DNA of 64,000 nucleotides. Source: a virus. The stretch lies in IMG/VR virus record IMGVR_UViG_3300037245_001320, positions 1 to 64,000 of that record, one strand, 5' to 3'. Shown in pieces: positions 1 through 64,000 of this stretch (the first letter of the stretch is position 1; the number at the start of each line of letters is the position of its first letter). Below the pieces are notes generated by a model, which worked only from the letters and a program-made list of their open reading frames with translations, was not told the origin of the DNA and ran no database searches. A program made the position numbers and the translations under genes.

Positions 1-184
1 TTATATGCAGAGTTCAAAGACTTTGATACATCAGGGTACACTTTTAGCACAATGAATGATACAACTGTGTCTCACTATAGAAGGATTATTTGTATAGGTA
101 TAGCTAATCTTGTAGTAACAGCAATTAAAGCTACGTGTACTAAGCTTTTGACCCAAACTGTCTACCAAAAAGAGGAGAAATATT

Positions 185-694
185 ATGAATAAAGATAAAG
201 ACACATTTAAAATACTAATGGAAACAAATGGATGGAAACAAATAACAGACTTTCCACTAGGTAATAGGGAAGATGCTTATTACCTAAATGGATTTATAGC
301 TTATCATAGAAACTATTATATGGTTGTAGCAGGACAAGTTCCGCTAGAATTAGCAACTAAGTTATATGAAGACAATCCTAAATCTCTGGAAATTAGGGTA
401 GATGGTCATGGAGGAAATCTACATCCTAAAGAATATGGAGGAGATTCTGCCTTTGGTAAATCTAAAGTTATACTAGATGCAATATTTGCAGATCTCAGAC
501 ATAAGTGGTGGGATACTAAGGAAATAACAACAGCAGATTTAGATGAGAAATATAACATTGCACAAGCAGAACTAATAAAGAAAAACCCCGATGAGTTCGG
601 AGTAGATCTATATCATATAGATACATGGGAAGGTTTTGCTGTATTTTCTGAGTTTATTGTAAATCATACTATTAAAAGCACATGGTTTGATTAA
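185..694 (+). CDS. Hypothetical phage protein
   Basis: 169-aa ORF with GAGGAG RBS. Confidence 0.7.
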   Translation: MNKDKDTFKILMETNGWKQITDFPLGNREDAYYLNGFIAYHRNYYMVVAGQVPLELATKLYEDNPKSLEIRVDGHGGNLHPKEYGGDSAFGKSKVILDAIFADLRHKWWDTKEITTADLDEKYNIAQAELIKKNPDEFGVDLYHIDTWEGFAVFSEFIVNHTIKSTWFD

Positions 695-710
695 TATATA
701 AACTAACCTA

Positions 711-739
711 TTGACAGGCTAAACAATAACCTGTAATAT
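711..739 (+). promoter_or_regulatory. sigma70-type early promoter
   Basis: TTGACA-17 nt-TAATAT followed by GTAAACATAAAGAGG, which recurs upstream of 1445. Confidence 0.7.
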
Positions 740-763
740 GTAAACATAAAGAGGAGAAACAAT

Positions 764-1384
764 ATGAAACTAAGAGAATTATTAAGTAGAGTAAAATCAC
801 CAGAACATACAAGTCAGAATAAAGCAGACTTTGAATCATTCAGAGAAGATCTCTTACCCAACTGTTATGAGTACCCTGTAAACTGGAATGATTTTAATGT
901 TTACGAAAAAGGCTTTGGAGAGTGGATGTGTACTGATTCAGCGGTTGGATCGGTTGCCTACTTCTATGAAGATACTTTAGTTGCTTTTTCTTACCAGTCA
1001 GGTAGAAAATCAGCTAGAGCGTTTGCATGGGTGTCCTTAGAATTAGCTCAGAAAGTTAAAGAGCACATCCTAGCTATTATAGATGAGGATGACGAACTGA
1101 ATGTATCTGTTATAGAAACTACTGATTTTGAAGAGGACATGGGTGTAGGGTTTGTGGTTCATTATGCTTCACAGTTGCTAACCAAAAATGTTATTTACAA
1201 GCATACTGGTGAAAGTGTACACGTTATCAAAGACTTCTACTCAGAGATGTATAAGGAAGATAAATATAAAGATAAAAGTATTACACATGATATGACTTTT
1301 CATGGTGTTGTAATTAAGTTTTCAGATGGTAGAGAAGAACTAGTTTACCTTAATAAAGATATTTTAGTTCCTTGGGATATTTAA
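764..1384 (+). CDS. Hypothetical phage protein
   Basis: 206-aa ORF with RBS and promoter. Confidence 0.7.
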   Translation: MKLRELLSRVKSPEHTSQNKADFESFREDLLPNCYEYPVNWNDFNVYEKGFGEWMCTDSAVGSVAYFYEDTLVAFSYQSGRKSARAFAWVSLELAQKVKEHILAIIDEDDELNVSVIETTDFEEDMGVGFVVHYASQLLTKNVIYKHTGESVHVIKDFYSEMYKEDKYKDKSITHDMTFHGVVIKFSDGREELVYLNKDILVPWDI

Positions 1385-1444
1385 AACACTTGATACAACA
1401 ATCAATATACTATAAGATAGTAAACATAAAGAGGGGATTTTAAT

Positions 1445-3609
1445 ATGGGACCAAAAGCAAGAAACACAAGAAATAGATATAAAGAAGCAGTCTGGGATTT
1501 CCTAGATAGTAACAATGGGAAGATAACATTAGCCTTTACAAGAAAAGCTCAAAGAGAATATGGAAGGCCTCCTTCAGCTATAGCAAGGTATGTTCTAGAA
1601 TATAAGAATAAAGAGGAGAACAAACAATGAAAAAATCAAGAAAACCAAAATTCCATACATTCCCTAATAATAAATGGGATCAAGGAGTATACTATAATAA
1701 ACAAATTAACAGAATCAGGAATGCGCTTAGATAAAGCAGAATCTTTAGCGTGGGATCATAGACACTGGAGTTTATATCCAGAGTTAATAGGTAAATAAAG
1801 GAGAAACACTATGAGAATGAAAAAGAAATGTGGTGCCTGTAAAGCACTTTCTCTTGATCTTTGTGGATTAGGGTACAAAATTAATATTATGTATAAACAA
1901 ACAACAATAGGGTTACCTTATCTTGAACACATTCCACTAGAACTTTGTGAAAAACCTTTAACTAATAAAAGGTTTTGTGATCTTATTATTAAAGGAGAAT
2001 AAAAATGATAAGTAATTTTAAAAGAGTGCTGAAAACACTCAAACATAATAAAATAATGGTTAAGGCAACAGAAGAAGGGGTCTTTATTAGATTTGCAGGA
2101 AAGGAAGAAAAAGGAGAACTATTTTCTTTAGAGTGGTTACAAGTTACAGGAAAAGAGGAGAATAAATAAGATGATTGACAAAATAAAATATGCCTTACTG
2201 ATTATTCTAATAGTCGGAGTGTTCAGCTTATTCACATGGTTAATCATACCAAGGTATGAGCTGACAGAGGTACTTATTGTAAAAATTCACACAGTAGAAG
2301 ATTACAAAGCACAAACAGAACTAGGTGTGAAACAAGGTTCTTATCCTCATATTGTTTACGAGGTTATAGAAACAAAAGAAAGATTTAAAGAAAAGACAAG
2401 TTATTCTATGGGAGAAGTAGGAGAAACAATAACAATAAATAGACAAGTTGGAGGAATGAGATGAAACAAAAAGCAAAAGAATTATTAGAAGAACATTTAG
2501 GATTAGTAGCAGGTATTATATTAGGAATACTTATAGTTTGGAACAGTATTTATGCAATGGTAGGCTTATTTCTAATAATGTATATTTTAGCACCTATTGT
2601 TATTTGGAAGGGGCTTGTCGTATTTGCAGAATCAGATGACATATATGAATTATTTACACCTTTATTATGGTTAAGTTGGTTTGTTTTTAACAATGTCCGA
2701 TTCATTCAAATTATATGGGGATAAAATGGTATACTTAGGAAACAAAATAACAATAGAGGAATTAAATATCCTATTGGAAGAATACCCAGAAGATGAAGAA
2801 CTCCTCTTATTAAAAGAAGACTATGAGCACTGGAGAAAGCTTATCTTAAATAGTAATGTGTTAGAGAACAATAATAAGAAGTATTACAATAAATAAAGGA
2901 GTATATAATGGAAATAGATAAAGAACTAATGAGAGAAATAGTTAATTATATGACTAATACTGATAACACATGGAAAGAGTGGTGGAGCTCAGATGGGACA
3001 AGTCCTTCCCATTGTATATGCTGTGAGATTGGCACTAGTGCAGAGAAACACAAAGATCATTGTTTACTACCTAAAATGGAGAAATTAAAGGTAATGTTTG
3101 ATCATGAGAAAAATTTAGGAGAAGGGATATGAAATGATAAACAATAGAGTAATAATAAAAGCAGGTTTAAGTAACGACAAGCCAGAGAATAAATACAGAT
3201 TAGGAAAAGCAATCCGTGAGGCATCAGAAGGAAGTTTAAAAGGATACATCGTATTACTAGGAGGTAAAGAACAATTCTTTTATAGTGAGCAAGTTACTTT
3301 CCTTAGATCCTACAAAAGACAAGTGAATGAATTTATGGAAATGCTTTTAACATTAGAGAAAGTAGGATTACCCACAGAAGAGATTTTTAAAGCCTGTGTA
3401 GAATTTCAGGAGGAGTTATGAATAAAGTAATTAAAAGTAAATGGATGCATATTCCTATAGCTATACTAGTGTTTGTTTTAATGCCTAAATCATTCCCTAT
3501 AATAGCCTTTATAACTATATTTGTTGTCTTTTTTATAATATTTTCTATTTTATGGAGAATTGTTTTGTCTTTATTAAATGACGATAATGAGAAGGAGGAG
3601 AAGGAGTAA
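1445..3609 (+). other. Run of small hypothetical genes, several with TM helices (1445, 1811, 2171, 2461, 2908, 3134, 3418)
   Basis: Tightly coupled ORFs with AGGAG RBSs; 1811..2002 is a Cys-containing paralogue of 14144..14347. Confidence 0.6.
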
Positions 3610-3611
3610 AT

Positions 3612-4841
3612 ATGGAAGCTATATTAAAATTATTAAAGGACAATGCCTTAGCATTACTACCTGTATTATTAGCAGGAGGAGGTTTATTTGTATCTATAAA
3701 AACAATAGGTAAATTAATTACAGACTTTCTAGTTAAACACATTACAACAGAATTAGTTCTGACATCTGCCAACGTATCCTTTTACAACGCTATGGAATGG
3801 ATAGATAGGAAAGGGCTAGCTAGTAAATTTAGAAAGATAAAATTATTTAATGGTCACTGGGGATACAGTAACAAAACTACTAAATCTGTGGGATATGGTA
3901 AAAATGTTATATTTATTGATAAAAAATTAGTGTTTGTAACGTTAAATAAAGAAGATGGATCAGCTACATCATCTGATAAAGAATCATTATACCTATCCTA
4001 TTTTGGAAGATCACATGAGTTCATAGATAAAATCATAAAGGAGTTTGAACCAGAGAAAGATCCAACAAAAGTTATGATTAAGCAATTTTCAGGGGATTCT
4101 TGGAGACCTGTCCCTTCAGCTAGAAAACTAGATTGGGATAAAGTTTATTTTAATACAGAAGAGAAAGTACGAATAGAGCGGGTATTAACAGATTTTATAA
4201 ATAATAAAGAGTGGTATTTAAAACATAATATCCCTTATAGACTTGGCATCTTGCTATCTGGAATTCCTGGCAGCGGTAAGACGACACTCATAAAAGGTTT
4301 GGCTAGTAAATTGAATTATTCCTTAAACTGCCTACCTACCGACCAGATGAAAGAAATAGGTAATGCCATAAATACATTAGATGAAAAAAGTATTATGTAC
4401 ATTGAAGATGTAGACTCATCTGGTATGGTCGATACAAGAGAAGTAAAGGAAGAGGATAAAGATGACCCATTTAAAGGATTAAAGTTTGATTCAGGAGGAT
4501 TGAGTTTAGTTTTAAATGCTATTGACGGTATTTCTGACTCAGATGGTAGAATTGTAATATTTTCTACTAATAAACCTGAAGATATAGATCCAGCAGTATT
4601 AAGACCAGGTAGAATTGACTTGAGATTACATATAGATTATCTAGATAAGGACCAATTTCAGTTATGGTTGATCAATTCTTTTGATAATCCTATTGACATT
4701 CTTACTAATAAGAAGTATAGTAATTTAGATATTAAAGAAGTAACAATAGCAGAGTTAACCAATCTATTTAGAATGGGAAATTCTCAGGAAGATATTGTTA
4801 CAAGTTTATTGAATGAGCCTAATATTAGATTGTTAGGATGA
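3612..4841 (+). CDS. BCS1-like membrane-anchored AAA+ ATPase
   Basis: N-terminal TM helix; Walker A GIPGSGKT, Walker B MYIEDVD, SRH TNKPEDIDPAVLRPGRID. Confidence 0.85.
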   Translation: MEAILKLLKDNALALLPVLLAGGGLFVSIKTIGKLITDFLVKHITTELVLTSANVSFYNAMEWIDRKGLASKFRKIKLFNGHWGYSNKTTKSVGYGKNVIFIDKKLVFVTLNKEDGSATSSDKESLYLSYFGRSHEFIDKIIKEFEPEKDPTKVMIKQFSGDSWRPVPSARKLDWDKVYFNTEEKVRIERVLTDFINNKEWYLKHNIPYRLGILLSGIPGSGKTTLIKGLASKLNYSLNCLPTDQMKEIGNAINTLDEKSIMYIEDVDSSGMVDTREVKEEDKDDPFKGLKFDSGGLSLVLNAIDGISDSDGRIVIFSTNKPEDIDPAVLRPGRIDLRLHIDYLDKDQFQLWLINSFDNPIDILTNKKYSNLDIKEVTIAELTNLFRMGNSQEDIVTSLLNEPNIRLLG

Positions 4842-4851
4842 GGAGAAATAA

Positions 4852-7131
4852 ATGAAAATAGATTACATGAAACTGGTAACATACATTATAGTTATTAGTA
4901 GCACAATTATTATTTCTTTTAGTATAGCATCCTACCTATACACAGAAAGTTGGCTAAATATACTTAACATATCTGTAAGTGCCTCTACTGTATTTCTAGT
5001 GAGAAGCACCTATATACGATGGAAAATTAAAAGATCAGAGTGGGAGAAGGAGAAATAAATGAATAAAGAACTAACATTTAATAACTTTTTAAAAGAAAGA
5101 GGAATTGAAGAAGAGATTATGGTAATTGCTACGAAGGAAGTAGAGCGATTGAGAGCAGAGTATAATGATCTTCCTTGGATAAAACGATTATTCAGGAGGA
5201 GGATTTAGGGATGGAAGCAATAATAAACCTTTTGTTTTACAATGAGGTATTTATAGATACCTATGGTATATGGTTTGGACTAGGTTGGTTTATCATCACC
5301 ATAATATGTACATGGAAAACAGCATGGAGAAGAAAATATTTTTATGAGCTTAAGCAGTATAAAATTTACCTTACCATATTTTACATTAGTACTTTGCTAT
5401 TCTGTGGATGGTTAGTAGGAATAGTGTCCGTCCCTTATTTAACAGGGTACACAATACTGTATATGATTTTTTGGGGGACTGTTGTATCTTACCTTTTCTA
5501 TTGGGTAGGAATAGTTGGTCTAAGTCTAGGTAATTTAACAGCCGACATTTATGGGAGTTACAAGCACCTTGTGGATGGAACATGGGATCATCTAGCAGCA
5601 GAAGAATGTAAGTTGAAAAATATAAAAACATTTACTAGGGCTACCCAAAGAGGTGTTCCATTTTATCCCATAGATGTACATACTGTAAGGGCTTTTGGAG
5701 AGGATGAGCACACAAAAGATTGTTTTGAATCCAAGGATACCCAATCCAATAATAGGGAGAGTAGCTCGACCGTAAGGGCAAAGCGAGAAGAAACAGAGGA
5801 AAAATCAAAGGGACCATTAGGATTTGGGAGTTTAGCAGAAGATTATGCTATAGGGACAATAACAGGATTATTTTAGAGAGGAGGACAACTTATGTTAAGT
5901 GAATGGTTAGCAATGCAACAGCCTTTAGGATGGGTGATAGGTATCATTTTGGCTATTATAGGAGGAATTATGCAAGGGGTAGGGATGAGAGGAGAGACAG
6001 ATGAGTAACACAGTATTATTTATATTATATGGGATAGGATTTTTAACAGTTGTACTAGCACCCTTACTAATGTGCTATAGAGAAACAGAGTTTGTACATA
6101 TGGTTGTATGGATTATGGGATCAGTCGTTTTTCAAGCACCTGTAATTTATGATTTGTTTGATGGTAGTACTTTAAGAGGGTTAATTTTATTATCAGTCTA
6201 TTTTATAATATTCTTTGGATTTACTGAATTAGTATCAAGGATTTATTTTAAGGGTAGAAGAAAGAAGTTAGGACTAGGTGAGTAAATGGGAAGATATGGA
6301 ATAGTAAAGAACAAAACTGTTAAGCGAGTAAATAAAAGACAGTATAAGAAGCAATATAAGATATACATGTATAATAAAGCACTTATACAAGGTTATCCTC
6401 GAAAAGGTTTGAAGAAGTTTATTTCTGTATTGTATCATAATCAAGATTCAATAATAGAGATGAAAGAGTATTTAGAGAAGAAGTTGAATTATGAGTTGTC
6501 TTAGAAAGAATTACGAAGTTACATATTGACACGACTTATTATATAATGTAATATGTACACATAAAGTAAATAGAGAGGAGAAACAAAGATGAAAAAATTA
6601 TTTATATTAGTTTTTATACTAATAGGAATCACAGTATTTGCAGAAGATGTACTCTTTGAGGATTTAACAGAGGAACAAAAACAAGAGGTCATTGCTGAAT
6701 TGTATTTAAAACAAGCTACTAAAAAAGAAAAGAAAGATCACGAAAGTAACTATAGATGGAATTCAAAAGTGAGGATTATAGATAAATTACAGGTACCTAA
6801 TGATAATTATTTGTATATCGTTGAAATAAGAGGACAGTACTTTATTGTGGATCCTTATAGAGATGGACCAAGTGATGCATATTGGGGTTCAAGAATAACA
6901 CCACTTAAATAAAGAGGAGAAAATAATATGTTAGAGTTTTTTAAGTTTATATTTAGTAATTTTTGGTATTTTATAGGATTTGTAATCATTCTGGAACTAA
7001 TATGTAAATTAGTATATGGTGTGGTACATAAAATAGTAAGACACTTTACAATATTAAAAGTAGGTTATCCTCCTGCACATTGTGATGGTGATGGGGATTT
7101 TAAGAAGATTAGTAAGGAAGAGGAGAAATAA
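4852..7131 (+). other. Cluster of small membrane/exported hypothetical proteins (4852, 5211-5876, 6001, 6286, 6589, 6928)
   Basis: Hydrophobic helices; 6589 has a signal peptide (MKKLFILVFILIGITVFA). Confidence 0.6.
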
Positions 7132-7132
7132 G

Positions 7133-7918
7133 ATGAAAGAAGAAGAAGGAACAGTTCAAATAGGGAAGGTAACAATAAGCACTCAGGAGTATTTAGCTTT
7201 AAAGATAAAAGAATTAACAGATAGACATGAAGCTGAGTTAGACAAGGTTAATGAAGTATTAGCTAAAGTAACTGAAGAAAGAGGTTATCTAAAGTTTGGT
7301 ACAGAGGAATATTGGAATGGTGTCCAAATAAGTATACAAAACAAAGCTCCAGAATATATTTCCTGTGATGATGTAACAAAGGAATTTAATGATAAGGTAA
7401 CAGAACTAACTAAACAGATACATGATTCCAATGAAGAATGGAGTACTAAGTTAATGGATAAAGAAAAGGAAATAAAATCTTTACAAGATGATCTATTATC
7501 CAGAAACACACAAGTATTACGAGCTTTAAAGGAAGATGAGAAATTAACAAACACCTATAAATTATTAGAGCTCTTGGCAGCAGGGGATTACATGAATCAT
7601 TCAGTTGGTAGTACTGATCTTAGAGCTATCCTTAAATTATATGGAGAGGATAAAAAGTATAAAGAAGTTTCTACAGATTCAGATTACAGAGGAAATTTAA
7701 ACAAACTTCAATATCTACCAAGCTACAAGGATGATAGACATAATAATTATGAAACTATAGATTATGTAGACTTCATTAAGTGGATTTTAAAGAATACACC
7801 ATCTCTACAGTTAACCGAGAAAGATATAGTAAAAGAAGAGGTTGAGATTAAGGAAGAGGAAGTCACTGAAATAGGTGGGATTAAATATAAAGGTCTTAGA
7901 AAGTTTTTTGGTAAATAG
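7133..7918 (+). CDS. Coiled-coil hypothetical protein
   Basis: RBS-supported ATG at 7133, in frame with ORF 7082..7918; heptad-like E/K-rich sequence. Confidence 0.6.
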   Translation: MKEEEGTVQIGKVTISTQEYLALKIKELTDRHEAELDKVNEVLAKVTEERGYLKFGTEEYWNGVQISIQNKAPEYISCDDVTKEFNDKVTELTKQIHDSNEEWSTKLMDKEKEIKSLQDDLLSRNTQVLRALKEDEKLTNTYKLLELLAAGDYMNHSVGSTDLRAILKLYGEDKKYKEVSTDSDYRGNLNKLQYLPSYKDDRHNNYETIDYVDFIKWILKNTPSLQLTEKDIVKEEVEIKEEEVTEIGGIKYKGLRKFFGK

Positions 7919-8348
7919 ACTTGACTTTAATTATAGATAAGTGTAAGATATATACAGTTGAAAGATTCAAGGAGGTAGCTTATGAGCCCCAAGACACTAG
8001 CGAGATGGTAGTAAGTGAAAAGGGACTGTATATTTAGAGAGTATATTAGAAAGATGAGAGAGGAGAAAAAGATTATGATGAATAGTAATATGATAATGGG
8101 AATAATTATATCGGGAATATGGGCAGTACATTTAATAGCTTTATTTGTTGGAGCAGAAATCAGTAAAGTGACTAGTGGAATGGCATTTGTTGTGTGTATT
8201 ATGTATGGGTTAACTCTGATACTTAAGGGATTAGAAAGAGAGGATAAATAAATACTGAAAGAGCCTGTAAAAGGTCTCTTTTTTATTTATAAGTATTGAC
8301 AAATAATTATACATCAGCTATACTACTTATATAACAAGGAGAAATAAA

Positions 8349-9014
8349 ATGACAGATGATATGGAAAAAGAAATAGAAAGAAGAGTGCAGGAAGAATTAG
8401 CTAAGGTAAAAACAAAACCTAAAAAGAGAAAGAAAGTAAAACTCCCAACAATCTTAACTGATGAGCAAGTGCAATCTATTTTAGACTGGTTTAACGAAGA
8501 CTCCAAGTATGGGTACAGAAATAAGACCTATATCCTATTCTTACTCCGCAATGCTTTACGTGCGAATGAGGCCAAACACATTAGATGGGAGGATATCACT
8601 ATAGTAAAAGACTCAGAAGGAAATGACGAGGCTGTATATAGGCTTTTACACAATAAGTCAGGTTTTGAGGCGGACATACCAATATCAAAAGATACATATG
8701 AAAGATTTGTAGAAGTGTCTAGACAATTTGGGAACAATAATAAAAAGGGGTATATTTTTCAGACGGGACAATATAACAAATTGATGCAGGGGAGTTATTT
8801 TAGAAGGGTTGCAGGAAATATAGGTAAGGAATTGGGATTCCACTTTAATTTACATCAACTGAGGCATTTCACACTTTCAAAAATATATAATAAGACGCAG
8901 AATATCAAGCTAGTTCAGCTAACAGCCAGACATTCTAGTATTGCGAGCAGCGAACCATATATTCACTTAAATCCAGCTGCCGTGAGAGGAGCAACAGAAC
9001 TTATAGACTTCTAG
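8349..9014 (+). CDS. Tyrosine recombinase (catalytic domain only)
   Basis: LRANE (R), HNKSG (K), HQLRH, ARHSS, PYIH (Y); no N-terminal core-binding domain; own promoter. Confidence 0.88.
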   Translation: MTDDMEKEIERRVQEELAKVKTKPKKRKKVKLPTILTDEQVQSILDWFNEDSKYGYRNKTYILFLLRNALRANEAKHIRWEDITIVKDSEGNDEAVYRLLHNKSGFEADIPISKDTYERFVEVSRQFGNNNKKGYIFQTGQYNKLMQGSYFRRVAGNIGKELGFHFNLHQLRHFTLSKIYNKTQNIKLVQLTARHSSIASSEPYIHLNPAAVRGATELIDF

Positions 9015-9054
9015 TAAAAAGTCAAGCAGACAATAAATAAACTATTAAAACTGC

Positions 9055-9112
9055 TTGACAAACCCAAAACATTCCTATAGAATACTAAGTATAAAGAGAG
9101 GAAACAACAATG
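9055..9112 (+). promoter_or_regulatory. sigma70 promoter + RBS cassette, near-duplicated at 9888-9945
   Basis: TTGACA-17-TAGAAT / TTGACA-17-TAAACT, both followed by ACTAAGTATAAAGAGAGGAAA. Confidence 0.75.
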
Positions 9113-9877
9113 AACAAAACTATAAAGACAAAAAGAATTAAGAAAAGACTAGAGAAATCCTTAATAATAACTGACTTTTTTGGTAATGGTTATTCATATA
9201 GTTTTACTTGGAGAGATAGGCATATATCCTTTGTAGATCAGGATGATCGGATTTGTGGATATATAAAAGAAGATGAATATAGTGAAGAAGAACTATTAGA
9301 GTTTCTATATGATGGAACAATAAAAGAAACATTACCAAAAATGATAAATATGTTATTTGAATACAAGCAACACATCCAAAACACACCTAAAGAAGACGAA
9401 TCAATTAGGTTGGGCGACCAGAAGGAAGAAACAGCGAAGAAGATGCTAAAAGATCTTTTGAATGTAAACCTGCTTAGGTCAAATGGATATGCATACACAT
9501 TTACATATAAAGAATACGAAATAACATTGTGTGATCAAAAAACCAGAATTGTTGGACCTATACAGTTGAAGACGAGCACAAAATACCCGAATAGAAGGAA
9601 GCTTAAACATCTATGTGAAGAGGGTCGTTCATTTTCAGATCAATTATTAGGTGCTATCCATGAAATAATACTATTTGCTGGAGCACCTGTAAAAGAGGCA
9701 AATAAACACACAGTAGAAGAACTTCTTTTAAAATATAAGGAAGCAACCAATAGTATAGATTTTGTAGAAGATGAACAAAGTCAAGATCTTTTTAAGATAG
9801 TATTACAGGAACTAACCTCTTTAGCAAATAAAAATGTGGAATTAGAAAATAAAATCAAAGCATTAACAGATTTATAA
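9110..9877 (+). CDS. Hypothetical protein with internal domain duplication
   Basis: NGYSYSFT..DQDDRICG and NGYAYTFT..DQKTRIVG. Confidence 0.7.
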   Translation: MNKTIKTKRIKKRLEKSLIITDFFGNGYSYSFTWRDRHISFVDQDDRICGYIKEDEYSEEELLEFLYDGTIKETLPKMINMLFEYKQHIQNTPKEDESIRLGDQKEETAKKMLKDLLNVNLLRSNGYAYTFTYKEYEITLCDQKTRIVGPIQLKTSTKYPNRRKLKHLCEEGRSFSDQLLGAIHEIILFAGAPVKEANKHTVEELLLKYKEATNSIDFVEDEQSQDLFKIVLQELTSLANKNVELENKIKALTDL

Positions 9878-10112
9878 TACTTTACTCTTGACACACCGCT
9901 CAACTTCCTATAAACTACTAAGTATAAAGAGAGGAAAACAATATGAATAATAAAACATACTACCAATGCACAGCATGTACAACAGATCCAGACAATGCTT
10001 GTTTATTAAAGGTTAATAGAGAAGATGGACAGCCCAGTAAATGTCCTTATGGATTACCAGATCGCCCTAAATGGGTTGAAGTAGAAATAGTAATAACAAC
10101 AAAGGAGAAACT

Positions 10113-13100
10113 ATGAAATTAAAAGATTGTAAATATGGAACACTAGTAGTAAAGAATAACGGTGAGATAGGAATGATAAAAGGAATAACAAACAATGTAT
10201 TCTCAGCAAATCTTAATGAGAGATCCAAACCTGAGAATGCTATACCGTTTGTTTCATGGTCAGATGGAAGTAAAGGCGGTATTCATAACGATAATATAGA
10301 AGTACTGAAGTAAGGAGAAACAATTATGATAACATACACAACAGCAAACAGATTTGATACATACGTATACCTAGATGGTAAATTAGTAGGATGTATAGCT
10401 AAAGTAGATGGAGGATACCAATATATCCCAGATAAACACGATTCTTCATGGGGAGGAGATGTTTTATCAACTCTCCAAGAAGTAAAAGCTAGTTTGGAGG
10501 AAGATTGAGATGAAAATATATGTAGTTACACACTGTTATTATGATTACTATGAATACAATGATAATGTCTTTGTTACCAATACTATCCCCAAATGTTATA
10601 AATGGGCAGAACAAAATGGAAACAAAGACTTCCCCATAATATTAGGAGAAAAGACTGACGAGGAAGATAATGAGTTTTTTAAAAATGAAACGAGTCATTA
10701 CACTATAGAGATATGGGAGGTATAGTATGATACATTCTATATTTAGAAAGATACTTTGCAAATTATTTAAAATACACGACTGGATCACGGTATATAGTCT
10801 AGGAACAGCAATGTCTAGAAGATGTGAACATTGTCATAAATTTCAGTATGCCTATGAGTTTAAGAAAGGAGAAATAAAATGAAAAACATAGCACTAGATT
10901 TAATGATGGGATTATTGTGTATAGTCTTAACCTGTACATTTATAGGAATATTAGTAGTACCAGTGGCTATTGATTACTGGAAGGATATGAGGAGCTAAAA
11001 ATGAATAAAAAACCAAAAATATGTCACACCTGTAACAAACCTATTGTAGAGGAGTTAGGATTTTTAAAGCTTGAAGAAGGAGTGCTAGTCAGGTTTATGT
11101 GTCAAAAATGTATTTTAAAAGGAAAGGGGAAAGAATTATGAAAGAAATATTTAAAGAACAACACTATAAGCACTGTAATAATTGTGGAACACGATTTGAA
11201 ATAGATCATTTAATTACTTCCTGTACACATTGTGGTAATGGTATAGATAACTGTGAGTTTAAGTTTGTACAAGAAGATGATTGTTGTGGAGCTGCTATAA
11301 ATGCTATAACAAACAACAGATATGGTTCTTGGTTTTGCAAAGATAGTAGAGATCATTTATGCCATTATGACGGAGAGATCCTTGAGGATAAGAAAGGTGA
11401 TTATATTACTTTACTAAACGGAGAGAAGGAACACCTAAAAGATTATGATGAAGAAGAGCATTATTGGGAGTCTTGTTTATTTTGTGGGGCACCAGAGGAG
11501 AGAAAATAAATGTACACAAGTAAAGAAGGATTAGTATATTCAAAAGAAAGATTTGAAGAATACAAGTACAGAGCCCAAGTCAAGTTTCTATTCAAAGACC
11601 ATGGAGAAATAACTATAGATATCTACACTACAGATGTTAACAAAGATAATGTAGCAAAAGTACTAGCAGAGAGGATGACCAAAAACAAAGGAAAGTTTTT
11701 AGGAGTAACTCACTGGGCTAGTAGAGAACAGGATGATCTATCAAGTATTATGATTGACGAATGGTTAGCAGAGATGGATAAAGAAGATAATAGTAATAAG
11801 GAAGAACCTTTTGTATATGAGGAGGATTATTGATGAAGCATAAGATATTATTCTTCCTAATTATAATAATGTTCTTAGGATGTACACCTAGAACCGATAG
11901 AAGTACAGGAACAGTGTATCGTAAGGAATATAAAGAAGCGAATATGTTAAGAATGAATAAATTTCATCCATTATATACAGTATACCTTGAAAGTCTATCC
12001 GAGGATGAGAAATATAGCACAAGATGGTCTATGAAAGTAGATGAGAAGACATATAAAATGATGAAGGTTGGAGTAGAATATAACATAAAATAAAATGATT
12101 AAAAAGCAAGTTTCTGTAAAAAGGGCTTGCTTTTGTTATTTATAAAGAGTATACTTATATTAAGTTAAATGAGAGGAGACAAAAATGTTTACAAAAGAAC
12201 AAATCATAGAATCAACACACTATGCAGAAGGCTTTACATTTATTGATGGAGAGATGACAGGGCATGATACCTTAGTATATAAGGAATATTATAAATGTAC
12301 ATTATTAGGATTAGGAATGGAAGAAGATATGAATTATCCACTATTCCTACAAAACACAATAGAAGGTTTAGAAGATGAACACTTAATCATTATTAAACCA
12401 GAGCAAAATAGTTCAGGCTGGAGATATCATATAGTAGAGCAAAATAACAGGTATCAACAGACTTATTCAGGATTCTTCTATAAGTCAAGATTAGAAGCTA
12501 AAGAAAAGGGTATCTTGTGTGTATTTGATAAACTTAGTAGAATAAAGGAGATAAAATGATTAAAAAACTAGAAAAGATGAAAGGCTTAGGAGAACACTAC
12601 AATAACAAGATCAAGGAAGTAACACACTTAATTGAATCTAAAAGAATGAGTTATACCGAGAATACCAATTTCAGTCAAAAAATAATAGAATACCAAATGG
12701 CGTACAATGCTGTTCTAAAATGCATAAGAATAATGGAGGGATTAGATTAAATGACTAAAGAAATAGTAAAAGGTAACATAGCAGAACTTAATGAATTTCT
12801 ACAAGACGACTCCTTATCTTTTGATTATGATAAATGGGGATCAATAGTTTGCCATTTTCAGAGTTTAGCGATTCAGAACAGAAAGCTTAGAGAAGCTATA
12901 ACACCTTCAAGCAATAATAAATCATTTCATATAGGAGAGTATTCATTCCCTATCGAGAGAGCTGAATATGATGAAGATGGTGAAGTTATAGAGTACACTG
13001 AGAATCGAGATATTCCGTGGACTTCTGTTAAAGAAATTATGAAGGGTATTCGTAAGTATGCAGGGGTTGACAATATTGAACCAATAGAGTAATATTATGA

Positions 13101-14526
13101 TAAAAGAGGAGAACTAAATGAAGGAACTGGAATGGAACAAACCAATATTGGGAGAAGTCCAAACATCACAAGATATTGTAATGAGATGTGGAAGAGGATA
13201 TAGATACAGAGTTAGATGCACTAGTTACAATCTCCCAACATTGGAGATTATTGATAATGGAGGCAGTAATAAAGTTTTATTCTCTACACCAATGGAAACA
13301 ACACAAATGACACATATAGCTAAATTCTTAGAAGAGGCAGTGTCTGTGATAGAGGATAACCCGTTGTTGAATGGTGGATATAAAAAGGAGAAATAGATGA
13401 TAGATTGTAAAATAAGATTTGGGTCATATGAATATAATGTATGGGTTAGTGATCGACTATGGATGGCTAAAATGGTTGATAGTAAATCTCCTTTCTGGGA
13501 TTTTCAAGAGTGCTCCAAAGAAGAATTATTTACCAAGATGAAAGGATGTCATGACTTCCCGTTAGTTATTATTGAACTATGTCACAAAACAGACTGTAAA
13601 TATTATAATGAGAATATGGATTTAAATTGTGGTGCTGATGAAGATACCTGCGAGAGATGTAATTTTGGTAAAGGGTTTGAACAAGAAATGCTCTGTCCCA
13701 AATGTAAAAGTGAAATGAAAGAGTATGTAAACAGATATAGATGTAGAAATATAGATTGTAGAAATACTATTGATAAATATTTTAAGATTAAAGGAGACAA
13801 ATATAAATGACCAAAGTAAATGAAGAGTACAAAATAAACATAATGAAAATAGAAGCCGCTATACAATTAGAGAAAAACGACATGAACAAGATGTGTTTAA
13901 TGAATGTTAAACATTATATGGAGAGTCAACAAGAAAAACTAGAAGAACTCCAAGAATATCTAGAACTAGCTGTTAGCCAACAAGACCAATGCCCAATATG
14001 TAAAAGATGGGATTTTAGAGAGTTAGGACATGTATCCAATTGTTTTATGAGAACTTTACCTAATGGGAATACACAATATAGTAAATAAGGGTTGACACAA
14101 CTAATAGTTATGTATAGTATAGAAGTATAAAGGAGAAATAAATATGATGAGAAAGAAAAAAACTTGTAGTGGTTGTACAGCCTTATCACTGGACAGGTGC
14201 ACATTAGGATATAAAATGGAAACCATCTACATAGGAACATCTATAGGTTATGACTATCCTGAAGGTATCCCACAAGAAGTTTGTGAGAAGCCTAGAACAA
14301 TTAAAAAGTTATTGGAGTTGATAAAGGAGCAAACATGCAAAGACTAGTAACATTCACAGAAGAAGAATTTAAGAATAAATTCAAAGAGTTTGTAGATAAC
14401 TTCGTAAAACAAAGTGAAAAGGACTATGGTGTAAAATTACATTGTAACGAGACAAAGATGATAATTCATGATAAAGAGTCTGTTTTAGGTTCTTTAATGA
14501 TGAGTTGGGATGAGACATTTAAATAA
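10113..14526 (+). other. Array of small hypothetical genes including Zn-ribbon proteins (11099, 13397) and a putative lipoprotein (11830)
   Basis: CxxC motifs; lipobox FLGC; consecutive RBS-led ORFs. Confidence 0.6.
12104..12134 (+). terminator. Intrinsic terminator
   Basis: AAGCAAG...CTTGCTTTT hairpin plus U-tract after ORF 11830..12093. Confidence 0.65.
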
Positions 14527-14541
14527 TAAGGAGAATAGAGT

Positions 14542-14961
14542 ATGAAAACATTAGAAATTACAGAAGAAGGCAAGATCACCACAATAATGGGTAGAGCTAA
14601 ATCAGGAAAGTCAACTATATTAAAGGCTTTAATTAATAACAACACAGAGAAGACTTCTTTTAATGATGTATACTTCACAACAGAAGAAAACAAGAGAGAT
14701 GTAGTAGGTAAATTTACTAATCCAGATGTAATTATATTTGAAGCAAAAACCTTTGATGACATATTTACTTCTCTTCAATGTATTGTACTAGACAACATAG
14801 ATATAAGAACAATTTCTATAGATAGCATTGATACTTTAGTGGGGGATTATGAAAAGTTTACACAATGGCTAGAGAATTTTATTAACGATAAAGATCCAAA
14901 TATACGACCTAAAACAGTAACAAACGTGTACATAACTAAACAAATGAGGAGAATGGATTAA
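14542..14961 (+). CDS. Small P-loop NTPase (RecA/DnaB-like fragment)
   Basis: Walker A GRAKSGKS; Walker B-like ISIDS. Confidence 0.6.
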   Translation: MKTLEITEEGKITTIMGRAKSGKSTILKALINNNTEKTSFNDVYFTTEENKRDVVGKFTNPDVIIFEAKTFDDIFTSLQCIVLDNIDIRTISIDSIDTLVGDYEKFTQWLENFINDKDPNIRPKTVTNVYITKQMRRMD

Positions 14962-17573
14962 ATGAAAAAGAAATACGAAGTAAACCTATCATCAGAGTAT
15001 GCAGTAACATTTCCAGATGAGCAGAAAATAATCGACTATTACATTGATGGAGATTGGAAAGAAACATTCTATGAGTTTTATGGCATAGAGGATATGATAA
15101 GAAGTATTATTTACTCCTTTGTAAGAACAGGTACACAGATGTTAAAAGATGAGTTAGGTAACTATTACTTCTGTAAAGTAATAGAGGGCTATCCAGAGTT
15201 TGTAAGAGATGATGATAACAGAGATCTATACACAAGTTCACACGAAGAGTGTGGAACAATTATTATTGAAAGAGAATGTGAGTTAGATGTAGATTTTGTG
15301 ACAGAGCAAGATAATACCTAACATATTAGTCATAATACCCTATAATCAAAGGTTATAGATAAGATATTGTTAATAGCTCCTTAATTTGGGAGCTTTTTTA
15401 TTTAAGGACTTGACACACTTATAGATTTCCTATAAGATATAAATAGATTGAGAGGAGAAATAATTATGATAGACAGTGAATTAGCACACAGTTTAATAGA
15501 TGAGTATAGAAATAAAGAGATAAGACCCAGTGATAGGGTTGAGTTATTAGTAACTTATGAGCATAAATTAGAGAAAGAAATAGGAACATGTTTATGGGAA
15601 CATTATGCATCTCGAGATTACTGGATAGAAGGTTGTTCAGATTTTGAAACACACGATAAGATAAGACCTAGATTTAATAAGACAATAGATATTACTTCTT
15701 TTACTAATTGTCCTTATTGTGGAAAACCAATTGAATTTGTGGAGGAGAACTAAAATTATGAGAGGAATTATCAAAATACTAGAAAACACTTTAGAAGGAA
15801 CATATCATCCAATATTCTATGCAGAGAGCCCATTACCAGGAGAGAGAACGTCTTTAATAAGATATAAGTCAAAGATGCAGCATACATCAGGATTAGCGTC
15901 CTTGGAAATAGCTGTAGATAATATAAACAATAATCTTTTAAGTAGATTAGAGGAACAGGGATATTATGTGAAAAAAGCAGACAGCTATGAAGTAGTAGTT
16001 TGGGATGGAGTAGAATTTCCAACAGATATTACTATGGAATATGAGGAGAATACATAATGATGAAAGATGGAAATGAAAACGAAAGATATGCAATACACTT
16101 AGACACAATGGATTCACAAATTCTATTACTCTCAAAAGGGCACTTCAAAGAGATAAAAGAAAAATTAGGTATAGATAATATAGAAGTATTAAAAGCTCTA
16201 TGGTTAGAAAATTATGGTGTGAGTAAGGTGTATGATGTTAATTTAGGATATATAGCTAGACATATGGTAGAGCTCTTAGAATCCTTAGATTTATTGAAAG
16301 CTAAGGATGTATGTACGCTGTTAAGTGAATCAGAAGGATATACAAGGGGTATCTGGAGAGGAATGAACCAAACAACTAAGTTAACATTCAATGAGGCTAT
16401 TTTAACTACTTCCTTAAATATGATTAGTACTCTACAAGTATATAAATCAGAATCCGATGAAGCAATACTAGAATTAGAAGATTATTACGATTCCTTCCTA
16501 GAGGTTTATAGAGTACAGGAAGAGGATTATGGAGTGCATATAGGACATTGTTGTAAAGACCACGGGTGTAAGTATAGTGAGAGAACATGCCCTGTAGTAT
16601 TAGAAATTGTTGTGCAGGAATATCCATGTGAAGATTGTGGAGAGGAGAATTAAATTATGACTAATATTGAAAAAATAACAGAGGATATCACAAAATTAGT
16701 AGAAAAATACGAAGATTTAACCCTAGAAAATATAGTATTAGATAGGGATAAAGTTAGTGTCAATATATTCACAACTACTAAAATAAAAAGTAAATTTAAA
16801 GCTAGTTATCCATTAAAACCAATAGTAATTACTACTGACCCTTATTTTTATTTTATGAAATGTAAAAGAAACAGTTCCATAAATTTTGAAGATATAGTAG
16901 TCAGATTTAATATAAGTAGAAGGTCTTTAGTATTACAAAACGGTCATCTTGATAAAAACCTAACATATAATGTATCAACGCTATTATATGGATTAGAGTT
17001 TTTAATGTATCATTTGGTTCAGGAACACAGTCTTAAAAATAACCGTGATGATAAACTGATATTAAGAGAAATTATGGAAGATATAATTCACACTGATGGT
17101 ATTGCGTTTATAGAGGAAATGGGAGAAGATCTGTCTGAAAGAGATTTCTTAGAAGTTACAGGAGATGAGGCTAAAGAATATGCTGTAAATAATTACAAAG
17201 GGTTTATTAATTACACTGAGACACACTCATGGACTAGTCGTAGTACAAAGGGTGGACTAAATGCTATTATTGTATCTCGTGAAAAATATGATTATCACTA
17301 TCCAATAAGAACAAAATTCTATGTATTTATTAAATATGGAAAGATAACACACATGGAGGAACTAAAATGAAAACATTATACAGAGAAAATGAAAGCTTAA
17401 CAGATGAAGCTGTAGAATTAGGTATGGAAATATCTGATATATTAGAACCAACTATAACTAAATGGGTTGAGAGAGGATATACATATAGAGAAGTATGTGC
17501 TATAACTAAGGATTATTTAGATATTATTAGATCTGTGGGTATAATTAAAAACTACACAGAAGAGGAGAAATAA
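14962..17573 (+). other. Hypothetical genes (14962, 15448, 15719, 16057, 16657, 17367)
   Basis: RBS-led ORFs; terminator at about 15375-15400 followed by a TTGACA promoter. Confidence 0.6.
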
Positions 17574-17574
17574 T

Positions 17575-18581
17575 ATGAATATAAGAAAGAAAATAACTAT
17601 ACCAACGTTAGCATTACTATTTACAGGTAATTTAGTATTAATTTTAGTAGCTAATACTATTTTGAAATCAGCTATTATAGAAAAAGACGCTCAGACATCA
17701 ACATACATACTAGATGAGGTTATGATCCAACTAGAAGAGGTGTACACAGGTAAAATCACAAAATAATTATTTAGAGACAATATGTTCTCACACAATATAG
17801 ATTCTGCATACCCATATATCCTAACAGAAGATGATAATCTATATCTACATATTAATCCGACACTAGAAGGAAAAGGATCAGTTATAGATACAGAGACAAA
17901 CAAATCAATTCTACCATGAATAAAAATAATGTAGATCAAACATACACATATCATTTCACACACCCAACAAAGAAAGGATCTCATCCTAAGAAAGCATATA
18001 TAAGATATTATGAACCTTTAAAGTTATATGTTATATATGCTACATACACAGATTACCTAGACAATAATATACAGAAATCAACATTACTCTTAAGTGGAAT
18101 AGCTCTAGCATTACTTTTAATCATAGCTATACCGATGTATCTAATAGCTAATAATATAGCAAAATATATAGTCTCAGTTAGTACACAAGCTAAAGAACTA
18201 TCTGAAGGTGACGGAGATTTAACTAAGAGATTAGAGGCTCATTCTAAGGATGAATTAGGTATTTTAGGTAGTTACATGAATAAATTCCTTCAATTAGTGC
18301 AAAATATAATAAGTAATATAAACATCTCAGCAAATAAAGTTCATCAATTAACACAAGATGTACAAGATACTATAGGAGCTATGAGATCTAATTCTAATAA
18401 AGTTAAGAGCCTATTAGATCAAACTTCAGATAGATCAATAGAAGCTACAAATGCTATCAACGAGATCAATATAGGAACAAAGGAAATAGCTGTAAGTATT
18501 GGTAATATGATTAATGTAGTAAAAGAATTAGAAATAGTTGATGAAGACTTGACTATTGAAGTTAAAAAGTTTAAAGTATAG
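17575..18581 (+). pseudogene. Interrupted methyl-accepting chemotaxis protein-like gene (TM-Cache-TM-HAMP-truncated MCP helices)
   Basis: TM1 in 17575..17766; the frame continues past TAA 17764 with Cache-like YPYILT..HINPTLEGK; frameshift at about 17916; KKAYIRYYEPLK (Cache), TM2, HAMP EGDGDLTKRL..SKDELG, MCP-like end EVKKFKV; signalling hairpin absent. Confidence 0.75.
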
Positions 18582-18601
18582 TTAAGAAGAGAGGAGATAA
18601 A

Positions 18602-18913
18602 ATGTACATAACAGAAAAACTTAAAGAATGGAACAAACTGAAAGTAGAGAAAAAGCTAATATCACAAGAGTTTAGAACACAAACAGGAAATGGGATAGAG
18701 TATAACATAACAGCAAGCAACTTTAATACCCCTCTATTAACTATAATAGAATACCCATATGATGAAAATATTAAAAGACATTATAAAGAAAATATGAAAA
18801 CAGACCAGATGAGATCATTGTCTAAATGGTTATCAGATGTAGCAGATATTATAGACAATGATATAGACTTAGATAATGGTGAACCAAAGAAGCTTAAAAA
18901 GGTGATAAAATGA
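18602..18913 (+). CDS. Hypothetical protein, paralogue of 13118..13396
   Basis: Shared SxNxPxLxII and TxQMxx(I/L)xKxL..DN segments. Confidence 0.6.
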   Translation: MYITEKLKEWNKLKVEKKLISQEFRTQTGNGIEYNITASNFNTPLLTIIEYPYDENIKRHYKENMKTDQMRSLSKWLSDVADIIDNDIDLDNGEPKKLKKVIK

Positions 18914-19155
18914 AATATATAATAATTAAAGCATCATGGAATACAGAGTATGAAGCCTTACTATTTCCAGAAGGTATTATTCATCATCCTGTTGCTATGT
19001 CTGTTGGGTGCATGGATGATTATGAGGTTATATCAGCAGGTTTTTGTGATAAGAACTATAATGCTTACGGAGAAAGCACATCTATGAAAAGAAAAAGTAG
19101 ACCTGAAGAAGATACCATTATTCTACAAAGGATATTTATAAAGGAATTCTATTAG
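18910..19155 (+). CDS. Hypothetical phage protein
   Basis: ORF with ISAGF..YGESTS motif, overlapping the upstream stop. Confidence 0.6.
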   Translation: MKYIIIKASWNTEYEALLFPEGIIHHPVAMSVGCMDDYEVISAGFCDKNYNAYGESTSMKRKSRPEEDTIILQRIFIKEFY

Positions 19156-19168
19156 GGCTAATATTAGT

Positions 19169-19621
19169 ATGAGACAAACAAAAACAATATTTCAAGGCGA
19201 CTTGTATATAACAGATAAACCAGAGATTATAAGGACTGTACTAGGTTCTTGTATCTCTGTTTGTTTATATGATATAAGAAGTACAATAGTCTGCATGAAT
19301 CATTATGCCCTCCCAAAAAGAAAGGTAGACAGTAATAAACAAGATTTAAACTATGGTAAAGAAGCTATAGATATACTTATCAGAAGGATGATGAGTAAAG
19401 GAGTACATTTATATAATATAAGAGCTAAAGTGTTTGGAGGTGCTTGTATCAATATGTCTGAAGTAAATAGTGTAGGTCAAGCTAATATTACAATAGCTTT
19501 TAAAATATTAAATGAATATAAGATTCCTATTGAGAGCAAAGATGTTGGAGGTATAAATGGTAGAACTTTATTATTTCATACTGAGAGTAGGAAGGTTTTT
19601 GTGAAGAGATTAAATAAATAA
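19169..19621 (+). CDS. cheD: Chemoreceptor glutamine deamidase CheD
   Basis: TVLGSCISVCLYD (catalytic Cys), MNHYALP (His), AKVFGGA, DVGG..GR. Confidence 0.92.
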   Translation: MRQTKTIFQGDLYITDKPEIIRTVLGSCISVCLYDIRSTIVCMNHYALPKRKVDSNKQDLNYGKEAIDILIRRMMSKGVHLYNIRAKVFGGACINMSEVNSVGQANITIAFKILNEYKIPIESKDVGGINGRTLLFHTESRKVFVKRLNK

Positions 19622-20179
19622 TGAGCATGGTGGTGGGAGAAGGTCCTCCCCAGGGTAAAGTAAAAAGGTACAGGAAATGGTTTGTAGTATTTTATTGTAA
19701 TATTACATACATCTTACAAAATCTTACATCCACCAGTCATTTACTAAACCTTCTGTGAAATACTTCGCAACAAATAGTATACATCATCTCAAAATCCCTC
19801 ACCAAATAAACCTATAAAATCACACCAAACACCTATACACCTTCACATAAATCCTATAGAAATCATCCTAGAATAAAGCTCTCAGAAGCATCGAAAAATC
19901 ATAGTTGAACCCATACACCTTTTTACAGAGAAAGTCCTGTGAATCACTCTGTAGGGCTATAGAAAAAGAGATTAGGAATATAGGTAGAAGTCTGGAAATA
20001 AATTTGATAGTCTTTTAGAAAAGCTTCCTCGGTGGAGGAACTTTTTTCTGGGGGATTTTTAAGAAATTTCGAGGAGGAGGAAAAACAAAGCGAGAAAAAT
20101 TTTCATCCCCGCCAACTTTTATATTTTCAGATAGGATCTCATTTTTTGCTCTAGAATCAAATTTTCTTTAAAAATAAAG

Positions 20180-20269
20180 TTAGGTTGGACTAATTCGGAT
20201 AGGATAGACTAATAAACTTAGGCTTGCCTATCTGAATTAGGGTGGACTAACAAAGTTAGGCTTGCCTAT
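20180..20269. repeat. 5 x 14-bp imperfect palindrome WTAGG-N4-(A/C)CTAW with exact 19-bp period
   Basis: Units at 20180 TTAGGTTGGACTAA, 20199, 20218 TTAGGCTTGCCTAT, 20237, 20256. Confidence 0.92.
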
Positions 20270-21035
20270 CTGGATTTATATTTATACAATAATCATGAAT
20301 AAATATACTTATATAATAGTTATCATTATCTTTAATAGTAGTATTGATTATCATTATCAATAACTTTTATTAGTAATAGTTACTATTCATATTGTTTAAA
20401 ATGAGATATTGTTTGTAAGTTTCTTATTTATTTCTAATATAGTAACATCCTCCTTTTAATATACTTATATAATACCATTTAAGCATAACGAAAATAAACC
20501 GCTAAACTTATCATAGTTACACCTTTTTAAAAATCCGAAGTTAAAAAGAAAACTACCATAAATTCTTACTACCTTTTTAAAAATGGTTTTTAAAATCACT
20601 AACTAGATTTTTGTTTTTGCAACATTTAACTATTCAGCTATTTTTTTATAGCGAATTTAAAAAATTGAAAGTTGAATTTATTACCTTGAAAAATTTACAA
20701 AGTTGAATTCATTGTCTCGATTTTTTTGAAAAGATCTCTGTTATAACTTTGAAAATTTTGGTAGTAATCACTACTACCTTTTAACTAACTAAGATTTTTT
20801 AAATAGTTTCTTGATATAACTTTTAAAATTTTGGAATTTTATTGTGCTTTATTAGATACAACTAACAAAATTAGGCACAATGAAAGTAGCAGTTAGTCTT
20901 ATCTAACTCGTATATTTACTATAGAATTTCATCTAAAATGATAGTATAAACGGTCTGTAACAGGTTTCAATGAATATAGCATAGACTTTATAAACCCACC
21001 CACGCTATGAGCGATTTTAAACAAATTCTGTTTTC

Positions 21036-21072
<37 letters not shown>

Positions 21073-21232
21073 TCTAATTTGTTATTTTACTTGCATATAA
21101 AGGAAGAGGAAAATTCTTTTAATCTTTTTACTTATTTTAATTGACTCTTTTTAATATCTAAGCTATATTTATTAACAGATAGCAACTAACAAACTGTTAT
21201 TAGATACAGGTTATTTAATTATATGGTTTTAA

Positions 21233-21733
21233 GTGCTGAAAAGATTAAAAGGATTTTATAATATGGATAGTAAAAGATTAAAAGGCATTATTATTTTACT
21301 AGGTGATACAAGCCACCATGAAGAGCAAGGAAACTATTTTTTAAAAAAGACAAATACAACTTTTGTTGCTACTTATTCACATGTAACAAATACATTTATT
21401 AAGGGGTTAGTAAATACAGTTTATGAAATAACACTTAAAAACGAAAATGGTGTATATCAATTTGATTTTACACAATCGGTGCATAATTCAAAACTTGATA
21501 TTAAACCAACACCTTATGATGTTTTATCAGGTGTTACATGTTACGAAGTTGAAAAGGAATTAAAAGACTTTTGTAGTGAGTTCGGTTATGAACACAAATT
21601 CTATAATGAAGACTTAAATAGATATTGCTTAGTTAAAGAGTCACAAAGCATACACAATGCCTGTAAAAAAGAATATAGAAATATAAAAAGAATGTTTAAA
21701 AATACTCTTGATATATTATGTGAAATAAACTAA
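21233..21733 (+). CDS. Hypothetical phage protein
   Basis: ORF with PTPYDVL..DFCSEFGY motif; true start probably M11. Confidence 0.65.
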   Translation: MLKRLKGFYNMDSKRLKGIIILLGDTSHHEEQGNYFLKKTNTTFVATYSHVTNTFIKGLVNTVYEITLKNENGVYQFDFTQSVHNSKLDIKPTPYDVLSGVTCYEVEKELKDFCSEFGYEHKFYNEDLNRYCLVKESQSIHNACKKEYRNIKRMFKNTLDILCEIN

Positions 21734-21769
21734 AGTAAATTAGTCCAGAGGGATAAAGGATACAAAAAC

Positions 21770-22306
21770 ATGGAAAAAAGCCAACTTAATGCAAAATTAG
21801 TAAGAAACATTTTAGAGACTTGTAATTTTGAGGTAACATTTGAAGTTATTAAAAATTACTTAGAAATAACAGGGGATTTAAACACCTTTACAGATGTATT
21901 AGAATTTCTAAATGAAACAACCGATATAACAGATGAAGAAATGGAAATAATAAACGGTGTTATTGATTATCAAGGGCTAACAACTGAAGATGAATATTTA
22001 AACGTATTAGAAGTTATTAACTTAACATGTATGGAAGATGATACAACCATTGAATTTGACGGTTTTGAACTACGAATTATTAAAGATTCTGAAATATGGG
22101 AAATATATAAGGGGTCAATAGAAAATGTGGTAACTGAGTGTTATGACTTAAACCTTGATAATATACCATCATTTGTTGAATTCTCTATTGACTGGGAACA
22201 AACCGCAAAAAATTGTTATGTGGACGGTTATGGGCATGAATTTAGCGGGTATGATCATTCCGAACATGAAACAGATAATTTTTGGTATTTTTGTACTAAT
22301 AAATAA
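21770..22306 (+). CDS. Acidic protein, possible DNA mimic/anti-restriction
   Basis: D/E-rich; C-terminal FSIDWEQTAKN is reminiscent of the ArdA YFDYEAYARD motif. Confidence 0.45.
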   Translation: MEKSQLNAKLVRNILETCNFEVTFEVIKNYLEITGDLNTFTDVLEFLNETTDITDEEMEIINGVIDYQGLTTEDEYLNVLEVINLTCMEDDTTIEFDGFELRIIKDSEIWEIYKGSIENVVTECYDLNLDNIPSFVEFSIDWEQTAKNCYVDGYGHEFSGYDHSEHETDNFWYFCTNK

Positions 22307-22403
22307 ACATACACAATGGACTTAAAACAATAGTTAACACAATATACAACTTTTATATAAAGTCCATTGTATACGTAACTATAAACAAATAAAGGGGGAA
22401 TTA

Positions 22404-22700
22404 TTGTTTATATCAAAATTAGAGGCATGGCATAAAGTAAATAAAACAGATATAACAACAATTAAAAAAGAGATAATCTTTTATACTATGTTTGAATATG
22501 AATTAAAAACTTTCTTGAATACTGAAAAGAACACAAAATTATTAAAAACACTTGTTAAACAATTAGTATGTAATAATTTAACATTGGAAGATGTTAAACA
22601 AGAGTTAATTCACAATACAGATAAAAATAATTATTGTTATTTAATTAAAATAGGATATATTGATAGTAATTATATATTATATTTAAAAACAGTTGATTAA
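22404..22700 (+). CDS. Hypothetical protein
   Basis: GGGGG RBS, TTG start. Confidence 0.55.
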   Translation: MFISKLEAWHKVNKTDITTIKKEIIFYTMFEYELKTFLNTEKNTKLLKTLVKQLVCNNLTLEDVKQELIHNTDKNNYCYLIKIGYIDSNYILYLKTVD

Positions 22701-22770
22701 TATTAAATTAACCTATAGAATGATATTAGATTAAAAAACAAGTTTTAAACAACTTGTAAAGGATAACAAA

Positions 22771-23583
22771 GTGAATAGAAAAGAATTTGAAGAGTTGGAA
22801 GTGGTTTTAATAGATACATTAGAAGAAAAAGGTTTTAACGGTATCGATGTTAGTTTAGAAATTTCATTGTTTGAATATGGATTACTAGTAAAACCTTCAG
22901 AGGATAAAAAAGAATTTGATTGTATTATTGGAAGTAATTCCGATGATAACGGAAATTTTAAAGAATTTAGTTATGCTTCTATTACAAAACAATTCCTATT
23001 TGATTTTATTAACTGTAAAGAATGGGTAAACAAAAAAGACTTAAAAAGCTTTTACGAATCTAATGATACAAATAAAAAAGAGTGTTTACTTTTAATAAAT
23101 GAATTTTCCCCCATGATTATTAACGATATTATCAGTTACTGGGGTATAGTTGAATTTTTTGATATTGGAGCAACGGATCATATATTTTTAGAAAATTATC
23201 AGTATGATTGTTTAAATGATTATTATGATGAATTAACAGATTTAAATGATGAATTAAAAGAACTTGAAACAAATTTAGAAGAGTTACCAGAATTTGACAG
23301 GGATGACTATAAAACTGGATTTGATGAAATGTTGGACGATGGGGAAAGTATAACAGTTGCAGGGATTGAATTCGAGCCTTCAGATATTTTAAAAGAATGC
23401 GACCCAACGGCATATAGATGTTATTTTAATGATTATGTTTTTAGTTATGAGGATGAATATAATAATACTGTAGAAGAATTTGAAACTGAAATTGAGAATA
23501 AAAAAGAAGAAATAACAGATAAAAAACAAGAAATTCTAAGTCAATTAGAGGATATACCACAAATTGACTTAGAAGATGAATAA
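22771..23583 (+). CDS. Highly acidic phage protein (possible DNA mimic)
   Basis: Extremely D/E-rich, EPSDILKECDPTAYR motif, own promoter. Confidence 0.6.
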   Translation: MNRKEFEELEVVLIDTLEEKGFNGIDVSLEISLFEYGLLVKPSEDKKEFDCIIGSNSDDNGNFKEFSYASITKQFLFDFINCKEWVNKKDLKSFYESNDTNKKECLLLINEFSPMIINDIISYWGIVEFFDIGATDHIFLENYQYDCLNDYYDELTDLNDELKELETNLEELPEFDRDDYKTGFDEMLDDGESITVAGIEFEPSDILKECDPTAYRCYFNDYVFSYEDEYNNTVEEFETEIENKKEEITDKKQEILSQLEDIPQIDLEDE

Positions 23584-23596
23584 TAAAAAATAGTGT

Positions 23597-23625
23597 TTGA
23601 CATATACAATAATAAAGATTAAAAT
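23597..23625 (+). promoter_or_regulatory. sigma70 promoter
   Basis: TTGACA-17-TAAAAT. Confidence 0.7.
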
Positions 23626-23771
23626 TATTGTATATTAAAAATTAAAAGGCAATTGAGCTAAAAGGAAACAAAAATGAAAAAAACAACTTTAAGAACTTAT
23701 GAACAAACAAGAAAGAACAAAGCAAAGAAACAAAACAAACAACGTAGAAATGTTAGAAGAACAAAAAACGG

Positions 23772-26700
23772 ATGGTATACTTCATGATTCAATTGGTTAA
23801 GATATCCCACGGAACAACACAAATTATTATTAAAGATTGTTTAACAGATAAAAGAGGAAATGAATTTCTTGCAATACACAATGAAGAGAATAGTTTCCCA
23901 CTTTTAATTAAATTTGAGTTAGTACAAACTAATAATAATGTAAATTTAACTTATGAAGAGTTGGAACGTAGACAGAAACTAAGGAAAGTATGTTAGTAGA
24001 TAATGAAACTAGGATTATGATTAATAATAATTATATGTTAATACCTAGGGATGGATATTTTATATTATACAGTTATCAATATAACCCATATACTGAAGAG
24101 TTTATCTATATAGAAGTAGATGAAGTGCAAACTATTTCAGAGGGTTTTAAATATGATAGGAAATTCCATCATTCTCAATTTACAAAAAAAGACTTTGAAA
24201 AGGGGTTAAAAGATTGATTACAGATAAAAAATATACAATAGATATCTACATTGAAAAAATAAAAAGAGTTATAGCACTTGATTTAATCCTAATGACATAT
24301 AAACAAGCAATAACTTTTAGAAGTAAATTCATATATAGAAAACATTATGATTATAGAATTAGGAGCTTAAATAGTTGATTAAATATTTATGTAAAGTTGT
24401 TAATTTAATTATCTATAATTTAACAACTAGTAAAGAACAAAAATATAGGGATATAGCTATTAGAAAACAAATAGCATATAATAAATATATCCAAGAGCAA
24501 AGTTACGCTTTTTTACAGAATAAAAGATAATAATATAAGTCGGCTTTAATAGTCGGCTTTTTTAGTTATAACTACTTAACAAACTACTTAAAATGGACTT
24601 TTAAACATTCTTATATATTGGGACAACTTTATTCAAATGATCATCCTATAAGCTTATTTAAGCAATATTGTATAAATAATATATAGAATACAAAATAAAT
24701 GTAAATAATCGTTTATTTTGTTTGACATTATTTAATATAAAGATAATAATAATTATAGATTGAATAAAAGAGGTGTAAACATGGATATCAGGGATATATT
24801 ACCCAAACAAAATAACATTACAATTAATTTTGTTTTTAAAAATTGGAATAAAGCTCATAATCAAATAGTAGCAAATGTTAAAAATAATAAACCAATGTTA
24901 GAATTTGTTGATATAGCATTCTATAACATTCTAGTAAAGTATGGATATAACTATAATTATACAGTAGAGGGATTATTAAAAACAAATAAGGATTATACTT
25001 TAAATGTAAAAATAGTACTCGATAATGAATTTAATGCAAAATATACACAATGTTATCTTAAACACACATTTGAAAATTATAATATATATGTAAGTGAAAC
25101 AAATATTTATATAGTAATAGATAGTTATATAATTTTAGGTTTAAATGATTACTCTAAAATTAAACCTTTTGTAGATTACTATAATAATATAAATAAATCT
25201 TTAAACTTTCAATATATCCAAAATAATAGACAAATAGCAATTTAAACACTTGCATAATTTTAAAATAAAGATTATTATTTAAACATCAAGTAGTTAACCA
25301 GTTAAACGGCTGTCAATGACTTTCAAGGGGTCAAACTACTAGGAAAAGGCAATATATAAAAAAACTGATATTCGGCTATATTGCAAGAAATTAAAAAGAC
25401 TTAGGAAGGTGAAAAGATGGTTAAATTATTAGTTAAAGTAAACAAAAGTAAAAAATTAAAAGTGTTGGCAACCAGTGCCGGAATAGCAAGGGCGTTAACA
25501 GTTTCATTGTTTATTGGTAAAATGAAGTAAAGAGGAAAATTAAACAGTGATATATTATACAATGGATCAAATAATTAGCACATTACAACATAATACAGAA
25601 TATAGGTATACATCTATTCTATTCAAAATAACAATGTATATTTACAATCATAAAATGTACTTAAAAGTCATCTGGAATAATAAAAAAGAGACTTTAAAAG
25701 AAGTTAAACATTTAAGAGACTTAAAAAATATAAATATCATAATTAAACAAATGGTAGTAGACAAAAAATAACTAATTAGTTATATAATACTTATAAGAGG
25801 TAAACAAATGGATAATAATATTAAAGTTGGTTCAACTGTTATGATTAAAGATTCTATTAAAGGTACTGCTACAAGAGCTATAATAGAAGAGTTAGAAAAG
25901 GATTATGTTTTATTACATTTAATTAGGGATAATGAGAGATTAACTATTGATAATCCAGATTCAAGAATTTCTTTATTATTTGAAAATAACTATTTAAGAA
26001 TTAAAATAGTAGAGCAAATGAGTAAAATGAATATAGAATTAAGAACTGGAGAAATTGAAAAGATAATAACAGGTTTTTTGTCTTTATACGATTTATCAGA
26101 TGAAAAAATCAAACAAGCAATAATTGATTTTATGGAAGCAAACGACTTTATAATATAGGAGAATAGCATGTTAACAGTATTTGACATTAAAAACGACTTA
26201 AATTGCACATTAAGTTTGGCAATAAATATTTTTGATAATCAAGGTAAAATTCTTAAATTATTAAACCAACATCCAAATTCTGATTATTTTTGTAATCAAA
26301 GATCAATCGACGATATAAAACAAAAGGACATAAACAATATAGAAGATGGAAACGATAATTTAAAACCTTTAACTGATAAAGAGCTACAAACATGTAGAAA
26401 ACAGATAATCGATAATATGGACGATAATCAAGGAATAACTAACGATACATTAGATTATGCTATAGAAACAATAAAATCAGATAGAATCAAACATCTATTA
26501 CAATATGTTAATAAAACATATAAACAAATAGGGGATGGTAAAAACCTTTTAATAAATACATGGTTAATAAAAGGTAATATAATATTATGGTTAGATGAAA
26601 CTGAAGAGGGTTTTTATTCAATAGATAGTTATGATTTCGATAATGAAGTTGTAAAAGATAATTTATTTTATGGTACATTAGACAGGTGTATTGATTATCT

Positions 26701-28226
26701 TAAGGGGATTAAATGAAAAAATATAATATTCAGTATGGAATTGGTAAAAGTAAATATATTGTCAATTATCATGATGGAATTAAAACACATAAGGATAATA
26801 GTTTATTTTTTGACATGGCAATATTTAAAAGTCGTGCTAAATTAAATATATTTGTAAATGATTTAAAATTAAAAGGATACATTGAATAATAAATCAGAAT
26901 AAGACAACTTGAAATAATAGTTGTCTTTTTTACTTTATAAAGCTTGATCAATTAAACATACTGATATATAATGATTTATAGAGTTTAAAAGGAAGGTGTT
27001 TAAATGGTTACAGTTTCAGAGTTATATAATAAAAGAGATAAACTTAATAAAGCATTATTAAACACCTATGATTTATTAGATACTGATTTATTAAACAATA
27101 CCTTGATGGCTGTCAATTGTAAGATTATAAAAATGTTAATTGGGAAGAGGTAAGAATATGGAGAATAATAACATACATAAAGGATTAACCATAAATGGGT
27201 ACAAGTGGAATTATTACGACGATAAAACCAAACTACACACTTTTAGTAAAAAGGTTAATAATCCATATGGATACAATGTAATAAAGTGTTTACCTTCAGA
27301 TATAGAAAACAGTAATATAAATGATATGTGTAAAATGGAACTATCTAGAAATGAAACATATTATAAAGATATCATGAAAGTAAGAAGAACTTTAAAAAAT
27401 GAGTTACAAGAGGGTATTTTGGTATATGAAACAAACAAGACTCCAGAACTATTTTCAGAATTACAAGAAATAGAGAAAGACTTAAAAGATATAAAATTAC
27501 AGTTAAAAGGATGTCAATAGATGGTAAAAGAAATAAAAAATATAATAGAATGTGTAGAAGATTTTAGGGATTATGAGGGGTCAATTGATCATTATGACTG
27601 GAATAGTAAAAGGCAAAATGATGAATCTTTTATAACTGTAGTGAATAATATTAAAATTGATTTAAGTAATTTTGTCAATTCCTTATTAGTACTATGTAAG
27701 GATGACAATAAAACTAAGGAAGATATAAAAAATCTATTACTAGATCATAAGGAAGAAATAAACACTATAGAAGAAATAAACAATATTAATTTTAGTTGCA
27801 ATATTTTAACAACTTTTCAAGAGTGGAATGAAGAAAATTATAATTGTATTGAATCAGAAGTAAAACAAATAGAATCAGATGAAAATTGGCGGTTATACGA
27901 CTCATTAAAATAAAGCTTGCATAATAAACAATTACCCTATATAATTCTAGTAAGAGGTTGAAAAGATGAAAAAAGATAAATTAAAAGTCGTATTTAGATA
28001 TGATAAAAAAGCAAATTTTACAACTATGTTCTTTTATGACGATAGAAAGAATATAGAATGTTTCACAATGTCTGAAGGTCATAACTCAGCATGTTACAAT
28101 TATTACTTATCATGTAAGTTAATAACAGATATAGAAAACAATAGAGATGTTCAAACAATAATTAAATATTATGAGAGTTATCCCAATAGTACAAAATTAG
28201 ATATAATGAAGAGGTTAGTAATATGA
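23772..28226 (+). other. Small AT-rich hypothetical genes, many with their own promoter (23772, 23990, 24760, 25547, 25808, 26168, 27140, 27521, 27966)
   Basis: ORF track; TTGACA/TTGCAT-TATAAT-type promoters, e.g. 27917-27945. Confidence 0.6.
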
Positions 28227-28467
28227 AAACAATAGAATATATTTTACCAGTGTATACAGTTTATTATTTTGCTTATGGAGACATTGAGACACTAAGCAAA
28301 AATGATTTAATAGAATTAGAAGAATTTGAAAATAATCTACCTACTGGGGATGTTGGGAATTTCCTAATATAGATGAAACAAAGGATTTTTACACATTTAA
28401 TGATTTAAACACATTAGGGAATGATTGTGTAATATGTAAATATAATTATGATTTTAAAAAGGAATAA
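28223..28467 (+). pseudogene. Small phage gene with a frameshift in a G-run (or a sequencing error)
   Basis: MKTIEYILPVY..YGD..LPTG continues as CWEFPNIDETKDFYTFND..DCV after a 1-nt shift at about 28346-28350. Confidence 0.45.
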
Positions 28468-28719
28468 ACAATGTGTAAACTAACTGAAGCAATAAAAGAA
28501 AACAACAATTATTTAAAAATCTTTAATGTAGAGAATAAACATTCACTAGGTTTTAATAAATCTCGAATATCAGATTTATATAATTGTAATTCTCGTTTTA
28601 TTAGGAAGAATGAGAAAAGTTTAAATATTATGGTTTAATTACTTGCAAAGATTTCTTTTATGGATTATATTTAATATATGGTTAAGTAATTAACTAAATA
28701 TTTTAATAGGTGGTATAAA

Positions 28720-29127
28720 ATGGCTAATTCTGTAAAATGTCCTAAGTGTAATGGTAGAGGTACTATTGATCAATATAAAAGAGTTAACGGTGGTTTATGT
28801 TATACATGTAACGGTACAGGAAGAGCATTTAATAAAAGAATAGTTAAAAAGTATTCTACTAAGGGCTTTACTTTAATCAGTAATAAAGAAGAATTTACAA
28901 TTGTTAAAATACAAATAATTGAAAAGGATTTTTTACATGGTGTTTCCGTTGGTGGAATAGATTTTAAAAACCCTATATTTATTGATACTAAAAAAGGGAT
29001 ACATTTAAAAAACCATAACTATAAAATAATAGAGTCTTTAAGCAAAGAACAAAAAGAATTCTATATTAAAACAGTTAAGCAAAATATAGTATCTAATATA
29101 GATCTAATAAAGGAATGGTTTTTATGA
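28720..29127 (+). CDS. Protein with N-terminal CxxCxGxG zinc finger
   Basis: CPKCNGRG..CYTCNGTG. Confidence 0.7.
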   Translation: MANSVKCPKCNGRGTIDQYKRVNGGLCYTCNGTGRAFNKRIVKKYSTKGFTLISNKEEFTIVKIQIIEKDFLHGVSVGGIDFKNPIFIDTKKGIHLKNHNYKIIESLSKEQKEFYIKTVKQNIVSNIDLIKEWFL

Positions 29128-29138
29128 GATATTAAGAT

Positions 29139-29178
29139 AAGAGACTTTATTAAAAGAGTCTCTTTTTTATTTGTCTAA
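29139..29178 (+). terminator. Repeated intrinsic terminator (also 31582-31620 and 32358-32397)
   Basis: AAGAGAC...GTCTCTTTTT(T)ATTTGT in all three copies. Confidence 0.75.
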
Positions 29179-29350
29179 CTAATATAATAAAACACTCATA
29201 ATCGAGCATAGAATGGTTAAAATAAGAAAGTTATATATTGTATTAACTATTATAGAAAGATCGTGTTAAACTGGATATAGACCTATAAAATAGGAACTTA
29301 GATAATAAGTAGAGAAATAAAAAGGCTGGAATAAACCAACCTCTTATATA

Positions 29351-29617
29351 TTAAATATCTTTAAATGTTAATTTATTTTTATCTATATAAGTAATATATA
29401 AAACGTTGTTACTTAGATAAACTATTTTAGTATCAAAACCTAATTCATAACCTTTTAAATTAATATCTATTCTTTTTACATAATTAACAATATTTGATAA
29501 TAATAAATTATCAATATCCTTTTCAGAATGAATACAACACAAATATTCATAATGTAAACTATCACAATATACTTTTGTATCAATAGTGTATAAATCAATT
29601 AAATCAATCACTTTCAT
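29351..29617 (-). CDS. Hypothetical protein (minus strand)
   Basis: 88-aa ORF coupled to 29614..29901; no competing + ORF. Confidence 0.65.
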   Translation of the reverse strand: MKVIDLIDLYTIDTKVYCDSLHYEYLCCIHSEKDIDNLLLSNIVNYVKRIDINLKGYELGFDTKIVYLSNNVLYITYIDKNKLTFKDI

Positions 29618-29901
29618 CCCAATACCTCTATTATATCAATAGCAGTATCTTTAATAGTCCATTGTTTAAAATCATTTACCCCATATTCATACACAATATT
29701 AGTAGTAAGATCAATTTTAAAGTTTAATCCTATATGGTTTGTATCAGTAATATACAAATAAGTAGTTTGGTGTAATTCAGAATAAACAACATTTTCCAAA
29801 CATTCTATAAGTACAGCATTCTTACAAGTGACTTTTAATGTAACAAAGTGGTCAAACTCATTCACTTTTAATAAGTGTAATAAATCATTAGTATTCAACA
29901 T
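29614..29901 (-). CDS. Hypothetical protein (minus strand)
   Basis: AAAGGA RBS and a divergent promoter at about 29935-29965. Confidence 0.65.
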   Translation of the reverse strand: MLNTNDLLHLLKVNEFDHFVTLKVTCKNAVLIECLENVVYSELHQTTYLYITDTNHIGLNFKIDLTTNIVYEYGVNDFKQWTIKDTAIDIIEVLG

Positions 29902-30023
29902 ATATAATTCCTTTTAATAATTAAGATAATTTAAATATAATCCATAAGAGAATAAAAAGCAAGCATAAAAAGACACTTGACATAAAAAGAATAAAGAATA
30001 TAATAATTAAAAGAGGTTAAGAA

Positions 30024-32349
30024 ATGAAAACAATTAAAACAAGTTACAAAACATCTGAGCTATTAAGCAATAGATTAAAAGACTATCACACTAAAGATTT
30101 AAAAAGAGATCAATACAACATTAAAAACAATAACTATTATTTTAACAAACATATAAAAAGTTTATTATGTCGGGTTAGAAGAAAGAAAACTATTTACTTA
30201 ACTAAAAGTCAATATATGCTATTATCTTATATGATAGATGAAATAATAGACTGTAATAAATTACAATTATCAAGTATTAGCTTAAGAAAAGAATTATTAC
30301 ACACTAATGGAGATAAACAAAGTACGTTAGTGAATAAACAAATAGTATTATTAAGGAATATACTAAAAACAGTTGATTAAATAGAATTAGTGTGTATAAT
30401 GAATAGTATAAAAGAGTAAAGGAATAAATAATGAATAAAAAAATGAAACAAATACTAATAGATAAAATGGAGTTAATTGACAATCCTATAGTACAGTTTA
30501 AAAATAATGAAACATACATAGAATACTATAACGATTCTAACGAAATAGTAGACGATTATACTGTAAATATAGTTAATTCTATTATCCCAAAAAAGACTAT
30601 AGAAGAAAAGAAACAAGCAATAGCAACTTATATATTAAATAATGGGTTAGAGTCTCTACAGGATGCAACTATAAATGATATCTATGAAGAAATAAAAATT
30701 GAATCCTATATTGACGATATAGAAAAGAAAGTAACTGAAGAGGAAAAAAGAACAATTGCTTTACAAAAATATCAATCATATAAAGGTAAATACTACAAAG
30801 TTTCAACAAGTGACTATATATTTATGTATCATGTAAAAGATGTCGATGTAAAAGATTATTATGGGACTTATGAAGGCACATTTTCAAGTCAAATAATAAC
30901 AATACATAAAAATAATCAAATAAGTATTAAAGAAGATACAGCAACAGATTTTATTAATTTAGAAGAATTAAAGAAAAAAGCAATAGCAGAACACAAAAAG
31001 AGTATAGCACCAAACAAAACACAAAAGCTATTTATTGATATGGGATTCGTATTTAGTAGTAGAACTAATGCAAAGTGTAAAGAGCTATCACTAGAATTAA
31101 AATATGAGCAACAAGGGGATTTTACTCTTTTAATAGGCTTAACCACAAAAGGACGTTTCAACATCCAACACCCTAAAGAAAAATTACAAATGGAAATAGA
31201 TAGATTATTTATTAAGCATTTTAAAAAAGAGTTAGAAAGATGAAAATACTAAATAAGATGATAATACCAAAAATTAAAAGATATGGACTAATTAAAGGTA
31301 TTCATGAACACACTAGGGATAAAATGAGTATTGCAATATGTATAGAAGATTGTGACAGATTTTACCAATACGCTAATAATTACGAACCATGGAGAGAATT
31401 AGACAGGGATGAATTAAAACTATTAATAAAAGAATGGTTTGATTATAGGAAGTTTAAAAAGACTCTTCAGTATAAAATACTACTCTGGTTATTACAATTT
31501 GATAAAGTCAAGGAATGGCATATTTAAAAATAATATAAAAGCAGGTAAAAGAATTTAATTACAGAATTAAATAAACAATATAAGAGAGACCTTGAAATAG
31601 TCTCTTTTTTATTTGTCTAAATAGTAATGTGATCAATCATATATGAGTATACAAGCGATATAATGCAATCGTTAACAATATACACCACTTTACTATAATA
31701 ACCTTTATATAGTAATAAAGGATAATAGTTAATATAGTAGTAACAATATACAATAATAACAAATAAGCTTATAGAATCCATACATATATAAAATCAATGC
31801 TATATAACATAATAGGTTTAATAACAGTTTGTTGATACTGTAAAGAATGAAATTGATATAATAATATATAGCTTAGTTATGACTAACTGTAATTTGAGGT
31901 GAGACTATTAAAGATAGGTTAGACTAATAAACTTATATGTAAGGAATATATAGTAATAAATTAAAAATAATACTTGCATAATTAAAAATAGTCTATATAA
32001 TAGTAATTAGATCAAAGATTAAAAGGGTGAACAAATGAAACAAGTAAATGTAAAAGACTTAACAAGACTGGAAACAATATTATTAAATGAAATAGTAACA
32101 AGTAACATGGATCAAGAATTTGTTTGTCATATTATAGATAGTTCTGAAATAGATAATAAATCAATAAAAGGTGTTATTTCTTCATTAGTTAAAAAAGGTA
32201 TAGTAACTATACAGGATTACGAAGGTAAAGGTCTATCAATTGATAATATATTATACTTAAATGATAATAGTAAAGATATTCAGATAGTATTAAATAATTT
32301 TAATAAAACACCTAAATTATTTAATATATACTTAAAAGGTTTAAAATAA
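30024..32349 (+). other. Hypothetical genes 30024, 30431, 31240, 32035 (32035 is winged-helix-like)
   Basis: RBS and promoters; 32035 has SIKGVISSLVKKGIV, an HTH-like pattern. Confidence 0.6.
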
Positions 32350-33186
32350 TATTGAGTAAGAGAGACTATTAAAACAGTCTCTTTTTATTTGTTCCAATAG
32401 AATACAAACATATAGTAAACAATATATAGTGATAACCTTATGCAATGCTATAATAACTTACTATCCTAATAACTAACCTCTTATTATACTATCTATGATA
32501 TGAGCATAGTGGTGCATACAAGCGATGTAATACAATAGATATACAATCATACCACTTTAATATATAAACCTTCTACGGTGATATATGAAGGATACTATAA
32601 GAGACTATATGTAAGAAACCATATATAGTAGGGTGTTTATACTGGACTTATTGGAATAGTTGATAAGATGTATAACTATTGTATAAAGATCGTTGTATAG
32701 TCTTGTATGGAGAAATTAAGGGGATTGTAGATAGTATGTAAGATAGTTCTTATGTATAGTTAAGTCGTTGCTTAATTGTTTAGGTGTTGCATTGATATCA
32801 TACGTATTAGGCAAGGCTAACTGTAATTATATATTACATATCATTTGATAACAATAAATAGTAAGTGGCGAAATATACCACGCCTTGGTAATTCTTACCA
32901 TTATTGATATAAACATATGTATAACTATTTCAATTCTGCTATATAGTCAAAAAAGATGTCATTGTTCCCAGACTTAAATTTTCTTTTTTATTTCTCTTAG
33001 GATTCGACGATTAAGCAACTACTTAACTATCGAACTATCCCACTCGACGCAACGTCAACGCCAAATGAGAGAAAAAAGGAACAACTTTCATAAATGGAGT
33101 CAAAAGAGGGTCAAATTCACGTTATTTAGTAGCACTTTCTATGAGAGTTGACCATATAAGCATAAATATGCATCAAAACGACCGAA

Positions 33187-33293
33187 TTAGGCACACCTAA
33201 CTAAATTAGGCAAGGGTAAGTTTGATAGGCAAGCCTAACAACATTAGGGAGGGTGGCCGGTTAGTCCGACCTAACAAACTTAGTCTGTATATC
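33187..33293. repeat. Array of 14-bp palindromes with 19-bp period, inverted relative to 20180-20269
   Basis: 33187 TTAGGCACACCTAA, 33206, 33225 ATAGGCAAGCCTAA (reverse complement of 20218/20256), 33244 degenerate, 33261 TTAGTCCGACCTAA (near reverse complement of 20180), 33280 degenerate. Confidence 0.88.
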
Positions 33294-33508
33294 ATGACAC
33301 CGAAATTTTGTTGGTGTTTCATATGGCTCTAGACGAGCTCTGTACTAGCATTTAAGCACCTTTTCAACAAATAACCCTCTCACAGCTCAAAACCGAGCAC
33401 TGAAATTTTTGGCTCTCACCTTTCCAGCTCCCTTAGAAATCAAGTCCAAATTTTTTCTGAAACAGCAAAATAAGGCACTATAAGCCAAAAACTCTCACCA
33501 ACCCCCGA

Positions 33509-33531
33509 AAAAATTCCCACTATGCTATAAT
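33509..33531 (+). promoter_or_regulatory. Phage-specific (probably late/middle) promoter motif
   Basis: AAAAATTCCCACTATGCTATAAT; extended -10 without TTGACA; 3 copies in the window. Confidence 0.75.
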
Positions 33532-33589
33532 GTATATAAGAGTTAAATAACTAATGTTAAAAAGGCATAGTTAAAATAGGAGAAATAAG

Positions 33590-34315
33590 ATGACATTAAC
33601 AAAAGCATTTGAGATGACAGTAGAGTACCTTGGAGAGACGAAGGATGTAAAAGTAGATAAGGAAGGGTATATGTGTTTAAATGACATGGCCCAATTCTTT
33701 CCAAATAAAAACGTAAAGGAATGGCTAACTAATAGAAATACAAAAGATTTTATAGTAGTTATGGAGAAGTTTTTAACTGGGGGAGATTCTACCCTTTTAA
33801 AAATAGAGGATTTTGGTAGTAGAGGAGGAATACCTAAGGGCTTAAAAGCTATTAAAACCAAATCGGGTAGGTATGGAGGAGGAACATTTGCACAAAAGAC
33901 CTTGGCTTTAAAGTTTGCTATGTGGTTAAGTCCTGAGTTTGAACTAGATGTTTTACTATCCTATGAGAATGGAACGCAACACAAACAAGATTGGAATATG
34001 CAAAGAATATTAGCTTCTGAAAACTACAAACTACAAACAGAGTCCATTAGCTTATCCCCAGAAGGAAAGTTACCTTATGCAAAGGGATACACTAGCAATG
34101 CTAAACTTCTTAATGTACTGGTGTTTGGAGAACATCAAAAAGGTAGGAGAGATACAGGAACAGTTGTGGAACTAAATCAGATAAGCTATTTAGAATCTAA
34201 AAACAGTGCTTTCATTGATTTAGGGTTATCTTATGAAGTAAGGCAAGTTGAGTTAGCTAAGTTATTAGTTAGAAAGTTTGGTAAAAATGTAAAGCTACTA
34301 GGAGAGAATAAATAA
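33590..34315 (+). CDS. KilA-N domain DNA-binding protein
   Basis: GYMCLNDMA..WL..TK.F..GGGTFA..LALKFAMWLSPEFE. Confidence 0.88.
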   Translation: MTLTKAFEMTVEYLGETKDVKVDKEGYMCLNDMAQFFPNKNVKEWLTNRNTKDFIVVMEKFLTGGDSTLLKIEDFGSRGGIPKGLKAIKTKSGRYGGGTFAQKTLALKFAMWLSPEFELDVLLSYENGTQHKQDWNMQRILASENYKLQTESISLSPEGKLPYAKGYTSNAKLLNVLVFGEHQKGRRDTGTVVELNQISYLESKNSAFIDLGLSYEVRQVELAKLLVRKFGKNVKLLGENK

Positions 34316-34317
34316 GA

Positions 34318-35082
34318 ATGAGTAAATATAAAATATATCAACACTTAGATAAAGAAGACAAGGTACTATATGTAGGGAGAACAACCCGTATGGACAGTAG
34401 ACAACTAGAGCATTTAAAAGCAACTCCGTATAGTAAGAAGATAGAAACAATATTAGAAGGAGAAGCAATAAATAGAACGGCTATGATTTTGTATGAGCAG
34501 TTCTATATAAACAAACTAAAACCATCAGAAAACGAAAGAGATAACAGAGGAGATGATGTGTCTTTCTTAAAGCTAGATTTAATAGAGTTCATCAATTATC
34601 CTTTTGTAAGACCTGCTCCACGAGTAAAACAAGTAATGCTCCCAACTAAGAAGTACATGAATGAAGAAGAGTTCCAAGTATTTATAGAAACGTTTAAAAG
34701 CAAAACAAAGACCGCCTTTAGAAATAAATTATTCTTTGAGATGACGTACTTCACCAAAATAAAACCAGCAGATTTTGCAACACTTACATGGAAAGATATT
34801 AAGAAAGTAAAAGGGGAACATCAATTGCATGTGCCCACAAAAGGATTTTATGTTGTTCTGCCTGAGGACATACCAGAGAAACTAAGTAAATTATATACGT
34901 TGTTTAATATGAAGAAGAAGGATTATATATTTAAACCCTTTTCTAAGGAAGCACCAATACAACTATCTTACTTAAGAAGGAAAATCACAGAGCACGGAAA
35001 ACTAGCAGGCTTCAATTTTGCAATGAATGTAAACCTTTTGCTTAAGGGAATGACGTATCACCAAATACCTATAGAAGATTAA
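34318..35082 (+). CDS. GIY-YIG nuclease fused to a degenerate tyrosine-recombinase-like domain
   Basis: N-terminal IYQH..VLYVGRT..RQLEH..E..N; C-terminal YMNEEE..RNKLFF..LTWKDI..YIF..SYLRR with catalytic R, HxxR and Y missing. Confidence 0.72.
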   Translation: MSKYKIYQHLDKEDKVLYVGRTTRMDSRQLEHLKATPYSKKIETILEGEAINRTAMILYEQFYINKLKPSENERDNRGDDVSFLKLDLIEFINYPFVRPAPRVKQVMLPTKKYMNEEEFQVFIETFKSKTKTAFRNKLFFEMTYFTKIKPADFATLTWKDIKKVKGEHQLHVPTKGFYVVLPEDIPEKLSKLYTLFNMKKKDYIFKPFSKEAPIQLSYLRRKITEHGKLAGFNFAMNVNLLLKGMTYHQIPIED

Positions 35083-35174
35083 ATAATAAAGGGTATATTT
35101 AACACATATGCCCTCGACATACCAACACAATCCACGATACAATACAAATAGATAAAAACAACAAGGAGAAATAA

Positions 35175-35714
35175 ATGAAATTTAATTATGAACAAGAAGA
35201 GAGAACCAAGAGTGGAAAGAGCTACTACGAGGTTAATTTAACAGCTATGCATGGAGATGATGAGTATGATGACACAACTACTATAACATTTAAGAGTATA
35301 GCTCATGTTTATTGCCTACTAGAATTATTAAATAGTGAGTTAGCTGAAGAGGAGCTTGATGAAGACAATATAGCATCATTTGAAGAAGTTATGAGAGAGA
35401 TATTTAGTCTTATACCTAAAGGGATATGGGATCATCATGCAGCAATGTGGTCCGAGTACTTTCTAGCGAGGTATAGTATTATGATTATGCCTGCACAGCT
35501 TCTCAAGTTTAACTATAAGAAAATAGATGCCATAGAAGGATTAATAGAAGATATTTTAGAAGAAGTTCAGTCATATGATAGCATTTATGATCAAACTCTA
35601 TTTTATAGTGTAGATAACATTGTATACCACGATGGAACAGGAAAAGAGATCTATATAACTAATATAGAAGCGGAAGCTAACGAATCAGATATAGCTTACG
35701 AGATGGAAGAATAA
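35175..35714 (+). CDS. Acidic hypothetical protein
   Basis: ORF with RBS; D/E-rich. Confidence 0.65.
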   Translation: MKFNYEQEERTKSGKSYYEVNLTAMHGDDEYDDTTTITFKSIAHVYCLLELLNSELAEEELDEDNIASFEEVMREIFSLIPKGIWDHHAAMWSEYFLARYSIMIMPAQLLKFNYKKIDAIEGLIEDILEEVQSYDSIYDQTLFYSVDNIVYHDGTGKEIYITNIEAEANESDIAYEMEE

Positions 35715-35726
35715 GGAGAACAACTA

Positions 35727-36013
35727 ATGAGTAAATATAATATAACAAGTGGTGTTAAGATGAATGAGGAGAATCCAGATACATTTGGATACCTACTAAA
35801 GAGGAAAGAACTAATCTTCCAAAAGGCACAAGTGTAAAACTAATCTTCACAGAGGATATACATGGGGAACGTATGTGGGTTACTATTACTGAGGTCTTAG
35901 GAGAGAAGTATAAAGGATTGTTAGATAGTCCTCCTGTGTTTATAGAAGGTATATCTTATGGAGATGAAATCTTATTTGATAGAGATGATATTATATCTAT
36001 TTGGGATCAATAG
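35727..36013 (+). pseudogene. DUF2314/YegJ-like small protein with a 1-nt frameshift
   Basis: ..ENPDTF|WIPTKEER..VKLIF..GERMWV..YKGLLD..P; one T missing at about 35784-35787. Confidence 0.55.
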
Positions 36014-36119
36014 CTTTTACAAGGAGAATCTATAAAAGGTTCTCTTTTTCTTTTATAGCTACTTGACACAAACTATTATCCATGCTAAACTACCTATATA
36101 AACAAAGAAAGGAGAATAA

Positions 36120-39100
36120 ATGAATAAAGAAATAATAATCAAAACACTTCTACAGACATTAGGTATTGTAATATTTGTGTTTAATTTCCTAATGCTAGCT
36201 AGTGCTTTCAGTTTCATACCCCCAGCACATTTAGCTGCTGGTGGAGGGGTAATAGGTTTAGGTATAATATTTAGAGCATCTTGTAATATAGTGATTACTT
36301 CTAATAATATACTTAAAAATATTGTACTAGCTATTTTTGGAATAATAATAGTAACATTGTGTATGAGTATACTAAGTACTATAACTATATAATAAATAAG
36401 ATAATAAGGAAAGGAGAAACAAAATGAAAACAATATTACTTAAGTCAACAAAGATAGGGGATTGTAAACAAGTAAATTATGAAATCCCTTTAGAGTACAA
36501 GAAGATACAACTAGCAGATGGAATATTCCTACAAGATATTCTTCTAGGTGATCTAGTAGCAAAAGAGATTTCAGATGGAGTATATGTATCTGTTAGGTTA
36601 CATAATCATTTTATGTATGAAGAAGGTGTTGAGGAGAAATAAAATGAATGATTGGAAGGAATTAGTAATAGGGAATATACCTATGGGTTTTTTAGAGGAA
36701 GATAACTATGAAGTTCAATTCAAGGCTGTTAATGATTGGAGGGAAGAGAATAGTGACAAGAAAGAAGTTCTGCACCTAATGATTGATAAAGAATACAAAT
36801 ACCGTTACCGACGTAAACCACTTGAGAATATTAAGATGACAAAAGAAGAGCATCATTCAATAACCTTTGGTATATTACATGCCAACAAAGCAGTAAATGG
36901 AGAGCATATTACGAAAGCACATTTTAATAATGCAATGAGTGCAATGATTAACGGACTGGAAAGTGTTTTAAGACGGACAGGAATAATAGGGGAAGAATAA
37001 ATGATAGACATAAACTACATTAAATCAAACTCCCTTATATTAGATAGAAGAATATTCTTTCATAACGAAGTAACAATCCCTATAGAACCTTTTCAAAAGA
37101 CTCTGGCTCAGTTATTCTCCCACGCTAAGATATTTACATCTACTAGTGAAGCTAAACGAAATGGATGGGATAAATCTATACCTGATGGATTTTCACAATT
37201 CATTATAGGTAAGAGAAGAAACAAGATAACAATTTTTAAGGAGAAAACAATATGAAAAAGATAATAGCAATAGTAATGATTCTAATGTTAACAGGATGTG
37301 GTATGGCAATGGATAACGTTGGAACAGTAAAAGTCACAATCACAGAAAACCAGAAAACATACAATATAGGAGGAGATGTATCAGGAGTGGTATCTCTTAG
37401 ACAATTAGAAATGCTGATAGAGACAATTAAAGAAGATAATAAGGATTTAAACACAGGCGAAGTGCTTATTTTCCCTTCTAATACATATATTAGTATAAGG
37501 GTGTATAAATGACCCTAAAAGAACTAGAAATACAATTCTATAAACAGATGATTATAAATGGATTCAATCCTATCCTCTTAAATACTGTAAATGGAGAGTA
37601 TTCAACACAAGCTATAAAAGGTTTATGGATATGTTGGGAACAATGTGCTCGTGTTAATAAGGTATTGAAAGAAGGAGAATAGATGAGTAACAGAAGATTT
37701 AATAGAGTAATAAATAGATTAGAGGAAAAAGGAATACAAGCAGGGGATATTGAATTTATTAAAGATCAAAATGATACAATAACTACACTAAGAGCTCTAC
37801 TAAAACAAGCAGCACAAGATATAGTGGAAGAGAACAGTAGGTTAAAATCTAAAATAAGTAATTTAGAATATGAAAACAGTTTGGAATATAAAATATTAGA
37901 CGAGTATTCTAGCTTTAGGTTAAAATAACCTAGTGTATATCTAATATATACCTTGGCAATACCCTACCAAAGTAGTATAATTTAATTAAACCATAATAAG
38001 GAGGATTAACATTATGGATACATATTATGTAGAAATTCCATTGACAGGGTTTGTACACACTGAAGTAAAAGCAAATTCTGAAGAAGAGGCACTAGAAAAG
38101 TTTTACAAGAAAGATTGGAAGTTGAGCATAGACTCAGAAGATCAAAGTATGGACTTAGGTGAGCTGGATATGCATGAAAACTTAATTATTGACGGGAAGA
38201 TTCAGACCTACCATATTAAGGCTTTTGCGGAGAAACTCTTAGTTGGTTAAAAGAAGAATTTTTAAGAGGAGGAGATATTCATTTATTTCCTCTTTTTTAT
38301 TTTGTAGCTATTGACTATTGTTTTATAGTGTGTTATTATATGGAAGATTAAAAAGAAAAGGAGAATTAAATTATGACAGTTTTATTTATTATACTAGCAA
38401 TATTGCTTTTATATTGTGGGGGATATTTATGGAGTGCATCCAAAGGATTAAGTATATTTGTGGCATTCTTAGGTGTTATGAGTATGGGAATAGGTATAGG
38501 AGCTTTTGAGATAGATATAAAGAGTTTACAGAAAGATTATTACCACCAAAGAATACCCGACTTGAAACAACTATTAGATAATTATGAAGTAGAAGAATTA
38601 GAACAAAAGATTTTAAAGATAAAAGAAGGAGCTCAGATTGAAACCAATGATTAACGAGAGTATTAAGGAACAGCCCTGTTATTTAACATTGACCTCTAAG
38701 ATAAGGAGAATAATTAAAACAACCTATTCAGAAAATGATTTAATAAATGTAAATTTCCTTACTATGGATTTGTGTGGTGAGGAATATATGATCTGTTTAT
38801 GGGATGGGGAACCACATAGTAGAGATGAGGATTACTGGTCAGAGGATAATGATGGCAGTTTAGACACAGATGATATCTTTATAAAAGATTTAACAGAACA
38901 AGAGAAGCAATTCATAAATGATAACTGGAATATGTTGATTTGGCAGATAGCAAAAGGAGAGGAAAATGAATAAAAATTGTAGTAATTGTAATGGAGACGG
39001 AACGAAAGATGTATATGATCACCATCAGCAGGTAATTATAGTAGTTAAATGTGATTGTAAAGAAGACAACAAGGAGAAAGCAGCATAGATGAAAAAATTA

Positions 39101-39613
39101 TTATTATTATGGATAACGACCAGTGTACTTTTCGCAAACAGTATTTCAAACAGCGAAGAGTATAGAGCAGAGACATTAGCACAAGAAGTAACAGTTGTAA
39201 CAACCGAGAAAGGGTTTGTTATTATAGGTAATGAAATGAAAGATTTAATATTCACATTAGATCCTGTAAAAAGAGCAATACTAAGAGGTATTATAGAAGC
39301 ATACCAAGAAGTAGACAATACAGCGGAGTATGCTAACTATAGAACTAATCTACCTCCTGCTATGCAATCAACAGATTTTAAGAGAATGCAATTTGTATAC
39401 ACTCATATAGTAGAGGATGCTTCATCCAATATAGCAGTAACTATAGATATGGATGCTAATGGTATTCATAAAGAGCCTTTTGTGATAAGAGCTACTATAG
39501 ATCAGTGGTTGAATATTTTAAATATTGTAGATCAAGGATTCCTATATATGGATAAGGTTAAAACAGAAATACTTAAATTAAGGAGTATGGAGAATGATAT
39601 ATCCAGAGGTTGA
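36120..39613 (+). other. Small hypothetical genes including membrane proteins (36120, 38373), a lipoprotein (37252) and an exported protein (39089)
   Basis: TM helices; lipobox LTGC; signal peptide. Confidence 0.6.
37001..37255 (+). CDS. Small S4-like protein (resembles the TyrRS C-terminal domain)
   Basis: IFTSTSEAKRNG...IGKRR. Confidence 0.35.
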   Translation: MIDINYIKSNSLILDRRIFFHNEVTIPIEPFQKTLAQLFSHAKIFTSTSEAKRNGWDKSIPDGFSQFIIGKRRNKITIFKEKTI

Positions 39614-39906
39614 GTTATTTATGAAATCAGTTAAGAGAATGAATGAAGCTATAAAAGAGATGAAAAGGAGAAATAAATGGATGATTATTTTGTAATACAG
39701 TCAGATTTTGACAAGTGTACCTCTTCTAGATATGCCCAAATAGAGGAAGTGACTAAAGAAGTAAATAAATTACTAGACACACATATGCCTTTAGGAGGAA
39801 TTATTTTTGACGGAAAGTACACATATCAAACAATGATAAAAATAAAATAGTGTTTGACACTCTCCTCTTGATTAGTATACAATTATATTAAGAGGAGAGA
39901 AGCAAC

Positions 39907-40206
39907 ATGAAAAACATGATAATATTAGATGGAATTTTAGCAGAATCAGTAACAGTAGTTAACAACCAATATGCATTTTGTATTATAACAGAGGATACAG
40001 CCCCAATTATGATTAAGATGGATCCAGAGAGTGAGATATATAACCAACTAAATAAAGGAGCACTAGTAGAGATTATAGGTAGATTACAAACTAAAAAATG
40101 TGTTGTCTTAGATAAAACAAGTCAATGTACCTATATACTAGCTACAAAAGTAGAAGTTAAATGCCAATCACTATTGACACTAAGTACAATAAATGCTATA
40201 GTATAG
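39907..40206 (+). CDS. SSB/PriB-like OB-fold protein
   Basis: NMIILDG..LNKGALVEIIGRLQT..ILATKVE. Confidence 0.55.
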   Translation: MKNMIILDGILAESVTVVNNQYAFCIITEDTAPIMIKMDPESEIYNQLNKGALVEIIGRLQTKKCVVLDKTSQCTYILATKVEVKCQSLLTLSTINAIV

Positions 40207-40611
40207 AAGTAATCAAGAATAAGAGAGGGGGAGATACAATATATGATAACATTACTTTTAATAGGAATACTAATTTACTTTTTACTAGGATATGGAGCTT
40301 ATAAGCAATCTGAGAAGAAATGTAAAACAGCTCAGGATAAGAAAGATTTAAAGTCATTCAAAAACAAACTATATCTAAACTGGGTGTCTTACGCTATATT
40401 TATTGGTAAACTAAGACAACATATCAAGAATGTAAAAGAAACAGAGAAAAATACACTAGAACAAACATATAAAGGTGATCCTGATAAAGTTTCCATAGAA
40501 TTGTTTTCTAATGGATTTCAAGGATCAGAGAGAAGAGGATCAGCTATATTTGCATCTTATATTGTAAATCCAATGGCAGATGATAAGTAGATACAACAAT
40601 AGGGAGATTAA

Positions 40612-41025
40612 ATGCTAGAATTAAAAGAAAGAGATTATACTGCGAAAGAACTAGAAGATTTTAAGAGAGAAGTATTAGAGAATAAGAACAGAGACAACGC
40701 ATATTTATTAGGGAATATACAAGCTTTACGATTGTTAGGTTGGCAGATTAAATTAGGTACTAGATTAAAACATGAGTATATGGTGGAATTCTGGGATGTA
40801 CTCAAGTTCGACAGTCAGCTTAAACCTAGGACTATGAGATTAAACATCCCTAAGAAAGAAACTGTAAAATGTCCTGATTGTCGAGATGGAAAAGTTAGAG
40901 TAGTTTGTGCTTGTGGAGGAATGATAGGGAATGTATGTCAATATTGTAATGGAGATTGGCAAAATGCAAAAGAGAAATGTCCAACATGTCAAGGGACAAG
41001 AAGAGTAGAGAAGGGGAAGGAGTAA
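40612..41025 (+). CDS. DnaJ-type CxxCxGxG zinc-finger protein
   Basis: CPDCRDG, CQYCNG, CPTCQGT. Confidence 0.65.
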   Translation: MLELKERDYTAKELEDFKREVLENKNRDNAYLLGNIQALRLLGWQIKLGTRLKHEYMVEFWDVLKFDSQLKPRTMRLNIPKKETVKCPDCRDGKVRVVCACGGMIGNVCQYCNGDWQNAKEKCPTCQGTRRVEKGKE

Positions 41026-41029
41026 GTTA

Positions 41030-42216
41030 ATGAAAGAAGAATTAATATTATCCAAAGGGGAAGTGATATGTTATCAAGATATGCTGGAAAGCACTGTAGG
41101 AGACTTTATATCTAGAGCATTACCCTATAATGGAAACTATGAGGGAATTGAAGATTATGATAGAGGAATAAGAAGAGATGAAGCTTACTTCGAAGGTGAC
41201 GCAGAATACTATATTAAAATAATAAAGAGAAAAGGTTAAGGAGTAAAATATGGAAATAGAATATAATGGTTATGACATATCTATAAATGAAGACTTATTA
41301 GATAAGCAAGATGCATGGAAAAACCTTAAAGATATTATAGAAGCTAGAATAAGAATAATGGAAATATTAGATACAGAACCTGATAATAATCATAAAGAGC
41401 TTTTAAATAAATTGACAGAAGCAGAGTTTGCATTACAAAGAGCATGGAATTTTGACGAAGATGCTAATTACCATAGTTATCAGTGGACAGGACTAAATGA
41501 TTGTACATGTCCTACACTAGATAATTTAGATAACTTAGGATGTGATATAAGATACATATCAAGGAATTGTCCTTGGCATGGGAAAGGAGAATAAATGATA
41601 ACACTAGATGTACTAACTAAGTTCGATAAGCAAATGAGCAACCCCCAGATAAAGAAAAGGAAGATTAGATCTGATATAACAGTTATCTATGATAGAGTTG
41701 AGATACATTATTTATATACAACCAACAATATAGATGCATATAGACATCTACTAAACTGTTATGATATTACAGAAGTTGAATTAAAGGAAATATTATATGA
41801 GATCAAGAATCCTGATAAAGAATTGAAAGGAAGCTCAAAATGAGCCATACAACGATCTTTTTAATAAAAAGGTATATTGTTACCACTTTTTGTAGAAAGT
41901 CGTGTGAAACGACAGTCAGACGCACAGAATAAAGGATTAAGCTTTGAGAAAGAAAGTACTAGATCCATATGTAAAATATTCTTCATTATCCGTTAACGCC
42001 CAAATCACATTTACTGCAATTGAACAGATACTTATGAGATATACTACAAAGGAATTAAAAATAACAAAGGAAGTATTATCTTGGGAAACATCAATGTCTA
42101 TCCCAGGAGTGAAAGTAGCTTTGAGACTTTTAAAAGAAACAGGCTATATTAAATCAAAAAACAGCAACTCACCTATATTAAGAGTGGGTGAGCTATATGA
42201 GGATAAAGGGAGATAG
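41030..42216 (+). other. Hypothetical genes; 41944..42216 is winged-HTH-like
   Basis: ORF track; MSIPGVKVALRLLKETGYI. Confidence 0.55.
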
Positions 42217-42365
42217 TAGAAAGTGGAAGTAAAATGTGAGTTAAGACTAATTAAGCAACGAGAAAAATTGTTATTAGGTCTTATAGAAAAGCACCAAGAG
42301 ACAGTGGACACATGCAAAGAAGAACTGTATAATACAAGAGAAACAATAAAAGCATTAGAAGGAGT

Positions 42366-44204
42366 ATGCAAATGCCAAGAGAAATAGAGGAGAGATTAAT
42401 AGAAGCAAAAGTAAAGTATTATGAAGGGACACCAATAATGGATGATGCTCCATTTGATTTACTAGAGGATGAGTTGAGATCTGTGGATCCCGATAATTCT
42501 TATTTTAGTTTAGTAGGATCGAGAGAACAAGGGGCGGATATTGTACATAAATATAGAATGAAGTCTATGGCAAAAGGGAAACAGCCAGAGGACGTAGAGA
42601 AATGGATGAAGAATATAGGAATAAAAGATCCCCAATTTAGTTTAGTCTTGCTTCCGAAAGTGGATGGAGTTTCTGCAACCTTAAGATACATTAAAGGAAA
42701 ATTAGTATATGTTGCCTCAAGAGGAGATGGAACAACGGGTAAGGATATAACCCACATAGCAAAGCATATGAAAGATATACCCCTTCAAATAGATTTCACC
42801 CAAGATGAAATTGAAATTAGAGGAGAATTATATTTAAGTAAATTTGGTAATCATGGTATAACAGGCCCATTAAGAAATAACTGTACAGGATTAATAAACA
42901 GGCAAACAGATACAAGCCAAACACATCATTTAAGATTTGTGGCTTATCAAGTTGTACTAGGTGGATTTAAGACTGTTAAGGAATACTTAACAACTCTATT
43001 AGATAATGGGTTTAATGTGGCAGACGCTTACTATGTAACAAGTATAATAGGAATATACAATACTTATTTAGATACATTAAGAGATAAGTGGGAGTATGAA
43101 ACCGACGGTTTAGTAGCGGTTGTTAATGATTTAGGCTCTTACAGAAGCATAAATGCTTTGTATAAAGATAATGACCATCACTGGTTCACGAATTTCGCTT
43201 TGAAACCTCCATCAGTAGGAGGAGAGACAACTTTAATTGATATTGAATGGCAGATGTCAAGACAAGGCTTAATGATACCTGTAGCTATTTTTGAAACAAT
43301 AACTATTGGTGGAGTAAACATACAAAGAGCGACTGCAAATAACTACCTTAATGTCTGTGATTTAGATTTGAAGAAAGGAGATATAATCATAATTGAAAGA
43401 GCTAACGATGTAATACCATTCCTAAAGTCAAATAATGGAGGAGGAGAAGGAAATCTTATACCAACAGTTTGTCCTCATTGTGGATCTCATTTAGAAGAGG
43501 TTGGAGTACATTTAGCTTGCTTAAATCATGAGTGTGAGGAACAAGTTATTCAGAGAATTATCTATTATGTTAGAGAGGCTGATATTGATAATGTAGCTGA
43601 AGGGATGTTAAGAGCAATCTACACAACAGGCTTACTAAAAACACCTGCTGACTTATATAGAATTACTAGAAACGATCTATTATATGTAGATGGACTAGGA
43701 AGTACAAAGATAACAACCTTTATTGAAGGAATTAAGAAAGATCGGGTAATAACACCTGTAGAACTTCTTGCTCGTTTAAACATTCCATTAGTTCGGGTAA
43801 AAGGATTGACTAAGTTAGGCATTGATACAATAGACACATTCCTAAGTTATGATGATAAAGGAACAGCAATTGGGAAAAATGTAGTTGAGTGGAAAGAGAA
43901 AGATTACAATATTGATCTCCTAAATGATTTAATAGCAACAGTTGAGATCATAGTAGAAGAAAAAGATGATAAAGTTGGATTAGAGTCTAAAGGCAAAGTC
44001 TGCGCTACAGGAAGTGCTCCAATGGGTAGAAAAGAACTACAGAAGATCATTGCTGAGAAAGGATACGAGTGGCATTCATCTGTGACAAAGGATCTTAACA
44101 TATTGTTAGTTGATGATGTTAATGGATCATCAAGTAAGATAGTTAAAGCAAGAAAGAATGGAACAACTATTATGTTGTATGAGGAGTTTTTAAATGATAT
44201 GTAA
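42366..44204 (+). CDS. ligA: NAD+-dependent DNA ligase
   Basis: PKVDG adenylation motif, SRGDG..G.DIT, EIRGE, TDGLV, ERANDVIP, Zn finger, HhH, C-terminal BRCT. Confidence 0.95.
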   Translation: MQMPREIEERLIEAKVKYYEGTPIMDDAPFDLLEDELRSVDPDNSYFSLVGSREQGADIVHKYRMKSMAKGKQPEDVEKWMKNIGIKDPQFSLVLLPKVDGVSATLRYIKGKLVYVASRGDGTTGKDITHIAKHMKDIPLQIDFTQDEIEIRGELYLSKFGNHGITGPLRNNCTGLINRQTDTSQTHHLRFVAYQVVLGGFKTVKEYLTTLLDNGFNVADAYYVTSIIGIYNTYLDTLRDKWEYETDGLVAVVNDLGSYRSINALYKDNDHHWFTNFALKPPSVGGETTLIDIEWQMSRQGLMIPVAIFETITIGGVNIQRATANNYLNVCDLDLKKGDIIIIERANDVIPFLKSNNGGGEGNLIPTVCPHCGSHLEEVGVHLACLNHECEEQVIQRIIYYVREADIDNVAEGMLRAIYTTGLLKTPADLYRITRNDLLYVDGLGSTKITTFIEGIKKDRVITPVELLARLNIPLVRVKGLTKLGIDTIDTFLSYDDKGTAIGKNVVEWKEKDYNIDLLNDLIATVEIIVEEKDDKVGLESKGKVCATGSAPMGRKELQKIIAEKGYEWHSSVTKDLNILLVDDVNGSSSKIVKARKNGTTIMLYEEFLNDM

Positions 44205-44415
44205 AGGAGAGCTATATGAACACTGTAAAGGAAGCTTGTATCTTATATTAGAAGTGGCTAGAGATTCGTCAGAGTGTGCAAAAGAAATGGTTGTGTATAA
44301 ATCATTAACTAAATCTGATTATCCAGCAGGGACAATTTGGACAAGACCTTTAGAGGAATTTATAGATATGCATAAATCAGGTGTTAAAAGATTTGTATTT
44401 AAAGGAGTTGTTTAA
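44194..44415 (+). CDS. DUF1653-like protein
   Basis: YEHCKG.LY..MVVY..WTRP..EF. Confidence 0.7.
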   Translation: MICKGELYEHCKGSLYLILEVARDSSECAKEMVVYKSLTKSDYPAGTIWTRPLEEFIDMHKSGVKRFVFKGVV

Positions 44416-47400
44416 TGGGATTTTATATTTTATGTATAATTTTAGGGTTACTACTAATATCTTTAGGGTTATGTTTAGTAATTAAGTTTACCCACAAAAC
44501 AGTATATGAGACACTAGGAGGTATAGCATTGTTTGTAGGATTTATAGTGTTTTCAGTAAGTTTATCCTTTATGACAGATTATGTAGAAGACGTTGTACCA
44601 GACTTTAAAGTATTAGAGGCAGAGTACAAGTATAATAAAGTACTAGATGAACAAGGTGTTTTGCAAGTTGTAGCAGAGCATATAGAGGAGGAATAGATGG
44701 GATGTTTTGATACAGTAACAGCTAAATGTAAATGTGGTGGAAGAGTAGAATGGCAATCTAAAGCAGGAGAATGTAATCTGGATGTATTTTCAGTTCATCA
44801 AGTTCCTTTGGCTATAGCAGCGGATTTAATAGAAGATACTGCCCAATGTGATTTGTGTGAAAGGGAATATCGATTAAATCTATTATTTGATATACAAAAT
44901 GTCCCAATGAATATGACAGAGGTAGGAGATAGTAGACAATGAATAACAACCTACCAGATAGATTAGATGTAGGACAGGTAAAGCATATTATGAGACTTCT
45001 ACAAATCGGTTTAAATAATACATATGATAAGAGGAACTTCAGTTTAACAGCAATAAACCCTCAGGATATAGTAGACTTAATTAAAGGAGATAAATAATGG
45101 AAATATTTAAAAGCAGATATACCCCAAATTTAAAGAATGGTAAAGATGTCGGATTTAGTATAGGAGATATGATTCTGTATAAACCAGCAGGACAATCGCC
45201 TGTGAGAGCAAAAATTGTGTCAGATAGAAGAAGTCATAAGAGTGTGGATAAGCTAGGTTATGATGCTATATTTGCAGATGATGGTAATCAGTGGTTTGCC
45301 GTAGAGGAGCAGATAATTGATTGGGAAGGGAAGGTTAAATAATGGGACCAACTGAATTAGATAAGATAGATAAGTATAATGAGTATGTAGACAATATCAA
45401 GTTTCTAGAAACAGAGGAAAAAGACAAACCAGAATCAAGAAACTTAAGAGAAGCACTAAACATTGTACATAAGAAACCGAAGTGGTTGAAAGATAGGAGA
45501 TAAATGAAAATTTTAAAAGTAAAAGATTTAAAGAGAGCAAGGAAGCACTCAATAAAAGTATTAAGAGAAGAGAAGCTAGATCGGACAGAACCATTTAAAG
45601 AGCTGCTAGAGAAAGCAACAGATTTATATGTTAAAGGATTTCCGAGGATGGAATATGAATTAAAGAAATCATTGGTTGAGAAGCATATGCGATTCTGGTT
45701 ATATCATCCTGTCTGGAATCAATGTATAGGGAGTGTAATAGATAAACCTCATAATAAGTCAAATGTTATGGTGAGTGTTTATTTTAGGAATTAAAGTAGA
45801 AAATGTAAACTATAGTTATCAAAATGATGTGAAAGTCTGTAAATGATAACTATAGTTTACATTATAAAAGGAGAAGAAATGAAAGAATGGCAAGATGTAA
45901 CAATAGACACCCTATCAGAGTGTCTAAGTATAAATACTGTAATAGAGGCACAGTACTTGAGAACAAGAAATAACACTGTTAAAGGTTATTGGGTACCTTC
46001 AGGATATGGGGTAAAAGCAATGGTAGGATATATCAGAGATAATACAAAAAGATTTAGATTTAGAATAATAGAAGAAACACAACCAAAACCTCCAATAGGA
46101 TTAAGACCACAAAATATTGTACAGGAATTAAGATATAAGGAAATAACAGAAGCTATATTTAGATATACTCAAGCAGGGAAATGTATTCCTGTTGAATGGA
46201 CAAAAGAGCATAAAGAACTAGTAAAAACTCTTGGAAAAGAAAACAGTATTAACACAACAGAAGAGAGAAGTAAATCTTTATTATTTCTATTAAATGTAGG
46301 AGTAGGTACGCCACAAGGAATAAATCTTAGTAAATCCCAGTGTGAAGGTGGTTCTGAAGTTATTAGACAGTTATTAGCAGATAGACAGTGTAAAGGAGAC
46401 AAAATGAAAAGTATATGGGTATATGATGATTTATGGGAAGAAGGATATAGATTCGATGACATCCTAAATAATAGGCATGTTATGATTGCAAGAGAGTTTG
46501 CTAAAGATGAATATGAGGCAATTTCGTATTTAGGCACAGAATATAAAAGTATCAAGAAGAACAAAGGAACAGGAATATGCATACGCAACTCAGTATATTC
46601 TAATGCCTTATTCTTATTTATATAAAAGGAGATTAAATGAAAGCAGTAATATTAATAGATAAAGACTCACCAGAGGATATAACAGCTATGGTAGAAGATA
46701 ATGGATTCTCAAGTTACCTAGAAGGCTATGGGAACAATATAGAGGAAGCTAAATATGAATTAAAGCATGTTATAGCAAATAGAATCAAGCTTCTACGAGA
46801 AATAGATGTAGATCAGGCAGAGGTCAGGGAGGTTTAGATGAAAGTAGGGGCATTAACAGTAGATATAAAGATAGGAGAGAATCCATTAGAGTTTGCTACA
46901 AAACTTATAGAGTTATTATGTGAATCAGGTGTAGCAAGAGAGATTGTAGAGGATGTAGAGCATTTGATTGCAGAGAGCTTAGTTTCAGAGGTTAATAATA
47001 CAGATAGAAGGAAGTTGTTTAATTTGGTTAAGAATAAGGAAGTAGAAAAACAACTAGTAGGGCAAAACTCTGAGGCTCATTATGAATTTGTTATAGATAT
47101 TGGAAAAGATAAGATGGCTTGTATTCAGATGACAGAATCAGCTTATAATAAATTGATGGAAAAAGGAGAATAAAGAATGCATAAAGTAATATATAAAAGA
47201 GAATTTAGTTTTGGATTAGCATATGGAGATAGTGAGAAAAACATAATAGAACCTGAGATAACAGTCCAATTACACATAACATGCAGGGATGGAATATGGT
47301 TTAGTGTAAATGTACCCAATAAATCATTCTGTGGTAGAAATATATTCAAACTATTTATAAACGCTTTAGAGAGCCAAACAGTAGGAATGATTAAGTATGA

Positions 47401-47732
47401 TAGGTTAAAAGAAGATTGTAGAAGTAAAGGTTTATGGAATAAATTAGGATAGGAGAAATAAAATGACACCAGAAAAGTTTGCAAAAGACTTATTAGATAA
47501 CGCAGAGAAAGATTATGGGATGTGTTCTCCACCTTTAGAGGCTAAGAAAGCATTAAAGATATTGCAAGATCATTTCTTAGGAGAGGATTGGTATGTAACA
47601 ATGCCTATTAGTGGAGAACAAGTAAATTCAGAAGCTGTGTATGCTATATTAGAGCAGTATCCTAGAAGAGTAGAAGGATTTAGGAATAAAGTTAAGGCAA
47701 TGGTTAAGGCGATAAAAGATGCAATCATTTAA
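44415..47732 (+). other. Run of small hypothetical genes
   Basis: Coupled RBS-led ORFs. Confidence 0.55.
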
Positions 47733-47735
47733 GGA

Positions 47736-48296
47736 ATGTACATGAAAATAACAGCTAAACTAATAAAACTCATCCTTATGTTGAAATACAGATTCAAGGA
47801 TGGGTTTATGGTAACTTCTGAGTGTACCGGTCATGGAGGAGGAATAGCAGATTTAATTCTCTATGACTTGAAGAAAGACTCCATGGTAGAGATTGAAATA
47901 AAGATATCGAAGCAGGATTTAAAGAAAGACATATTAAAGCAGAAACACAAGATCTACAGGAATAAGGAGAACATCGAGATACAGCAATTCTATTATGCAG
48001 TCCCTAGTAAATTGGTTGAGTACTGTAAAGCTTATCTTATTGAGCATGATTTGGAATACGGGATTATTGAGATTGTAACAGAGAAGGTAGAGGGTTTTGA
48101 TTTTAAAGAGTTTTCTGATTGTGCTGAGTTGGTGTGTGTAGTCAAGAGATGTAAAAGGTTTAATAAGAATAAACCCTATGAAAGTCAGAAACACACATTC
48201 TTTAAGCGAATATCTTCAGAGTTGGTATTAAGGGAGAAGGAGTTGTTTTTGGTTAGGGAAGAGTTAAAAATAGTAAAGGATAAGGAGAGAGGTTAA
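47736..48296 (+). CDS. MmcB-like PD-(D/E)xK nuclease
   Basis: IADL..EIEIKISKQDL.KD..K..FYYAVP..YGII. Confidence 0.72.
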   Translation: MYMKITAKLIKLILMLKYRFKDGFMVTSECTGHGGGIADLILYDLKKDSMVEIEIKISKQDLKKDILKQKHKIYRNKENIEIQQFYYAVPSKLVEYCKAYLIEHDLEYGIIEIVTEKVEGFDFKEFSDCAELVCVVKRCKRFNKNKPYESQKHTFFKRISSELVLREKELFLVREELKIVKDKERG

Positions 48297-49709
48297 ATGG
48301 GAATGGATATTAGTTGTATAGGTGGAATAGGGTTTGAAATTAGTGAATTGTTGGCAATGTATGATGATCACAAGCTAACTAAAGATTACTATAATGAAGA
48401 GGATGAGGACTTAGACAAGTATGAATTAATAGATGAGTTTTTTAGTGATAATGAGTATATAGATCTCCAATGTTTACACTCTTATGATGACACAGAATAT
48501 TATGTATTTGCAGAAGACCCAATAAAGGGCGTGCAAGCTTTTATTGATGAGTTAGTTAAATTAGGTTTTGAAGATTTAAACATAGATGACTTAGATTTTT
48601 ATAGTGAGGCTCAGGTTTGGTAGAGAAGGAGTATAAATGATTAAGAAAATAGTAATAGCACAGAGAGAAAGAACAGTAGTAGAGTTTGAAAAAGACATAT
48701 TTATAAGTACGTTTAACAAACTAGCAGGGCTAAAAGTATTAGTTACACTATCAGATAAAACAGAGGACTTTAAAGGAGACAATGGGAAACTAGACTTAGA
48801 CAAAGATTATGACATGAAAGACCAAACTATTAAGTCTATTGATCCAGAGATTATACTAGAGTTTAACGATCCTAAAAGCATTAGAAATATGATAGAGATA
48901 TTAAAAGATGCAGAAGAATTATTGAAATACAAATTACCTAAAACAAGGGATAGGGGTTAGAAGGAGAATAAATGAATAAGTTTTTAAGATTAATAGGAGC
49001 AACAAGAGTTGAGAAAGAGTGTATAGAGTTTAAATGGGGGTATATAGCAAAAGGATTAAGCTTCCAATTAAAGCTACATAGAGGAGGATATTTCGATTCG
49101 AGGTATGCTGTCTCAATAGGGCTTATATTTGGTTATATTCACATATATCTGCCGTTTAAAACAAAGTTAGGGGAAGGATGCACACTGCCTCAATATGGTA
49201 TAGCAATTCATAATAATACTTTCTGGATATATCTAGGAGGTAAGTTTGATGAGTCATGGGGACAAGTTACTCAAGAGAAATGGATTACTTGGAATCTGCC
49301 TTGGTTTACATGGGAGTTTGATAATCATTGGATTATGAATAAAGAAGGGAAATATCAAATTCCTCAGAAAGTAGAAACACCAATGAAAGATGGAACTACT
49401 CGCTTAGAACAAGACTATGAGTATAAATTTGCCTTGAAGGAAACTGTACCATATAAGTATACTTTAAGAAGTGGAGAGATCCAAGAAATAACAGCTACCA
49501 TTTTCCAAGAGAAAAGGCAATGGCATAGGAAATGGTTTCCTTTTATTAAAATGGTAAAGGTCGATATAGATGTTGCCTTTAGTGATGAAGTTGGAGAGAG
49601 GGCAGGATCTTGGAAAGGTGGAGTTGTAGGAACAAGCTATAAGATGTTGAAAGGTGAGACACCATTAGAGACTTTGAGAAGAATGGAGTCTGAGAGGGTG
49701 TTTAAATAA
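48297..49709 (+). other. Hypothetical genes 48297, 48637, 48972
   Basis: ORFs with RBS; terminator at about 49733-49772. Confidence 0.6.
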
Positions 49710-49971
49710 AGTAGCACTTTCTGTTTTGGGTAGAGGGCTGAAAGTATAGATAAATAGACTTTCAGCTCTTTTATTTAGGGATTATAGGTATAAACAGACA
49801 AAGATCTATAATTAGGTACAACTTGCATGATAAAGAGTGTAAAAGTATAGAAATACCTATAAAGTAAGTATGCGTTGAGATATAATGGTATCAGGTAGGG
49901 CAATGCGGAAAATGGTACATAAGTATATAGAAAATATATAAGAAATACAAGGAAATATGAGGAAACACTAA

Positions 49972-49994
49972 AAAAATTCCCACTATGCTATAAT
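49972..49994 (+). promoter_or_regulatory. Phage-specific promoter motif upstream of terS
   Basis: AAAAATTCCCACTATGCTATAAT, identical to 33509. Confidence 0.78.
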
Positions 49995-50116
49995 AAAGAT
50001 ATAGGAAAGTAAAGGAAAATTGCTGAGAGTCAATACAAAGCACCTAGAGAGAAAGATAGGGAAATTGGCTAAAATAACTCAGAATTTATCCCCTAAAGAT
50101 TATAGGAGAAATAGTA

Positions 50117-50752
50117 GTGTGGATTAATAAAGAAGAAATACTAAAGGAAGTGGAAGAGGAAGATTGCTGGAAAGATCTTTCTGCTAAAGAAAAGAAGATG
50201 TTTTTGGCATACTGTGTAAATGGCTTAGATTATGTAAAAGCATATAAAGATGTTTATATGGATACAGAGTCAAGTAGGGTTGTAAAGTTCCCAGGGGACA
50301 AAGCAGCAATAATTGTAGCAAAAGACTCGTTTCAAGAGTGCTTTGAAATTTACGGGGAAGCATTACAAGAAGCAGCATCAACAAAAACTAATGCTCATTT
50401 ATATAATCAATATGTAATTATGGCAACAGCAAACCTCCTGGATTATGTTGACGAGATAGGACAATTTAAGTTTAAAAGTATTCAAGAAGCTAAAGATATC
50501 CTTGGAGAAAAAGCATTAGCCATAGTGGGGTTTCAAGTTAGTGTTCACCCGAAAGACCCAAAAAAGACGATGACTGTTCCAGTATTAGCAGATAAAATGA
50601 AAGCTATGAAAGAACTAGCCAAGTTCTCTAAATTATTTGGAGAAGCAGAGTCAGGTGGAAAAGGTCTTGGTACTATTAGTATTGATCTAGGTAATGCTGT
50701 ATTTAATAAAGAAGAAGAGGATAGAAAGAGAAAGGAGTTAGGAGTTGTCTAG
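50117..50752 (+). CDS. terS: Terminase small subunit
   Basis: N-terminal HTH (LSAKEKKMF..Y..AY), DKMKAMKELAK motif, directly upstream of terL. Confidence 0.8.
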   Translation: MWINKEEILKEVEEEDCWKDLSAKEKKMFLAYCVNGLDYVKAYKDVYMDTESSRVVKFPGDKAAIIVAKDSFQECFEIYGEALQEAASTKTNAHLYNQYVIMATANLLDYVDEIGQFKFKSIQEAKDILGEKALAIVGFQVSVHPKDPKKTMTVPVLADKMKAMKELAKFSKLFGEAESGGKGLGTISIDLGNAVFNKEEEDRKRKELGVV

Positions 50753-50870
50753 AAGAAAGAAACGAGATAAAGCAACTAATACAAAACTTGACTTTAATCT
50801 ATATCCAAAACAGAAGTTGGCTATGGATGGCGGGGCCAACGAGATATTATACGGAGGAGCAGCAGGGGGT
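50745..50870 (+). CDS. terL: Terminase large subunit exon 1 (42 aa)
   Basis: AAGGAG RBS, TTG start; ..LYPKQ..EILYGGAAGG, the first half of Walker A. Confidence 0.88.
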
Positions 50871-51127
50871 AAATAATACTGCTCCCTTTAAATCTCTCTT
50901 TAACGGGGAAACTCTTAACAGGTAAAGCTGAAGACAATCCCGTGGGAAGACACTTGAATGAGTGTAACCTGTAACGACTAGAGCATTGTGCTCGTACATC
51001 ACAAGCGATTGGTGATGGAAATGGGAGACAGAGTAAAATCTGAAGAGATAGTCTGATCTCATAGGAAACTATGAGCAGTTCATTTGAGAACGTGATCAAG
51101 GGTAGCGACTTGGTTAGAACATTATTG
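50871..51127 (+). ncRNA. Group I intron 1 (257 nt, no ORF)
   Basis: 5' exon ends in U with P1 partner GCTCCCT; core elements AACGGGGAAAC, AATCCCGTG, AACGACTA, GAGATAGTCT; terminal G; splicing restores GGAAGGGKS. Confidence 0.9.
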
Positions 51128-51799
51128 GGTAAATCACATTTATTGAGAATATCAGCTATAACATATTGTTTATCTTCCCCAGGTGTCCAAGTATATCTAT
51201 TTAGAAAGCAATTGACAGATTTGATTAAAGGTCATTTAAGTTCTGAGTCAGGGTTTCCTAGTTTATTATCTGGACTAGTAGATGCTAAATTATGTAAGAT
51301 AGATATGTCGAGATACAAAATAACCTTTAAAAATGGTTCAGGGGGGAATAGCTGGGCGGGTGGCTCAACTATCCACCTCAGTCACCTTTCTAAAGGAAAA
51401 AATTCATTAAATAATTATCAAGGTGCGGAGATACATGTGCTAATGTTAGATGAGGCAACTCACTTTTTAGCATCTAGTTACAAGTATTTAAGAACAAGGG
51501 TAAGGCTTGGTGGATGGAATCCTCCAGCAGAAGGTCCTTATAGTGGGGACTACTACCCCCGAATTTTAGCTTGCTCGAATCCTGGCGGCTTAAGTCATTC
51601 ATTTTGGAAGAACGAATTTGTGGATAGATTGGAAGATTATGTACCAGAGTTAATGCCTCCTGAACAAGGTGGTATGAGACGAATGTATATTTCTGCGAAA
51701 ATAACGGATAATGCTATCCTCATGAAAAACGATCCTACATATGTCTCAAGACTACTAGCCAGTGGAGAGAAATCTTATGTGGAAGCTTTATTACATGGT
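51128..51799 (+). CDS. terL: Terminase large subunit exon 2 (ATPase)
   Basis: GKSHLLR..FRK..YQGAEI..Walker B MLDEATHF..ACSNPGG..DN..ALLHG. Confidence 0.92.
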
Positions 51800-52113
51800 A
51801 AATTATTGCCCTTTATAATAGTGATATTATAATTAGCACAACTTTAATTGCTGGAAACTCTTGTTAGGTTTCAGGTACAAAGAGAAACAAATGTTTCTCT
51901 CGTGACAATCCTGAAAATAAAGACAATCAGCAGCGAAGACAGAAGGGAACTTCTGTAACGTTCATCGACTATCCCGTGAGGGAGTAGAGAGGTAGTCCTC
52001 TCGAAACAGGTTGCAACTCAAAAGAGTTGAAGATATAGTCAATTCTTGCAGGAGACTGTAAGCAGTTCATAAGAGAACGTAATTAGATTAACGATCTGGT
52101 TAGAATATAAAAG
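51800..52113 (+). ncRNA. Group I intron 2 (314 nt, no ORF)
   Basis: TAATTGCTGGAAACTC, GACAATCAGCAG, GTTCATCGACTA, AAGATATAGTC; terminal G; splicing restores LHG-NW. Confidence 0.9.
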
Positions 52114-52230
52114 AATTGGAATATTTCCATGGGAGGAATCCTACAAGATGACTTCTCCTTTGATATACACATTTTGGATGATTTTGAAATACCAAAGAAT
52201 TGGGATGTGTACAGATGTTTTGACTGGGGT
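52114..52230 (+). CDS. terL: Terminase large subunit exon 3 (39 aa)
   Basis: NWNISMGG..HILDDFEIPKNWDVYRCFDWG. Confidence 0.88.
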
Positions 52231-52542
52231 AAAAACTTGCTCCCCTTGACAGTAATGTTAAGTGTAAAACAACTTTAATTGCTGGAAACTCTCGCTAGGT
52301 TTCAGGTACTCACAGAACTTTGTTCTGAAGTAAAAATCCTGAAAATAGAGACAATCAGCAGCCAAGACAAGCATAAGCTTGTAAGGTTCAACGACTAGAG
52401 CATAAGCTCGTAGGGAGGTAGTCCTTCCGAAACAGGTTGCCCACAGAAATGTGGTGAAGATATAGTCTATTCTATATGGAGACATATAGCAGTTCAGTAA
52501 TGAGAACGTATTCAGATTAACGCCCTGAGTAGAATATGCAAG
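52231..52542 (+). ncRNA. Group I intron 3 (312 nt, no ORF)
   Basis: P1 partner GCTCC; TAATTGCTGGAAACTC, AATCAGCAG, GTTCAACGACTA, AAGATATAGTCT; splicing restores DWG-AAKPF. Confidence 0.9.
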
Positions 52543-53103
52543 GCAGCAAAACCCTTCGGTTGTATTTGGTTTGCAGAATCAAACGGAGAAGCAGTAGAAT
52601 TAGCAGACAAATCAGTAGTTACTTTTCCTGTAGGAACAGCTATAGCAATGAGAGAATTGTATGGTTGTAAAGAAGGGGAGTATGATGTCGGAGTTAATAT
52701 CACAGATAAGCAAATAGGAGAAAGAATTAAAGAAACAGAAGAGGTTTTCTTAAAAGGTTATAATATTAAAGCCGGTCCTGGGGACGGTAGTTGCTGGGGA
52801 AAAGCGAACAAAGAATTTTCAATTATTGATGATATTAACCATGGTTATTATGGAAGAAGAATATCAGATAATGAAAGACTATTCAAAAGGTTTCTAAAAC
52901 CCAAACATTCAAGAGTCGAGGGGTTTAGTTTAATTAGAACTAGATTAAGAAACTCATTACCATTTGCAGAAGGAAAGATGGAAGAGCAAGGATTATTCTT
53001 TTTAAGGGGATGTAAACATATGATAAGGACAATTCCTACACTTCCTCGAAGCGACTCGAATCCCGACGATTCTTCCCCTCATGCAGAAGACCATTTAGCA
53101 GAT
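52543..53103 (+). CDS. terL: Terminase large subunit exon 4 (nuclease)
   Basis: AAKPFGCIWFA..RELYG..C..IRTIPTLPR..PDD..EDHLAD. Confidence 0.9.
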
Positions 53104-53422
53104 AAACAACTATTGTCTGCCTAGCCTGTGAAGGTTAGTAAACAACTTTGTTAATTGCTGGAAACTCTTGTTAAGTTATAGGTACTCGTTAATTCAGTAA
53201 AAATCCTATAAATAGAGACAATCAGCAGCCAAGCCTGAAAAGGAAAGGTTCAACGATCATCGAAAGGGACAAAATAACTTGTCACTGAGTAGAGTACATC
53301 CAAGTGGATGGAAACGCAAAGCTCTCAGAAATGAGATGAAGATATGATCTAGCCTATATTGAGAAATATAGAAGTTCCTACGAGAACTGCAATAAAAGTA
53401 ACGAATTATTGTGAATACAGCG
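53104..53422 (+). ncRNA. Group I intron 4 (319 nt, no ORF)
   Basis: P1 GCAGAU/GUCUGC; TAATTGCTGGAAACTC, AATCAGCAG, GTTCAACGATCA with compensating AAGATATGATCT; splicing restores DHLAD-VLRY. Confidence 0.9.
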
Positions 53423-53488
53423 GTGTTAAGATATTACCTACTAAAGAAAGTTTCTAAAGTGGGTCAAGCTAGGGTGACATTATTTTGA
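53423..53488 (+). CDS. terL: Terminase large subunit exon 5 (21 aa)
   Basis: VLRYYLLKKVSKVGQARVTLF-stop completes the DHxxDxxRY motif. Confidence 0.85.
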   Translation: MLRYYLLKKVSKVGQARVTLF

Positions 53489-53520
53489 TAGTACAGACAA
53501 AAACTTAAGTCAAGTGCTAA

Positions 53521-53543
53521 AAAAATTCCCACTATGGTATAAT
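53521..53543 (+). promoter_or_regulatory. Phage-specific promoter motif upstream of the HNH gene
   Basis: AAAAATTCCCACTATGGTATAAT (1 mismatch to the other copies). Confidence 0.75.
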
Positions 53544-53549
53544 GTATAT

Positions 53550-53730
53550 ATAGGAAGGTTCGCATCTTCCTTAAGGTACAGTAAAATAGAGTCTCAAAGA
53601 ATCAATAAGAAAAACATATAAAAACCTCTTATTAGATCAGAAGTTAGGAAGAACTTTAAAGGATTTACTCTATTACCTTTGAAGTTCTATGCGAAACCTA
53701 ATGGAAGATCTAATAAGAGGTTTTTCATTT
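53550..53730 (+). ncRNA. Structured leader / candidate small RNA upstream of the HNH gene
   Basis: Perfect 19-bp stem 53620-38/53707-25, inner stems, bulge and loop complementary to upstream 53559-65 and 53585-92. Confidence 0.6.
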
Positions 53731-53748
53731 AAAAAAGGAATAAAAATA

Positions 53749-54762
53749 ATGAAACCAAGAGAAGTATCGCACAGATACAACAAAGCAAATGTTATGGTAA
53801 ACAAAGAACAGAAAGAGAAGATGTGTTCTGTTTGTAACAAAGTGAAAAGCCATAAGGAGTTCAATAAATCTTCTTCAAACAAAACAGATAGGTTAGCTGG
53901 AAGATGTAGAAAATGTGAACTTTCTCTACGGTATATAGTAAAAGACACACCTACTACAAAAGCAAAGAAATATAATAAAGACCACCAAGAAGAAAACTTA
54001 AAAAATAAGGAAAAGATGTGTGTATCATGTAATATAGTAAAGCCCTTAGAAGAGTATAATAAAGATAAAGCACGAAAAGATGGTAAGCAATCAGTGTGTA
54101 GACCCTGTAGGCAAGCATTTTACACTACTAATGACCAAAAGAAAAAAGCGAGGATGTATGATGATACCCCTGAGAGAAAAGCATACGAAAAGGAGCGAGC
54201 ACAGAGACCTGAGAGAAAAGCTTATTGTAAGGCACTCAGTAGCACACCTAGAGCAAGAAAACAACAAAAAGAGCATAGAAGTAGACCAGAAGTAAAAGAA
54301 AGACAAAGAGAGTTAAGTAAAATGCCTCATAGAAGAGCAACCACCAATGCATACAGGCAAAGTATAAGAGACAGACCAGAAGTTAGAGCTATGAATGCTA
54401 TGAGGGGAATTATACATAACACAGTAGCTAAGTTTGGAACTAAGAAAGAAAATAAAACTGTAGAAATAACAGGATACTCAGCTAAAGAGCTTATATCACA
54501 TTTAAACAAAGGGAAATACAAATGGAAAGACTATATGAAAAACACACATAAAAATATACTCTTCCACATCGACCACATCATACCCATATCCTATTTTGTA
54601 AAGAAAGGAAGAGAGTATTCAAAAGAAGAGCTAAATAAACTTATTTCTCGTGTCAATGATTTAAGAAATCTTAGAATATGGCCAGGAAGATTAAATGAAT
54701 CTAAGCATGATAAAATAGACAGGGATTTAATCAGAGAACATGGAATAGAGGATCTTCTTTAA
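53749..54762 (+). CDS. Free-standing HNH endonuclease with two N-terminal Zn-ribbon repeats
   Basis: CSVC..CRKC and CVSC..CRPC; R/K-rich helix; HIDHIIP..NLR..N..K; RBS-supported start at 53749. Confidence 0.85.
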   Translation: MKPREVSHRYNKANVMVNKEQKEKMCSVCNKVKSHKEFNKSSSNKTDRLAGRCRKCELSLRYIVKDTPTTKAKKYNKDHQEENLKNKEKMCVSCNIVKPLEEYNKDKARKDGKQSVCRPCRQAFYTTNDQKKKARMYDDTPERKAYEKERAQRPERKAYCKALSSTPRARKQQKEHRSRPEVKERQRELSKMPHRRATTNAYRQSIRDRPEVRAMNAMRGIIHNTVAKFGTKKENKTVEITGYSAKELISHLNKGKYKWKDYMKNTHKNILFHIDHIIPISYFVKKGREYSKEELNKLISRVNDLRNLRIWPGRLNESKHDKIDRDLIREHGIEDLL

Positions 54763-55113
54763 AACAAACTCTGGAAACCCTTGACACAACGACAGATAAA
54801 TAATACAATAAACAAATAGGAGAAATAAAGTTATGATTAAAATAGTAACAAAAGAAGAATACAAGAGAGTAACCCCAAATGGAATAAGCACATATTTTGA
54901 CTTTGAGGGAATTAGTTTTACAACCGGTTTAGCTACATGGAACTATTTCCTACACGAGTCTCTAGAAAATAAAGAGAAGACTGTTATATATGAAATAACA
55001 GCTAGAGAGGGATTTGACGTATGGGACGCAAGAGATAAAATTATTAAAGATAAAATAGAGTTAACTTCCTTTCACAAGGTTGTTAATAGAGTGTTAGATA
55101 GAGGAGAAACAAT

Positions 55114-55440
55114 ATGATAAAAGAATTAGATTTAAATAGGTTTTGCTCAGACGGAATGTTTGAGTGCTTAGTAGATGACCATGAGAAGTATTTAAAGACA
55201 GATGGAGAAGAAGGAGAAAGAATAGTTCTAAGAGGAGTACAGATAGGAGGTATTTGGCAATCAGATATCGATCTATCCCACTCCACATATACTGACTGTG
55301 AGTTTGAAGGATCTCCTGTAGATAAGGTTAACTTTACATCAGCCTTCTTTAAGAATTGTAATTTTGAAGAAACAGTTTTTACTGACTGTAATTTTGATCA
55401 AGCAAGATTTATTAACTGTGTAAATGCACCTATACACTAA
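55114..55440 (+). CDS. Pentapeptide-repeat protein
   Basis: VNFTS AFFKN CNFEE TVFTD CNFDQ ARFIN. Confidence 0.8.
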   Translation: MIKELDLNRFCSDGMFECLVDDHEKYLKTDGEEGERIVLRGVQIGGIWQSDIDLSHSTYTDCEFEGSPVDKVNFTSAFFKNCNFEETVFTDCNFDQARFINCVNAPIH

Positions 55441-55911
55441 GAGGTAAGGAGAAAAAATGAGAATAATAGTAACACATAACATAGACAAGAAAATATATCA
55501 TGCGTATATACCAATGGTAGGATACAGTGCTGATATACCAGAAGAAGCATTCAGCCAAGACAGAGTATTAGAGTTGATTAAGATTTACACTAAGGATAAG
55601 GTTAAACTGGATATACAAGAACCTTTAGACTCTTCTAATGCTATAGAATTACCAATTGAAAACAAACACCCAACAAACGGGAAACAGTACCTCAGCTTTA
55701 TTAGATTCCATACTGAGTACTCCTTAGAAGATTTTCCATATTTAACAGTAGAGTATTCTGGTAAGGTTTATGTACATAAAGATTTCCCTAGTAGAGACTT
55801 TGATAATGACTACTGGGCAAGCGAAGTACAAGAACCTATAGGGTATTTACCTGAAGGGATCTTAACAGAGGAAGAAGACAATGATGAGGATTTATATCAA
55901 AATGTCTTTAA

Positions 55912-56289
55912 GTGTGTAGAGACATGAACAAGTTCAGAGTATATGACCCCATAAAAGAAAAGTACTTAGAATATCTAGATGACTTATATTTAAGTGCTAA
56001 AGGTAGATTATTTGAACAAGAATATGATGAGGATGGGGAAGAAACAGGGCTTACACAACTATCTAACTGCATAGTTGAACACTATATAGGAATATGTGAT
56101 AAAGAGGGTACAGACATCTATGAGCATGATGTAATAAAGATTAAAACCAAACTTTACTTAGTTATACATAGACCAGAGATGTGTGCTTATGAACTACAAG
56201 ATGTAAATGATAAAAAGAGACTAATAGTCATGAGTGAGCTTAGAAGGGAATCTTATACTATAGTAGGAAGTGGGAGAGATAAAATATGA
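55912..56289 (+). CDS. YopX-family protein
   Basis: KFRVYD..HYIGICDKEGTDIYEHDVI. Confidence 0.8.
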   Translation: MCRDMNKFRVYDPIKEKYLEYLDDLYLSAKGRLFEQEYDEDGEETGLTQLSNCIVEHYIGICDKEGTDIYEHDVIKIKTKLYLVIHRPEMCAYELQDVNDKKRLIVMSELRRESYTIVGSGRDKI

Positions 56290-57212
56290 AACCAAAAACC
56301 TGTCCATCCTGCATAGACTGCGGAGTAATCAATGGAAAGATGGTTTGTTTAGCTACAGGCGCAGGTAGAGGCTTCTCATGGAACGATACCTTAAAATATG
56401 ATTGTCACAGAGTATATGATTTTAAATGTAAAAACTGTGAAGAAGATATGAAACCATTTACATATAATATTTATCTAGGAGAGTTAAACTATACAAAGTC
56501 GGTAATGATTTGTGATAACTGCGGAACAATGCATATTCCATCACCTAATAAAATGAAAGATCCAAGAGGATAGTAAGTATAGGAGAGAAGAAATTCTCTC
56601 TTTTTTTAATTTAATGCTTGACACAGATTACCAAACAGTGTATACTACTTATATAAAGAGAGGAGAAACACAGATGGGAAAAGGAAGAGTATACAAAGTA
56701 GTAATACATAATAACTGGAAAGATTCCACTAAAGTATCTATATTAGAATATGATATAAATAAAATAACAGACAAAAACTATATTCTAGATCTAGGTAACA
56801 ATGAAACAAGGAGAATACCCATAAACACATTATTACGGGTTACAGCAGAAAGAGGATATACCTTTGATTTGAATACTGTAGATGAAGTGGTTGAGAAAAT
56901 TGTGGAGTTAAACAAGATGCTATTGCAACACAAAATAGATCAGGCGGTTAAAGAAATAAAACATTTAAATACTGTAGTAATAGATAGAGATGTTAAAACA
57001 GTAGCTTATTATAATTAGAGGAGAAAACTATGAAATTTCAATTAAACTTAGAAAACGACAGTGACAATTCCAACACAGAAGATAGCTATATAGAGGTAGA
57101 GGAATATAATGATAAGGTCTGGTTCACTCTGCAAGACCCAGAAAGAGAAGTTAGTGTTAGTAAAAGTGACTTATTAAAAGTTATGAAAGTACTAGATTAG
57201 AGGAGAAATAAA

Positions 57213-58385
57213 ATGACAGAATTAACAGGAAAATACACAAGCTGTAAAATATTTACAGACTACACAGAGCAATCAGCTATAAGTCAGGTATATGAGTTTT
57301 TAAATCATCCCGCATTTGAAAATAAGAAAACAAGGTTCATGCCGGACATTCACGCAGGCTCAGGAGCAGTAATAGGAACAACAGTAGAATTAGGAGACAA
57401 AGTTATTCCAAACACAATTGGGGTTGACATTGGATGTGGCATGTACTCAGTTAAGCTTTCTACAAAGGAAATTAACTATAAAGCTTTAGATAGAAATATC
57501 AAGCAGAATGTCCCTTCAGGATTTAACATGAATAACAAACAACAGGCAATTCCTAAATTGTTAGAGCGAGATATTGTATCAACCTGCAAAGAAATTGGGA
57601 TTGAAACTCATAGAGCCTTATTTTCTTTGGGCAGTTTAGGTGGAGGCAATCATTTCATCGAAATTGGGAGGGATGAACAAAATTTTCTTTGGTTAACTAT
57701 TCATTCGGGATCCAGAAACTTTGGCTTACAAATAGCTAAGTATCACCAGAAGATAGCAGAGCAAAATTATTCCAACCCTAAACCTGATTTAACAAATGTT
57801 TCTCCAAAGGAAAGAGAAGCTTATATAAGAAAGTTCAAAGAGACAAGAGTTAAAATACCAAAAGGCATGGAGTATTTAACAGGAGCAGATAAAGAAGCTT
57901 ATGAACTTCATATGCGTATTGCTCAAAGATATGCGTCTGAGAGTAGAAAGATTATGGTCAGAAACATCCTAAAGACTTTAGATTGTGCTGTATTAGAAGA
58001 GATTGAATCAATCCACAACTATATAGACTTCGAGCATGGTATCATTAGAAAAGGAGCTATTTCAGCACAGAAAGATGAGTTGGTTATTATCCCTTGGAAT
58101 ATGAGAGATGGTTTAATTATAGGCAGAGGTCTAGGTAATCCAGACTGGAACTTCTCAGCACCTCACGGAGCAGGAAGAACTATGTCCAGATCCCAAGCTA
58201 AGAAAGAAGTTAACTTAGATGAGTTTAAAGCATCAATGGAAGGGATTTATTCTTCATGTGTTTCTGAATCTACACTAGATGAATCTCCTATGGCTTACAA
58301 GGACCACACTGAGGTTGAGAAATATCTAGAAGAATCAGTAGAGATTCTACATAGAGTTAAACCAGAATATAATTTTAAAGCATAA
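57213..58385 (+). CDS. rtcB: RtcB-family RNA ligase
   Basis: MPDIHAG, IGVDIGCG, LGSLGGGNHFIE, HSGSR, HNY..RKGA, SAPHGAGR, DESPMAYK. Confidence 0.95.
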   Translation: MTELTGKYTSCKIFTDYTEQSAISQVYEFLNHPAFENKKTRFMPDIHAGSGAVIGTTVELGDKVIPNTIGVDIGCGMYSVKLSTKEINYKALDRNIKQNVPSGFNMNNKQQAIPKLLERDIVSTCKEIGIETHRALFSLGSLGGGNHFIEIGRDEQNFLWLTIHSGSRNFGLQIAKYHQKIAEQNYSNPKPDLTNVSPKEREAYIRKFKETRVKIPKGMEYLTGADKEAYELHMRIAQRYASESRKIMVRNILKTLDCAVLEEIESIHNYIDFEHGIIRKGAISAQKDELVIIPWNMRDGLIIGRGLGNPDWNFSAPHGAGRTMSRSQAKKEVNLDEFKASMEGIYSSCVSESTLDESPMAYKDHTEVEKYLEESVEILHRVKPEYNFKA

Positions 58386-58454
58386 ATAGTGAAAACAGGT
58401 ATTGACTTAATTGTTGGTACCTGTTATTATACTTTATAAAGAGAGGAAAACAAA

Positions 58455-61400
58455 ATGAATATTGCATACATAGTAAAAACTAGAAAAAACAAGTACCGAC
58501 CATTTGTTGGTACTCCAGTTAAGGATGATGACGATAGCTTTATGAACGTTTTAGCTAGTGGAGAACTTATGCTGGAATTGAAAGAAGCCCAAGATTTTAT
58601 TACATCTAACCGAGAAGGTATAGACAGAATTTATTTAAATCCTGTTCCCTCTGGTATGGTAGGTATTTCATGGATGAGTGAAATTGAGTCTGCAAACTCT
58701 TAGTAGGAATAAATAAAGGAGAAAATATATGAAACATCTAAGAAAATTAAATAAGAAAAAGAAGAGTATAAAAGAGATCATTAAAGAAGAGATCTTAAAC
58801 AATCTAACTATCTCAGTTAGTACAGAAGGCAGGTACGAAGATGAATCCTTTTATGTTTCAGTATCTGTATATTTAGATTATGATGGAGAACCCATATGTG
58901 ATGGTTACGATAGTGTATCAGTTTAGAGAGGAGAACCCATGCCAGTAACAACAGTAACAAGGACATTAACAAAAAGAGAATTAAACAAATTGAAAAAGAA
59001 GAGAGAATCATATAGAAGAAAGCTTATTAAGAAGTTTAGAAAGGAGAGAATGAAGTGAACCACAAATTATCAGAAAATGCAATAAACCAAAGTTTTATCA
59101 ATTCAGATCTTCCTATAGACCAATGGGAAGGATATTTATATGCATGTAGACAATTCAATATTATAAAACAACCCACATACAAGAAGCATATTCTGATAGA
59201 AATAGGAGGATCACAAGGATTCTTTGGAAGTCATACTCCACGAGCTTATGCAGGAAAAACAGATGGTTATCAGTTTAGAGACAGTTTAGGACAAGATATA
59301 ATGAGAAATCCAGCTTCTATAACATTAAGATATGCAGACAATGTTTATGCTGTTAATGCTAATTTCTTTTATGGGTTATTCTCATTAACAGTACAAAGTA
59401 TAGGAAAGGAGAAGTTCTTATCTATTTTGTATTTACCTGAGGATTTTGATTTTCAAGTATGTTTAAATGAAGCGTTGAGAATGATGGAAGACAAATCAGA
59501 AATATTTAAAGATTGCAGGAGAAAAAATGAACTACAAAACAATATCAACAACAGTAATGCATCCAAACATCTACGGAGGTAAAGAATGTAACGAGCATAT
59601 ACCCCAATGGAGAGGGCATTTTTATGATGAAGAGAATACTGATTTAGAAAGTATAGAGCTTAATCCAAAAGCCTTCCCAGCAGGCACGAGGATCACCATA
59701 CAAGTACCTTTATGCCCTAAATGTAATATGGAGCAAGAGATGTGTGAATGTGGCTTTGATTGGGTTGCTTGGACGGAGTGTAATTATGGGTAATAACAAA
59801 CTTATTCCTACAGCTATTAAAATGATAAATGGAGAGTTTAGCAGTTTTAATAACAGAGGTGTCATAGATCATTCCTATTTAAGAGGATGGATGAATACCA
59901 TAAATGACTGTTTAGATTCCTTTACAAATTGCTGGGGTATTAGAGAAGGTAAAGCTTTTCATGAATTCCGAGAAGATAGAAAAACACTCCGAAATTATGC
60001 CCTAGACCTAGCGAGAGAATGGGTAAAAGAAAACATAGATGAAGTATCTTGGGCATATGATGAACTAGAGGAAGATCGGAAGGAATGGTTAAAGACTAAT
60101 AGGAAGGAGAAATAATGCTAAGTTTTAAAGAAGAAAAAACAGTAGTTGAAAATAATAAACAAAGGTTAGATAACATATATAAAACTATTCCTAGAAGTAC
60201 CAAACTACTAGGACAAATTCAAGAGGCCTACTATAAATTAGAACAAGTAGAGGAAGATCTTGTGAAAGAAATAAAAGAGTTAGAACTAAAGCAAAGACAG
60301 GAGATGCATCATTTAAAACGAAAACCTTCTTATCTAGTAAGTGATATACACTTTTTTACACAAGAATATGATAAAGCTTTATTAGAGGAGAAACTATGAG
60401 TATAGATTTAGAATGTGATGAAGATCAAGAAAATTATAATATATCAATACAGGATATTATAGATAGATGCAAGAAAGAATTTGGAGAAGAGGTAGATTTA
60501 AATAAATTAAGATTGAACACTTCTTATCAACAATATGCCTGCTTTGGATATGATCTATACGATTCAGGAGATTATATGTGTTATACGGAAATAAAGTACA
60601 AGGAGAACAAATGAAAACATTTATAGAACTAGTATCAGAGGATGGAATAAAAACCATAGAAAGAACAGATAGGATTAGAACGTTAGAACCATTAGGAAAG
60701 TTCTGTAGAATATGGTGGGAACCTGATCAAGTTACAGAGGAGTTTAACGAAACAGGAACAGATTATACCACACCCTACGAAGAAGTAAGAAAAATACTAC
60801 TGGATATAGAAGAATGATAGTTTCCTCAGCAGTACAATTAGAAGATGGTAGAGTGTTTGTGGGTAGAAGACACGGTGATTGTTATACCCATATGATGGAG
60901 GTATTAAATTTATCCTTAAATGAGGTTCCAATAGATAACTCTGTACAAGGATTCCAAACAGATTTCCAAGTGTTCCTAAATAGAGAAGATGGTTACTATC
61001 ATGCTAGAAAATACAATCAATGTAAGGAACAATTTTGGAAAGAAACTAATTACACTAATGGGCTAGGAAACACTAAGGAAGAAGAATGGTCACCTTGTTT
61101 GATTTCAGAGCATTTATGGCAGGAGGATTTTAAATGAACAAAGGAATAGAAGCATTAAATAAAATACTATTAGAAGTCCAAGATATGTCTCCTGAAGAGT
61201 ATATGGAATTGTATAACCAATCAGAAGCAAGATTAGAAAGACCAAACAGAATAAAGAGAACACCAGAAGAAATAAAGGAATTTAATCTAAATATGGGAGC
61301 TCTTATAGAGAAGACAACAGCACTGGAAATAGAGCACTTAAAGAATAAAGGTATTACTTGGTGTAAAAACCCTAAGTGTAATTATGAAGTCTCCTCAACA

Positions 61401-62512
61401 CTAAATATATGTACTAAGTGTGGGGCAATACAAGATAAGAAAGAAAAGTTAACTAAAGAAGAATCCAAAAAGATTGATGAGGAAATAGACAAGGTTTTAG
61501 AAAAAGCTGAAATATTATTTAAGAAAGGTAAGAGAATAAAGATAGATAGAGTGCCTCATGTATTTTAACATATTATAAAGGAGAAAGGAGTAGACTTATG
61601 AAATACACAAAAGAACAAACCATACAAAGAATTAAAGATCTTAATATAACTGATATACACATAGATGGAGGGAATACCTCAACAGATTCATTAGAGGTAA
61701 TAAATGATGTCTTAGATACAATTGAATCAGCCAATAAACATTTCTGTTCTTTTGAAGAATTAAAAGAGAGATTAGGAATACACAACAGTTGTAAGAATCC
61801 TAAGTGTAATTATGAAGTTCTGCCAACATTAAATATATGTACTAAGTGTGGAACAATTCAAGATAATAAGGAGAAAAAATGAAAACACTTACAGGAAAGA
61901 TAGAATACATAGGAAATTCAATAATAGTTCACTGCTACTTTACAGCAGGGTACATAATTAACCCAGAGTATGCTAATAGTAAAGAAGAAGCTAATAGTAT
62001 TTTAAAAGAGGAATTAACAGAGTTAGTAGACGAGCTAAGAACAGATCTAATTCATTATGAATACAATATTAAGTTCTCAGAGAGTCCCATAGTTCCCTTT
62101 CGAGTATCCCATCCTAATGAAGACAACAAGATGCCTATAAACACCTACATGGACGATGATGGGTTAGTTGGACAATTGTTATTTGGGAATAGTTTATTTA
62201 TAGAATCAGGAGATGTATCTGAAGGTAAAGAGAAATTGTTATTAGATATTAAAGAACATGTTAAAGAGGTTTATGCTTATTTAATAGATGATGCTTATGT
62301 TATGATAGAAGAAGAGTGCATAGATGAATAGATACATATTCATAAAAACTGTAGAGCCTCTATGTGAGAAATGTTGTTTTGTAGAGGATTCTGTAGCTAA
62401 ATGTAATGAGAATATATTAAAAGCTATAAAAGATTGTGGAGTTAATTGTTTGAAGATCCACGGGTATTACTCTGTGGTTGATGATAGTTGTTTGAAGAAG
62501 GGGAATGCATGA
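58455..62512 (+). other. Run of small hypothetical genes
   Basis: Coupled RBS-led ORFs; promoter at about 58402-58430. Confidence 0.55.
61362..61875 (+). repeat. About 85-bp imperfect direct repeat encoding a Zn ribbon in two adjacent genes (61362-61447 and 61790-61875)
   Basis: CKNPKCNYEV..TLNICTKCG.IQD.KEK in 61134..61568 and 61598..61882. Confidence 0.85.
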
Positions 62513-63186
62513 ATTATAGTTGGAGATTTAACAAAGAAGTTGTAGGGGAATTCGATGAACATGTAAGACAATCCGTTCCATTATATGAGGTATTTCATGC
62601 CTCAATTTTGGATCTAGCCAAATATTACATAACCCCCAATTCTGATATTATCGATGTAGGCACATCCACAGGACATTTTATAAATTCCATATATGAAGAT
62701 AAGTTAGATAGAAATAATAAGTATGTAGGAGTAGACATAGAACCTGATATGATTACAGAGTGTAGAGAGAGGTATAAGGATAAAGATATCTCATTTATAC
62801 TATCAGATGCTATTGAAGTGGACTACAAGAATGCAAGTGTGATAACTTTAATATTACTTCTACAGTTTATGAAGAAGCCAGAGAGAATAAAGTTGTTACA
62901 ACATATACACGACTCAGTTAAGATAGGCACAGCTCTGTTTATAGTGGAGAAAATAAAAACACCTAACTTAGATATACATGATATGTATGTGGATGTTTAT
63001 TATGACTTCAAAAGATCACAAGGGTTATCTGATACAGAAATACTAGATAAGAATACCTCATTAAGAGGTGTGATGTTTCCCGAGACTCTACCTGAGATCT
63101 TACGTATTCTAGACTTCATTGGGTTTGACACAGAGGTTAATGTTAAGTATAACAACTTTGCCAGTATAATAGCGGTAAAGAGATAA
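62509..63186 (+). CDS. CmoA-like SAM-dependent enzyme (carboxy-SAM synthase family)
   Basis: WRF..V..FDEHVRQSVPLY, DVGTSTG, NAS..LQF, EK, DFKR.QG.S..EI..K..L.GVM. Confidence 0.8.
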   Translation: MNYSWRFNKEVVGEFDEHVRQSVPLYEVFHASILDLAKYYITPNSDIIDVGTSTGHFINSIYEDKLDRNNKYVGVDIEPDMITECRERYKDKDISFILSDAIEVDYKNASVITLILLLQFMKKPERIKLLQHIHDSVKIGTALFIVEKIKTPNLDIHDMYVDVYYDFKRSQGLSDTEILDKNTSLRGVMFPETLPEILRILDFIGFDTEVNVKYNNFASIIAVKR

Positions 63187-63195
63187 AGGAGAAAT

Positions 63196-64000
63196 ATGAT
63201 AAGACAAATATTAAAAAACACCATAAAGGCACAATTAGAAATAGATTCTAATCCAGCTCTGTTACTTAGTGGAGGATTAGATAGCCTTTCTATATTATTG
63301 GCCTGCTTAGACATAGGATTTAAACCCCATTGCTATACATTCTATTTAGATAATTATATTTCAGAAGATCTACTTTCGTGTAGAAAACTGAGAGATATTT
63401 ATGGATTTAAGTTAACAGAAGTAGTTATAAATACAAGTGAAGTAGATGTGTACAGGGATTGTATAGATATATTAAGAGAACATGCTCATTTGGAACACAC
63501 GACTAAGCACACAAAAACTTTTGTTCAATGTTACCAGCCCATGTTGTATTTGCTTCCATATATAACAGAGACAACTGTTTTATCGGGTATATTTGGGGAC
63601 ACTCTTCAGTTTAACTCAAGAAAATTTGCTGTAGCAAGCAAGAACATGCCCTACACAGAACTAAATGACATAAGAATAAATAAATTAAAGAATCCCTACT
63701 CCAATAGCTACAAACCTGTTTATGACTTGTTTGCTAGAGAGTATAAAATTTTTAAAGCTGTCTATTTAGAAAAAAATGTACAGGATTACTTTTTAGAAAA
63801 AAATTACCTAGCTTGTATGAAACCTAAGAGGAAGAACTTAGTATATGAATCTTTTAAAGATGAAATAGATAAGTATAAACTATATCGAACACCTTCAGGA
63901 TATCAGGTAAATAGTCATATTAGAGAATGGCATGATGATGCTTTATTAAATAATACAGAAATTAATATAAATAATAACAAAGCTGTAATAGGAATATACA
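63196..64000 (+). CDS. Asparagine-synthetase-like PP-loop ATP pyrophosphatase (runs off the window end)
   Basis: AAGGAG RBS; MIRQILKN..LLLSGGLDS..CYTF..SG..GD; no glutaminase domain at the N-terminus. Confidence 0.7.
   Translation, partial: MIRQILKNTIKAQLEIDSNPALLLSGGLDSLSILLACLDIGFKPHCYTFYLDNYISEDLLSCRKLRDIYGFKLTEVVINTSEVDVYRDCIDILREHAHLEHTTKHTKTFVQCYQPMLYLLPYITETTVLSGIFGDTLQFNSRKFAVASKNMPYTELNDIRINKLKNPYSNSYKPVYDLFAREYKIFKAVYLEKNVQDYFLEKNYLACMKPKRKNLVYESFKDEIDKYKLYRTPSGYQVNSHIREWHDDALLNNTEININNNKAVIGIY

Follow-up and report, generated by a model that had tools for sequence, protein, structure and literature searches.

A phage large-terminase gene divided by four small ORF-less group I introns

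The terL locus and its product

The window analysed here comprises 64,000 nucleotides, positions 1 to 64,000 of IMG/VR record IMGVR_UViG_3300037245_001320, a linear metagenome assembly of ~154 kb from an uncultured phage (~90% complete). On its plus strand, the gene for the terminase large subunit (terL) lies in five exons with four small protein-less group I introns between them. A 211-aa gene from the ORF list (50117..50752, plus strand) overlaps the terL start by 8 nt and occupies the small-terminase position; it gave only a weak PHROG match, with function unknown there, and the same gene lies 5' of an intron-less terL in a related allele, L001. On the other side of terL is a free-standing nuclease gene (53689..54762, plus strand) whose 357-aa product has tandem zinc-ribbon repeats and a C-terminal His-Me/HNH motif. 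This product matched phrog_1035, 'endonuclease VII' (E 5e-15), and weakly 7p9k in the HNH region, while Pfam returned only a sub-threshold Stc1 match. L001 carries a different nuclease gene (T5orf172/CapR/DUF723) in the same post-terL position.

All five exons are on the plus strand. Exon 1 (50745..50870, 42 aa) opens with a TTG start codon and breaks off within Walker A (...YGGAAGG). Exon 2 (51128..51799, 224 aa) supplies the GKS of Walker A, Walker B and the remaining ATPase domain. Exon 3 (52114..52230, 39 aa, NWNIS...FDWG) was placed by alignment and by a genome search with the intron-less homologue P0001. Exon 4 (52543..53103, 187 aa) carries the nuclease domain as far as AEDHLAD and is 84% identical to P0001 residues 306-494. 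Exon 5 (53423..53488, 21 aa and a TGA stop; VLRYYLL...) matches P0001 and other homologues at their C-termini in the alignment. The exons total 1542 nt, in phase 0 throughout, and encode 513 aa followed by TGA; the initial annotation, which had proposed these exons and a continuous TerL of about 513 aa, was exact. It had also expected automated annotation to fragment the gene, and indeed gene callers would see only the unspliced ORFs of 43, 253, 49 and 158 aa.

The joined exons were compared with terminases of several kinds. Spliced TerL is 83% identical to P0001 (514 aa) from end to end, with no gaps at the four junctions, and is colinear with 13 homologues (P0001 and 12 others) with no junction indel. 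In the phrog_979 TerL profile, exon 1 covers positions 141-177 and exon 2 resumes unbroken at 178 (E 8e-21 for exon 2). Exon 2, which is 85% identical to P0001, also matched Pfam Terminase_6N (PF03237; E 2.5e-7). The product thus has the Walker A/B ATPase domain and RNase H-like nuclease domain of a large terminase, colinear with its family (Terminase_6N / phrog_979), and both the profile search and the alignment with an intron-less homologue bear out the prediction of a terminase. Comparison of the family profile with the solved D6E large terminase (5OE8) placed GdW, DwG and DHxxDxxrY on matching motifs, weakly (E 1.4e-3); a search of the PDB with the P0001 sequence gave no match, and D6E TerL was reached by the family profile alone. 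Over exon 2, no TerL of a cultured phage exceeds 48% identity. No second terL was found in the 154-kb record, a search that covers about 90% of the genome.

Four related introns in conserved motifs

Each of the four gaps matched the Rfam group I intron model RF00028 above its gathering score of 50 bits, over model positions 1-253 and with E values of 1e-10 to 8e-21, as expected from their initial assignment to group I. At 53 bits, intron 1 (50871-51127, plus strand, 257 nt) is barely above this cut-off, its 5' end being misplaced by the model. The other three, also on the plus strand, scored higher: intron 2 (51800-52113, 314 nt) 87.1 bits, intron 3 (52231-52542, 312 nt) 82.7 bits and intron 4 (53104-53422, 319 nt) 74.9 bits. 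All four are preceded by T (U in RNA), end in G and lie in phase 0, as originally described. A P1 helix with a U.G pair at the splice site was present in each, of 8 bp in intron 1 (GGGGGU/GCUCCC), 7 bp in intron 3, 8 bp in intron 4 (GCAGAU/GUCUGC) and just 5 bp in intron 2, whose P1 had already been noted as short. The guide sequences differ, and each fits its own 5' exon: GCUCCC, GCC, GCUCC and GUCUGC for introns 1-4, respectively. In the related allele L123, intron X has the guide GUCUCC for exon GGAGAU.

No intron-encoded endonuclease was found with which any of the four could direct its own homing; ORFs within the introns reach no more than 36-39 aa, consistent with the earlier statement that none encodes a protein. 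In-frame stops occur at codons 2, 11, 16 and 7 of introns 1-4. Introns 2 and 3 are 73% identical, and each is 51-54% identical to intron 4. Intron 1 shares 38-45% with the others and is the most divergent member, as had been noticed from the letters alone. Other introns of this family were not detected in the 154-kb record, and in cultured phages near-identical DNA was limited to 35-46 nt of the intron core (Bacillus phage BpSp and a Rhizobium phage).

To assess the structure, seven related introns were aligned. In this alignment, from which the structure was derived and on which it was also scored, 94% of cells pair compared with ~41% in slid controls, compensatory changes occur at 40 of 57 pairs and P7 is 100% paired. 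Intron 4 has GAUCA/UGAUC at P7 where the others have GACUA/UAGUC, a double compensatory swap. Covariation in this alignment supports the core helices P3-P9 with their P3/P7 pseudoknot. In all four introns, two hairpins, P7.1 and P7.2, form in the inserts that separate GACUA from GAAAC, and P7.2 (helix 8) shows compensatory changes in each of its six pairs. The presence of P7.1/P7.2 identifies the four introns as IA-like, an assignment that does not tell IA1, IA2 (the subgroup of the Twort introns) and IA3 apart.

The introns interrupt conserved motifs, as the initial annotation had claimed: conservation reaches the 98th percentile at GG|GKS, the 79th at HG|NW, the 88th at DWG| and the 56th at DHxxD| (joint p=0.013). 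Inteins of homologous TerLs lie close to intron sites 1 and 4, at a distance of 2-3 codons. Such motifs are commonly targeted by homing elements and offer them a safe harbour, which explains where the introns lie. It is plausible that the introns also shield these motifs from homing nucleases, as the initial annotation proposed.

Intron occupancy, selection and the nature of the introns

Four relatives (L001, L003, L004 and L123), represented by partial to complete alleles, have from zero to at least three introns each, and at least seven insertion positions are used among these four alleles and the window. L001 is intron-less: in a DNA alignment, window positions 50870/51128 correspond to L001 786/787, an exact join. 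L003 has introns at site 0, at site 1 (3 nt upstream; 91.7 bits) and at site 4, the last being partial and placed by eye. In L004, introns occupy site 0, site 1 and a position 5 nt beyond site 4. The introns of L123 are at site 1, at an additional position ahead of Walker B and at site 3, where an orthologue of intron 3 lies at the identical site and is 82% identical. Site 2 is empty in all four relatives. In relatives, two introns inside Walker A are separated by just 9-12 nt. The differing occupancy of related alleles indicates that introns have been gained and lost. Neither a JGI metagenome scan with P0001 nor a search for exon-4-sized fragments yielded more relatives, and an IMG/VR scan with exon 2 recovered only distant TerLs (≤43% identity).

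The dN/dS between the window and L123, both intron-bearing, was 0.034, indicating that the gene is still used, for which it has to be spliced. Values against the intron-bearing L003 and L004 were 0.076 and 0.108, and against intron-less L001 dN/dS was below ~0.07, with dS saturated. Since this is the sole terL in the record, packaging plausibly depends on four splicing events.

These data bear on two readings in which no intact TerL is produced by splicing. The short P1 of intron 2 and the marginal Rfam score of intron 1 could be taken to mean that the phage or fragment is defective, its introns dead relics and its terL a pseudogene, but this is very improbable, as every exon is open and in frame, dN/dS is low between two intron-bearing alleles, compensatory changes keep the helices, the guides fit their own exons and there is no other terL in the record. 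It is scarcely credible that the pieces are separately translated fragments that assemble into TerL, or that the gaps are assembly artefacts. Walker A and other motifs are themselves interrupted, the products of exons 1, 3 and 5 would be just 42, 39 and 21 aa long, the internal exons have no assigned start codon or ribosome-binding site, and each gap is a significant group I intron. Homologous introns also occur at the same sites in independent assemblies from other samples. We therefore rejected the pseudogene, split-gene and artefact readings alike.

A regulatory role, suggested in the initial annotation, was also considered, in which four GTP- and Mg-dependent ribozymes would delay TerL synthesis or tie it to the energy state of the cell and so time packaging. 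Expression of the sole terL hinges on splicing, a gate of this kind has been put forward for introns of Bastillevirinae and T4, and exon skipping has been seen in SIOphi TerL (PMC11878797). In the present gene, in-frame exon skipping is conceivable, since every intron is in phase 0 and the guide GCUCC is common to introns 1 and 3. However, the 83%-identical homologue is intron-less and other relatives carry different subsets, which suggests that the introns are dispensable and variable, as selfish elements are and as parts of a conserved control circuit would not be; we consider a gate improbable.

The best explanation, to which we assign a probability of about 0.88, is that four related group I introns of the IA subgroup type, self-splicing and without ORFs, have invaded the phage's single terL, and that they are selfish mobile elements rather than a designed control device. 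Splicing would follow textbook group I chemistry. The gene would be transcribed as a single pre-mRNA in which each intron folds to a ribozyme, P1 to P9.2 including P7.1/P7.2. A guanosine held in P7 would attack 3' of the U in the P1 U.G pair, and the released 5' exon would then attack just 3' of the G that ends the intron. Once this had happened at all four introns, the 1542-nt ORF would be whole and would encode a normal TerL of 513 aa, its two Walker motifs (A and B) and its nuclease motifs intact. The in-frame stop located 2-16 codons into each intron probably bars ribosomes from the ribozyme core.

We infer both the splicing of terL and the route of intron mobility from the sequence. As the introns have no endonuclease gene, they would have spread by a nuclease acting in trans, by recombination during co-infection or by guide-directed reverse splicing. 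The adjoining 357-aa nuclease is a candidate trans-acting homing endonuclease for the introns, its position being the sole link. A more speculative reading, which we regard as doubtful, is that one ORF-less IA intron family keeps colonising new positions within the terL of this lineage, moving by guide-directed ectopic insertion (reverse splicing) or with a multi-target trans nuclease, not by classical one-site homing. The number of positions among the five alleles, the introns only 9-12 nt apart and the guides, each tuned to a target ending in (G/A)U, would fit either of these routes.

Comparison with known intron-bearing phage genes

Phages are classified by terL more than by any other marker, and gene callers would report this one as having no intact copy; the exon map corrects this. 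In addition, the four introns of this terL are cleanly resolved, and there are natural alleles that lack introns or carry them at other sites. Together they provide a ready comparative set for examining the movement of ORF-less group I introns from site to site and from phage to phage, and a possible role of adjoining free-standing nucleases in driving it. One reported intron-fragmented terL defeats annotation likewise; the mature TerL could not be reconstructed there, whereas here a close intron-less homologue fixes the junctions.

The initial suggestion that four introns in one gene are unusual was overstated. An unrelated terL in IMG/VR (L083) also has four Rfam-significant introns, and we rejected uniqueness of intron number on this basis. 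Three Rfam matches occur in a DNA polymerase gene (L121), and in another contig (L108) four introns, not necessarily all in that gene, surround a major-capsid exon. Published multi-intron phage genes include terL with two to three introns in Bastillevirinae (PMC11878797) and in Jug phages (PMC12880540).

In Bastillevirinae, splicing of introns in terL and DNA polymerase genes (e.g. SIOphi TerL) has been shown both in vitro and in vivo (PMC11878797). As in the present phage, those introns occupy core DNA-metabolism and packaging genes, terL among them, at up to two or three per gene. They average ~800 nt and often contain HNH or GIY-YIG genes (PMC11878797), whereas the four described here are 257-319 nt and ORF-less, and the present TerL belongs to a different family, phrog_979. 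The Jug jumbo gut phages likewise have small ORF-less group I introns, along with many stand-alone HNH genes, and their splice junctions were confirmed by metatranscriptomes; they carry ~18 introns across many genes (PMC12880540), in contrast to the present phage, where all detected introns are in terL.

The account of Twort orf142 given in PMC11878797 (from Landthaler and Shub 1999) describes a similar case, a late gene that holds a number of related small introns and in which exon skipping is likewise possible; there the gene is a tail tube gene with three introns, compared with four in terL here. In collaborative homing, the ORF-less psbA intron of cyanophage S-PM2 is paired with the free-standing EndoVII-motif nuclease F-CphI (PMC6083498), and T4 mobE provides a further example (PMC2790892). 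The terL locus resembles these systems in arrangement only, with ORF-less introns in a conserved gene and a free-standing His-Me finger nuclease adjoining. The four-intron terL is an ordinary example of a known selfish-intron habit of phages and does not represent a new kind of system.

Structure of the terL gene and its introns

The virus record (IMG/VR; 154,018 bases, linear, ~90% complete, 30.7% G+C) carries a terminase large subunit gene, terL, at 50745-53488 on the plus strand. Ordinary ORF calling across this region returned only fragments of 43, 253, 49 and 158 aa, the broken call that the initial annotation had predicted. Joining its five proposed exons (50745-50870, 51128-51799, 52114-52230, 52543-53103 and 53423-53488), each with a length divisible by three, gave 1542 nt encoding 513 aa and a TGA stop, the size expected. 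A search for longer proteins with exon 2 as query recovered P0001, an intron-less homologue of 514 aa that is 85% identical to exon 2. Its coding sequence is uninterrupted on Logan contigs L001 and L002, and the intron model gave no match at either P0001-encoding terL. In a MAFFT alignment with P0001 and twelve more distant TerLs, the joined protein was colinear from first to last residue and showed no indels at the four junctions. At the DNA level, adjacent L001 bases 786/787 correspond to window positions 50870/51128. Profile searches gave the same picture: exon 1 ends at position 177 of PHROG family 979 (terminase large subunit) and exon 2 starts at 178, and Pfam Terminase_6N matched exon 2. 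The intron boundaries cannot slide because the flanking bases differ on either side; all four introns are phase 0, are preceded by U and end in G.

Introns 1 to 4 (50871-51127, 51800-52113, 52231-52542 and 53104-53422) each spanned the whole Rfam group I intron model RF00028, scoring 53.0, 87.1, 82.7 and 74.9 bits (E 1e-10 to 8e-21), none falling below the curated cut-off of 50 bits. A U.G pair marks the splice site in each of their P1 helices, which measured 8, 5, 7 and 8 bp, the shortest being that of intron 2, as had been proposed. Guide sequences varied in step with the differing 5' exons: GCUCCC with exon GGGGGU in intron 1, GCC with GGU in intron 2, GCUCC with GGGGU in intron 3, GUCUGC with GCAGAU in intron 4, and GUCUCC with GGAGAU in a further intron of a related allele, L123.

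Seven complete introns of the TerL lineage were aligned and an RNAalifold-derived structure, with the P7 pseudoknot added, was scored. Standard pairs filled 94.2% of cells, compared with 38-43% when partners were slid, both-sided changes were seen in 40 of 57 pairs, and the observed values were reached by none of 500 shuffles; the structure came from the very alignment on which it was scored, which biases these figures in its favour. Intron 4 shows a double compensatory swap in P7 (GAUCA/UGAUC in place of GACUA/UAGUC). Two hairpins, P7.1 and P7.2, lie between P7 and the P3 3' strand, with covariation in 6 of 6 P7.2 pairs, and they assign the introns to subgroup IA (at the IA level, covering IA1, IA2 and IA3), the usual phage type. 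No ORF above 39 aa was found in introns 1-4, consistent with their description as ORF-less. In-frame stops occur at codons 2, 11, 16 and 7, no later than the start of the P3-P4 core, an arrangement resembling that of T4 td, where it is thought to shield the ribozyme from ribosomes.

Evidence for use of terL, and intron occupancy in related alleles

The exon-encoded proteins of the window and L123, both intron-bearing, are 94% identical, with far diverged synonymous sites (pS 0.65) and a dN/dS of 0.034. Corresponding dN/dS values were 0.076 against intron-bearing L003 and 0.108 against intron-bearing L004; against intron-less L001, dS was saturated and dN/dS was below ~0.07. No second terL was found in the record (154 kb, ~90% complete). 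Searched over the entire 154-kb record with hits accepted up to E 10, the intron profile found the four terL copies and no others, and an Rfam search of the record returned nothing beyond the terL introns. These comparisons argue strongly, if indirectly, that terL is in use. Low dN/dS in intron-bearing alleles, together with the lack of another terL, suggests that the phage depends on splicing, and making the packaging motor most likely requires four splicing events. The description of the record's sole terL as carrying four group I introns that lack ORFs is sound, and the observation was confirmed in every detail.

Intron occupancy differs among four related alleles from other samples. L001 has no introns. 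L123 has introns at sites 1 and 3, site 2 being empty, and an extra 297-nt, phase 2 intron just before Walker B (GAE-I/HVLMLDE, slash marking the insertion point; L123:379-675), at a position empty in the window. In L003, an intron scoring 91.7 bits with Rfam lies one codon 5' of site 1 and the start of another is present at site 4; sites 2 and 3 are empty. In L004, site 1 is occupied by an intron 70% identical to window intron 1, and a further one, in phase 2, lies 5 nt 3' of site 4. The Walker A region of both L003 and L004 holds two introns separated by a mini-exon: at L003:1-431, the 3' half of an intron precedes the 9-nt GCAGCGGGT, and at L004:1-324 an intron tail precedes the 12-nt GCAGCGGGTGGT, and in each the contig edge truncates the upstream intron to a partial 3' end. 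The terL lineage has at least seven insertion positions, two of them known only from such partial introns.

The site-3 introns of L123 and the window are 82% identical. Window introns 2 and 3 are 73% identical, below the identity of these two orthologues, so intron 2 was not copied from intron 3 very recently. The ends of contig L004 (L004:1-16 and L004:1959-1974) have ~16 nt of intron sequence in common, which suggests that its assembly broke at a repeat common to two introns of one gene.

Insertion sites and neighbouring genes

The introns had been placed in conserved motifs, and this held. Conservation, assessed in 8-residue windows across 112 homologues, was at the 98th percentile for site 1 (GG/GKS in Walker A), the 79th for site 2 (HG/NW), the 88th for site 3 (FDWG/) and the 56th for site 4 (AEDHLAD/), with a joint p of 0.013 against random quadruples. 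The GdW, DwG and DHxxDxxrY motifs of the family profile line up with the D6E large terminase (5OE8) in a weak match (E 1.4e-3). Homologous TerLs P0017, P0050, P0103, P0105 and P0110 contain inteins at GGGK/S, NPGGLS/H and AEDH/L, of which the first lies two codons from intron site 1 and the last lies three codons from intron site 4. Homing elements are well known to cluster in this way in conserved motifs (PMC2814812).

Directly 3' of terL, a 357-aa gene (53689-54762, plus strand) encodes tandem zinc-ribbon repeats and a C-terminal His-Me/HNH motif; its product matched PHROG 'endonuclease VII' (E 5e-15) and, weakly, the HNH of 7p9k. In its place, directly after the intron-less terL, L001:2227-3588 holds a different nuclease gene with CapR and DUF4379 zinc fingers, DUF723 and T5orf172 domains and a phrog_681 endonuclease match. 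Free-standing nucleases seem to use the 3' flank of terL as a landing pad. The layout of terL and an adjoining candidate nuclease may be likened to collaborative homing, as in S-PM2 F-CphI (PMC6083498) and T4 mobE (PMC2790892).

Other genes in the window include a 245-aa ORF with a full-length match to Pfam Acb3, a CBASS inhibitor (48972-49709; E 9e-50), an RtcB RNA ligase gene (57213-58385; E 5e-61) and an NAD-dependent DNA ligase gene with a BRCT tail (42366-44204).

Comparison with other multi-intron genes

A 16-nt core common to introns 2-4 is present in more than 111 IMG/VR contigs, most of which carry related introns (nhmmer), often several in series. The terL of L083, a 47.8-kb IMG/VR contig, belongs to an unrelated T4-like family and has four Rfam-significant introns of 81-93 bits (L083:6044-9512); it has exons matching TerL PHROGs to either side, and the first intron lies at the Walker A loop. 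A DNA polymerase gene (L121:1898-4157) gave three Rfam hits, to which nhmmer added one more match with the same intron family. In L108:900-3711, a major-capsid exon is surrounded by four Rfam hits, with an HNH-like ORF in one interval.

The initial annotation considered four introns in one gene unusual, which holds against the two or three of published terL genes but not against the L083 terL. In Bastillevirinae, terL and polymerase genes have two or three introns with demonstrated splicing, and a GTP 'on-switch' has been discussed for them (PMC11878797); the idea of a regulatory gate, as proposed for the present introns, is unsupported and not new. Moonbeam terL has two introns (PMC4299906). 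Each Jug phage genome carries ~18 introns that are small and lack ORFs, and its terL is split into two to three pieces (PMC12880540). In MarsHill-like phages, terL is riddled with introns and reconstruction failed. The four-intron terL described here is a well-resolved instance of an already known kind of system.

Follow-up and report, generated by a model that had tools for sequence, protein, structure and literature searches.

The combination of a free-standing nuclease gene with a neighboring gene split by a group I intron lacking an open reading frame (ORF-less) has already been described in cyanophage S-PM2, in T3-like phages and at the terL gene of the phage ICP1, and the locus presented here is a further example of this kind. 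In S-PM2, the collaborative homing of the nuclease F-CphI and the psbA group I intron, with cleavage at the insertion site, has been proven (PMC6083498 and work cited therein). In the Vibrio phage ICP1, a T5orf172 homing endonuclease gene lies beside an intron-split terL, and “HEG islands” were described (Barth et al., 2023, PMC10448857). MobE from phage T4 moves the neighboring defunct I-TevIII intron by co-conversion, that is, without cutting the insertion site, and its reach extends up to 2 kb (PMC2790892). Members of the family phrog_2340 are encoded inside DNA-polymerase introns of the Bastillevirinae (PMC11878797). In addition, zinc-ribbon HNH nicking endonucleases associated with cos and terminase genes, from 95 to about 300 amino acids long and with [CxxC]2 inside the HNH domain, were found before terS in the examples listed (Xu and Gupta, 2013, PMC3592412). 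What sets the present locus apart is a terL with four ORF-less introns related to one another, against up to three reported in the Bastillevirinae, and the very large, uncharacterized family to which the nuclease belongs.

The window analyzed comprises the first 64,000 nucleotides of an uncultured-phage record of 154,018 bp (IMG/VR record IMGVR_UViG_3300037245_001320). The reference for the terL product was the uninterrupted TerL of another IMG/VR contig, L004. The features on which the analysis was based were the following.

50745–53488, plus strand: terL, with five exons and four related ORF-less group I introns (Rfam RF00028, tblastn against the L004 TerL, frame check and intron alignment).
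50745–50870, 51128–51799, 52114–52230, 52543–53103 and 53423–53488, plus strand: the terL exons, with the stop codon at 53486–53488.
50871–51127, 51800–52113, 52231–52542 and 53104–53422, plus strand: the terL introns, of 257, 314, 312 and 319 nt.
53423–53488, plus strand: terL exon 5 (VLRY... to the stop), aligning with the ALRY... C-terminus of the L004 TerL.
53519–53543, plus strand: late-type promoter motif (A-tract, TTCCCACTATGG, TATAAT at 53538–53543), with copies throughout the genome.
53550–53748, plus strand: predicted structured leader, with a hairpin at 53552–53571, a terminator-like hairpin at about 53621–53722, a T-run and a ribosome-binding site.
53749–54762, plus strand: free-standing gene for a putative His-Me (HNH-type) endonuclease of 337 amino acids.
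53824–54108, plus strand: two four-cysteine zinc ribbons (residues 26–56 and 91–120), from the sequence, its conservation, β-hairpins of the model and weak profile matches.
54100–54435, plus strand: about six short proline-started helices (xPExK...) with a period of 13 residues, from the helices of the model (118–229) and the motif positions.
54556–54708, plus strand: His-Me finger catalytic core (HIDHIIP ... NLRIWP ... N..K), from invariant residues, BrxU and HEC-05 matches, the domain model and fold searches.

As in S-PM2, the gene of a free-standing nuclease of the ββα-metal type adjoins here a gene with ORF-less group I introns, and relatives of the protein are annotated as “endonuclease VII,” as is the case for F-CphI. 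Nevertheless, F-CphI has a T4 Endo VII motif and CxxC zinc ligands in its catalytic domain, whereas the phage nuclease has a GmrSD/BrxU-like core; moreover, S-PM2 has one intron and proven cleavage, whereas this phage has four introns, and cleavage at an insertion site is a possibility. The similarity to ICP1 lies in the host gene (terL), the ORF-less intron and the adjacent free-standing nuclease, and two nuclease cassettes bracket a 13-kb terL-portal stretch here, in the manner of the “HEG islands.” However, ICP1 has a single intron and its nuclease gene is located at the N-terminal exon, while in this phage the nuclease is of another family, its gene lies downstream of terL and the introns are four and related. 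The phage enzyme resembles MobE in being a free-standing HNH-family protein, and in an intron-less allele none of the four insertion sites would be farther away than about 1.7 kb. It differs from MobE, which has no promoter of its own and is co-transcribed with nrdA, in its dedicated late promoter and terminator-like leader, and also in its protein architecture. Like the cos-linked enzymes of the HK97 gp74 type, the phage nuclease combines zinc ribbons with an HNH-type domain and is encoded near the terminase and portal genes; unlike them, it lacks [CxxC]2, its gene comes after terL, its paralogs lie elsewhere in the genome and its relatives are found by unrelated core genes. Finally, a profile match covering part of the protein ties the family to the intron-borne endonucleases of PHROG 2340, although the members described there are intron-encoded and the phage gene is free-standing.

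The nuclease ORF spans positions 53689–54762. The ATG at 53749 was taken as the likely start codon: the public gene call (P0001) begins there, an AAGGA precedes it by about 12 nt, and the ATG before it is buried in a strong hairpin. The distance from the terL stop to this ATG was 260 nt, the same as the approximately 260 bp given in the original prediction. The gene is flanked by the terL stop (53488) on one side and by the next promoter (54781) and gene (54833) on the other, and lies inside neither an intron nor an intein. The possibility that it was a remnant of an intron ORF was considered and rejected: exon 5 aligns with the C-terminus of TerL, and its stop precedes the gene by those 260 nt. 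The GC and GC3 values of the gene were equal to those of the genome, which indicated that the gene was no recent arrival.

The original prediction had described the product of this gene as an HNH protein with tandem zinc ribbons. Two four-cysteine ribbons were found, formed by C26/C29 and C53/C56 in the first and by C91/C94 and C117/C120 in the second, whose four cysteines were at least 90% conserved in 60 homologs. Profile searches linked the ribbons weakly to the Hpy99I ribbon and to Stc1, and the Pfam search of the protein gave only a sub-threshold match to the Stc1 zinc finger. The proline-helix motif follows at positions 141, 154, 167, 180, 193 and 210. Toward the C-terminus, residues D275, H276, N307, N316 and K319 were invariant across the 60 homologs; in the model, the HIDHIIP motif with D275/H276 occupies the strand 272–276, and a strand at 308–312 is followed by a helix at 313–319. 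The profile of the 60 homologs matched the His-Me region of BrxU (GmrSD-type) in the PDB (residues 469–528, E 1.3e-4), and the PADLOC model HEC-05 matched residues 267–325 of the nuclease (E 1.3e-6). Pfam HNH (PF01844) stayed below its cut-off (12.3 vs 21.4 bits), NCBIfam gave no match for the protein and Pfam Endonuclease_7 (PF02945) gave none at E≤0.01 anywhere in the genome. Among the PHROGs, matches were obtained to an “endonuclease VII” family (E 5e-15), to a “Lar-like” zinc-ribbon family and to phrog_2340, “endonuclease” (E 1.3e-11), the last of them covering ribbon 2 and the helical part.

The fold search with the full-length model was swamped by coiled-coil noise; hence, the C-terminal domain was folded alone (pLDDT 91, pTM 0.80). 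The fold matches of this domain were individually weak (best Foldseek E 0.083, with a probability of 0.89; best VIA Z 3.8, with an rmsd of 4.8 over 92 residues). The lists, however, consisted almost entirely of HNH/His-Me nucleases (including BrxU, the Cas9 HNH, Cap5, McrA, colicins and Vvn), among them most of the 30 VIA chains at Z≥2. The protein can be accepted, from its sequence and domain model, as a putative HNH-type nuclease with tandem zinc ribbons, in line with the original prediction and in spite of the sub-threshold Pfam match, “His-Me/HNH-type” being the more exact name. No cysteines are present in the catalytic region, and the predicted subtype is the cysteine-free core of the GmrSD/BrxU (DUF262-protein) enzymes, and neither the canonical Pfam HNH nor T4 endonuclease VII. 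The zinc ribbons and the helical repeat array suggest a DNA reader.

The A-tract and TTCCCACTATGGTATAAT at 53519–53543 make an exact copy of a motif recurrent in the genome, where the promoter 19-mer is present in 12 copies at one mismatch or less. These copies precede terS, the portal and scaffold genes, a gene of tail-fiber size (695 amino acids), the nuclease gene and its two paralogs, and another HNH ORF. The motif was also found before the portal and scaffold genes of a related contig, L011. Since the 12 copies recur, the match at 53519–53543 is no chance match to a consensus. The motif is the late-type promoter of the phage and gives the nuclease a late transcription start of its own, and the own promoter attributed to the gene in the original prediction was thus retained. 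In the leader, a 5′ hairpin is followed by a hairpin of about 100 nt and a T-run (RNA fold −55.2 kcal/mol, z −6.6), and no Rfam family was matched at E≤1. The same leader layout was observed for the paralog at 65794 (paralog 2). The nuclease is probably expressed only when transcription reads through a terminator, which fits a product that must stay scarce.

Four matches to RF00028 were obtained inside terL (87.1, 82.7, 74.9 and 48.3 bits, the cut-off being 50), and no further copy above the cut-off was present outside terL in the whole 154-kb genome. The exon boundaries were established by tblastn against the uninterrupted L004 TerL and by the reading frame. The boundary of intron 3 was shifted three bases, to 52230/52231, so that the exon ends in GGT, like the exons before introns 1 and 2, and the alignment with the L004 protein is free of gaps. 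All four introns are in phase 0, are preceded by T and have G as the final base. They interrupt TerL in the Walker A loop (GG|GKS) and at LLHG|NW, FDWG|AAKPF and EDHLAD|VLRY. Introns 2 and 3 were 75% identical, and the identity of the other pairs ranged from 53 to 67%. At 257–319 nt, the introns leave no room for a homing endonuclease gene, and the observation that none of the four carries an endonuclease was therefore borne out. The site DHLAD|VLRY named in the original prediction also exists as described: it is the 5′ edge of exon 5, the insertion site closest to the nuclease gene, and its counterpart in L004 reads AEDHDYD ALRY. TerL itself matched the Pfam model Terminase_6N, of the T4-like type. 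As a separate observation, full-length relatives of intron 3 (68%) occur in phages of Clostridioides, where two large unnamed genes flank them; this location is uninformative on terL.

The exon junctions read GCAGCAGGGGGT|GGTAAATCACAT, TTATTACATGGT|AATTGGAATATT, TTTGACTGGGGT|GCAGCAAAACCC and CATTTAGCAGAT|GTGTTAAGATAT, from the first to the fourth intron. Their only common feature is a short 5′ end, GGT or GAT, a consequence of the introns' related guide sequences. Because the four junctions have no common site, a single site-specific enzyme would target one of them at most. The exon lengths place the four insertion sites of an intron-less allele about 326, 887, 1004 and 1676 nt away from the nuclease start codon.

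The search for relatives of the locus covered phages, IMG/VR, JGI metagenomes and GTDB genomes. Megablast of positions 50000–55200 against phages gave intron-core matches of 35–46 nt only, and the best tblastn match of terL exon 2 in the same collection was 48% identical. When IMG/VR was queried with terL exon 2, the nuclease, the capsid protein and P0012, only L004 (48%) and L011 were recovered. The best match in JGI metagenomes was 32%, and two contigs from Spirochaetaceae MAGs (42–49%) were found in the GTDB genomes. No relative with a terL region and a TerL identity above 48–50% was found in these collections. The one true relative is L011, a 12-kb contig without terL, with portal and capsid proteins 60 and 64% identical to those of the phage. 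The closest intact terL genes are those of L004, whose uninterrupted TerL is 48% identical, and of L063, a contig from a Spirochaetaceae MAG, the TerL identity of the two being 48–50%. In both contigs, terL is intron-free and the portal gene abuts it directly, with no nuclease gene between them. In the phage, the two genes are separated by nuclease cassettes 1 and 2, with about 12 kb of accessory genes between the cassettes. Since no close cassette-less relative is known, the optional status of the nuclease gene is deduced only from TerL relatives at 48–50% identity.

Two diverged paralogs of the nuclease, with 30–34% identity and the same promoter, are present in the genome, at 65794–66855, directly before the portal promoter, and at 97831–98826, on the opposite strand. 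In L011, a family member (36% identical) occupies the same pre-portal spot as the first of them, by either long retention or repeated invasion of the site. The family comprised 65,884 cluster representatives at E≤1e-3, a count whose weaker tail may be inflated by the lysine/arginine-rich helices, and 21,701 at E≤1e-10. The nearest atlas clusters were 93–100% viral, and the nuclease's own cluster contained the copies of this phage only. In three loci (L028, L037 and L036), the member lies between two halves of a DNA polymerase gene, and other members adjoin genes for RNR, primase, SbcC, sheath, tape-measure protein or TerL. In the Paracoccus phage KLEP18-1, a member is located between terS and terL, and in phage 16-3 a member (p100) lies beside DNA methyltransferase and primase genes. 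Both paralogs and every relative locus scanned adjoin intron-free genes, and the terL next to the members in L042 and KLEP18-1 is itself intron-free. Judged by these neighborhoods, the nuclease is independent of introns at the level of the family. No curated library has a name for this family, whose cluster representatives run to tens of thousands. Given where its members lie, next to core genes or within them, it stands out as a major and unstudied class of homing-type nucleases in phages, and the repeat array could serve as a modular reader of DNA.

The diverged paralogs, the very large family and the placement of its members, which is like that of homing endonucleases, argue for a selfish nuclease of the homing type. 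The identity of the protein as a putative free-standing homing-type nuclease is well supported. Its free-standing character had been proposed in the original prediction and was upheld by the position of the gene, on its own between terL and the next gene, by the homing-endonuclease-like family and by the three copies in the genome. The protein is intact: none of the catalytic residues invariant in the homologs and none of the eight ribbon cysteines is missing, which also favors the homing-type reading. Against it, the pre-portal position of the paralog is kept in L011, which could mean retention for a phage function, the genome-like GC and GC3 of the gene speak against a recent arrival, and among solved structures the nearest nuclease domain is that of a type IV restriction enzyme.

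The best explanation of the locus, to which we give a somewhat better than even chance, is an intact free-standing endonuclease of the homing type, expressed late and at a low level, which cuts near the 3′ part of terL and thereby has the introns co-converted (trans homing). The nuclease is one of three such cassettes in the phage; its ribbons and helical array would read the DNA and its C-terminal His-Me domain would cut it. Transcription starts at the gene's own late-type promoter and proceeds through the leader with the terminator-like hairpin, and these two elements would make the expression late and low. In a mixed infection, the enzyme may nick or cut related phages devoid of the cassette, in or beside the 3′ part of their terL or at the terL/portal junction. 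Repair off the cassette-bearing genome would then copy the nuclease gene and the flanking DNA into the recipient, and the ORF-less introns would be carried along by co-conversion, since all four sites lie at about 0.3–1.7 kb from the cassette in an intron-less recipient. If the link with the introns is true, a packaging gene would here be the seat of collaborative or trans homing of several introns, a case that would bear on how nuclease-less introns persist and multiply in the core genes of phages.

A stricter mechanism is that of collaborative homing, in which the nuclease recognizes the uninterrupted DHLAD|VLRY, intron 4 splits this site and protects the carrier, and both elements spread as a unit; it was given a low probability. 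Its geometry is like that of F-CphI/psbA and of the ICP1 terL, the site being 326 nt from the start codon of the nuclease and falling in a conserved nuclease motif of TerL, and the introns are ORF-less and, in this genome, all confined to terL. Nevertheless, the paralogs and relatives of the enzyme adjoin intron-free genes, including the intron-free terL of L042 and KLEP18-1, and three of the introns stay unexplained because the four junctions have no common site. Furthermore, reverse splicing or co-conversion explains the spread of the introns within terL equally well. Cutting at DHLAD|VLRY is no more likely than hitch-hiking by co-conversion, and some hitch-hiking of the introns is more likely than collaborative homing at the nearest intron site. 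A combination of these elements was regarded as still more doubtful: one nuclease would keep all four ORF-less terL introns, one of them shielding the site and three riding the co-conversion tract, while the family might read DNA through a variable proline-helix array and the dose might be set by the leader common to the nuclease cassettes of the genome.

Homing would not be involved at all if the nuclease attacked unmodified DNA of the host or of competitors, the phage's own DNA being guarded by cytosine modification, as with the T4 nucleases. The nearest matches of the enzyme's core are of the GmrSD/BrxU and HEC-05 type, and the core resembles that of type IV restriction enzymes; paralog 2, its L011 counterpart and p100 of phage 16-3 come directly after DNA methyltransferase-like genes. 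Nevertheless, we consider this function improbable: the zinc ribbons and the repeat array suggest the reading of a site, relatives split DNA polymerase genes in a way typical of homing elements, and the terminator-gated late promoter suggests a low dosage, unlike the need of bulk degradation.

The proposed homing-type endonuclease also has to be set against a helper of packaging, the other role suggested in the original prediction, which is unlikely, has only a slight chance and is the weakest of these rivals: an HNH protein aiding terminase cutting (HK97 gp74 type) or a resolvase of the T4 endonuclease VII type clearing branched DNA at the portal would suit a late gene between terL and the portal gene with a second copy directly before the latter, in a position kept in L011, as well as the PHROG label “endonuclease VII” and the frequency of HNH genes beside terminase genes (PMC3592412), but the protein has 337 amino acids and no [CxxC]2 site in its nuclease domain, Pfam Endonuclease_7 has no match in the genome and Pfam HNH is sub-threshold, the three copies are diverged (30–34% identity) with relatives by replication and tail genes, and, in addition, TerL matches the T4-like-type Terminase_6N and such a gene is absent from the terL–portal interval of the closest TerL relatives.

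In the contigs carrying the closest relatives of TerL (L004 and L063), the portal gene was found to abut terL, and in this phage the two genes were separated by approximately 13 kb (window 53489-64000, continuing to genome position 66876). Nuclease cassettes 1 and 2 bracketed this terL-portal block. Part of the same block was found again in L011, a 12-kb relative contig without terL, ahead of its nuclease and portal genes; the part in common comprised methyltransferase-like genes together with homologs of two ORFs, those at 60115 and at 61879.

A recurrent 19-mer, ATTCCCACTATG[G/C]TATAAT, with an A-tract in front of it, was present in 12 copies in the genome with at most one mismatch:

Window: 33513-33531, 49976-49994 and 53525-53543
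Rest of the genome: 65583, 66927, 69477, 86851 and 94979
Rest of the genome, minus strand: 98897, 116441, 132935 and 150360

The genes located downstream of these copies included terS, portal, scaffold, a gene of tail-fibre size and several nuclease genes, and in L011 the motif was conserved at both portal and scaffold. This motif is probably the late promoter of the phage. Four genes (two nuclease paralogs, an ORF of 397 aa and an ORF with a Pfam HNH assignment) were separated from it by a leader of about 190-205 nt:

Window 53550-53748, leader
Genome 65602-65793, leader
Genome about 116252-116440, minus strand, leader
Genome about 150173-150359, minus strand, leader

When two of the four leaders were folded, each showed a 5' hairpin and, in addition, a long hairpin of terminator-like form that carried a T-run. 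The leaders had no family match in Rfam.

The middle region of the nuclease was composed of tandem helices started by proline (xPExK...), which may constitute a modular DNA-reading array, with a repeat number that varied:

Window 54100-54435, copy 1, period of 13 residues
Genome 66139-66450, copy 2, period of 17 residues
L011:5650-5950, L011 member, period of 13 residues

Additionally, a member of the nuclease family was located between two ORFs jointly forming one DNA polymerase in three IMG/VR contigs:

L028:8392-13853
L037:304-5906
L036:6939-12409

The gaps flanking the nuclease gene in L028 were just 4 and 115 nt, and no group I intron was found by Rfam. The nuclease gene appears to split the polymerase gene.

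Regarding terL itself, full-length relatives of intron 3 (window 52231-52542) were found, among sequenced phages, only in Clostridioides phages (AR1086-1 and ES-S-0107-01, with 130-kb genomes), at 68% identity, as ORF-less introns flanked by two large unnamed genes. The closest TerL proteins among species-representative genomes (42-49% identity) were encoded on contigs L063 and L064 of two Spirochaetaceae MAGs, a faint hint as to the range of hosts in which this terminase lineage occurs.

Elsewhere in the window, a 256-aa ORF showed a weak GIY-YIG match at 34327-34524 (19.4 bits, under the cut-off). Upstream of it is an ORF of 241 aa, which itself comes after a further copy of the probable late promoter.

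Follow-up and report, generated by a model that had tools for sequence, protein, structure and literature searches.

C4 RNA consists of two sites followed by a stem-loop that bears the complements of both (PMC12197685). The homing endonuclease genes of the T4 family are restrained by terminators, late promoters and RNA hairpins (PMC2988022). The stable hairpins found with these free-standing or intron-borne nucleases (I-TevI-III, segB, mobE, seg43(25)) are simple, mostly hide the ribosome binding site (RBS) and contain the late promoter; that of seg43(25) lies just upstream of the RBS without sequestering it (PMC2988022). In the PR'-tR' unit of lambda, a strong late promoter produces a terminated '6S' leader of about 180-190 nt, and the downstream genes need read-through.

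We describe here a phage leader that is closest in logic to phage leader attenuators and to two-site RNAs of the C4/CI type. The window, i.e. the whole stretch of DNA analysed, covers the first 64 kb of a viral contig of 154,018 bp (G000; GC 33%), and its positions 53550-53748 are the transcribed 5' leader (copy A) of a nuclease gene at 53749-54762. Like the C4 RNAs of P1 and P7 and the CI RNA of P4, the leader is promoter-proximal and has two short sites with their complements in a loop and a bulge. As in those systems, the site sequences vary among related elements and could set specificity, and the setting is a phage in which a potentially harmful downstream gene is controlled. Unlike C4 and CI, it has no downstream target of the a2/b2 or seqC type at the RBS of the regulated gene, its closing stem itself looks like an intrinsic terminator, with no sign of RNase P processing, it serves mobile nuclease cassettes in a large, apparently lytic phage rather than immunity, and its pairings are best read as intramolecular pseudoknots.

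The leader would share with the T4-family nuclease genes the restraint by late promoters, terminators and stable hairpins, and shares with seg43(25) the position of the hairpin. It differs from them in that the promoter lies upstream, the Shine-Dalgarno (SD) sequence is left unhidden, and the hairpin has a U tract and is joined to the 5' end by two conserved pseudoknots. It would also resemble the lambda PR'-tR' leader in the traits named above, but has no identified antiterminator protein or qut-like site, and leader terminators occur only at nuclease cassettes.

Results

The leader follows the large-terminase gene (terL), whose final exon runs to about 53457. No cultured phage has a TerL more than 39% identical to this one, and the promoter class and the RNase context are assumptions. 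A conserved phage promoter, AAAAAAATTCCCACTATGGTATAAT, occupies 53519-53543 on the + strand, with an extended -10 element (TGnTATAAT) at 53535-53543. Its core, ATTCCCACTATGNTATAAT, is present in 12 copies in the 154-kb genome (8 on the + and 4 on the - strand), and the A-run upstream of it is nearly invariant. These copies, each preceded by an A-run, fall at 33513-33531, 49976-49994 and 53525-53543 of the window, the other nine being outside it (G000 65583-150378). Since other copies directly precede portal, scaffold and regulator genes, which have short leaders, the promoter is taken to be the phage's own strong one and is probably late in timing. Its geometry predicts a transcription start on the + strand at 53550, an A that is the seventh base after TATAAT, and T-A was observed at -1/+1 in all nuclease-leader promoter copies and in most of the 12 copies overall.

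Some features of the surrounding region were noted in passing. Transcripts from several non-nuclease promoter copies also open with a small 5' hairpin. The promoter at 49976-49994 is followed by a 116-nt leader (50001-50116), a long imperfect hairpin without a U tract, which precedes an unassigned 211-aa ORF that itself lies upstream of terL. The terL gene is split by four ORF-less group I introns (window 50795-53371; Rfam RF00028, 53-87 bits). In a related phage terL is uninterrupted (L074:798-2249), yet the same leader-HNH cassette lies behind it.

An initial annotation of the window had described a long hairpin in front of the nuclease gene, with loops complementary to its own leader. RNAfold gave exactly this hairpin, at -58.3 kcal/mol (z = -6.75; 0 of 200 shuffles folded as well), and every coordinate and sequence given for the 19-bp stem, the inner stems, the bulge, the loop and the U tract proved correct to the base. 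At the 5' terminus of the RNA, hairpin P1 (53552-53571, AGGAAG/CTTCCT) was predicted by RNAfold and holds site A, TTCGCAT (53559-53565), in its loop. Site B, AATAGAGT (53585-53592), is single-stranded and, from sequence complementarity and shuffles, has the apical loop as its partner. A linker segment, ATCAATAAGA (53601-53610), can pair with the 5' arm of P2 in folds of truncated transcripts and is a possible transient antiterminator. The 106-nt hairpin domain (53620-53725), delineated by the fold and a covariance model, consists of P2 (53620-53638/53707-53725), a perfect 19-bp stem, P3 (53643-53648/53697-53702) and P4 (53650-53662/53676-53688), which includes one G-U pair. In the fold, the 13-nt apical loop (53663-53675) carries B', ACTCTATT, at 53667-53674, and an 8-nt 3' bulge between P4 and P3 (53689-53696) carries A', ATGCGAA, at 53689-53695. 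A U tract, TTTTTCATTT (53721-53730), comes after the GC-containing part of P2, the signature of an intrinsic terminator. The SD sequence AAGGA (53735-53739) and the ATG of the nuclease (53749-53751) lie outside the fold; all of these elements are on the + strand. The A/A' and B/B' complementarities pointed out in the initial annotation are present and far beyond chance, both together arising in 4 of 50,000 leader shuffles and in 0 of 5,000 in a second shuffle test. The apical-loop word ACTCTATT is also complementary to AATAGAGT in other promoter copies, e.g. at G000 65596-65606, where AATAGAGT spans the -10 element and discriminator of several of these copies (TATAATAGAGT); this match is probably a coincidence of the promoter consensus.

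Nine homologous leaders of one architecture were identified. A, B, F and G belong to this genome, while C, D, E, H and I were reached via protein homologs in other assemblies; these five leaders belong to other phages, of metagenomic origin, in at least four further samples. Leaders F and G, on the minus strand, were recovered when the 230 nt that follow the promoter were folded for all 12 copies. Leader B heads a second cassette 12 kb downstream of A and has the same parts at the same distances (site A at +10, site B at +36), yet its A/A' (CTGAACC/GGTTCAG) and B/B' (CATTCTGA/TCAGAATG) words are entirely unlike those of leader A (TTCGCAT/ATGCGAA and AATAGAGT/ACTCTATT). Leader C, behind the uninterrupted terL, pairs TTCGACC/GGTCGAA and TCCACTA/TAGTGGA, and leader D, before a portal gene, TTCGTAC/GTACGAA and CTCACAAA/TTTGTGAG. 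The A/A' and B/B' words are TTGACCC/GGGTCAA and CCAGTG/CACTGG in F, TTGATCC/GGGTCAA (one G-U) and CCTAC/GTAGG in its ortholog H, TAGTCC/GGACTA and AGCTAC/GTAGCT in G, and TTGAAGC/GCTTCAA and CAGCGTA/TATGCTG (one G-U) in I. Leader E has TGAATC/GATTCA (6 bp) and a degraded B.

The position of site B is +35/+36 in A-D and I and +38/+39 in both F and G; in H it was placed by eye near +28. P1 is found in 9/9 copies with seven different stem sequences. A 7-8-nt bulge lies at the same place in the minimum free energy (MFE) fold of 8/9 copies; in G a local 4-bp helix takes up part of A', and the bulge, which was mis-parsed automatically, was confirmed by eye to hold the A/A' pairing TAGTCC/GGACTA. Covariance model R1, built from the hairpins of B and C only, detected all other copies, with scores of 57 bits for A (E = 6e-12), 40.7 for D, 38.6 for G, 25.4 for I, 22.7 for H, 21.6 for F and 16.7 for E. 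In the HNH gene that leader E precedes, a TAA stands in frame (507-509) within the first Zn ribbon (L079:453-560); with this stop, a 6-bp A/A' and a degraded B/B', the sole such case among the copies, the leader E cassette may be decaying. The six bases from TATAAT to the start (53544-53549) and their equivalents in L074 and L075 are complementary to sequence just 3' of P1 in C and D (the 'P1a' pairs of discriminator and P1 3' side, GATAGT/ACTATC in C and AGATGT/ATATCT in D). Since this pairing lies 5' of the predicted start, it would extend P1 only in transcripts reading through from upstream.

Searches of wider scope gave mostly null results. The Rfam search proposed in the initial annotation yielded no family match for the leader, C4 included: at the gathering threshold only four group I introns pass in the window, and with an E-value threshold the best match to the leader reached 18.8 bits against a cut-off of 100 bits. 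INPHARED phage DNA searched with leaders A and F gave no match, close HNH relatives in IMG/VR (one protein; one alignment) were not found, and strings conserved among the leaders, used as patterns against IMG/VR, matched 0 and 45 times, with 0/45 confirmed by covariance model. A whole-genome scan with R1, with filters off, brought up two additional candidates, which were rejected: a match in L088 in coding DNA, and window 45803-45871. The latter is a perfect 19-bp inverted repeat with a 24-nt loop directly upstream of an SD sequence and an ATG at 45880; it is a plain hairpin without U tract or conserved promoter, and its R1 score of 27.7 bits reflects shape only. No description of the motif was found in the literature searched, but it could be among the more than 10,000 candidate viral RNAs catalogued in 2023 (PMC10690425).

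Both long-range pairings are kept with different sequences in 8/9 copies, the exception being E, which has A/A' only. Comparison with homologous leaders, suggested in the initial annotation as a check, thus provided eight further leaders, of which seven keep both pairings with changed sequences. By inspection the cognate A/A' pairing is 6-7 bp long in 9/9 copies. In an automated matrix the cognate score was 6-7 in the eight parsed copies (G being mis-parsed), against 3-5.5 for non-cognate combinations; only the orthologs F and H, which have a common A', and one E/B pair at 6.5 exceeded 5.5. For B/B', seven copies have a cognate run of 6-8 bp and H has one of 5 bp with a wobble; in E the pairing is degraded. 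Both pairings arose jointly in 0-9 of 5,000 shuffles in seven copies. In the nested stems 98.3% of cells were paired and 20/25 modelled pairs changed on both sides in five copies, compared with 30-53% in slid controls; these values come from custom scripts and a model-fitted five-copy alignment, which leans towards the structure. MAFFT alignments of the leaders were not structure-consistent and were not used for pair statistics.

The forward strand folds better than the reverse complement in 9/9 copies, by 5.7-17.6 kcal/mol, and 41 G-U pairs were counted; the covariance model scored the sense and opposite strands at 131 vs 32 bits and 57 vs 27 bits. The leader is a real and conserved RNA-level structure of the sense strand with a co-varying two-site pairing, and the structured RNA that had been claimed from leader A alone is borne out, its two-site complementarity upheld by covariation. 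Identities of sites and scaffold were 53% vs 63%, 58% vs 72% and 46% vs 68%; as divergence of the kissing sites is just modestly above that of the rest (46-58% vs 63-72% identity), we do not claim that they are hypervariable. A longer alternative pairing of P1 strands with the 3' strands of P3 and P4, seen in truncated folds of A and C only, is not conserved and was set aside.

The gene behind leader A (53749-54762, + strand) encodes a free-standing nuclease of 337 aa, which has two Zn ribbons and basic RPE-K repeats and, at its C-terminus, an HNH-type domain resembling endonuclease VII. It matches PHROG 1035 ('endonuclease VII') at 4.6e-15, its homologs carry PF01844 or PF02945, and it is 30% identical to the paralog behind leader B. 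Leaders A-E precede Zn-ribbon HNH proteins, and leader I precedes one with a repeat-domain N-terminus in addition. Leader G precedes a 193-aa HTH-HNH protein, and leaders F and H precede a non-HNH Rha-N + T5orf172 'endonuclease' (PHROG 681, 4e-30), so that the related leader subtype E/F/H serves two different nuclease families. The gene behind leader I (L078:1282-3106) is split by a frameshift near 2306-2349, and the N-terminal 355 aa of its product form about five repeats of a module of about 70 aa (W.T...G.I.V.GQ....Y.VQF.DG..Y) without a PHROG match.

In this genome 4/4 leaders stand behind the conserved promoter and before nucleases of three architectures. In a third Zn-ribbon HNH paralog (G000 97831-98915, - strand; L086:8332-9416), whose C-terminal 200 aa are 32% identical, a plain 8-bp terminator hairpin (GGCAGAGG...CTTCTGCC + TTTTT) comes directly after the same promoter, in place of the pseudoknotted leader. 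A terminator thus lies in the leader at 5/12 promoter copies, all of them nuclease cassettes, and four of these five are pseudoknotted; at the other seven copies (portal, scaffold, regulator and others) no leader hairpin with a U tract was seen. The portal-adjacent HNH ortholog in a related phage has neither promoter nor leader and lies directly behind a terminator. A scan of 55 distant metagenomic HNH loci with covariance model R2 found the leader in 0/55, and therefore the motif is not a feature of the HNH family at large. The varied nuclease families, the leaderless ortholog and the paralog with a plain terminator indicate that promoter and leader are a portable module of promoter-equipped free-standing nuclease cassettes and not the partner of one protein. 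The tie to nuclease genes that had been claimed for leader A therefore holds, and an RNA element controlling a toxic nuclease is the best reading of its putative function.

Two further possible nuclease genes were seen without a leader. A small classical HNH gene (about 153-162 aa; PF01844, 23.6 bits) at L082:2517-3005 on the - strand (G000 116516-117004) is translationally coupled to the preceding gene and stops shortly before the terminator and promoter of cassette F. At 34327-34524 of the window, a weak GIY-YIG match (19.4 bits, under the cut-off) may mark a further nuclease cassette; its frame directly follows a 241-aa ORF resembling a 'transcriptional regulator' and driven by the promoter copy at 33513-33531.

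The leader stem lies 70-80 nt 3' of the conserved promoter in all copies, and the SD sequence and start codon lie 17-28 nt past it. A U5-6-A-U-rich tail (UUUUU(U)AU-rich) follows the stem in 8/9 copies and is weak in G. The consensus terminator scanner missed this terminator only because it allowed loops of at most 8 nt. The SD sequence is free, 5-15 nt past the U tract, and unpaired in the MFE structures of eight copies, being partly paired only in E; in leader A it lies outside the fold, so that burial of the T4 type was not seen. When transcripts cut short ahead of the P2 3' arm were folded, A/A' was predicted in 6/9 copies and both pairings in A, C and G, as nested helices, which means that they could form while the RNA is being made. 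In 8/9 of these truncated folds the P2 5' arm has a partner: it pairs with the linker in A, B, C, F, G and I, and folds back into a local self-hairpin in E and H. The pairing of linker and P2 5' arm beats shuffles in A, B, C and I (p = 0.0055 for leader A; combined p = 3e-4) and is absent in D, E, F and H.

Discussion

The pseudoknotted leaders, the plain-terminator paralog and the leaderless ortholog all put a terminator before the nuclease frame, which speaks for attenuation close to the promoter. On balance, and with some reserve, we consider the leader to be probably a promoter-proximal, cis-acting attenuator of selfish nuclease genes. This reading builds on the fold, covariation, strand, position and terminator signature and on the exclusive association with nuclease genes that have the promoter, from which we infer termination, its leakiness or regulation and the role of the pseudoknots; the poor U tract of copy G speaks against it, as does the statistical support for the competing linker hairpin in only 4/9 copies. 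It matches the multi-layer restraint of the homing endonuclease genes of the T4 family (PMC2988022).

According to this model, transcription would begin at one of the 12 copies of the strong, probably late, promoter, and the nascent RNA would fold into a compact double pseudoknot, in which site A in the P1 loop pairs with A' in the 7-8-nt bulge, and box B, about 25 nt 3' of A, pairs with B' at the top of a hairpin of about 100 nt. The closing stem of 15-19 bp and its U tract would act as an intrinsic terminator. Most transcripts would then be released as short structured RNAs of about 180 nt, and the nuclease frame would be present only on those that read through. In this way a selfish and potentially harmful endonuclease gene could borrow a strong and timed promoter while its expression is kept to a trickle. 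The two kissing pairings would fasten the first 45 nt or so of the RNA to the terminator hairpin; they may secure or tune the folding of the terminator against the competing linker hairpin, stabilise the RNA, or both, and the cassette-specific codes may keep four co-expressed leaders in one cell from cross-pairing. A plain hairpin suffices as a terminator, and the phage uses plain ones elsewhere; therefore the conserved pseudoknots imply a function beyond attenuation. Their sites do not overlap the terminator stem, and no simple switch logic therefore follows from the structure. From the modelled folds, a regulated or kinetically tuned terminator is possible. The initial annotation had proposed an RNA switch or a processed small RNA controlling a toxic nuclease; the RNA control element is retained here, while signs of processing were not observed. 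Pseudoknotted riboswitches (ZTP, fluoride, preQ1) likewise have long-range pseudoknots followed by an intrinsic terminator and, as is possible in some copies here, a hairpin competing for the terminator 5' arm; the leader differs from them in lacking a conserved unpaired core for a ligand pocket, and its pseudoknot strands lie off the terminator and vary freely in sequence.

Several other readings have to be weighed against attenuation. That the complementarity is due to chance, or is a DNA-level palindrome serving as a protein-binding or recombination site, might be entertained for AT-rich sequence (33% GC), in which short complementarities are common, the more so as the hairpins score weakly on the opposite strand too. 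It is effectively refuted by the compensated changes across nine copies, by the 41 G-U pairs, each of which the opposite strand would have as an A-C mismatch, by the energy advantage seen consistently for the sense strand, and by shuffles that almost never give both pairings. The place of the RNA, always immediately upstream of a nuclease gene, and the order promoter-RNA-terminator-protein, which resembles type III toxin-antitoxin and HEARO/IscB loci, could instead point to a partner of the nuclease protein, be it a cofactor, guide, inhibitor or antitoxin. We consider this very unlikely: the proteins served belong to unrelated families (Zn-ribbon HNH, HTH-HNH, Rha-N + T5orf172), even within the leader subtype E/F/H, one ortholog does without the leader, none of the 55 distant HNH loci has it, and it contains neither a variable guide-like free segment nor tandem repeats and has no Rfam HEARO match. 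The suggestion in the initial annotation of an RNA cofactor of the HNH protein is thus not supported, the same leader being found before Rha-N + T5orf172 and an unrelated HTH-HNH protein. HEARO, the omega-RNA of IscB, is likewise a structured RNA directly upstream of an HNH-containing nuclease gene, but the leader proteins have only Zn-ribbon and HNH-type or T5orf172 domains, without the RuvC and PLMP domains, and a non-HNH nuclease is served as well. In contrast to the RNA of type III toxin-antitoxin systems, the leader is a single unit without repeats, and the proteins downstream are of DNA-nuclease type and not endoribonucleases. An independent non-coding RNA merely co-located with mobile nuclease cassettes, for example one that oligomerises through intermolecular A/A' and B/B' pairing like the pRNA of phi29, appears equally far-fetched. 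Two cassettes do flank packaging genes (terL and portal), and loops that complement each other in one molecule can in principle pair between molecules; however, E, F, G, H and I lie away from packaging genes, portal genes of relatives have no leader, pairing within the molecule is favoured and is predicted for truncated transcripts even in the form of nested MFE helices, and there is no Rfam pRNA match.

The likeness to C4 and CI raises the question of action in trans. The terminated or processed hairpin, released from its own 5' leader, might bind through A' and B' to the two sites in nascent RNAs of its cassette and alter their fate, giving cassette-specific feedback, with the differing site sequences as 'addresses' in the manner of P1/P7 heteroimmunity. 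In favour of this reading, the layout equals the upstream half of C4/CI systems, each cassette has its own site pair with low non-cognate complementarity, and among close leaders the largest differences are at B/B' and are compensated (F vs H vs E; B vs C). The analogy drawn in the initial annotation stands as regards this layout, two sites and then a stem-loop with their complements, but does not extend to a downstream target, an Rfam match or a processing signal. An exact-word search of the 154-kb genome found no other place with both the A and B words together, and inspection by eye of the sequence beyond the hairpin showed no second target in any copy. Rfam C4 gave no match at the gathering threshold in the whole window, and none in 53440-53800 up to an E-value of 10. 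What comes after the stem is a U tract and not CCA, and no other signal of the RNase P type was found. Moreover, the loops are already occupied in cis in the intact RNA, and the sites diverge just modestly more than the scaffold. Taken together, these points make regulation in trans of the C4/CI kind unlikely. A more elaborate proposal, which we regard as rather improbable, is that of orthogonal 'self-addressed' RNA gates, likened to plasmid incompatibility and P1/P7 heteroimmunity, in which the released hairpin would read a two-word code in trans on cognate nascent leaders, in the same genome or in that of a co-infecting relative, and switch read-through on or off. If true, it would mean an RNA-based layer of immunity or feedback for homing endonucleases, made from pseudoknot-forming terminators. 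The leader might also be mainly a stability or translation element of the 5' UTR, whose 5' hairpin, locked by kissing, shields the mRNA from exo- or endonucleases or sets ribosome loading. P1 begins 2-3 nt from the predicted 5' end, small 5' hairpins occur on other transcripts of the promoter (copies ending at G000 86869 and 132935), the SD sequence is free just past the fold, and the U tract of copy G is weak. We nevertheless find such a role fairly improbable, as the U tract is kept in 8/9 copies, a paralogous nuclease cassette has a plain terminator at the same place, and a stabiliser would raise the level of a toxic nuclease, opposite to the logic of phage homing endonucleases (PMC2988022).

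Conclusions

The leader is a new structured-RNA motif, with strong evidence from architecture and covariation and an attenuator function proposed from them. If confirmed, it would represent a new class of cis-regulatory RNA, in which a terminator hairpin is locked to the 5' end of the transcript by two co-varying kissing helices. At about 180 nt, with nine natural variants that provide compensatory 'mutants', it is a compact system for the study of tertiary contacts in co-transcriptional terminator folding, and the leaders make up a set of naturally orthogonal 7-8-nt kissing codes. The leader can also serve to mark mobile nuclease cassettes when uncultured phages are annotated. Its confirmation would further mean that phages, or their selfish nuclease genes, use a portable promoter-plus-attenuator module that restrains varied families of homing-type endonucleases.
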